Of a DNA stretch of 31,406 nucleotides, positions 1-31,406 are shown piece after piece. This stretch comes from a virus. A program made the position numbers and the translations under genes. The stretch lies in the IMG/VR virus record IMGVR_UViG_3300045988_018198. One strand, given 5' to 3'. Each line of letters opens with the position of its first letter. The stretch's first letter is position 1. Below the pieces are notes generated by a model. That model searched no databases, was not told the origin of the DNA, and saw only the letters and a list, made by a program, of their open reading frames with translations.

Positions 1-55
1 AGCCGATCCGTGCGGAGTTCCCGGATGAGCCGATCCGTGCGGAGTCCCCGGAGGA
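1..55. repeat. Exact 55-nt terminal overlap, identical to 31352..31406
   Basis: AGCCGATCCGTGCGGAGTTCCCGGATGAGCCGATCCGTGCGGAGTCCCCGGAGGA is present at both ends. A minus-strand ORF reads in frame across the junction. Confidence 0.95.
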
Positions 56-81
56 TCCGATCTGTGCGGAGTCTTTATTGT
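1..81 (-). repeat. 27-bp in-frame tandem repeat (three units here; four units once joined with 31325..31351)
   Basis: Units of type (A/T)(G/T)CCGATC(C/T)GTGCGG(A/C)GT..CCGGA(T/G)G with 27-nt period; they encode 9-aa repeats GSSG(D/N/Y)(S/A)A(R/Q)I on the minus strand. Confidence 0.85.
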
Positions 82-427
82 TTCCGTCTTTAATTTCTTC
101 GTTTTTAAGCGAAGTTTTTTCGAGGATAAAATCAACGCAAGCTTTCACAAATCCGCCAAAGGAAAATTTTGCTCCAACTTTTAACTTTGTTGTGCAATAT
201 TTATTTTCTCTGTGCAGTGTTTCTCCCAAAGGCTCAACCTCCGCAAACTCATTCAACTCACCGTTCTCATTTACAAAACCGTAATAATCAAGAACGTCAA
301 GAGGGTTATCGCAAAAGTGCATACCGCTTTCACACATATTTGCCTTATTCTCCTCGAAAACTGTGTTTTCTGCATACTGTTTTCCTCTGCAAATCAAACC
401 ATTATTAAAACCTTTATATCCTTTCAT
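1..427 (-). CDS. N-terminal part of a wrap-around gene (continues at 31110..31351). 222-aa protein with N-terminus MKGYKGFNNGLICRGKQY.., resembling the DUF7666-type family, plus 9-aa repeats
   Basis: ATG at 427 preceded by GGAGGG. Hand translation is in frame through the junction into 31406..31110. The MxxYKGFNxxLxCRGxQY and CESGMHFC motifs are recalled from a widespread phage/plasmid family. Confidence 0.75.
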   Translation of the reverse strand, partial: MKGYKGFNNGLICRGKQYAENTVFEENKANMCESGMHFCDNPLDVLDYYGFVNENGELNEFAEVEPLGETLHRENKYCTTKLKVGAKFSFGGFVKACVDFILEKTSLKNEEIKDGNNKDSAQIGSSGDSARIGSSGNSARIG

Positions 428-471
428 CTCTCTTCTTCTCCCTCCATTTCATCAAAAACCTTCTTTTTTTC

Positions 472-648
472 TTACAATTTTATAATTTTCCAGTTTTTCA
501 AAATTGCCTCAACACTTTGATACGGGCACCACAGGCCACTCTCTTCAAAAATATAGATATAGTTATTCTTGCAAGCAGTCCTGATCTTGTATCTTTTACC
601 TTTCCTGAAACCCATGCTTCTATTTGTACCGATAAATTCAGCTATCAT
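472..648 (-). CDS. Hypothetical 58-aa protein (MIAEFIGTNRSMGFRKGKRYKIRTACKNNYIYIFEESGLWCPYQSVEAILKNWKIIKL)
   Basis: Not in the ORF track (under 60 aa). ATG at 648 overlaps the upstream TGA (TGATG); GGAGGTGAAGTG lies upstream; TAA at 472-474. Confidence 0.5.
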   Translation of the reverse strand: MIAEFIGTNRSMGFRKGKRYKIRTACKNNYIYIFEESGLWCPYQSVEAILKNWKIIKL

Positions 649-1031
649 CACTTCACCTCCTTAAGCCAGTATTCTTTTCTGCAACCGATGCAGTCATTTT
701 CTTTATAGCATTTTTCTTTGCCTTCAGCGCTCCTGATATAATTCTTATCTACAATACACGGTGCAACAGTCAATATGCCATCAGTGTTTAATTCCGCATT
801 CGGAAACATCTGCAAAAACTCGCTCTGCCGTGTCTTTTCCGGGTGCTCTTTTGACCATTTTTCAACAATTTCAACATATTTTGCAGGATCGGTTTTACGC
901 AGACTAATACATATTTCATCAGTCCCGTTGCGCTTGCTGTGACACGGACAATCAGAGCAAGTATAGTCACTTGAATATTTATATTTATCGCACATCCTGT
1001 CTTCTTCTTTCAAAAATTTCACGGCGTCCAT
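648..1031 (-). CDS. Hypothetical Cys-rich protein (127 aa, starts MDAVKFLKEEDRMCDKY)
   Basis: The track ORF 648..1073 is over-extended. ATG at 1031 overlaps the upstream stop (TAATG). Confidence 0.7.
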   Translation of the reverse strand: MDAVKFLKEEDRMCDKYKYSSDYTCSDCPCHSKRNGTDEICISLRKTDPAKYVEIVEKWSKEHPEKTRQSEFLQMFPNAELNTDGILTVAPCIVDKNYIRSAEGKEKCYKENDCIGCRKEYWLKEVK

Positions 1032-1393
1032 TATTCTTCCTCGCTTTCTTCCCATTCTATAGCCTGTCCACAATTCAGGCAGTAGTTATGATCATTTATA
1101 TTGTCTGTTGCCCAGATGTATTCTCCGCAAACAGGACATTTATAATAATCAAAATCTTTGTCAAGCGCTTCTGGCTTCTTCGGCTCTTGCTTCTCTCTAG
1201 CTTCCCGGCACTCTGCCACTGTTCCGATACTTCGATATTTCTCTATTTCTTCAAAAATAGATAATGTGTATCTCGCGGCTTCCCTGCACATCATATCGCT
1301 TCCGCTGTAAGCAGGACATTCCTCGCACACATCTTCACCAGCCATATATTTAACGCAGTGTTTTGCTGTTTTAAATATTACATTTTCTTCCAC
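1031..1393 (-). CDS. Hypothetical Cys-rich / zinc-ribbon protein; paralog of 29599..29937
   Basis: GTG start with GGAGGA 6 nt upstream. Motifs YRSIGTVAECREA..KQEPKKP, CPVCGE and CLNCGQAI are shared with the 29599..29937 product. Confidence 0.75.
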   Translation of the reverse strand: MEENVIFKTAKHCVKYMAGEDVCEECPAYSGSDMMCREAARYTLSIFEEIEKYRSIGTVAECREAREKQEPKKPEALDKDFDYYKCPVCGEYIWATDNINDHNYCLNCGQAIEWEESEEE

Positions 1394-1635
1394 GGCTCTT
1401 CCTCCTCTCTGATCCGATTCATCAGGATCCTTCCGTCACATCCCGCAAGCTCGTAAAACCATCCGGATTTGAAGAATCTCTCGCAATCATCAATCATCTT
1501 TCTTTTGCCGTTCATGATTTCCCGTTCTTTCGCCGTCCTGGCTACCTTGTGCCGCTTAAGATATCGGATAGCACCCCGATAATCTTTTTCGCTTTGCCGG
1601 ATGATCTCCAACGCCAGCCTCATGTAGAAATCCAA
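1378..1635 (-). CDS. Hypothetical protein (85 aa, RLALEIIRQSEKDYRGAIRYLKR..CERFFKSGWF)
   Basis: TTG start 5 nt after GGAGGA. Overlaps the 3' end of the upstream gene by 80 nt. Confidence 0.6.
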   Translation of the reverse strand: MDFYMRLALEIIRQSEKDYRGAIRYLKRHKVARTAKEREIMNGKRKMIDDCERFFKSGWFYELAGCDGRILMNRIREEEEPWKKM

Positions 1636-2041
1636 CGATATCCTCCTCTCTGATCGGTATTTTTTCCTCGCCCCGCTTCAAAATCTCGTAATACGTCCGG
1701 CGTGGGATGTGGTACAGCCTGGCAGTCTCCGCCGCCATCCTGTCGCAGATGTACCGGCTCCAGATCACGTTTTTTTCCTGCGTGGTAAGAAACCTGCAAG
1801 CTCGGCGAAATTCCCGCTTTATCATGACCTTTGCACTCGCCGCTTTCTGGATCGCCGTCTCCAGCTCGTCCACCCTTGCGGCGTACCCGCTGAGATCAGT
1901 GATCCCCGGTGCGTGTGGCATACCGTCATTGACCAGTCCTTTCCCGATCTGGCTCATTCTTAACTCGGCAAGGGCTTCCTCCAGATCCTTAATCCTCTGA
2001 CTCACGTTTATGTAGCTGAAAAGTATCGCTTTTTTGCTCAA
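1556..2041 (-). CDS. ArpU/RinA-like phage transcription regulator (sigma-70 region-4-like HTH)
   Basis: The C-terminal segment LTTQEKNVIWSRYICDRMAAETARLYHIPRRTYYEILKRG resembles region-4 HTH proteins of phage late regulators. Assigned by motif recall only. Confidence 0.5.
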   Translation of the reverse strand: MSKKAILFSYINVSQRIKDLEEALAELRMSQIGKGLVNDGMPHAPGITDLSGYAARVDELETAIQKAASAKVMIKREFRRACRFLTTQEKNVIWSRYICDRMAAETARLYHIPRRTYYEILKRGEEKIPIREEDIVGFLHEAGVGDHPAKRKRLSGCYPIS

Positions 2042-2271
2042 CGCTTACCTCCAAAAAGTCTTTTGATGTAGCTCAAAACCGATTCATTCCCCGGGTTATT
2101 TTTTAAATCCGCAAACATCTTTTCAAACTTCTCTTTGCAGTCTTCGCAGACAAATAAATCATAGCATTTATGATAGCCGCCAGTATATTCATGCTCTTCC
2201 CAAACATCTATTTTTAACCTTGGGTTCTCAACTATCTTTCCGCAAATATCACAGAAACTCTTGATCGCCAT
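2038..2271 (-). CDS. Small zinc-ribbon protein (77 aa, CDICG...CEDC)
   Basis: ATG at 2271 directly after the upstream stop (2273-2275); two CxxC pairs. Confidence 0.65.
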   Translation of the reverse strand: MAIKSFCDICGKIVENPRLKIDVWEEHEYTGGYHKCYDLFVCEDCKEKFEKMFADLKNNPGNESVLSYIKRLFGGKR

Positions 2272-2272
2272 G

Positions 2273-2566
2273 TTAAACCATCCTTCCCATCTGCCGGTTG
2301 ACTTTTCTTGCCATTTCTTTCTTGATATCATCATCGGATATATCAAGAAGCTCCTTAATCTGAATCAGCATGATAGTGACATCCGCCATTTCCTCAATAA
2401 CCCTGTTTCTTTCTTCGCATGGTGCTGACTTTGAAAGTCTCGTATTGCCAAAAAACCGGATATGCTTTGATATCGCCTGGATAAGTTCCGCAAGTTCCTC
2501 TATAGCCTGGCGGGTCTGACTATCATACCCGTAATGTTGAGCAATTTCCCTAATCCTTTTTATCAC
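2273..2566 (-). CDS. MazG-like nucleotide pyrophosphohydrolase-family small protein
   Basis: EELAEL..(x)..EEMADVTIMLIQI pattern typical of small all-alpha MazG-like proteins. Confidence 0.5.
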   Translation of the reverse strand: MIKRIREIAQHYGYDSQTRQAIEELAELIQAISKHIRFFGNTRLSKSAPCEERNRVIEEMADVTIMLIQIKELLDISDDDIKKEMARKVNRQMGRMV

Positions 2567-2963
2567 TATTCTTTACCTCCTTTTCCTTTACCAGATCCTC
2601 CAGCCGCCTGATCTGTAAGGTATTGGCGCAAGCCTTTCTTAAGATCCTTTCCTGCATATCTTTGATTTCTTCAATGTCATTTATTACTTCTTCCAGCTTC
2701 TTAAAGATATTCTCCAAGATCTTCGATTCCCCGCCGCCGGTCTGCGGCTCCCGGTCTGCCAGGAAATAGCCCACCGGCTTATCCAGTGTCCGGCAGATAA
2801 TGGCTTCCACATTTACCGGGACTTTACCTCCTTTGCTTTTTACAACCGTCAGATATTGAGACGACTTACCGATCATCATAGAAAAATCACCGATATTCAT
2901 TCTACGGTTTTTTATTTCCTTCTCCAGAAGCGTGGTGTTGATCCTCGTCATATTTGCCTTCAT
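2550..2963 (-). CDS. XRE/Cro-CI-type helix-turn-helix DNA-binding protein with coiled-coil C-terminus
   Basis: N-terminal ..MNIGDFSMMIGKSSQYLTVVKSKGGKVPVNVEAIICRTLDKPVGYF.. looks like an HTH_3-type domain. The ATGA overlaps the upstream stop. Confidence 0.6.
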   Translation of the reverse strand: MKANMTRINTTLLEKEIKNRRMNIGDFSMMIGKSSQYLTVVKSKGGKVPVNVEAIICRTLDKPVGYFLADREPQTGGGESKILENIFKKLEEVINDIEEIKDMQERILRKACANTLQIRRLEDLVKEKEVKNSDKKD

Positions 2964-3616
2964 TCTTGCAATAGCCTCCTTTCCAACCCTTCCATGTCGT
3001 ATTTCCTCTCCTCGAAGTTGCTGAACTTCGTCCCTGCCGTTCCTTCCGGCTTATAATCTCCCAGATAATCCAAAAACGGCGTTGAAGCACTCAGGAACGT
3101 TGCGCCCAGCTTGATATACTGCGCTTCCGTGCGCCTTGCCTTGCACTCGGCGGCGTATCTTTTAACTGCTGTCATCAGCTCGTCCTCTGAAAAACCATCG
3201 GCTAAACGCGCCTTATAGCATTTATAAGCCTTAGCCTTCTCTTTTTTTCTCGGGTACGCCTCCCAGAACTCCTCAAAAGCACACGAATATATATTATCTT
3301 TATCTTTTACCTTTTCCTTTACCTTTTCTTTTTCTTTAGGTTCCAGCTTGGTTGCATCTAGGTTAGGTTTGGTTATATCTAGGTTTTGTTTGGTTTTTGG
3401 TCTACCCCCTTTGGTTCCGTTTTCGTATCGCCGGTTATTTGCGTCTATCTGCGGTTTTGCCATACAAAACACGGTTTTTTCTATCCCACTTCCTTCCGGC
3501 TCTATCCCGTCAAGCCCGTAATTAATAATTGACATTGCACAGGCTTTAAATTGATCGGGAGGAAGGTCACGGATAGCGTTTGCAAAACTGCGATAGAATA
3601 CAACGCTGTCTCTCAC
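2960..3616 (-). CDS. Replication-associated protein: DUF6291-like N-domain plus DnaD/replisome-organiser-like C-terminal region
   Basis: FYRSFANAIRDLPPDQF...KPQIDANNRRYENGTKGGRPK and FEEFWEAYPRKKEKAKAYK motifs, recalled from phage replication modules. Confidence 0.55.
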   Translation of the reverse strand: MRDSVVFYRSFANAIRDLPPDQFKACAMSIINYGLDGIEPEGSGIEKTVFCMAKPQIDANNRRYENGTKGGRPKTKQNLDITKPNLDATKLEPKEKEKVKEKVKDKDNIYSCAFEEFWEAYPRKKEKAKAYKCYKARLADGFSEDELMTAVKRYAAECKARRTEAQYIKLGATFLSASTPFLDYLGDYKPEGTAGTKFSNFEERKYDMEGLERRLLQE

Positions 3617-3993
3617 TCTATCACCACCTCCTCTATCACCACCTCTATTCTCGGGTGCTTCCCGTCAATGAAGAAATCATCTCGAAATCCCACAATCTCC
3701 CGCCAGCCGTCATTTTTTAAAACTCTCGATTTAACAAGTGCGTCCTGGATCACCTTTCTCCCAAATGAAGAGATATTATCTAGATCCCGCCTCCGGTCTT
3801 TTTCATACCAGCGATATCGCATATAGACCGGCTTATCTATCTTCACTCGCCTTAGCTGTTCGTGGATAGCGGCTAAGATGATAGCCTCATTCTTTTCTTT
3901 CAGGTTCGCCCCCTTGTATCGGTTCATCCGGCAAGAGGCTATATATTCGTTTAAGCCGCTCAGCCTTCCGTTTATTCTCAACGTATAACGCAC
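3613..3993 (-). CDS. rusA: RusA-family Holliday-junction resolvase
   Basis: GTG start with GGGTGG 7 nt upstream. N-terminus ..INGRLSGLNEYI.. and central RRRDLDNISSFGRKVIQDALV are typical RusA motifs. Confidence 0.75.
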   Translation of the reverse strand: MRYTLRINGRLSGLNEYIASCRMNRYKGANLKEKNEAIILAAIHEQLRRVKIDKPVYMRYRWYEKDRRRDLDNISSFGRKVIQDALVKSRVLKNDGWREIVGFRDDFFIDGKHPRIEVVIEEVVIE

Positions 3994-4285
3994 TGTTCCG
4001 CCACCCTTCGAATGTCTGTTTCATTGCCATCCTTTTCGCCAGGATCGCTCTTGCCCGGTGAAGGTCTTTCGCAATGTATTCCTCAAATGCTTTCTCGTCA
4101 ACCGGGTCTCCCGGGATGGGTCTGAATATGCCCTCGCCCACGTTGATTATGCAGTCCCCGTTGTTATTTGCCTGCTCAATCATCCGCCGCAGAGACCGAT
4201 CGGTGCATTTATTCCACGGTCTGGCGATCGCATTTCTGTGACCGTCCGGGATCCTATTGAAATATTCTTCTGCGCTCTCTTTCAT
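3887..4285 (-). CDS. Hypothetical protein (132 aa from MKESAEEYF)
   Basis: ATG at 4285 with AAAGGAGAG upstream. The track start at 4399 is a TTG with no SD. The 3' end overlaps rusA by 107 nt. Confidence 0.55.
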   Translation of the reverse strand: MKESAEEYFNRIPDGHRNAIARPWNKCTDRSLRRMIEQANNNGDCIINVGEGIFRPIPGDPVDEKAFEEYIAKDLHRARAILAKRMAMKQTFEGWRNSALYVENKRKAERLKRIYSLLPDEPIQGGEPERKE

Positions 4286-4389
4286 TTCTCTCCTTTCTCC
4301 CGCCGCTCCCGTGCGCTTGCGGCGGGCGGGTGTGATACAGATATCGTGCAAAGAGGTTACCGCACGGGATGAATCAAGGTTTTTGGTTT

Positions 4390-4683
4390 CTATAGCCAAG
4401 ACTTTCCAAACTCCGCCCGGAACTCGTCCCGGGTTCCGTAGTGGGATTCGTAATAAGTCTGTGCCATTTGCTTCAAACGGAGATCCAACCCCCGGTTTGG
4501 GTTTTCGTGAACGCTGTCAAGTCCAAACTCATGCAGGTCTACCGCCAGCGGGATCACAAACCCGTATTTCTCGGACAGCTTCCTCCGGCTACCCGGAAAG
4601 ATATGGTGAATGTGGACGTGGCTTGTGCCGGTGAAATAGCAGTGTCGGAGATCATCCGTGAATACGCTATACAGCTTTTTCAT
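4390..4683 (-). CDS. Small His-Me-finger/HNH-like protein of phage recombination modules
   Basis: HVHIHHIFPGSRRKLSEKYGFVIPLAVDLHE..VHEN motif. ATG at 4683 overlaps the upstream stop (ATGA). Confidence 0.45.
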   Translation of the reverse strand: MKKLYSVFTDDLRHCYFTGTSHVHIHHIFPGSRRKLSEKYGFVIPLAVDLHEFGLDSVHENPNRGLDLRLKQMAQTYYESHYGTRDEFRAEFGKSWL

Positions 4684-5255
4684 ATTCTCACCCCATATCT
4701 TTCTTCCAGGATCCGTTTCTCGTCCGGCGTGGCGATCTCCCCATCCGGGATCCCTGCGTCCTTGCACTCCGAGATGATCCCGTCTATCAGCCGTGACATC
4801 TCCGCCGTGTTGTAGGTGCTGGATCCCCGCATGAGGCGGTAGGTTCGATAGGTTACCCCGTCCACGCCCTCCCGCACCTGAGAGGTTGGCTGGAGATGGT
4901 AGGTCTCACTTCTCACAACCTGCCGCTCCGCTTCCTCCGTGTCTGGCACAGTGGCGAAAACACTCTTGTCCCCGATCACCGCCGGGAAGCCGTAAGCAGA
5001 GATCATCCTGTTGTGGATCTCGGCATTTGATACCCGGAGGATCGCCGCCAGCTTGGTGACAAGCGTCCAGTAATAGGCGTTTGCGTCCAAGGATCGCTTT
5101 TTCTTGTATTCGCAAACCCGGATCGTGACCTTCTTCCCGTCCAAGGCTTCCATTGCCTCGTGAGCGTCCTGGTCAACCTGAAAAACCATCCGTTTTTCTT
5201 TGTGGAGCCAGTCCGTCATCAAGCTTTCTATTTTTCCCGTGTACTCAAACATCAT
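4680..5255 (-). CDS. ninB: NinB/Orf-family recombination mediator
   Basis: VTIRVCEYKKKRSLDANAYYWTLV parallels lambda NinB VVTIQERNRSLDQNRKLWACL. C-terminal SSTYNTAEMSRLIDGIISECKDAGI parallels STSRMRVGEFAELLELIQAFG. Confidence 0.65.
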   Translation of the reverse strand: MMFEYTGKIESLMTDWLHKEKRMVFQVDQDAHEAMEALDGKKVTIRVCEYKKKRSLDANAYYWTLVTKLAAILRVSNAEIHNRMISAYGFPAVIGDKSVFATVPDTEEAERQVVRSETYHLQPTSQVREGVDGVTYRTYRLMRGSSTYNTAEMSRLIDGIISECKDAGIPDGEIATPDEKRILEERYGVRI

Positions 5256-5869
5256 TCATCACCGTACCGGCCCTTGATCGCCGTCAGCATTTGCGCCGCT
5301 TCCTTCTCAGTCAGAGTCTCCCAGGTCTTCCCGTTTCCACACACCCATGCGTCCCCGTCAATCATGTGTTGATCGCAAAGCTGTTGAATAGTCTTGATCT
5401 TTGCCTTGGAAGCCAGCTTTTCAAGGCTGGACGGGATACTCGGCTCTTCAAGATCCTCTTCCTTCAGCCAGAGATCGAACCCAAGCCCGGTGTTTATAGC
5501 CACGCACTTAACGAACGCCCGGCACATGGAGTTCCAGACCCGGAACTGGCTCATGCTGTTATCCTTGACTGGATTCAAGCCATTCATGACCGGGGTCTGC
5601 ATTTCATAGACGTTTTCGTCTATGAAAACCCGGATCCGGGTTTCATAACAGCGGTTCTTATTTCCGCTCTTATCCTCAAAGACCTGGTCTGACATGATCA
5701 GGCTGGAGCCGGTCTTTTCGTCCGGGATCGGCTCCCAACGTACAACCTTCGCCCCGTGCTTGTGCAGAAGCTCCACACATCTCGACCAGGGGAGGTATGA
5801 AAGCCCGTCCCGCTTTTTGCAGTAAGGCGATACGTCCACCTTTCGCATTTCCTCATAGCTTTTCAGCAT
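5252..5869 (-). CDS. Rad52-superfamily single-strand annealing protein (Sak3/DUF1071-like)
   Basis: LSYLPWSRCVELL, MQTPVMNGLNPV and RAFVKCVAINTGLGFDLW motifs. ATG at 5869 (MLKSYEE) overlaps the upstream TAA. Confidence 0.7.
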   Translation of the reverse strand: MLKSYEEMRKVDVSPYCKKRDGLSYLPWSRCVELLHKHGAKVVRWEPIPDEKTGSSLIMSDQVFEDKSGNKNRCYETRIRVFIDENVYEMQTPVMNGLNPVKDNSMSQFRVWNSMCRAFVKCVAINTGLGFDLWLKEEDLEEPSIPSSLEKLASKAKIKTIQQLCDQHMIDGDAWVCGNGKTWETLTEKEAAQMLTAIKGRYGDE

Positions 5870-6030
5870 TACAATAACCTCCTTTGGTTTCGAATACACT
5901 CGTCACACCACTCTATGCCGTCTATATCCGTGATCCCGTCCCCTTCGTACAGCGGCTCGCCGCAGATATCGCAGTAAGACGCTGGCTTGGGATCCGGCTT
6001 ATATGCTTTCCACTCGTCATAGTCTTGCAT
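5869..6030 (-). CDS. Small zinc-ribbon protein (53 aa, MQDYDEWKAYKPDPKPASYCDICGEPLYEGDGITDIDGIEWCDECIRNQRRLL)
   Basis: Not in the track (under 60 aa). AGGAGG lies 9 nt upstream of the ATG at 6030; the TAATG junction leads into the next gene. Confidence 0.6.
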   Translation of the reverse strand: MQDYDEWKAYKPDPKPASYCDICGEPLYEGDGITDIDGIEWCDECIRNQRRLL

Positions 6031-6046
6031 TTTCGCCGACCTCCTG

Positions 6047-6235
6047 CTAAAATAACAATGATATTATTTTTTCAATGCCGCCAATCATGATCATGGCGGT
6101 GATCGGGACTGTGACGGGTGCCATCCCGGTATAGATCCCTACAGCGGTTTCCCATGCGTCTGGCAATAACCTCCTTACATTTTTTGCCAGACGCAGGAGA
6201 GCCGCTTTTTTCTTGTTATACCTTATTCTCCTCAT
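6047..6235 (-). CDS. Small basic/hydrophobic (probably membrane) protein, 62 aa
   Basis: Basic N-terminus followed by the hydrophobic stretch GIYTGMAPVTVPITAMIMIGGI. Confidence 0.5.
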   Translation of the reverse strand: MRRIRYNKKKAALLRLAKNVRRLLPDAWETAVGIYTGMAPVTVPITAMIMIGGIEKIISLLF

Positions 6236-6237
6236 AT

Positions 6238-7224
6238 CTACACCACAATCTTTACTTCTGCTCCGCCGTACTGATCTTTCAGTTTCTTAGCGGCTTCTTC
6301 TACGGTGATCTCTACAAGCTCTTCTTGCTTCCAAATACACTCGCCTCTATTTTTTAGAATGTCTTCAATGCTTGTTATTGCGGGCGATGGCAAGCAGATG
6401 TCAATAACGTCAATATCTCTTTCGCACACCCCCTTTAAATCATCATCACGCTCGGATACCCTGATAAAACCACGTTTAAGCAGGATCCGATCTTTTCCAT
6501 CAAATACGCCAACGGTTCCATCTCTTAATTTAACTGTGCAAAACGGTGTTAAGATATCCTTTGGAGTTGCAATTTTAAGAGCTTTAAACGGGAACCAAAA
6601 CCTGCCAACACCTTCCAGCTGGCAAGTATCATCTGTGCATGTATGGAAAATTCTAAAAACTTTCCCGACTGTCCAGTCCATATCTGGAACCCAATTTGCG
6701 CCATTTTCGCTTGCTTTTTGAAAAACCTTCACATAATCGCCTTCTTTAAACTTCATCTCTTTTTTCTCCTCCTTCTTTCGTCTTTCATACTCTTTATATT
6801 CTTTCTCAGTCAGGTATCTATCCCAACATTTCTTGCAAATATCATCGTCATAACACGGAAACTCGCAAAAATAAGGCTGATTAGTATAGATACCAGGTAA
6901 GCTAAACGGACAGCCTTTAACGCCTCCGAGATGATTGTGGTCGATTCTTTCAGGTTCAACCTTTTCCACATACTCCCGGTATGTGATAGCCGGATATAAC
7001 ATATCGTCAGAGTAAATCCAGCCAGATTCTTTTTCTCCTGACAACCTATAGTTTCCTGAATCCGTAAGGTCTTCTATTGTGCAAACATCCCCGCAAGTGC
7101 TCTTCATCATATCCCAAAATGAGCAATTGCAATAAATTCTTAAATCACCGCACGCTCCAAACTCTTCCTTCATGTCATCCCATTCCCGGACACGGACAAG
7201 ATCTCCTACCTTAAATTTTCCCAT
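6238..7224 (-). CDS. First early gene: 328-aa protein with two SH3-like repeats and a Cys cluster; function unknown
   Basis: ATG at 7224 with AAAGGAGG upstream. KFKVGDLVRV...WIYSDDMLYPA is repeated as KFKEGDYVKV...FWFPFKALKIA. Confidence 0.7.
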   Translation of the reverse strand: MGKFKVGDLVRVREWDDMKEEFGACGDLRIYCNCSFWDMMKSTCGDVCTIEDLTDSGNYRLSGEKESGWIYSDDMLYPAITYREYVEKVEPERIDHNHLGGVKGCPFSLPGIYTNQPYFCEFPCYDDDICKKCWDRYLTEKEYKEYERRKKEEKKEMKFKEGDYVKVFQKASENGANWVPDMDWTVGKVFRIFHTCTDDTCQLEGVGRFWFPFKALKIATPKDILTPFCTVKLRDGTVGVFDGKDRILLKRGFIRVSERDDDLKGVCERDIDVIDICLPSPAITSIEDILKNRGECIWKQEELVEITVEEAAKKLKDQYGGAEVKIVV

Positions 7225-7410
7225 GATAACCTCCTTTTTGCTTCTCCTTCCACTTCTCAAACCCGTCCACATCAAACAGGATCGGGCTATTCTTTTTCAG
7301 CGGGTTCATCTTCCAGGCGAACCGCTGACCCCTCGCCCCGGTGCGGCAACACCAAGGCGGCTATTGCGCTTCAAGAACATCAAGAAACGCTCTTTTGAAT
7401 TGACAGAAAT

Positions 7411-7439
7411 ATTATAACATGATTCTTGAAGCCATGCAA
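7411..7439 (-). promoter_or_regulatory. Near-consensus sigma-A early promoter reading leftward
   Basis: The minus strand reads TTGCAT (7439..7434), a 17-nt spacer ending TGT, then TATAAT (7416..7411), i.e. an extended -10. It lies about 180 nt upstream of the first early gene. Confidence 0.75.
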
Positions 7440-7440
7440 T

Positions 7441-7454
7441 CGAACACGTGTTCT
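7441..7454. promoter_or_regulatory. Candidate LexA (Cheo/SOS) box abutting the -35 of the early promoter
   Basis: CGAACACGTGTTCT fits the Gram-positive CGAAC-N4-GTTC(G/T) consensus. It contains the perfect 12-bp palindrome GAACACGTGTTC and ends 1 nt from the -35 hexamer. Confidence 0.5.
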
Positions 7455-7480
7455 TGTATGGCTTTTTAATTCAAAAAATT

Positions 7481-7531
7481 GAGTTAAAAACAGAAAATCG
7501 AGTTAAATCGAGTTAAAAATGAGTTAGGTGG
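7481..7531 (+). repeat. Four helically phased direct repeats GAGTTA(A/G) upstream of and over the integrase RBS
   Basis: GAGTTA starts at 7481, 7500, 7510 and 7521 (spacing 19, 10, 11). The last copy runs into the GGTGGTGAG Shine-Dalgarno of int. Confidence 0.7.
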
Positions 7532-7538
7532 TGAGAAT

Positions 7539-8639
7539 ATGCCGACAAAATATAAGCGGGGATCGAATGGGTATTACAAGACAAACGTCTGGGACGGGAC
7601 ATACAAGGACGGGAAAAAGCACTACATCCAGATCCGATCAAAGAAATCCAGCCGAGATCTGGAGAAGAAGGTTGAGGAATACCGGCAAAAGGTTGAGGAG
7701 CGGAAGAACCTGAAAAAAAGCGAGATCACATTCCTTTCCTACGCCCGCACCTGGCTGGACGTATATAAAGCCGGGGTTGCAGACAACACCCGGGAGATGT
7801 ATGTCAACATCATCGAGAAGCACCTGATCGCCCTGGAGGGAATCCGCCTGCAAGACATTGAGCGGATCCACCTGCAACAGGTGTTGAATAATGCAGACGG
7901 GAAGAAGCCCACGCAGATCAAGATACGCATGACTTTCAAGGAGATCCTGGATTCCGCCGTCTCTGACCGGCTCTTCCCGGCGAATATCGCCGCCGAGATC
8001 ATGGCGAGCGTGGGGCGGATCAAGTACAAGCCGCCAGAAAAACGGGCACTCTACGAGTATGAAAAAGCCGCCCTCTTCCGGGCGGATCTGCGGGAGGATG
8101 ACAAGGTATTCGCTTACATCCTATACGGGTGTGGCTTACGGCTGGGGGAAAATGTGGCGTTGACCGTCTTTGACTTTGACCTCCGCACCCGGGAGATCAA
8201 GGTCTCCAAGGCCCACGCCCTGATCCGGGGCGAAGTGATACAGAAAGACCCAAAGAGCCGCAACGGCTTCCGGGTGGTTCCTATCCCCAGCACCATTTTC
8301 CCGGTGGTGCGGGATTACGTCACCCGGCTCCGTCAGGAAGGAAAGACCTACCTATTTACAATGCAGGACGGGAGACCGCTCACAAAATCAAGCTATGACC
8401 GCAAGTGGAAGCGGATCATCAAGGCAATGCAGGCGGTAAGCAAGGAACCGATCACGAACCTCACCGCCCACATTTTCCGACACAATTATTGCTCAACTCT
8501 TTGCTACCAGGTGCCAAAAATATCCATTAAGCGGATCGCCCAGCTGATGGGTGACACGGAAGCCGTGGTCTTGCAGGTGTATAACCACGTCATGGCAGAC
8601 ATGGAGGACACCCACGGGGCGATAGATAACGCACTCTGA
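7539..8639 (+). CDS. int: Tyrosine site-specific integrase
   Basis: 366 aa; N-terminal SAM-like core-binding region; C-terminal GLRLGE..., HIFRHNYCSTL and VLQVYNHV (R..H-x-x-R..Y catalytic pattern). Lies adjacent to the attP-like region. Confidence 0.9.
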   Translation: MPTKYKRGSNGYYKTNVWDGTYKDGKKHYIQIRSKKSSRDLEKKVEEYRQKVEERKNLKKSEITFLSYARTWLDVYKAGVADNTREMYVNIIEKHLIALEGIRLQDIERIHLQQVLNNADGKKPTQIKIRMTFKEILDSAVSDRLFPANIAAEIMASVGRIKYKPPEKRALYEYEKAALFRADLREDDKVFAYILYGCGLRLGENVALTVFDFDLRTREIKVSKAHALIRGEVIQKDPKSRNGFRVVPIPSTIFPVVRDYVTRLRQEGKTYLFTMQDGRPLTKSSYDRKWKRIIKAMQAVSKEPITNLTAHIFRHNYCSTLCYQVPKISIKRIAQLMGDTEAVVLQVYNHVMADMEDTHGAIDNAL

Positions 8640-8683
8640 AAATGACACGAAAATGACACATTGACACGAAAATGACACAAATA
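8640..8683 (+). repeat. Cluster of AAATGACAC / TTGACAC direct repeats (putative integrase arm-type sites, P arm)
   Basis: TGACACGAAAATGACACA at 8643..8660. TGACACGAAAATGACACAAATA at 8662..8683 is repeated exactly at 8876..8897. Confidence 0.6.
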
Positions 8684-8726
8684 CAATAGTCTACAATAGG
8701 CTACATTTACCCGGAACACCCGGACA

Positions 8727-8766
8727 TAAAAACGGCGGAAACCCTTGAAAATCTTGGATTTCCGCC
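8727..8766 (-). terminator. Intrinsic terminator immediately downstream of the tRNA-like fragment
   Basis: The minus strand has GGCGGAAA (17-nt loop) TTTCCGCC followed by GTTTTTAT. Confidence 0.6.
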
Positions 8767-8778
8767 ACTCTCATTCCA

Positions 8779-8825
8779 TGAGCGTGCGGGGATTCGAACC
8801 CCGGACAACTTGATTAAAAGTCAAG
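8779..8825 (-). other. attP core candidate: 3' 47 nt of a tRNA-Lys(UUU) gene (anticodon arm through discriminator); the 5' half is absent
   Basis: The minus strand reads CTTGA-CTTTTAA-TCAAG (anticodon arm, TTT), TTGTC, CGGGG-TTCGAAT-CCCCG (T arm), CACGCTC-A. Upstream sequence has no D-arm or 5' acceptor strand. Confidence 0.8.
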
Positions 8826-8875
8826 GTATCTGATAGCAGGAAACGCCCAAAAATACGCAGTTTTCCGGAACGCTG

Positions 8876-8897
8876 TGACACGAAAATGACACAAATA
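8876..8897 (+). repeat. Exact second copy of the 22-bp arm repeat (P' side of the core)
   Basis: TGACACGAAAATGACACAAATA is identical to 8662..8683; the two copies bracket the tRNA-like core. Confidence 0.7.
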
Positions 8898-8925
8898 TTT
8901 TAAACTTGAAAGCGTAGCGGTATAT

Positions 8926-9138
8926 ATGGATGATGATTTAAGAGAGTGGACACACTATCACTACTGCGGAGAAAGTAATGAAGAGTTTTTAAAACAGTAT
9001 TTTTTGAGACTTTGTTATGAACAGGGAGAGGAAAAGGCGGAAGAGTTTGAACAGCTTCTCTGGAATGAGTTCGAGATTGATATTGACGATCTTGTAAGCT
9101 ACGAAGAAAAAAGAAACGCCATTGAGGAATATGTATAA
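8926..9138 (+). CDS. Small acidic hypothetical protein (70 aa), plus-strand cargo
   Basis: ATG ORF with a weak SD; very acidic composition; located between attP and the lysis genes. Confidence 0.45.
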   Translation: MDDDLREWTHYHYCGESNEEFLKQYFLRLCYEQGEEKAEEFEQLLWNEFEIDIDDLVSYEEKRNAIEEYV

Positions 9139-9151
9139 GGAGGAAAATACA

Positions 9152-9463
9152 ATGTATACAGTTTACGAAAACAGAAACACAGGTATTAAAGGAAGGCCAT
9201 TTATGGTTGAAACCGCATTATTCAGCGGTACTAAAGAAGAATGTGCTGAGTATGAGGATATGAAGCGCAAGGAATACGCAAGACAGTACGGAAATGAATT
9301 TGGAACATTCGTTTACTGCTACACACGGTCAGACGAAGAGACGGAGCGGATCGAGAAGGCGAAGACCATCTACGACACACTCACAGACGAGCAGAAAAAT
9401 GACATCATTGAAGTGGATGGAAAAAGATACATAAGAGCCATCTACGAAGCAAATCACAAATAA
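9152..9463 (+). CDS. Hypothetical protein (103 aa, MYTVYENRNTGIKGRPF..), plus-strand cargo
   Basis: AAGGAGG lies 8 nt upstream of the ATG at 9152 (the track start at 9122 is over-extended); followed by a terminator. Confidence 0.65.
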   Translation: MYTVYENRNTGIKGRPFMVETALFSGTKEECAEYEDMKRKEYARQYGNEFGTFVYCYTRSDEETERIEKAKTIYDTLTDEQKNDIIEVDGKRYIRAIYEANHK

Positions 9464-9468
9464 AAAGC

Positions 9469-9498
9469 ACCCCGGAGCCACAAAGCCCCGGGGTTTTT
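9469..9498. terminator. Bidirectional intrinsic terminator between convergent genes
   Basis: ACCCCGG (11-nt loop) CCGGGGT followed by TTTTT on the plus strand, with an A-run on the other side. Confidence 0.75.
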
Positions 9499-9499
9499 C

Positions 9500-10291
9500 T
9501 TATCGCTTATTCACCCATTTCTGGAGTGCCGTGACGGTATTGACGCCCATGTATCCATCCACCTTCACGCCAAGGAGCTTCTGCCACGCCTTGATCGTCT
9601 TGGGCCCCATGAAGCCATCATCCTTCACGCCGACATGATTCTGCATTGCGCCGATCAGATCTGAGCCATTTCCCTGGCCTTTGAAGTCCCAGGAGCCAGA
9701 GTCCGCTCTAAGAAGGTATTTCTTCTGCGCCGGATCCTGATTGGAAACCTCGCCATCAACCGGCGTTCCGAAAATATTCTGAAGTTTCTTGGTGGTTTTT
9801 ACGCCCCACCAGCCGTCCACTTTAAGATCTCCGCTGGAAGTGGTGACAGAAACGCTTCCGCTCGCTCCAGCAATCTCGGAGAATGGGAAGTTTGCACCTG
9901 GACAATCCGTCGAACCAACGTCCTTATGCCGCTGTACCTTGCTGATTCCATACAGGCTTTTTACATAGGCTACCAGCTCTTTCCCCGCACTCTTCTGGGC
10001 GGATCCCATCGTCTCGATCTGGAAGTTGCCCTCAAAACAGATCCCGATACTATCAGAGTTTGCCCCGGAGGCGTGTGCCCCGACATATTTTTCCGGGCGA
10101 AGCCGGTACACGCTTCCATCCTTCCGGACAAGGAAGTGATAGCCAGCACCCGACCATCCTCTCTGCTTGTGCCAACGGTGGATATCTTCTGCACTGCACG
10201 TCTTCGCCGCCGCATGGTGAAGAATCATCCGGTTTGTCTTTTTTCTTACGCTCATGCTTCCGAATTTCAGATCTGTGTCGATGATTTTCAT
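9500..10291 (-). CDS. Endolysin: N-acetylmuramoyl-L-alanine amidase (Amidase_2/PGRP-like) with C-terminal peptidoglycan-binding repeats
   Basis: MILHHAAA..., GYHFLVRKDG, VGAHASGANSDSIGICFEGNF, then repeated DGxxGxxT..AlQ motifs. ATG at 10291 follows the holin stop. Confidence 0.85.
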   Translation of the reverse strand: MKIIDTDLKFGSMSVRKKTNRMILHHAAAKTCSAEDIHRWHKQRGWSGAGYHFLVRKDGSVYRLRPEKYVGAHASGANSDSIGICFEGNFQIETMGSAQKSAGKELVAYVKSLYGISKVQRHKDVGSTDCPGANFPFSEIAGASGSVSVTTSSGDLKVDGWWGVKTTKKLQNIFGTPVDGEVSNQDPAQKKYLLRADSGSWDFKGQGNGSDLIGAMQNHVGVKDDGFMGPKTIKAWQKLLGVKVDGYMGVNTVTALQKWVNKR

Positions 10292-10292
10292 A

Positions 10293-10760
10293 TTATTTTT
10301 CCTCGCTTTCTGCATTTACGATCTTATCTGCCACCTTCAATCCGCTCACTAAAATAGCCGGGACTTTAAACCCTGCTTCTACAAAGTTTTCAAGTATTGA
10401 GCGAATTTCGTTGATTATAAGTGACGCAAGGACGAACCAGCCGAGAAGCGTGGTCACCCCAAGGTCTACCCCGATGGAGTTTCCAATCTCGATAAATACA
10501 GCACCGGCTCCGAAAGCTACCAGCACCATCAACCAGTAGCCCAGCTTTTTCAGGACTCCTTGCCATCCCTTCACGCTATTTTCCTTTCCTGCCAGCCTGC
10601 TTTTCATCCAGCCTGTGATCCAGTCTGCGACATTGAGCAGGATAAACGCTACGAAAAGGAACCAGTGCTCGCCGAGCACGTAAGACAGGACGGCAATGAC
10701 CGCCCCGGTGACGGCGTTATAGCCGTCAATGAAAGATTCTGCGTAGGTCATCTTCTTCAT
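10293..10760 (-). CDS. Holin (TcdE / toxin-secretion / LL-H-like family)
   Basis: 155 aa with multiple TM segments; motifs NVADWITGW, KGWQGVLKKLGYW and SILENFVEAG; immediately upstream of the endolysin. Confidence 0.8.
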   Translation of the reverse strand: MKKMTYAESFIDGYNAVTGAVIAVLSYVLGEHWFLFVAFILLNVADWITGWMKSRLAGKENSVKGWQGVLKKLGYWLMVLVAFGAGAVFIEIGNSIGVDLGVTTLLGWFVLASLIINEIRSILENFVEAGFKVPAILVSGLKVADKIVNAESEEK

Positions 10761-10785
10761 TTCCTCACTTTCCTTTCTTTTTTTG

Positions 10786-10809
10786 TAAAAAAATAAGACC
10801 TTACGGTCT
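10786..10809 (-). terminator. Weak intrinsic terminator between the tail-fibre region and the holin
   Basis: The minus strand has AGACC-GTAA-GGTCT followed by TATTTTTTT; the stem is only 5 bp. Confidence 0.35.
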
Positions 10810-10825
10810 ATCTCTTGTTCTCATT

Positions 10826-11179
10826 TTGATCTCTTTAAAAAATGCGGGTTTGTCTGAGCTAAATAGCAAATTACAAGGACTTTTGGCAGACCCAGAGGAC
10901 ATAGATCTAGCCCTAAATACCTCTGGTTTTACGAGTAACAGTACCTGGGCGCAGAGAGTAGGTAGGCAAGTGACTGTATATCCACAGGTTGTCGGCACCC
11001 CAGTAAAAGGCCGGATGATTGCAAGTGGCTTGCCAGCACCACCCAGACAGATTATCGTAAGAGACGCCACATTTGGTCAGGCGGCGCTTAACACGGCGGG
11101 GCAATTAATTATTTCCAGCGCTGGATCCACATCCTCAACGTATTTTTTCATGCCGTTCACATATTGGGCGGCGGAGTAG
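10826..11179 (+). other. Silent, inverted alternative tail-fibre C-terminal cassette (no ATG or SD of its own)
   Basis: Open frame ..KNAGLSELNSKLQGLL...FTYWAAE* converges on the tail-fibre stop with a 1-nt gap. The only possible start is a TTG without an SD. It begins inside the left inverted repeat. Confidence 0.6.
10840..10869 (+). repeat. Left 30-bp inverted repeat (IR-L) of the candidate invertible segment
   Basis: AAATGCGGGTTTGTCTGAGCTAAATAGCAA compared with the reverse complement of 11542..11571, AAATGCGGGTTTGACAGAACTAAATAGCAA: 27/30 identical. Confidence 0.85.
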
Positions 11180-11180
11180 A

Positions 11181-12548
11181 TCACGCCCATCGTCCTTTGA
11201 GAATGAATCCAGCATTAATATAATCTACCTGGCCTGGATCTGCGTTAGCCGATATATACATACTTAATGTTTTCCCTTGTATATTATTTGCTGTCAGATC
11301 GTATATGCCGCTCGATACAATACTTCCGGAGAAAACCCATCGATCATCCGCCAGTGTTAATTCATCTGGAAGTGTTACGGTAATCATAAAATAATATCGA
11401 TTCGCAGAAGTCGAATGGGTAAAGCTTACTTGGGAAGCATCTGCCCGTCCTGACAGTTCAAATGTTCCGTCATTGTACTTTTTCAGGGTATATGGCCGGG
11501 AAGATATGCCTCCCAAGAGACCACTATACAGCTTATAAGAATTGCTATTTAGTTCTGTCAAACCCGCATTTGTTTCATTGATTGCTGAGACAAGGTCTGT
11601 CTTTTCTTCAGTTGTAAGCGCAGTCAGATTTCCGATCTCCATAGCGCACTCGTTGATCGCCGCTACAAGGCTGGTTTTTGCGGTCGTGACAAGGCTACCC
11701 AAAACCCCGATCATATTATACAGCGCATTGCCTTGTCTTGCGTCCAACACATACCCGTCCGATGTCTGGGTCAGTACGTTGGACACGCCTTTAAATGCGG
11801 CGGTTCCAAGGTCGGAAAACCACTTTGAAATCTTTCCAAAAAGTGTGGCAACCGTATCCCCGGAGGCTACATTCTCCCGGGTGCTCGCCTGCTCAAAGGT
11901 CACCGGCGTGGTGTCGATATCCTCAGCACTGCCGGGATCACCCTTTGGCCCCTGCGGGCCCTGCGCCCCGGTGGGGATCACGAAGTCTAAAACCGGGTTC
12001 TGCGCCGTGCCGGAGTTGGTGACCGAGGCCTGTGAGCCTGGTTCCCCGGTGGTAGTGCTTCCCACGGTCACGGTGCTGGAGAAATCACCCGCTTCCGCCT
12101 TATTTTCAATTTCCTCAGCGGCAGAGTTCGCCGCTTCCGCCGCCGTGTTCGCCGCCTGCGTCGCCTCCTGGAGTTCCTCGAAAAAGCTGGACTCGTTTTT
12201 TGATTCCTCGCTTTCGCCGTCCGTGTAATTCTGCCTCACATTAAGCGGCTGGACGAAAGTAACCAGGTTGTCATCCCCACTCATAACCTGGATCTGGAGC
12301 TTATTGAACCCAACCTCAGCCATCATCTGCGTGGTTACATCCACCGTCACATCATTCCCGGAGATCGTGGCGGCGTTATACACCGCAAGCCCGGACGGCT
12401 TCTGGACGAATACCTGCGCCGTGGCTCCCGCTGGGATCTGGAAGTCCCGGAAATGAAAAATGATCGGGATGGCGTTGGTGTTCTGCACATAGTCAATCGG
12501 GATCTTTACTCCGTCTGCTTTTGTGTAGATATCTCTTTCGATAGCCAT
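11181..12548 (-). CDS. Tail fibre / receptor-binding protein (BppU-like N-domain, short collagen-like GxxGxxGxxG, variable C-terminal head)
   Basis: 455 aa; N-terminus ..IPIDYVQNTNAIPIIFHFRDFQIPAGATAQVFV.. is BppU-like; contains GAQGPQGPKGDPG; sits after Dit and Tal. Confidence 0.8.
   Translation of the reverse strand: MAIERDIYTKADGVKIPIDYVQNTNAIPIIFHFRDFQIPAGATAQVFVQKPSGLAVYNAATISGNDVTVDVTTQMMAEVGFNKLQIQVMSGDDNLVTFVQPLNVRQNYTDGESEESKNESSFFEELQEATQAANTAAEAANSAAEEIENKAEAGDFSSTVTVGSTTTGEPGSQASVTNSGTAQNPVLDFVIPTGAQGPQGPKGDPGSAEDIDTTPVTFEQASTRENVASGDTVATLFGKISKWFSDLGTAAFKGVSNVLTQTSDGYVLDARQGNALYNMIGVLGSLVTTAKTSLVAAINECAMEIGNLTALTTEEKTDLVSAINETNAGLTELNSNSYKLYSGLLGGISSRPYTLKKYNDGTFELSGRADASQVSFTHSTSANRYYFMITVTLPDELTLADDRWVFSGSIVSSGIYDLTANNIQGKTLSMYISANADPGQVDYINAGFILKGRWA
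11542..11571 (-). repeat. Right 30-bp inverted repeat (IR-R) inside the tail-fibre gene
   Basis: See IR-L. The repeat is in the same codon phase (AAT GCG GGT TTG = NAGL) in both ORFs. Confidence 0.85.
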
Positions 12549-12558
12549 GTCTTCCTCC

Positions 12559-14361
12559 TTATGTTTGAATATCTGTTACAAGCCCGCCTTTTACAGTGAT
12601 AGATTTAATGCTTGATCCTATTGCTGTACCGCTAAAAGCGTCTGGAAAGCGTGGCGGGTCATCTGGGGTATCGGAATACCACCTCATGATATCCTCATAA
12701 GATCCACCAGACACCCTGCGTCTTACATAGAAATCGCATCCCTCATCTAAGATGATCGCCAGCCCACCGAGATCTCCTTGCGAGTTTGCCTTTCCAACAG
12801 ACGATATTGAGGCAACACGGTTTCCGGCGTCTGTCCAGTTGTATATCTGAACGGAATTGTTCTTTATTTCAACAGACAAATTTCCGTCATCGTCAATCTG
12901 TGTAAAGTCCCCGGACATTTGCAAATTCCCAGTATCCAGGTTCCAATAGGATCTCCCGGTTTTATCCGCCAAAAGCCCGGTTATTAAAGTATTCGCATAC
13001 CCGCCCTTTGCAGTGAAAGCTGTCGTCCAGTCCCAATCACTCCCGTCCTGCGTCCGGGTGTCGGAAATCTGGAACCCCTGAGTTCCAAGACACATTGCGC
13101 CGTATGTCGGGGAGTCGGGATCTGTGTCCTCGAAGAGGATCGCCCGCACGTCCTGCTTCTGAGCGATATTTTTCTGATATCGAAGCTGGGTGTTGATGGC
13201 GTTTAAAACGCCGGAAACCCGCTCTGCTACCAGGGTGTCCCCCGGGCCTATCACTTTCTGGATCGCCTGGAGGCTTGAAGTGAGCTCGTTGAAATAAGCA
13301 TACTCATATTCTCCGAGCGTGACCGTCTCCACCCGGTTGCGGATACAGTCCCAGGTCATTTTTATCGCTCGGGCTTCCGTCTCAATGTCGAGACGGTAGT
13401 TATAGCAATGCACGGTGTCCCCCAGCGCAACGCTTACCAGGTCTTCCACGTCTTTATATTGATCCGTCTGCTCCAGCGGGATCATGGAAACCTCAATAGT
13501 TACCGCCGGAAGATCCGCCCCGGATTCGTACATCTCTTCGCATTTCTGCGTGAGAGCCGCATTAAGGGCGGTTTGGTCTTCGCAAACGATGATCCCGTTG
13601 TCTTCGTCACCGTCACTTGCGTCCTCCGCAAGCTTCACATCCTCAAAGGTTACCTCTCGGATGTATTTCTTCGCATACTTATCAATATTCTCCGAGTCAA
13701 CCCACGGGGTATCGCCGCTCATGGTTCTGCCGTTGTACGCCACCGGGATGATCCGGGTCACCACATCAGACATATTGACGGAAAAGCTCAACCCGTCCAT
13801 GTTCTTCCCGTATCGGATCTCTGCACCTTTATCGGATCCGATTCTTTCGTTGATGATAACCGTCAGGTTATCATAGAGAATCTCGCCGCCCCACACCTGG
13901 CAGAAGGTCGGGCTGTCCTCGCCGTTGATAGCGTCCATCAGGTTCCGCCTCACAAAGTAAGCGGTTCCGCCGGTTGTGATATCGGAAGATCCCGAATACT
14001 TGCTCCCGGCGGTCATGATATTCAATGCCTGCTGTCCGCTCTGCCCGGTGGGCCGCACATCCATCAGGAAGCAGTCGTCCGCACTATCGAAAAAGATCGG
14101 GTAGGCGGTGATCTGGACGGCAGACTCGGTTTTTTCGCACTTGTCCACCCTGAAAAGCTGGTGATCGCCCTGGAAGGTTGGACAGGAAATAACCGCTTCT
14201 TCCGTCAGGTATTTCCAACGTCCTTCATCGTCCAGCGGGTGGCTCATGGTAAGCTCCCACGCCCCGTTGATCTCGCAAGTGAGAGGGCAGGACGTGGGGA
14301 AAAGCGTCATATCGCCGTTTTTGTCAAAGTTTTCATTGCCTGCTCTGTAGACTTGAATCAT
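12559..14361 (-). CDS. Tail-associated protein Tal (prophage tail endopeptidase-like minor structural protein)
   Basis: 600 aa after Dit. N-terminus MIQVYRAGNENFDKNGDMTLFPTSC.. is typical of siphovirus Tal. ATG at 14361 overlaps the Dit stop. Confidence 0.75.
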   Translation of the reverse strand: MIQVYRAGNENFDKNGDMTLFPTSCPLTCEINGAWELTMSHPLDDEGRWKYLTEEAVISCPTFQGDHQLFRVDKCEKTESAVQITAYPIFFDSADDCFLMDVRPTGQSGQQALNIMTAGSKYSGSSDITTGGTAYFVRRNLMDAINGEDSPTFCQVWGGEILYDNLTVIINERIGSDKGAEIRYGKNMDGLSFSVNMSDVVTRIIPVAYNGRTMSGDTPWVDSENIDKYAKKYIREVTFEDVKLAEDASDGDEDNGIIVCEDQTALNAALTQKCEEMYESGADLPAVTIEVSMIPLEQTDQYKDVEDLVSVALGDTVHCYNYRLDIETEARAIKMTWDCIRNRVETVTLGEYEYAYFNELTSSLQAIQKVIGPGDTLVAERVSGVLNAINTQLRYQKNIAQKQDVRAILFEDTDPDSPTYGAMCLGTQGFQISDTRTQDGSDWDWTTAFTAKGGYANTLITGLLADKTGRSYWNLDTGNLQMSGDFTQIDDDGNLSVEIKNNSVQIYNWTDAGNRVASISSVGKANSQGDLGGLAIILDEGCDFYVRRRVSGGSYEDIMRWYSDTPDDPPRFPDAFSGTAIGSSIKSITVKGGLVTDIQT

Positions 14362-15050
14362 AATTCCCTCCATCTTGGCGTAATATTGACCGCAAACCCA
14401 GCCGAGCCGGTCACGGTATTATCCCCGGGCGGCAACCAGAGCTTTGCATAGTCCCCGGTTGCATCCGTATTTAAGGTTTGCCCGTCATTCTTGTAAGAGA
14501 TCTGCCGGTCAGAGTCTATGACGATCTCCTGGCCAATATTCGCCGTGAACTCGTAGCCGTTTACGGTCAGCGTGCAAAGCCCTTCCCCCGTGATACGGTA
14601 GAGCGGGTGGCAGATGGCTCCGGGATTATATACCGCCCCGGAAGCCAGCACTTCCTTTTCCCCTTCGTCCGAATAGACGTAAGGATCGCATGTGAATTCC
14701 GCAGTAAATCTCCCGATCTTCCGGGAAGCCCGCTCTGTTGACGTGATCTTACAAAAAAGAGCCCGGTAGAAATAACCGGGATCATCGGAGAACCGGAGCT
14801 TTCCGTTTCCGCTCAGCCACTTCTTCGCTTTTCGATACACGCCCGCCCACTCGTCCGGCGGAGCCATGAAGTTCATCTCTACCGGGATCACGATAGGCTC
14901 ATAGAGCCCCTCGGAAATCGTCAGGATCCCGTCACGCCCCGGGACGGTCACTTCTTCGATCCGCTCCTCCGGGGCCGGGATACTTGGTCGGCGAACCGGG
15001 AGCAGGAAATATTCCCCGCCGGAGTGTCCGGCAAACTCAATCTGAAACAT
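14358..15050 (-). CDS. Distal tail protein (Dit)
   Basis: 230 aa directly after the tape measure; ..VTVPGRDGIL..., GKLRFSDDPGYFYRALF and GRFTAEFTCDPY are typical Dit motifs. Confidence 0.75.
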   Translation of the reverse strand: MFQIEFAGHSGGEYFLLPVRRPSIPAPEERIEEVTVPGRDGILTISEGLYEPIVIPVEMNFMAPPDEWAGVYRKAKKWLSGNGKLRFSDDPGYFYRALFCKITSTERASRKIGRFTAEFTCDPYVYSDEGEKEVLASGAVYNPGAICHPLYRITGEGLCTLTVNGYEFTANIGQEIVIDSDRQISYKNDGQTLNTDATGDYAKLWLPPGDNTVTGSAGFAVNITPRWREL

Positions 15051-17342
15051 TTACACATGCCCCCCTCTCGCCTTGATATTTGCTATTTGATTATTCGTGA
15101 TATACTTGTCCGCTGTTCTTCCGATCACTTTGCCGTCCAGGATGATCTGGTCTCCTTGAACTATGACAGAAGAGGAATAGGAAGCCGCCGCCGCACTGAA
15201 AACGCCGCCACGGTCTTCTGTAATCGCTCCGTTTATCGTCCCAGACACGGCGGAAGCCGCCCGGGAGATGATACCAAGGTTCTTATAGATCGTGTCCGCC
15301 ATCCCGGTAAGCATATCCGGCATCCAGGTCTCGTAGTCACGGAGTGGCCCTTCATCGGGCCGGGAGAAGTGAAGGAATGAGCGGATCTTGTTCGCCACGT
15401 CTTTCACGGCACCAACGATCTTGTTTACCCCGGACATAACACCCTTCGCCAGCCCGTTAATGAAATCCTTCCCCCAGCCGATCGCCTTGCTTGGCAGGGA
15501 TGTGATAAAGTTAATAGCAGACTGAAACGCATTTTTCACTGCAGAGCCGATTTTTGAGCCGATAGACGAAATGATCGTTACAAGGTTGTTGAAGGCTGTC
15601 GAAACCAAAGTTTTTATGATGGTCAAGACAGACGAAAGGATAGACTTTACCGCCTCCCAGGCTCCTCGCCAATCGCCCTGCAAAATCGAGCTGAAAAATT
15701 TAATGATATTTTGGATGATGTTAAGCCCTTCCTGAATCCAGGTGGTGATCATGGTCACGGTGTTTTGCACCACAGCCATGATCGTGTCGCCCCACTGCTC
15801 CCAGATGATAGAGGCCAGCTCAACGAACGCCGAAATGATCTGCTTGATCGTCTCGATCGCTACCGAAATCGCAGACTGGATCTGTGCCCAGATCTCGCCG
15901 ACAGCTTCACGGAACCCCTCGTTTGTCGTCCACAGGTGTTGGAACGCCGCAACAAGAAGCGTAATCCCGGCAACAACTGCCGCTACTATGCCGATGATCG
16001 GCAAAAGTGGAGCCTGTAGCATGGTCAACGCCGCCGCAACCGACAAAATCACCGGCGCAAGTGCCCCGAAAATAACAATGAGCGTTCCGAGAATGGTTAA
16101 AAACTGCTGTACCGGCTCGGGCAGGGATGTAAAAAACCCGGCCACTTTCTCCAGCACGCCAGCCGCTATGTTCATAGCGTTTGTCACCGCTGGCATGATC
16201 GCTTCTGCCAGGCGGCTCATGGCTTCCTCATACCGGGCCTGTGCCTCGTTGGACTCGATCAGGGCCTCATTATTTTCCCGGAAACCTTCCGCACTCTCGA
16301 TCAACCCCTGCCGTGCCATCTCCTGCAAGATCATATTCGCACGCTCGGTTTTATCGGTTGTGGACTGGAGCTTTTGGTTAAAAGCGTCCTCAGAAGTTCC
16401 CGCCCAGTTCAAAACGTCCGCAAAGGTTCCAGTCACCGTCCCGGTCTGTGCAGTTTCGTTGATCGCCTCGGCCAGGGAGTCGATCGGGATGGAATCACCA
16501 TATTGCGCCCATGCGCCGATTGCGGCGTCCGTCATTTTTGTGAGTTGGCCCTGGGAAAGACCGAGAGCTTGCAGGTTCGCTGTTGCGGTAGCCGCCGTTT
16601 GGTTATCGCCAAGAACGCCGTAAAGCTGAGTATAGGTCTGCTTCGTTTCTTTTGTGGAGTATCCAAGGTTTTTGGAAGAGGCTTCCAGCTGACCCATGAT
16701 TTTCAGATATTCCTTTGACTCCTCTACCACGCTTTTCATTGCTTCCCCGGCGGAGGATATCCCTTCCGCCAGCGAACTTAACGCCTCGGACTTGGACGCA
16801 CTTGCGATATCGTCAAGGCTTTTGTCTGCCTCGTCCGCTTCATCCGACAGACGGCTTAAGCCGGTGGCGGCGTCCCTTGCCCCTGACTCGATCTCGTCCA
16901 GCATGTTGGCGTTTTTTCCGATGGAGTTATTCAGGTTATTGATATAGCCCTGAGTTTCATTCATGGCCACTTTCAGCTTGGAAACGCTTTCCGCCTGCTT
17001 ATTGTAGGCGGCTTCCGCCTTCCCTGCTTCCGCAGAGTTTTCCCCCATCTCCGTTTTTACCCGCTGATACTCGGTGGCAAGTTCTCGGAGCTTCTGGACT
17101 TCCTTATCATATTGATCCTGGAGGGTTGACAGCTTCTGCTTCTGAGCGTCAAGCTGTTTCTCCATGACCCGGCTTTTTGCTATGAGGGCCTGCTGGGAGT
17201 TCTCATTATTTGCAAACTCCGCCGTCAGGGCTTTCATCTCGGATCCGTACTCCCGCAGGGAGTTGTTGATGTTTTTTATCTGCTTGTTAAATTCAGCCTC
17301 GCCCTTGATTCCAATGCGTGGCCCGATATCATATCCAGCCAT
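15051..17342 (-). CDS. Tape measure protein
   Basis: 763 aa; coiled-coil N-terminal half, hydrophobic central TM-like block, position after the chaperone pair. Confidence 0.9.
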   Translation of the reverse strand: MAGYDIGPRIGIKGEAEFNKQIKNINNSLREYGSEMKALTAEFANNENSQQALIAKSRVMEKQLDAQKQKLSTLQDQYDKEVQKLRELATEYQRVKTEMGENSAEAGKAEAAYNKQAESVSKLKVAMNETQGYINNLNNSIGKNANMLDEIESGARDAATGLSRLSDEADEADKSLDDIASASKSEALSSLAEGISSAGEAMKSVVEESKEYLKIMGQLEASSKNLGYSTKETKQTYTQLYGVLGDNQTAATATANLQALGLSQGQLTKMTDAAIGAWAQYGDSIPIDSLAEAINETAQTGTVTGTFADVLNWAGTSEDAFNQKLQSTTDKTERANMILQEMARQGLIESAEGFRENNEALIESNEAQARYEEAMSRLAEAIMPAVTNAMNIAAGVLEKVAGFFTSLPEPVQQFLTILGTLIVIFGALAPVILSVAAALTMLQAPLLPIIGIVAAVVAGITLLVAAFQHLWTTNEGFREAVGEIWAQIQSAISVAIETIKQIISAFVELASIIWEQWGDTIMAVVQNTVTMITTWIQEGLNIIQNIIKFFSSILQGDWRGAWEAVKSILSSVLTIIKTLVSTAFNNLVTIISSIGSKIGSAVKNAFQSAINFITSLPSKAIGWGKDFINGLAKGVMSGVNKIVGAVKDVANKIRSFLHFSRPDEGPLRDYETWMPDMLTGMADTIYKNLGIISRAASAVSGTINGAITEDRGGVFSAAAASYSSSVIVQGDQIILDGKVIGRTADKYITNNQIANIKARGGHV

Positions 17343-17543
17343 TAAATCACTCCCGGAAAATACTGTTGATCTCGCTTGTCGATAAGTTCTATGTGTCCTT
17401 CCTGAGCCAGGAAGAAATCATAAAGGTCGGAAAGCTCGGCGATAGGCATACAGGCATATTCCAGATACGGGATACCCATGCGCCTACCGCAAGCATTAAG
17501 CCACTCCGGGGAGTTCACCCTAGAGTGGCTCTTACATTTTTTT
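17342..17543 (-). CDS. T-like extension of the tail assembly chaperone, in the +1 frame relative to 17532..17930
   Basis: The frame is open from the A7 run (17537..17543) to TAA at 17342-17344, which overlaps the tape-measure ATG. It encodes ..EWLNACGRRMGIPYLEYACMPIAELSDLYDFF... Confidence 0.6.
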
Positions 17544-17930
17544 ATCAGGCTTGGCCTCCACGTCCTTTTTTGATCCGCCGGAAATGCACTCCACGATCTT
17601 TGCTACCATGTCCTCGGCGTCAAAGATATCTACCGCCACCTCGATCACTTCCGCCGGGAGCGGCTCCCACTTGCCGTTGATGATCGGTGCATTCTCGGGG
17701 GCAGGGAGGTCTTTCTCGAAAAAGTTCTTGTAGGCGCACCCCTGGGAGATCAAGAGCGTCAGGATCTCAACGATTGCCTCCAGCTTGTCCGCCTCGTTTC
17801 CTTCCTTCTTGATCCGCTCCTGCATTTTTTCCACGCTTCCATACCGCTGAATCAGCCGTTTTGTTGCCCCCAGGGAGAAGGACATCGGATAGTCCTTCCC
17901 AGCCAGGGTTATATAAGTAATCTTGCTCAT
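17532..17930 (-). CDS. Tail assembly chaperone (G-like)
   Basis: 132 aa between the major tail and tape measure genes; ends ..GAT AAA AAA ATG TAA. Confidence 0.75.
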   Translation of the reverse strand: MSKITYITLAGKDYPMSFSLGATKRLIQRYGSVEKMQERIKKEGNEADKLEAIVEILTLLISQGCAYKNFFEKDLPAPENAPIINGKWEPLPAEVIEVAVDIFDAEDMVAKIVECISGGSKKDVEAKPDKKM

Positions 17931-17933
17931 TTT

Positions 17934-18797
17934 CTATCCCTCATTTGCAATAACCGTCACGGTTCCGGCGGCCACCGCTTTCTTTGCGCTGTCCACTTCC
18001 GCTACGCAGATCTCCGTCCCGTTTGTGATCTCCACATCCTCACCGGGTGTCAGAGCCGTCCAGGAAGTAAGATCTTCCTTATAGTTTGGAATGGAGGCGT
18101 TTGCTTTGTAGACGTAGGTATTTCCAGAAGCCGCCGCAGGACTTACGGAGATAACCGTGTTGCCCGCTTCGCTTCCCGCCTGGGATGTTACAGTCAACTG
18201 CACCAGCACGTTCAGGATGGTTTTCAGGTACTCGTAGGCTTCCGCATGAGTGTCAAACCACGCCTCCCGCTCCCACTGGTGCTTGTAATTTTCAGAGTTT
18301 TCATCCGCCCGGGTCACCGAAAACTCGATCTCTTTCGTCTGCCACTCGATGGACTCGCCCTTCGTGGTAGCCGCTTCCGCCGGGATATTGGGCGTAGCTT
18401 TGCACAGGATCACCGCCCGGTATTTGTCGATATCGTTGATCTGGTGGGTCTCAATGATACCGAATCCAAGAGGAACCGGCTTTGCGTCATCGTCCTTTAC
18501 AAGCTCGGTCACCTGCACGCTTCCAACCTGTACCTGCACCTCTTTCAGCTTCAAGAGCCGCCGGGAGGTGTAAGCGTCCAGATCGGTTGTGTTCAGCGTC
18601 AGAGTACCGCCGTTGAAAGACCCGTAATCATTCTCGGCGATATTGTCATCACCGTAGAGCGGGTTGTTATCCGATGTTTCCGGCTCAAAGCTGTACTCCA
18701 CGGCCTTGCCGCATACAAAACCGTTGGAATAGCTTACAACATTTCCGTTGTAGTTGTACTCACCGAAAACCGGGTTGGTCAAGCCTTTAATAGCCAT
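17934..18797 (-). CDS. Major tail protein with C-terminal Ig-like domain
   Basis: 287 aa; N-terminus MAIKGLTNPVFGEY.. is phi13-type; the C-terminal ~90 aa (VQLTVTSQAGSEAGNTVISVS...GTVTVIANEG) looks Ig-like. Confidence 0.75.
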   Translation of the reverse strand: MAIKGLTNPVFGEYNYNGNVVSYSNGFVCGKAVEYSFEPETSDNNPLYGDDNIAENDYGSFNGGTLTLNTTDLDAYTSRRLLKLKEVQVQVGSVQVTELVKDDDAKPVPLGFGIIETHQINDIDKYRAVILCKATPNIPAEAATTKGESIEWQTKEIEFSVTRADENSENYKHQWEREAWFDTHAEAYEYLKTILNVLVQLTVTSQAGSEAGNTVISVSPAAASGNTYVYKANASIPNYKEDLTSWTALTPGEDVEITNGTEICVAEVDSAKKAVAAGTVTVIANEG

Positions 18798-18801
18798 ATT
18801 G

Positions 18802-19302
18802 TCACTCCATTCTTTTCTCGATTTCTTGATTAATGGTTTCGTCCATCTTCGCCTGCGCCGGTTTCCGTGATCGGTTCACCGCCGGACGCACAACGGGATG
18901 TTTTTTCCGAAAATAGGTGCCCGATTCCACACTCCGCATAAGCATGGCATTGGGCGTGCCCTTGGGATATTTCTTTGTCTTCACACTTCCGTAGCCGTCA
19001 AAACCGGCTTTGGTATTGATGTAATCTTGCTCGTTTTTAATAGGCGCAAGACCGAAAGCGTCTATCAGGTCGGCCTTCTGCCTGCGGCTTACGCCGTACA
19101 GCATTTCCCCCTCGTTTGCGTAGGGCGGGAGTCCGTTCTCACCTTCCTGCACGGGGATGGAATCCAGGTTCGCCCGGATGGCGTTCGCCACCACGTTCGC
19201 CCCCTCATAAACCGCCCGCTTGCAGATCTCCTCCGAGTCCTTCCAGAGAATCGAAAGCCGCTTGGCGTATTCATCAATGCCTTCAAACTCGATACTTGCC
19301 AT
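18802..19302 (-). CDS. Head-tail joining / tail completion protein (HK97 gp10-like)
   Basis: ATG at 19302 (MASIEFEG); size and position between the connector genes and the major tail gene. Confidence 0.5.
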   Translation of the reverse strand: MASIEFEGIDEYAKRLSILWKDSEEICKRAVYEGANVVANAIRANLDSIPVQEGENGLPPYANEGEMLYGVSRRQKADLIDAFGLAPIKNEQDYINTKAGFDGYGSVKTKKYPKGTPNAMLMRSVESGTYFRKKHPVVRPAVNRSRKPAQAKMDETINQEIEKRME

Positions 19303-19643
19303 CACGCCACCTCCCACACCCACTCGTAGTGGATATACCCGGCTCCGCTCTCGTCACGGGACTCAAACTGCACGGAGTTAAGATAAAAAGAGATACAAGC
19401 GGCTGTTAAAGCCGCCTGTATCTTGTCCACATTTTCATCAAACTCCTGCCGGGTGAAGTAGTCAATCGTGCCCTGGATGGATTGGTTGGTTTTGTGATCG
19501 TCACCCTCCACCGAATCACCCTCGGAGTCCTCCGCCCAAACAATATATTGATCGGTCTTGTCCATCGCCCGATAGTGGCCGACATTATCTGTGATCTGTA
19601 GAAGGATCTCAGGGATCACCTGGATCTTGGATTGCATACTCAT
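19302..19643 (-). CDS. Head-tail joining protein (unassigned family)
   Basis: 113 aa; assigned by position in the connector module only. Confidence 0.45.
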   Translation of the reverse strand: MSMQSKIQVIPEILLQITDNVGHYRAMDKTDQYIVWAEDSEGDSVEGDDHKTNQSIQGTIDYFTRQEFDENVDKIQAALTAACISFYLNSVQFESRDESGAGYIHYEWVWEVA

Positions 19644-19962
19644 CTTCCAACCTTTCCAGGGTCAGCTTTGTGATCCTTAGATTGTCTTCATCCAGCGTGG
19701 GTTGCCGCATGATTACTCGGAACTGCGTCCCGTCTTCCAGGGCGCAGACATCGGTCACGGCGATATCCCCCCAGCCCGGAACATTGACCACGGCGGAAAC
19801 CTGCTGTTTCGCCTGCAATGCGGTATAATACCGGGTGATCCCGATATCATCGTAGCCGAAATAATACTGGTCTTTTTTTATCAACCCGGTAACCGGCATT
19901 TGTCCGGGCTTTGCGATATTCCCGGTCTTATAGATCGTCAGGATCCCGTCATCGAAGGTCAT
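19609..19962 (-). CDS. Head closure / head-tail adaptor protein (SPP1 gp16-like)
   Basis: 117 aa, located after the gp6-like connector. Confidence 0.5.
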   Translation of the reverse strand: MTFDDGILTIYKTGNIAKPGQMPVTGLIKKDQYYFGYDDIGITRYYTALQAKQQVSAVVNVPGWGDIAVTDVCALEDGTQFRVIMRQPTLDEDNLRITKLTLERLEDEYAIQDPGDP

Positions 19963-20234
19963 ACTTGCCGCCCCTTTTGTTTCATCAAAATATTATTCAG
20001 GTTCCAGCGCAGGAACCTCGGCATAGATGTTTCGTTTGCCGCCCGCTTGCGGAAGAGATAGGCGGCGTATTGCACCACCGCCATATCACACTCGATCGTC
20101 CCGTCAAGGATGATCCCTTCCGTTTGTATCGCAGAGGAGGCCTGCGACAGCAGAGCGGACAGGTATTCATCATTCGCAGATGTGGTCCTCTGCAAATCTT
20201 TTTTTAGCAAAATCAGCTTTTCCTCATTCGTCAC
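19959..20234 (-). CDS. gp6-like head-tail connector protein
   Basis: GTG start with GGTGGTGA 6 nt upstream; ..LILLKKDLQRTTSANDEYLSALLSQASSAI.. is typical of this family. Confidence 0.6.
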   Translation of the reverse strand: MTNEEKLILLKKDLQRTTSANDEYLSALLSQASSAIQTEGIILDGTIECDMAVVQYAAYLFRKRAANETSMPRFLRWNLNNILMKQKGRQV

Positions 20235-20251
20235 AGGCCATCACCACCTTA

Positions 20252-21946
20252 TCACGCAGTCTTTGTGATGTTTACGGTGTAGACCTTCACGGCGTTGCCG
20301 TTCTTCACGGTCACGGTCAGCGGGTGAGCGGTTCCGTCAGCCTTAAAAGTGATCGTGCCACCGTTTCTCACGTTCTTACCATTGTAGGAGATCGCCACTT
20401 CTGCGCCAGCCTGTGCAGTGGTAGCCTCAACCTTGCCGGAGGTTCCCGTTGCAGTGATGGCGTAAGTGGTTACATCCGGGTCAAAGGTTCCCGGAGTCAT
20501 GCTCTCGGTTCCAACCGTCAGGGCGTTGAGGTCAGCGTCATTTGCGGTATCCGCCGCAAAGTCCATCACGGTTGTAACATTCGTGTTGTTGATATTGATA
20601 GCCACGAACGCACCCGGGATCACCGGCGCACCGTCAGCCCGTGCCTTGCCACGGAACACAGTGTTGTCCTGAATGAACTGAACGCTTCTGTCAGATTCGA
20701 TCTGCATATCCGCACGATCAGCCCACAGGTAGAGATCGCCGTATCCGCCGATGATATCGCCGTCCGGGATGAACTCCAGCACGTCAATGTCTCCGGTGAT
20801 AACCGGCAGGGTTCCGTAGATGTTAGCCACGATATCGCCCGCCGCCGTGAAGGTGATCGCCTTCGACATCAGCTTCGCCCGGGTCTTGGAGTTCATAGCC
20901 CAGAACTGGTTCCCCCGGCTGTACTTGGTGTAGGTGTTTCCTGCCGCCACGGTCAGTGCGCTCCAGAACTCGGACCCCGTCATGCTGTCACCGTCGATCT
21001 TGATGATATTGGTATCAGACAGACCCACCCATGCCGGTGCGTTTGCCGGATAATCGGCAGGCTTGGACTCCTGCGCCAGGCGGGTAACGATACCAAGGGG
21101 CATTTTAGAGCTTGCGCCCTTGCCGTACAGGATCGCCTTGTCCTCTGCCAGGCCGATAGCCTCGGACAGCATTTCAATGATTGTGCTGGCAAGATCCAGG
21201 TTGCTTACGGTATCCTCCAGAAGGGAGTTGCAAACCGGGATGAATCCGGCTACCTTATAGCCGTCCAGGGTGATCTGGTTAAACACAAAGGTCAGCTCAT
21301 TGATCGCCCCGCACATCTCCGTCCATACCGCCTCTGGCACGGTTCCGGCTACGGTCTGTCTTGCCTCGCCGCTTACCGGGCGAACCCGTACACGGTTCAG
21401 GAGCTTAGAATAGCGGTACATATTCTCGGAAATCAGATCCAGGAATACTACCGGGATCTCCAGTTCTCCACCCTGGATCGCACGGTTGGATCCCTTCATA
21501 GATCTCAGCTGTGCCAGGAAGTTCTTGACGTCCTCTCTCTGTACGATAGCCTCACGGGTGTCCATCGGAAGAGCGTCAAAGGCTCTTTTGCTCATGGGCA
21601 GGCTACGGATATTTACATCTACATTCATGTTCATTCTCACTTTCCTTTCTTTGTTTTCGTGTCTTTCTGCCGGAGGATCTACCTCGCAAGCCGCAAGGTC
21701 TGCCTCCAGATCTCCGATCTCGGACTCCAGCTTTGCCTTTGCTTCATCGTGTGCGGTCTTGTCGGAATCGAATTTCTCGATCTCACTCTCCACCGCCTTC
21801 TGCTCCTCGTCTGTTCTCGCTTCCTCGATACTCTTTTCCAGGTCAGCCTCCCGGGTCTCGAAGTCAGCGTCTTTTGCTCTCATATTCTCCAGCTCGGTTT
21901 TTTTCTGGTCGATCTGGTGTCTAAGCATGATCTGTTTCAGTGCCAT
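20252..21946 (-). CDS. HK97-fold major capsid protein with N-terminal coiled-coil delta domain and C-terminal cadherin-like beta-sandwich domain
   Basis: ATG at 21946 (MALKQIML) overlaps the protease stop. Charged coiled-coil for the first ~110 aa, then an HK97-like core. The last 95 aa are DADLNALTVG..TFDPDVTTYAITA...VYTVNITKTA. Confidence 0.85.
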   Translation of the reverse strand: MALKQIMLRHQIDQKKTELENMRAKDADFETREADLEKSIEEARTDEEQKAVESEIEKFDSDKTAHDEAKAKLESEIGDLEADLAACEVDPPAERHENKERKVRMNMNVDVNIRSLPMSKRAFDALPMDTREAIVQREDVKNFLAQLRSMKGSNRAIQGGELEIPVVFLDLISENMYRYSKLLNRVRVRPVSGEARQTVAGTVPEAVWTEMCGAINELTFVFNQITLDGYKVAGFIPVCNSLLEDTVSNLDLASTIIEMLSEAIGLAEDKAILYGKGASSKMPLGIVTRLAQESKPADYPANAPAWVGLSDTNIIKIDGDSMTGSEFWSALTVAAGNTYTKYSRGNQFWAMNSKTRAKLMSKAITFTAAGDIVANIYGTLPVITGDIDVLEFIPDGDIIGGYGDLYLWADRADMQIESDRSVQFIQDNTVFRGKARADGAPVIPGAFVAININNTNVTTVMDFAADTANDADLNALTVGTESMTPGTFDPDVTTYAITATGTSGKVEATTAQAGAEVAISYNGKNVRNGGTITFKADGTAHPLTVTVKNGNAVKVYTVNITKTA

Positions 21947-22542
21947 TATCTTTCTCCTTTCAGGCGTGTCTTCATATCCTCCCGCCATTCATCCATTTTC
22001 TGTTTCTTGGTTTCTTCGTAACGCCGCTTGGCTTCCTCCAGCCCGTCCTTGTTGCGGGCGGAAATGCTTGTGGCTTTGTACGCCGGGAAGGTACACGGCG
22101 AAACCTCATAAAGCGGATCCACCTCCAGGATTTTGGTGTGGTAGACTCCTTCGTCATCCCACCACTCTTCCTGCCGGGCGATATCGAAACCGAATGAGCA
22201 CCCGTCCACATCCCCACGGGAAACACGAGCGTAGCCGTTTAGTGCTTCCTGATCGCCCTCGTTGATCTCGACAGATCCAAAAAGCCCGGTCTCGTCCTCC
22301 CGGAGCGAAGCCGTTCCGTTTGATGTGGAGCCAAGTACGATATTACTGTCATGGTTCCACAGCACCTTGACATCCGATCCGCTGGCCAGATACCGGGCGA
22401 AGGCTCCACGCTCGATAGTCTCAACCCATCCATCCCAGACCTGGTACGGTTCGCCGAAAACAGAAAAGTACCCTTCCAGGTACTTCTTTCCGCCATCCTC
22501 CCGGATCGTGGCGTTCTTCATTTTCATGATTCTTTGTTCCAT
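21946..22542 (-). CDS. HK97-family prohead protease
   Basis: LEGYFSVFGEPY, ETIERGAF, VKVLWNHD and GCSFGF motifs. Confidence 0.85.
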   Translation of the reverse strand: MEQRIMKMKNATIREDGGKKYLEGYFSVFGEPYQVWDGWVETIERGAFARYLASGSDVKVLWNHDSNIVLGSTSNGTASLREDETGLFGSVEINEGDQEALNGYARVSRGDVDGCSFGFDIARQEEWWDDEGVYHTKILEVDPLYEVSPCTFPAYKATSISARNKDGLEEAKRRYEETKKQKMDEWREDMKTRLKGER

Positions 22543-22546
22543 TTAC

Positions 22547-23050
22547 TCACCCCCTTTTACATTTGTTTCTTGCTTGCTGGCTCCAAGTTGCCCATCTGCA
22601 ATTGGAAGGCTCATAGTTTCCATCAGGATCGATTCTGTCCAAAGTCAACTCATCAGAATATCCATTGCTTAATGCCCATTGTGCAAAAGCTGTAAAATCC
22701 TTTTCCCACTCTTCGCATACCTTTATTCCTCTTCCGCCGTAACGCTCATAGCTATTTGTTGATGGGTATTTTGTTCTCCCCTTCATGCTCTGCCATATCG
22801 TATAAAGACGGGTTTTTCTCATTCCGTGCTTTGTGTTTGATCTCGAAGAGGCTTTTGAAGCATTTTCTTTTCTTGTGCAACCACAACAAGAGGATTTCCC
22901 GGAAATTAGAGTTTTTCCAATAACCTTCCTTACCGTTCCGCAATCACATCTACACACCCACACGGCTCGCCCTTCTTTATTGTTTTCCGCACGGCTTAAG
23001 ACCGTCCATTTTCCAAACCTTTCACCTGTGATATCTTTAAGTTGGCTCAT
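22547..23050 (-). CDS. Free-standing homing-endonuclease-like / AP2-type DNA-binding protein inserted between portal and protease
   Basis: Motifs GERFGKWTVL, WVCRCDCG, SCCGC, YGGRGIKVCEEW and LDRIDPDGNYEPSNCRWAT. Visibly AT-richer than the flanking structural genes. Confidence 0.55.
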   Translation of the reverse strand: MSQLKDITGERFGKWTVLSRAENNKEGRAVWVCRCDCGTVRKVIGKTLISGKSSCCGCTRKENASKASSRSNTKHGMRKTRLYTIWQSMKGRTKYPSTNSYERYGGRGIKVCEEWEKDFTAFAQWALSNGYSDELTLDRIDPDGNYEPSNCRWATWSQQARNKCKRG

Positions 23051-23060
23051 GATATTCCCC

Positions 23061-24248
23061 TTAATTTCCGTTTAACTTTTTCTGATCTCCAATCATTCCA
23101 ACAGGAATGAAGTTTTCCAGTATAATCAATTCGTCACTATCGGAAGCAGGCGGTAATCCGATCCAGTCCCTAACCTCGTCACGTGTCATGATCCCACGGA
23201 TATATTGATCGTCTGCGATAGCGGCAAGATCTCGAAGTTCATAATTGTATAAACTTCTTGGATTAAACCGGAAATAAAACTCTGGACTATACAAAAGTTT
23301 TTTTGTGAGCTCCTGCTCGATCATCTGCGCCAGCGGCATGACCGTGGAATTGATAAAGTTATTCCATTCTTCCCGATTGAACTCCCCGACACCCAAAACA
23401 AAAGGCGGCACTCCAAGGATGGAAGCCACCGTCTTTTTATCCAGCTGTACCATGTCAGCCAGTGCCAGGTCTGACAGGGAAAGCGGTTTGATCTGCTCGA
23501 TCTCGAACTGCTCCGCCGGGATCATCCACGGCTCCCCGGCCTGCGTGGTGTCGATGTAGTCCGACAGCAGTTGCCGCCGCCCTGCCGGAGAAGAAAACTC
23601 CTCAGTCAGAGCGTCCACCTTTACGATGATGGACGGCTTCCACTTGCTCGACATGAACCCCTTTTCCGTGGCCGCCGCCTGTTTCAGGTTGTTGGCTACG
23701 TCTTTCAGTGCCACTTGCAACCCTGTCCCACGCCAGGGGTAGTAGTTTCCCGGATTCAGGACAAAGTGAAGCACCCGATCCGGGTCGTACTCTTGTCCAT
23801 TCAGGAGCACCTTGTAGTCCCAGATCCCCTCCGGGATAAATGCCACCATAGCGGCGGGCATAGGTTTCAGGTCTCGGAGATAGCCACGGCTGAACTTTGG
23901 ATACACCACCGCATTGCCGTCCCCGTACAGAAACAGAGTGTTGACGATCCATTGGATAAATGCGGAGCGGGTCATGTTGGCGTTTGGGTTAATGTCAATC
24001 TTGCGGCTCAACTCATTCTTAACCCGCACATCCCCGTCATCCGTATTTTGCATAAGGTGGATGGTCATGGATCCGATCAGCTTGGCGATCTTGTTCACTG
24101 CCGTGATGATCTCCGGGTTGTGGTCGAGTGAGGTATACCCCTGACAAGTCAGCGTGTCGAAAGCCTCCTGACTGCACAGCCAGGAAACGGTCTGCTTATT
24201 GACCGGCTCTGCCCTCGCTTTCATCTTTTTCGCCTGTCGCTTATTCAT
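23061..24248 (-). CDS. Portal protein (HK97 family)
   Basis: ATG at 24248 (MNKRQAKK) overlaps the terL stop; about 395 aa; located after TerL. Confidence 0.85.
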
Positions 24249-25995
24249 GTTTCTGCTCCTTTCCAAACCAGGCATTTGCCTTCTGGCTTCGCTCCATGTT
24301 TTCCAGATACCGAACGCAGGCGAAAACAGAAGCGTCAAAAAGGTCTATCCTGTGTTCCGGCTGAATCTTTTCGTACTGGATCATATCGTCCGTCTTCTCC
24401 ACAGCACTCACATTCTCAACACAGTACTCAAATGCTTCGCTGTGCAAATAAAAAAGGTTCCCGTCTTTCGCACTCTTTTCGATGTGCCGGAAACCTTCGC
24501 TTTTTTTGTAATAGTATTGCGGCTGGTCGATGATGTGGAAGCCAGCCTTTTTCATGCCGATGAAATACTCCCGGCAGAACTTGCGGTCGTGGCCAACCTG
24601 CTTGATCTTGAAGCCTTTCTTTCGCATGGCAACGAACCAGTTCACCACGTCCGAATGGTTTACGGTCGGGCTATTGCACAGCGTAAGCCACCCGTCTTCC
24701 GCCCAGCCGAAAAGCGGGATGTTATCTTGATCCGCTTTCAGGTGCGCCGCCACCACCGGGAAAAAGGCGTGGGTGATGATGATATCCGTCCCCTTGTAGT
24801 TCCCGAACAGGCAGGCCGCCGTCAGGTCGTGAAGCTTTGAAAGGTCTGCGCCGCCGTACCAGTCGATAGGCAGTTTTGCCAACTGGTCAAGCGTCCAGTC
24901 GTGGGACTGGTCGCTTTTGCGGAATTCTTCGATATCAAAGTAGGCTTTCATTGCGTTCGTGTAGACGTTCAAGGACTTGGCAAAGAAGTCCTTCCGCTGT
25001 TGCGGATCGTTCTGCGCCTGCAAAGCGTCATTCATAATATCATCCGGGCGGATGGACACCCCGTAGGCCGGGTTTGCCATCTTGTGAACCTCCGGGTCGG
25101 TAAAATCAACGCTCCCATCCTTCACCCCGTCCGGGGCGCAACACATGAAAATGAAATACTGTTCATCCTTCACGGTTCCATCCAGAACCTTCCGGCAGTA
25201 TTTCAGCCGCTGGCCGAGGAAAAGTTGTTCATTATCCCCAGCGGTCGAGATCCCGATCATTAGCTTGTTGGTGTACGCCTTCATAGCCTCCTTGAAAAGG
25301 TTGTACTGCTTTGGTTGCTTGAAAGCGTGAATCTCGTCAGCGATCGCAATGTTGCAGTTCAAGGAGTCCTGGGCGTCCGGGTTGGCCGCCAGTGCTCGTA
25401 TAAAAAAAGAACCATCCGGAAGGGATGATTCTATGCTGTGTTCGTTGTTATTATCTATTACCTTAATACTTCCGCCGTCTTTCTGATTCTCTCCCATGCG
25501 GTCTATGTTGTATTTCAAAAAGTTGAAGCTCTCAAGCGACTGCATAAGTGCGGCGGAGGCAATATATGTTTTTGCCCCGCTCCGGCGGTATAGTATGGAC
25601 AATGCCCAGGCAAGAGCTGCGGCGAATGTGGTTTTGATATTCTTCCGGGGAATGTAGATCAATGCCTCGTGGTATCTTACGATATTTGTCCCTTTGATTT
25701 TGAAACCAAGAAGGTTGTAGATAATGAAGATATGAAAATCTTCCAGGACAAACGGCTCTCCCCGTAGCGGCGTACCGTCCAGCTTCTCGCCCTGCTGATG
25801 GCACAGGGTTTTCTCAATGATCTGTATGCAGAACTCCGGGTCTCGGCATTTCATTTCATAGGCCGGGTTCTCAAGATCACGGAAGAAGCGTTCAACTGCC
25901 TGCTTCCGTTCCTCGTTCGCTGTTATCTTGCCATCCCGGATATCTTCCGCATATTTCAATGCCACCGGCCAATGCTTATATTTGGATTTCTGCAA
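24241..25995 (-). CDS. terL: Terminase large subunit
   Basis: 584 aa; ATPase segment [17 protein letters not shown]..; ADEIH Walker-B-like; C-terminal nuclease half. Confidence 0.9.
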
Positions 25996-26341
25996 GGATG
26001 CTTGCCAGCCCTTTCCGTTTCTCTTCCGGGATCGCCGCTTCTCCCTTTATCTTTCTGTACCCGGCGGGGGTGAGCCCAAGTTCCCGGTTATACATCAAGA
26101 TGTTATTCTGTAAGCCCTCAATAGCAAGAAAAAACGGGTTTTTCACAAGGTTGGTGCTCCCGTTCTTATTTGTGTGCTTTACCACGATATTTCCTCCGCT
26201 TTTTTGGAACTGCTCACGGGCAGTATCCATATCCTCGTAGATATTCGCCAGGTTATCGATGACTTTTTCAAACTCCGGCTTATACGTTCCGATGTTCTTC
26301 ATATCCTGCACGATCTTTTTCTTATAGGTTGAGGCTTTCAC
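25976..26341 (-). CDS. terS: Terminase small subunit (P27 family-like)
   Basis: ..[31 protein letters not shown].. motif. A GTG start at 26341 with AGGTGA upstream is the most plausible. Confidence 0.7.
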
Positions 26342-26342
26342 T

Positions 26343-27503
26343 TCAATCACCTTTCTCCATCTCATTCAACTCTTCTATCAGTTCTCTTTCTCTGTCAGAA
26401 AGCTCCCAGACGGCAACCTCTTTCTCGGCGGCGGCTTTCTCGGCGGCGGCTTTCTCGGCGGCGGTATCGGATATCAGGAACGCCCCTCCGTATATTACTT
26501 TTCCATCTTCTTTCTGCGAATCAATGGAGCGAACAAAAACGGCGTTTTTAACTCGTATGTTCGCACCTTTTTTCACCCACTTCCCAAGTCTCGCCGCTGT
26601 AATGACGTTTTCTGGATAGCTATAACTCGGAAGATCTTGTCTTTCTTCTTTGCTCGCTTCGTCAGCTTGTGCTTTCAGGTCTGGAGCAGTTATAATCTTG
26701 AACTCTCCAAGATTTGTTATAAATGAGGTTCCAACAACCGCCCCGTTCTCATATACCACATCGGCTCCGACAACCACATATTTGCACAGTCCCGAGGCAA
26801 TAGAAAACAACGTTGTGTGTTGAGCGAACAAGAAAAACGGGATCTCTCTCTCCATATAAAACCGGCATATTTCCGACAATATGGAAAACGGCGGGTTATC
26901 TATGACAACATCATTTTCGCCATAGTTTTCATTCTGATAATCCCCGCCCGGGTAGAACGGTCTAACGACATTTTTTCCTTCAAGTCCGTACTCTTTTACA
27001 GCCCATTTTTTCACAACCTCATACACCGCCTCCGGGGTGTAACAATCGTCCGTGGTTAATTTTGGCTTGAATTTTTCCTCAAACTCGTTATATTCTTCCG
27101 TCCGCTCTCCTTCTTCGTCTCCCCAGAAGTGGGACGGCTCGCCGATGTCGAAACCAAATTCTTCCATATCTATGTAGGACATCTTTTCCAGCTCTTCATC
27201 CAGAAGATCAAAGTCCCACTCTGCCATTTCTCCAACCTTATTATCGGCCAGGCGAAAGGCTCGGATCTGTTCCTCTGTGAGATCATCAGCGATAATGCAA
27301 GGGATCTCTTTCATCCCCAGCTTCCTCGCCGCTTTGTACCGGGTGTGGCCAGCTATGATCTCGCCGCTTTTGTCAATCACGGCTGGAACCTTGAAGCCAA
27401 ATTCCTTAATACTGTTCGCCACAGCGTCAACCGCTTTGTCGTTTCGCCTCGGATTGTTTTTGTATGGATGAAGTTCTTCAAGTTTTTTGTAGATTATCTG
27501 CAC
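26343..27503 (-). CDS. ParB-like nuclease domain fused to a putative N6-adenine DNA methyltransferase
   Basis: N-terminal LHPYKNNPRRND...GHTRYKAARKLG is ParB/Srx-like. The central CYTPEAV and VVIDNPPFS resemble MTase motif IV (NPPF). Confidence 0.65.
   Translation of the reverse strand: MQIIYKKLEELHPYKNNPRRNDKAVDAVANSIKEFGFKVPAVIDKSGEIIAGHTRYKAARKLGMKEIPCIIADDLTEEQIRAFRLADNKVGEMAEWDFDLLDEELEKMSYIDMEEFGFDIGEPSHFWGDEEGERTEEYNEFEEKFKPKLTTDDCYTPEAVYEVVKKWAVKEYGLEGKNVVRPFYPGGDYQNENYGENDVVIDNPPFSILSEICRFYMEREIPFFLFAQHTTLFSIASGLCKYVVVGADVVYENGAVVGTSFITNLGEFKIITAPDLKAQADEASKEERQDLPSYSYPENVITAARLGKWVKKGANIRVKNAVFVRSIDSQKEDGKVIYGGAFLISDTAAEKAAAEKAAAEKEVAVWELSDRERELIEELNEMEKGD
26420..26464 (-). repeat. 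Exact 15-bp tandem repeat x3 within the ParB-MTase gene
   Basis: CTTTCTCGGCGGCGG x3 encodes AAEKA-AAEKA-AAEK on the minus strand. Confidence 0.9.
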
Positions 27504-27546
27504 CGATTATCCCCTTTTCCTAAATTTCCCCTAGATATGGAAATGA

Positions 27547-28401
27547 TTACCCCCACCCAGTAGCTCGGGTTATATAGCCCCTATAAGCCCCAGGGGGCAT
27601 ATGGTTTCCTTTTCTGGTATTGCATTTTCTGTGTGCCAGCTTTACATTTTCCCACGAGTGTAGTCCGCCTTTGCTGACTGGAATAACGTGATCTATACTT
27701 GGATACCAGTCTCCACATATGACAACTCCATCCCTTACAACGTAATCTTCCCAATCACAAAGGCCGCCGCACAAATGGCAAACCCCTCCATCTTTTTTAT
27801 ACAAAGACTGTAGAGTTATATCTTTATCCACAATAGCTTTTGGATCTATTCTGTTGTCCTTAATTCTGTTTCTATTCTTGTTTGCACACTTGTTAGAGCA
27901 ATATTTTCTCCTCTTGCCCTTTATAAATTCCTTCCCGCATACAGGGCAAGTCGATTTTAAATTATTTCTTTTGATCGCAATGCTTATAAGATCATTTAAC
28001 TTATCTTCGTAATTCTTGGCAATTCTTCTGAATGTTTTCGCCTCATTCAGTTTTTCCTTGCATTTAGGGCAATCATATCCCTTAAAAATTACATCTCTGT
28101 AATATCTACTGAACACACCGCCGCAAACACTGCACCGTATATCTATTTTGTTGTCAGCGTCTATATATCCGCCAATATATTCATATCTTCCGTTTGTGCT
28201 TTCGCTGACCTTTTCTTTTACTTTTTCTTCTGTATACCTTGCGTCATGAGGATTTCTTTTTCCCATTACCCCATCAAGACCAATTTTTCTACAATAATTC
28301 CTTACCGTATCCCTTGTCTCAAATATAAGAGCGGCTATAGATGAATAACCATAGCCGCTTAACCTTAATTCCTTTATCCTTTTCTTTTTTTCTTCTGTCA
28401 A
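27547..28401 (-). CDS. HNH endonuclease with N-terminal HTH and central zinc ribbons
   Basis: C-terminal CHLCGG...SIDHVIPVSKGGLHSWENVKLAHRKCNTRKG is a canonical HNH motif. The N-terminus has KELRLSGYGYSSIAALI..TVRNYCRK, an HTH-like segment. Confidence 0.8.
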   Translation of the reverse strand: MTEEKKKRIKELRLSGYGYSSIAALIFETRDTVRNYCRKIGLDGVMGKRNPHDARYTEEKVKEKVSESTNGRYEYIGGYIDADNKIDIRCSVCGGVFSRYYRDVIFKGYDCPKCKEKLNEAKTFRRIAKNYEDKLNDLISIAIKRNNLKSTCPVCGKEFIKGKRRKYCSNKCANKNRNRIKDNRIDPKAIVDKDITLQSLYKKDGGVCHLCGGLCDWEDYVVRDGVVICGDWYPSIDHVIPVSKGGLHSWENVKLAHRKCNTRKGNHMPPGAYRGYITRATGWG

Positions 28402-28418
28402 CTTTAAATCCTCAATTT

Positions 28419-28631
28419 CTACTCCTGCTCTCCGGCCATCTCATTTACAGAGATATAAGCAATGGCATGGCTCATGACACGGATCAATAGACCGTCAGAT
28501 CTCTCAAATGAGTATACGTCTCCATGCTTCATCTGTGTGAGCATACCATCCTTACTCTTTGCCTTTCCCTTTGTCATAATCTTGCTTCCGTCCATCAGCC
28601 GGAACATCACGCTATATTCTTTCTCTTTCAT
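28419..28631 (-). CDS. Hypothetical protein (70 aa from MKEKEYSVMF)
   Basis: ATG at 28631 overlaps the upstream stop (ATGA). Confidence 0.55.
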   Translation of the reverse strand: MKEKEYSVMFRLMDGSKIMTKGKAKSKDGMLTQMKHGDVYSFERSDGLLIRVMSHAIAYISVNEMAGEQE

Positions 28632-28951
28632 TCTTCTTCTCCTGTGCAAAGGCAGATCCTCGTAGTTCCGTCCTTATTGACCTCGATCATATACACTCTA
28701 TCCCTCATATCCTCCGGCAGTCTTTCGATAGACAGGTTCCTTACTTCTACTTCCTGCGCCGGAAGAAATACGGGATTCCTTATCTCTTCTACCAGCTTCT
28801 CGAGCCTCTTTATCTTATCTCTGTATTGATCGCATTCACGGTTTAGAAGCAAGATGGCTTCCTGCTCATTGCTTGCACCTAATACATTCATTCTGTGCAT
28901 TACCCTTTTATATTCCTTGCAATCTTCAAAAAATTTTTCTAAATCATCCAT
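28628..28951 (-). CDS. Hypothetical protein (107 aa)
   Basis: ATG ORF co-oriented with neighbours; no recognisable motif. Confidence 0.6.
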   Translation of the reverse strand: MDDLEKFFEDCKEYKRVMHRMNVLGASNEQEAILLLNRECDQYRDKIKRLEKLVEEIRNPVFLPAQEVEVRNLSIERLPEDMRDRVYMIEVNKDGTTRICLCTGEEE

Positions 28952-29258
28952 TCCTTTTCCTCCAATCTACCCCCGGCTTCGTCCTGCGCTGTAGCCGGAT
29001 CCCCAGCTCCGTAAGCTCCCCGGTCTTTCTGTTCTCTAACTTATTGTGGGTTGCCATGCTCACACTGATAAGGTTCCAGTCCTGCCACGCATATTCCGGG
29101 TACTCGTCTGCCGGATAGATATGATGTACTACCACGGCTTCCTCGGTACGCCCGTACCGCTTGGCCACTCTTCACACGTAGCCATCCATTCGCAGGATCT
29201 TGAGCCGCTTCCTTTTCCATTTGCTTCCGTAGTAATCGAAAATCTTTTTCGCTTCCTT
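28944..29258 (-). pseudogene. Disrupted small HNH endonuclease: no in-frame start, and an in-frame TGA at 29172..29174 where the family has a conserved Cys
   Basis: One frame reads KEAKKIFDYYGSKWKRKRLKILRMDGYV-TGA-RVAKRYGRTEEAVVVHHIYPADEYPEY..NLISVSMATHNKLENR... The only upstream start (GTG 29262) is in another frame, across the A5 run at 29245..29249. Confidence 0.55.
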
Positions 29259-29292
29259 TCACAAAAATAGCCCCAGCACACTTGCCAGGGCT
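29259..29292 (-). terminator. Intrinsic terminator upstream of the packaging/late genes
   Basis: The minus strand has AGCCCTGGCA-AGTG-TGCTGGGGCT (10-bp stem including two G-U pairs) followed by ATTTTTGTG. Confidence 0.7.
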
Positions 29293-29392
29293 ATCTATAA
29301 GGAGAGGTGTAAGAAATAGAGGGCAACCGCAAAGACCTTTTGACGGGTGCTTTGCGGTAGGAGGTTACTGAACGTCTTATGTCTTTTTCCTC
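29259..29392 (-). ncRNA. Candidate ~130-nt short transcript or leader RNA (promoter to terminator), containing a 9-bp hairpin
   Basis: Bounded by the promoter at 29399..29426 and the terminator at 29259..29292. Internal hairpin ACCGCAAAG (16-nt loop) CTTTGCGGT at 29325..29358. No plausible ORF. Confidence 0.4.
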
Positions 29393-29398
29393 GCTTAC

Positions 29399-29426
29399 AG
29401 TATATCAAAGTCAAGTGTGCTGTAAA
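29399..29426 (-). promoter_or_regulatory. Near-consensus sigma-A promoter with extended -10
   Basis: The minus strand reads TTTACA (29426..29421), a 16-nt spacer ending TGA, then TATACT (29404..29399). Confidence 0.65.
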
Positions 29427-29450
29427 GGTGGAAAATCATATTTTTCTAAA

Positions 29451-29585
29451 TTATTTTTCTTTGTTCCTCAAAAAGTTCATTAATGACTCTGCTTTTTCAA
29501 CTCGTAACGTGCAATCCTTTCTCGCCTTGTCCTCAAGCATGTCCTCAATATCATTTATCCTGTCCATCCATTCATCCGCCTGCAT
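29451..29585 (-). CDS. Small hypothetical protein (44 aa from MQADEWMDRINDIEDML)
   Basis: GGGAGGAG lies 5 nt upstream of the ATG at 29585; the track start at 29672 overlaps the upstream gene and is unlikely. Confidence 0.55.
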   Translation of the reverse strand: MQADEWMDRINDIEDMLEDKARKDCTLRVEKAESLMNFLRNKEK

Positions 29586-29598
29586 AACTCTCCTCCCA

Positions 29599-29937
29599 TC
29601 AATGTAATATCCGTTGCCCGCAGTTTGGACAGAAATCATAGTCATCATAGTCAACCTCGTAGTCTTCGCCACAGCTTGGACAGATCCATGTGTCGTATAT
29701 CATTTCTCCATCCTCGCCATACCCGTCACCTTCGAGCGTTGGGGATTTTGGCTTCTGCTTCTGCACCGCTTCCCGGCACTCTTCCACGGTTCCGATTTCC
29801 CGGTACTGCTGGATTTCTTTGAGGGCGGAGATTGCGGTATCAATCGTTTCGCATATTTCGCCTTCTGAAAATGAAAGCTTTTCTCCGCATCCAGGCCTTA
29901 AGTTTTCTAAGATCATTACTTCTTCATTCTCCGTCAT
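29599..29937 (-). CDS. Hypothetical Cys-rich / zinc-ribbon protein; paralog of 1031..1393
   Basis: ATG at 29937 (MTENEEVMI) with AGGAG upstream; motifs YREIGTVEECREAVQKQKPKSP, CPSCGE and CPNCGQRI. Confidence 0.7.
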   Translation of the reverse strand: MTENEEVMILENLRPGCGEKLSFSEGEICETIDTAISALKEIQQYREIGTVEECREAVQKQKPKSPTLEGDGYGEDGEMIYDTWICPSCGEDYEVDYDDYDFCPNCGQRILH

Positions 29938-30088
29938 TGTTATCGCTCCTTTCCCGACATTCCTCACATATCCACGGTTCTATATCTTCCCAATCGGAAT
30001 AATGTGTATTATATATCTGTCTAACTCGGATTTCTTTTCCGCATATTACACATTTTCTTTTTATCAAACGAAATCCGGTTTGATTCAT
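29924..30088 (-). CDS. Small zinc-ribbon protein (54 aa, MNQTGFRLIKRKCVICGKEI...WICEECRERS..)
   Basis: Not in the track (under 60 aa). The ATG overlaps the upstream TGA (ATGA). Two CxxC pairs. Confidence 0.5.
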   Translation of the reverse strand: MNQTGFRLIKRKCVICGKEIRVRQIYNTHYSDWEDIEPWICEECRERSDNNDGE

Positions 30089-30426
30089 TTATCGCTCCTT
30101 TCTGGGCGGTACGACTCTGGAAGAGGCATCCAAGCCTTCACATCCAGAGCGCTCCATCCGTCCGTGAATTTCTTCCCGTTCCAAAATGCCCTTAACGGAT
30201 AACTTCCTCCAATATCCACCAAATATAGCTCCAATGGCTTGTCATCAAACACAGGATTTTCTTCCGGCTCTTCCGGCAGCCGTTCCTCAACCGGAATCCA
30301 TCCGTCATTCATGTGCTTGCGGATAATCTTTTTTACCGTTTCTACATACATCATAGGCTCATCCGCATTATCATAAAAATGTACTCGATTATCTATCTCT
30401 TCCAGAATCTTCTCTAATTCCAGCAT
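30085..30426 (-). CDS. DUF551-like phage protein
   Basis: DGWIPVEERLPEE ... WMPLPESYRP pattern typical of DUF551. Confidence 0.6.
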   Translation of the reverse strand: MLELEKILEEIDNRVHFYDNADEPMMYVETVKKIIRKHMNDGWIPVEERLPEEPEENPVFDDKPLELYLVDIGGSYPLRAFWNGKKFTDGWSALDVKAWMPLPESYRPERSDK

Positions 30427-30427
30427 G

Positions 30428-30547
30428 TCAGTCCTCCTCTAAATCTTGATATTCCATTTCTGCGCCAGTCGTATCTTCGTATTTCCCTTTTGTGTACATA
30501 ATCACCTCTCTTTGAGGCGTTTTTATTGTCTTTGTTAATCTCTCCAT
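30428..30547 (-). CDS. Small hypothetical protein (39 aa, MERLTKTIKTPQREVIMYTKGKYEDTTGAEMEYQDLEED)
   Basis: Not in the track. GGAGGAAGG upstream; the stop lies 1 nt before the next ATG. Confidence 0.4.
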   Translation of the reverse strand: MERLTKTIKTPQREVIMYTKGKYEDTTGAEMEYQDLEED

Positions 30548-30570
30548 ATCCTTCCTCCGCTAAATGTCAG

Positions 30571-30870
30571 TTACGCTTCCGGCAATTCTCCGTATCTTTC
30601 TTCGTATTCTTCCGTAGCGTATGTCATTAAAAGGCTCTGTGCCTCAAATTCATATATTGCCTGTCCATATGTTTTACAATCTACTTCATGGGTTAAAAGC
30701 CAATTGCCTTTCTCTGACCTCCACAATTCACAAGGATAATACCTTCCAACTTCTTTCCCTCCGTATATAGCGCTCATAAAGACGTTGTCCACCTTATACC
30801 ACTTCTTTACATCCGCCACTTTTTCCATTTTATCTGTATCATATTTTTTACCGTCTATGATAAATACCAT
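30571..30870 (-). CDS. Hypothetical protein (99 aa, MVFIIDGKKYDTDKMEKVADV..)
   Basis: ATG with GAGGAGG upstream; the N-terminal IDGKKYDT motif recurs in small mobile-element proteins of unknown function. Confidence 0.65.
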   Translation of the reverse strand: MVFIIDGKKYDTDKMEKVADVKKWYKVDNVFMSAIYGGKEVGRYYPCELWRSEKGNWLLTHEVDCKTYGQAIYEFEAQSLLMTYATEEYEERYGELPEA

Positions 30871-30894
30871 GTTTTTCCTCCTCTAAATGTCAGT

Positions 30895-31089
30895 TTAGCT
30901 GTCCAAAAATGACTTAAAGGCATTGTAAAAATTATCTGTCCCATCCTCGTATCCCTGCGAATAGCAGTTTAACTTTTCCTGCCCGTGGGTTCTCGGAGGG
31001 TAGTTTGCATATAATTGCTCTTTCCTGTTCCCATCCTTAATTTTTTTGATATAGTCCAAAACCTTCTTTTTTCTTACTAATCCAAACAT
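30895..31089 (-). CDS. Hypothetical protein (64 aa)
   Basis: ATG with GGAGGTAG upstream; co-oriented and tightly packed with neighbours. Confidence 0.55.
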   Translation of the reverse strand: MFGLVRKKKVLDYIKKIKDGNRKEQLYANYPPRTHGQEKLNCYSQGYEDGTDNFYNAFKSFLDS

Positions 31090-31109
31090 TTGTCTACCTC
31101 CACTAAATT

Positions 31110-31406
31110 CTAATTTACCTCTACAAACTCACCCTTTTCCAGCTTGTAAAATGTATCTTCCTTGATCTTTTCCCCATCTACACGCTCGGTTTTTACACAA
31201 ACCGGCACACATCTTCCTTTTATCTCGTCATATATCCATTCTGAAAGAGTAATCCAGCTTCCTTTCTTTGCTTTTACAGCGGAACCATGACCCGCACAGC
31301 AAATTACAGAATCTTCCCCAGTGCTTCCGATCTGTGCGGCGTACCCGGATGAGCCGATCCGTGCGGAGTTCCCGGATGAGCCGATCCGTGCGGAGTCCCC
31401 GGAGGA
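31110..31406 (-). CDS. C-terminal part of the wrap-around DUF7666-like repeat protein (joins 1..427 through the circular junction)
   Basis: Hand translation gives SSGDSARIGSSGNSARIGSSGYAAQIGSTGEDSVICCAGHGSAVKAKKGSWITLSEWIYDE...GEFVEVN*, with TAG at 31110-31112. Confidence 0.75.
   Translation of the reverse strand, partial: SSGDSARIGSSGNSARIGSSGYAAQIGSTGEDSVICCAGHGSAVKAKKGSWITLSEWIYDEIKGRCVPVCVKTERVDGEKIKEDTFYKLEKGEFVEVN
31325..31406 (-). repeat. 27-bp tandem repeat units at the right end (same array as 1..81)
   Basis: Three successive 27-nt units at 31325, 31352 and 31379. Confidence 0.85.
31352..31406. repeat. Exact 55-nt terminal overlap, identical to 1..55
   Basis: Direct comparison of the window ends. 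Confidence 0.95.

Follow-up and report, generated by a model that had tools for sequence, protein, structure and literature searches.

The question raised by this locus is whether the 3' end of a phage tail-fibre gene acts as an invertible host-range switch in a genome that encodes no invertase of its own. The window (the whole 31,406-nucleotide stretch of DNA analysed here) is the circular, complete 31.4 kb genome of a temperate, siphovirus-like phage, the host of which is probably a gut Clostridia bacterium of the Eubacteriales/Lachnospiraceae type. The sequence comparisons below favour reading the locus as an invertible switch with two receptor-binding-domain cassettes, of the Mu G or Rin kind but without its own invertase; we hold this to be the probable reading, and we infer that inversion is ongoing in this phage.

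Fibre gene and its two head cassettes

The fibre gene lies directly after a Prophage_tail gene (12559..14373), and its PHROG matches are to tail fibres. Many metagenome proteins match its constant part at 86-94% identity while bearing differing C-termini. Of the two labels that the original prediction gave to this part, BppU-like finds no support in Pfam, and collagen-like refers to a single short G-X-Y run; the Collagen or Phage_fiber_rpt models are reached by some homologues only. The features of the locus and of the recombination genes are collected in Table 1.

Table 1. Coordinates in the window of the fibre locus and of the genes and sites relevant to recombination.
Feature	Coordinates	Strand	Remarks
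RusA	3613..3993	-	homologous-recombination module 3613..5899
NinB/Orf-like mediator	4680..5255	-	homologous-recombination module
Sak single-strand annealing protein	5252..5899	-	homologous-recombination module
Tyrosine integrase (Int)	7539..8639	+	sole site-specific recombinase in the genome; SAM-like N-domain
attP	8638-8892	+	core resembles a tRNA 3' end and lies between arm-type repeats (GAAAATGACAC, four exact copies)
Hairpin followed by T-run	10796..10809	-	candidate terminator of the fibre transcript; consensus scan only
Plus-strand ORF containing the silent cassette	10826..11179	+	117 aa
Silent-side arm	10837..10869		encodes (K)NAGLSELNS(K)
Silent promoter-less head cassette, 'KLQGLLADPEDIDL..FTYWAAE' type	10870..11179	+	103 aa + stop; converges on the fibre gene
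Fibre ORF	11181..12548	-	455 aa
Expressed head cassette, 'NSYKLYSG..KGRWA' type	11181..11541	-	120 aa + stop
Fibre-side arm	11542..11574		encodes (T)NAGLTELNS(N), with the core CTAAATAGCAA at the inner end
Constant N-terminal part of the tail-fibre / receptor-binding protein gene	11575..12548	-	~aa 1-325; ends ..LVSAINET

As originally described, the stops of the fibre ORF and the plus-strand ORF are a single base apart (11180), and the latter has neither an ATG nor an SD; its first possible start is a TTG, and no promoter-like site was found upstream of it on the same strand. The motif NAGLTELNS had been placed 127 aa before the fibre stop; the motif is present, but its end lies 120 aa upstream. 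The cassette region is AT-richer than the constant part, with GC contents of 0.42 for the expressed cassette, 0.51 for the silent cassette and 0.55 for the constant part. The hairpin beyond the silent side likely terminates the fibre transcript and, because it lies outside the invertible segment, would serve either orientation.

Both heads are modelled as a helix plus a beta-sandwich. For the expressed cassette the AF2 model (pLDDT 88.8) returned weak fold matches to pyocin and gp53 fibre tips only. The silent cassette reached a pLDDT of 90 in its top model only, one of the five models being confident, and its best matches are the receptor-binding proteins of Listeria phage PSA (6r5w, PSA gp15) and lactococcal phage TP901-1 (2f0c, 3hg0 and 4hep, ORF49), with TM of 0.55-0.59 and probability of ~1.0, but E of 1.6e-3 to 0.1. 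The modelled silent head also bears a trimerisation-type helix.

The inverted repeat

The repeat that bounds the cassettes matches as first reported, at 27 of 30 positions between 10840-10869 and the reverse complement of 11542-11571, and the arms can be extended to 33 nt with 29 matches. No other inverted repeat in the window ranks above this pair, and 20 shuffles of the window gave at best 20-23 matches in 30 for arms within ~1.5 kb of each other, which rules out a chance repeat. The 14-mer GARCTAAATAGCAA is found in both arms and nowhere else in the genome; the motifs of the fibre repeat are CTAAATAGCAA and AAATGCGGGTTTG. Codon phase is indeed equal in the two arms (AAT GCG GGT TTG ..), and seven of the nine shared arm codons are identical in DNA, third positions included. 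Past the arms the cassettes have no sequence similarity; the boundary of the repeat is therefore discrete, and residual homology running through both cassettes is ruled out. The arms have no internal dyad, the best dyad symmetry (7/12) being the same as the shuffled expectation, and a gix/hix-like half-site TTNTYNNAAACC is absent from the window.

Inversion in silico and expressed counterparts

Inverting 10870-11541 in silico produces the uninterrupted in-frame ORF that had been predicted, with a length of 438 aa. The product is collinear over residues 1-438 with two metagenome proteins, P0016 (87%) and P0018 (86%), both likewise 438 aa, and these relatives carry the alternative C-terminus at the predicted in-frame junction. 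The silent-type cassette is the expressed fibre C-terminus in P0003 and P0008 as well, and silent cassette types in general are expressed elsewhere at 86-89% identity. The expressed-type cassette in turn is found on an unrelated fibre scaffold (P0125, L003 and L040) at ~84-90% amino acid identity. At least 14 types of head sit on the same junction, revealing a very large pool. Among the 130 proteins compared, no exact flipped isoform of any locus was found.

Related loci

Close relatives were few in the IMG/VR and JGI metagenome scans. The genome collection yielded no relatives when scanned with the silent cassette and a single MAG, from an uncultured Eubacteriales bacterium, at 50% identity when scanned with the constant part. 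In a syntenic phage (L007) the segment is opposite relative to the conserved flanks, in agreement with the original prediction. The backbone of this phage is close to that of the window (Int 98.6% identical, flanks 87-96% identical); it has a KLQGLL-type head expressed and a SYKLYSG-type head silent, and in the alignment the cassette starts run opposite to the flanks. Its cassettes are only 55-62% identical to those of the window, and thus the opposite arrangement could stem from exchange of the whole module between phages and not from intramolecular inversion.

Silent partners arranged stop to stop inside inverted repeats were found at a minimum of 12 further loci on three unrelated constant scaffolds (L001, L002 with two pairs, L003/L040, L004, L005, L006, L007, L008, L011, L020, L022 and L039). 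At every locus examined a promoter-less, inverted, stop-to-stop partner has been kept. L001 and L006 look decayed, with in-frame stops or a frameshift, and L037 has a silent partner with a degenerate repeat. The cassette pair of the window recurs in an unrelated fibre gene at 95.8% DNA identity, with the homology ending inside the repeats. When all ORFs of the window were compared by tblastn with the other cassette-bearing lineages, the cassettes alone were in common; a hidden recombinase in the form of a gene shared by all cassette lineages was rejected on this result. Nothing close to the fibre was found in INPHARED, where Clostridium scindens phage phiCs5676-1 is the nearest match to the second scaffold; downstream of its fibre this phage has an IS200-like transposase and no clear repeat, and it is uninformative for that reason.

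Selection on silent cassettes and evolution of the arms

The ratio dN/dS is 0.146 for silent-silent pairs, equal to that for expressed pairs (0.18-0.20), and 0.09-0.22 for silent cassettes of the window type; over 306 nt, a single synonymous change separates the alternative cassettes of the window and L003. By these codon comparisons, the silent copies evolve under purifying selection, with a dN/dS of about 0.15.

Within a given genome the arms vary together; between genomes they differ. In the window, L007 and L039, the S/T codon differences in the repeat follow the flank and not the cassette, which points to a crossover in the inner core. In L008 the S/T codons are swapped between the arms and the cores differ at 3 of 11 positions. 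A core of the form (C)TAAAT(A/G)(G/A)CAA occurs at the arms of the window, L002, L003, L004, L005 and L039 and nowhere else in them. In L002 both pairs contain AAATAGCAA, and A-AAT-AGC-AA recurs at all four sites with the codon phase unchanged; 24 of 25 positions agree in the second pair, even though its outer 15 nt are non-coding. L020 has AAATGCAGGTTTGTCCGA only, without the CTAAATAGCAA core, and L011 and L022 carry other variants of the repeat. The variation of the repeat across loci and the lack of a dyad in the arms suit a requirement for homology no less well than they suit a fixed recombinase site.

Search for an invertase

The absence of a linked invertase noted at the outset holds for the complete circular genome. 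Pfam or PHROG scans of candidate ORFs, which covered the regulatory/replication genes, the packaging genes and the stretch between fibre and integrase, revealed no serine recombinase, and a Gin probe with confirmed assignment to phrog_125 had no tblastn match in the window or any of L001-L019; on these results a hidden serine invertase was rejected. The four attP arm repeats are the only copies of GAAAATGACAC in the genome, the attP core GCGGGGATTCGAACCCCG predicts a tRNA attB, and the similarity of the fibre repeat to int-flanking DNA is not beyond chance. The original prediction had considered the integrase, a host enzyme or something unrecognised as the agent of inversion. The Sak/NinB/RusA module adds an option beyond these three, as candidate machinery for homology-driven inversion.

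Proposed mechanism and alternatives

In the preferred reading, the constant ~325 aa end in a helical junction, ..INETNAGL(T/S)ELNS, behind which two unrelated heads, both modelled as beta-sandwiches, lie tail to tail; each head opens with its own copy of the sequence coding for the junction, and the two copies make up the 30-33-bp inverted repeat. Reciprocal recombination from arm to arm, with the crossover most likely in the inner CTAAATAGCAA, would invert ~700 bp and replace the 120-aa 'SYKLYSG' head in frame with the 103-aa, possibly TP901-1-like 'KLQGLL' head; the resulting 438-aa fibre would have a different receptor specificity, and the outlying terminator hairpin would be common to both states. 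Inversion may be catalysed in trans, by a recombinase that the host chromosome or a co-resident prophage would supply. As the enzyme, such a trans-acting site-specific recombinase is a tentative choice, to which we give somewhat less than an even chance. Precedents are the complementation of gin mutants by Pin and Cin, and the action of Mpi and RecV on numerous sites at a distance.

The same switch might instead be driven by homology, with the phage Sak/NinB/RusA proteins during replication, or host RecA, acting on repeats of 15-42 bp, and with rare inversions subsequently amplified by host-range selection. This is unlikely in our estimate, although several features speak for it: all three proteins are phage-encoded, the arms are homogenised within genomes and differ between them, the arms lack dyad symmetry, the position of the identical stretch within the junction shifts from locus to locus (compare L020, the window and L005), and the codon swap in L008 looks as if crossovers in the outer part were also possible. 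Against these stand loci such as L003 and L005, where perfect identity spans only 12-15 nt, which is shorter than exchange mediated by RecA or an annealing protein usually requires, and cassettes C and D of L002, which reach the constant part solely via a 10-nt shared core. In addition, the inner core is conserved over three unrelated fibre scaffolds, and the presence of Sak is established for the window phage only. That Int doubles as the invertase, with the fibre repeats as secondary sites, would accord with its position as the only site-specific recombinase of a complete genome, with the near-identical copy that accompanies the same repeat in L007, and with the integrases of L020 (at the same position) and L022 (a 60% relative). 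However, a classical attP, its tRNA-like core lying between exact arm repeats, adjoins the gene, arm sites of that type are missing from the fibre repeat, which resembles the int-flanking regions no more than chance would allow, and the cassette architecture also occurs in L001, L002 and L037 with no integrase nearby. Int, one of the enzymes originally put forward, is accordingly disfavoured and very improbable in this role.

A different view denies an active switch altogether and takes the silent cassette as a passenger of module exchange, with pairs swapped in either orientation between co-infecting phages and intramolecular inversion essentially absent. The presence of the pair, 96% identical and with its homology breaking off at the repeats, in a fibre gene that is unrelated, the size of the head pool, the decay seen in L001, L006 and L037 and the lack of an exact flipped isoform among the 130 proteins are all in keeping with this view, but it leaves unexplained why the inverted, promoter-less partner persists stop to stop at each locus, why silent copies stay open at such a low dN/dS, and why arms are homogenised within genomes; we consider it quite improbable. 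Scarcely credible is the notion that the plus-strand ORF is an independent small gene (a moron) beside an incidental repeat. The TTG at 10826 does open a 117-aa frame, but this lacks both an SD and an upstream promoter-like site. As the original prediction implied, no relative has the ORF as a stand-alone gene: its homologues are fully divergent upstream of the repeat or lack the N-terminus and then align perfectly, the expressed domain is a fibre C-terminus (P0003, P0008), and the predicted fold is a receptor-binding head with its trimerisation-type helix. The small-gene candidate was ruled out on the homologue N-termini, the expression as a fibre C-terminus and the missing promoter-like site.

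Comparison with known systems

In the Mu G, P1 C, e14 P and p15B Min systems, an adjacent serine invertase (Gin, Cin, Pin, Min) acts on 26-bp dyad-symmetric sites with an enhancer and Fis, and each orientation brings its own assembly or chaperone gene. The preferred reading of the window, that of a switch without its own invertase, shares with them the inverted repeats that bracket the 3' part of a fibre gene, the opposed C-terminal cassettes, and a logic in which inversion would fuse either cassette in frame to a constant N-terminus and change the host range. In contrast to them, the window has no serine recombinase, no dyad symmetry and no second gene in the segment; its phage probably has a Gram-positive host, and its heads may be TP901-1-like. 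The R64 shufflon (Rci) switches adhesin C-terminal cassettes by means of short asymmetric sites, and Mpi of B. fragilis and RecV of C. difficile are encoded far from the elements that they invert. Both are trans-acting master invertases, and Mpi is cited in PMC6109161. Cassette switching at the C-terminus is thus common to Rci and the window, and Mpi and RecV provide a model for the proposed trans mechanism, whereas all three act on plasmid or chromosomal pilus or surface genes and not on a phage fibre.

The Rin shufflon of Bifidobacterium and Eggerthella prophages has a dedicated arm-less tyrosine invertase adjoining the cassettes, asymmetric crossover repeats of 8-11 bp at the cassette starts and heads with weak similarity to TP901-1 (PMC6109161, PMC8778435). 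The likeness to the window extends to Gram-positive gut prophages, a constant receptor-binding-protein N-terminus with promoter-less variable C-terminal cassettes, candidate short asymmetric crossover repeats at the start of each cassette and, in L002, four cassettes. The window differs from Rin in lacking a dedicated tyrosine invertase, its only such enzyme being a classical integrase with attP, and the repeat sequences are unrelated. A second locus in the tRNA-Met-integrated bifidophages 689b-1 and Bb423phi2 is inverted over ~500 bp between related prophages at an 8-bp repeat; the segment comprises a small gene and the 3' end of its neighbour, no recombinase flanks it, and an invertase acting in trans was proposed (PMC6109161). 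It has in common with the segment of the window a short repeat and the absence of a flanking recombinase. Compared by description, that case differs in phylum, in the unknown function of the gene and in its basis of two genomes, whereas in the window the fibre gene is clear, the heads have been modelled, more than 12 loci are available and there is evidence of selection.

Significance

Host-range switching by fibre inversion is textbook knowledge for a few enterobacterial phages with their own invertase. Actinobacteria prophages that have a dedicated tyrosine invertase are a more recent addition. The window extends this logic to uncultured phages, probably of gut Clostridia, in a complete genome without an invertase. 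From the relatives it emerges that such loci are frequent (more than 12, on three scaffolds), that silent heads are under selection and that one cassette pair has been transferred whole between fibre genes that are unrelated. If the switch is real, assemblies would freeze one of two states, gut virome studies that derive the host from one assembled fibre would miss half of the specificity of each phage, and a trans recombinase or homology-driven flipping would add a further level at which the host range of phages is controlled. A broader and rather doubtful extension is that orphan invertible receptor-binding cassettes are widespread in gut Clostridia phages, which would be substrates only, flipped by a recombinase of the host or a co-resident prophage or by phage Sak/NinB/RusA on junction repeats of 15-40 bp. 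The infected cell would then decide when a phage changes its host range, and the same sites would allow repeat-bounded pairs to pass as units from one fibre gene to another, unrelated one. The junction ..NAGLSELNS.. offers a natural module for the engineering of receptor-binding heads.

The predicted switch and its two heads

The original prediction of an invertible tail-fibre switch without a linked invertase is well supported by the repeat, the in-frame product of inversion, the relatives of the fibre and the arrangement found in the related contig L007. As had been described, the fibre gene and the plus-strand open reading frame at 10826..11179 run towards each other, their stops separated by a single base, and the flanking arms match at 27 of 30 positions; the arms can be extended to 33 nt with 88% complementarity. 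This arm pair is the strongest inverted repeat of the whole genome, the best 30-nt pair within ~1.5 kb in 20 shuffles of the window having only 20-23 matches, and the inner 14-mer GARCTAAATAGCAA has no copy in the window outside the two arms. The codon phase is shared, again as proposed: each arm reads NAGL(S/T)ELNS, and 7 of 9 codons are identical between them, third positions included, which exceeds what conservation of the peptide alone would need. No sequence similarity between the two cassettes is detectable beyond the repeat, so the repeat stands as a discrete element rather than as the margin of a longer duplicated stretch. Flipping 10870-11541 in silico yields an uninterrupted 438-aa fibre, bearing out the in-frame fusion.

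The silent open reading frame is a fibre head and not a gene of its own. A search of 5.8 billion clustered proteins returned 10 homologues, which align perfectly from ..LN(S/D)KLQGLL onward and are unrelated or missing upstream; two of these metagenome proteins, P0003 and P0008, are complete fibres of 198-199 aa with this domain as their C-terminus. No promoter-like site or SD was found ahead of the silent frame. Its AF2 model (pLDDT 90) shows a helix followed by a beta-sandwich, and among PDB entries it most resembles the receptor-binding proteins of Listeria phage PSA and lactococcal phage TP901-1 (TM 0.55-0.59, with only one of the five models confident). The model of the expressed cassette (pLDDT 88.8) likewise has a helix plus beta-sandwich and weakly resembles pyocin and gp53 fibre tips. 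Outside the invertible segment, a hairpin followed by a T-run would end the fibre transcript in both states. Inside the expressed cassette, antisense to the fibre gene, there is a strong sigma-70-like match whose direction would reverse on inversion and which may be due to chance in AT-rich DNA.

Relatives with alternative heads

The whole-fibre search returned 569 relatives, many of which have a constant part 86-94% identical to that of the window and a different C-terminus, joined at INETN(A/T)(G/S)LS.L(N/S)S; this junction carries at least 14 types of head. The expectation that relatives would express the alternative C-terminus there was borne out by the metagenome proteins P0016 and P0018, both of 438 aa with a KLQGLL-type head, which align to the in-silico flipped fibre over 1-438 at 87% and 86% identity. 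P0016 is carried by L007 (31,082 nt, ENA sample ERZ24911415), which has the same gene order as the window and an integrase 98.6% identical to its own. This contig expresses the KLQGLL-type head and holds a silent SYKLYSG-type head, stop-to-stop, behind a 42-nt repeat. In blastn comparison with the window, the holin-side flank (96%) and constant part (87%) share one orientation and the starts of both cassettes lie in the opposite one. The cassettes themselves have diverged, the KLQGLL types being ~62% identical in aa and the SYKLYSG types ~55% identical across their first 55 aa. Thus, the two genomes carry one cassette-type pair in opposite arrangements rather than a flip of identical DNA.

The cassette-pair architecture is general. 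Stop-to-stop silent partners are found with a junction repeat of 25/30 at L008/9/10, 18/18 at L020/21, 29/30 at L039, 19/21 at L011 and ~33 nt, near-perfect, at L022; they also occur at L037/38, on a second scaffold (MELVTGF..; L003/L040, L005, L006 and L001) and a third (MSIPNLP..; L002 and L004), and the inverted repeat is clear at all of these related loci but L037. The silent heads of L007, L020, L037 and L022 are expressed on other fibres at 86-89% identity. Locus L002 (6276-7728) has a shufflon-like layout of four head cassettes, arranged in two tandem segments that are each bounded by repeats; A-AAT-AGC-AA is common to all four sites in one codon phase, the second arm pair is identical at 24/25 although its outer 15 nt are non-coding with an in-frame TAA, and cassettes C and D have no route to the constant part other than the shared 10-nt core AAATAGCAAA.

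Some loci show irregularities. On L001, a 98-kb bacterial contig (5990-6010 and 6363-6744), a KLQGLL-type head in the expressed orientation lies in the -1 frame relative to a 159-aa constant ORF, at a T_TTA_AAA run that is either a slippery heptamer or the result of mutation or homopolymer error; its silent SYKLYSG-type partner has an in-frame stop, and the contig may hold a decaying prophage. The silent KLQGLL-type cassette of L006 (~8295-8309) has an in-frame stop four codons before the usual end (..FTY*AAE). For the second scaffold, a single relative has a cultured host, Clostridium scindens phage phiCs5676-1 (L041, OR574845.1; 39% identity). Its fibre gene and a 104-aa antisense ORF are directly followed by an IS200-like Y1 transposase with its hairpin, and a junction repeat could not be detected in this region (5998-7676).

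Selection and exchange of cassettes

Silent copies are open reading frames, and in the KLQGLL family dN/dS of a silent pair (window vs L005, 0.146) matches that of expressed copies (0.18-0.20); between the copies of the window and L003, one synonymous change is the only difference in 306 nt. Arms within one genome are more alike than matching arms across genomes and evolve in concert; for example, the two arms share GCAGGTTTGTCCGA at L020, GCGTCTTATCCCAATTAAGTAGTAAA at L022 and GGTTTGTCGGAGTT at L011. Whichever cassette is attached, the fibre-side arm of the window, L007 and L039 keeps the T codon and the holin-side arm the S codon, which locates the exchange to the inner GA(A/G)CTAAATAGCAA part; in L008 the sides are reversed.

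Window positions 10847-11561 are 95.8% identical to L003 and to L040, where the cassette pair belongs to a 293-aa fibre of the second scaffold with different neighbour genes, and the homology stops inside both repeat arms. The cassette pair thus acts as a mobile module.

In L037/L038 (10001-11650), a constant part 88.5% identical to that of the window lies on another phage backbone, of 36.5 kb, in which the tail genes differ, the lysis genes are not followed by an integrase and the junction repeat is degenerate; it follows that the fibre gene, too, moves from one phage backbone to another.

Candidate recombinases

Pfam or PHROG scans of candidate ORFs (regulatory/replication genes, packaging genes and the fibre-to-integrase stretch) and whole-window tblastn with a Mu Gin sequence (validated as phrog_125 'DNA invertase', E 1e-94) found no serine recombinase, in agreement with the original prediction. 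Immediately downstream of the integrase gene lies a classical attP, in which four exact GAAAATGACAC repeats (8638, 8649, 8668 and 8882; no other copies in the genome) flank the tRNA 3'-end-like stretch GCGGGGATTCGAACCCCG (~8786-8803), and integration into a tRNA gene is therefore predicted. Because the fibre repeat shows no similarity beyond chance to int-flanking DNA and has no arm repeats of the attP kind, the integrase is unlikely to be the invertase.

We tentatively rank first a site-specific recombinase that would act in trans to flip the segment, and below it an inversion driven by homology. The latter is favoured by the difference in repeat sequence among loci, the lack of the core at L020, the co-variation of arms and the Sak/NinB/RusA set encoded by the phage. 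Counted for the trans-acting enzyme are an inner core kept across three unrelated scaffolds and both L002 pairs, the very short repeats of L003 and L005 (12-15 nt) and the sharp homology breaks. No internal dyad symmetry was found in the arms, in contrast to sites of the gix/hix or lox type, but Rci and Rin are known to act on asymmetric sites (PMC6109161). Within the fetched flanks, no gene besides the cassettes is common to the window and other lineages.

The Mu G, P1 C, e14 P and p15B Min systems share the logic of this locus but are defined by an adjacent serine invertase and dyad-symmetric sites, both of which it lacks. Closest in biology are the Rin shufflons of Bifidobacterium and Eggerthella prophages, which belong to Gram-positive gut prophages with TP901-1-like heads and have short asymmetric crossover repeats, but in which a dedicated tyrosine invertase adjoins the cassettes (PMC6109161, PMC8778435). 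The lack of an enzyme has its nearest precedent in a second, recombinase-less inversion of ~500 bp in two bifidophages, for which an invertase in trans was suggested (PMC6109161). Tail fibres are among the programmed-inversion targets in large surveys (PMC9881135), and no description of this Clostridia phage family was found in literature searches or among deposited phages. What appears new here is the lack of a cis-encoded invertase together with cassette pairs that move among unrelated fibre genes.

Genome layout

The window is a complete phage genome of ~31.35 kb in circular assembly, its first ~55 nt recurring at the end. A 27-nt tandem repeat (~2.7-2.9 copies) lies at both ends (1-73 and 31327-31403) in addition to this overlap; circular closure falls inside it, so its copy number there is uncertain.

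Features of the window
Feature	Position	Strand	Remarks
Terminases and structural genes		minus	small and large terminase; capsid, tape measure, distal tail protein
Prophage_tail protein	12559..14373	minus	
Fibre gene	11181..12548	minus	455 aa; after Prophage_tail gene
Fibre-side arm	11542-11574		
Sigma-70-like match	11197-11224	plus	TTGAGA-16-TATAAT, 11/12
Holin-side arm	10837-10869		
Hairpin with T-run	10796-10809	minus	
Holin	10293..10760	minus	
Amidase	9500..10315	minus	
attP	8638-8892		
Tyrosine integrase	7539..8639	plus	
Early region			Sak, NinB/Orf-like protein, RusA, regulators
Compact homologous-recombination set	3613-5899	minus	RusA, NinB/Orf-like mediator, Sak annealing protein

A ParB_N-domain gene (26343..27503) holds a perfect 15-nt tandem repeat (CTTTCTCGGCGGCGG x3) at 26420-26464.
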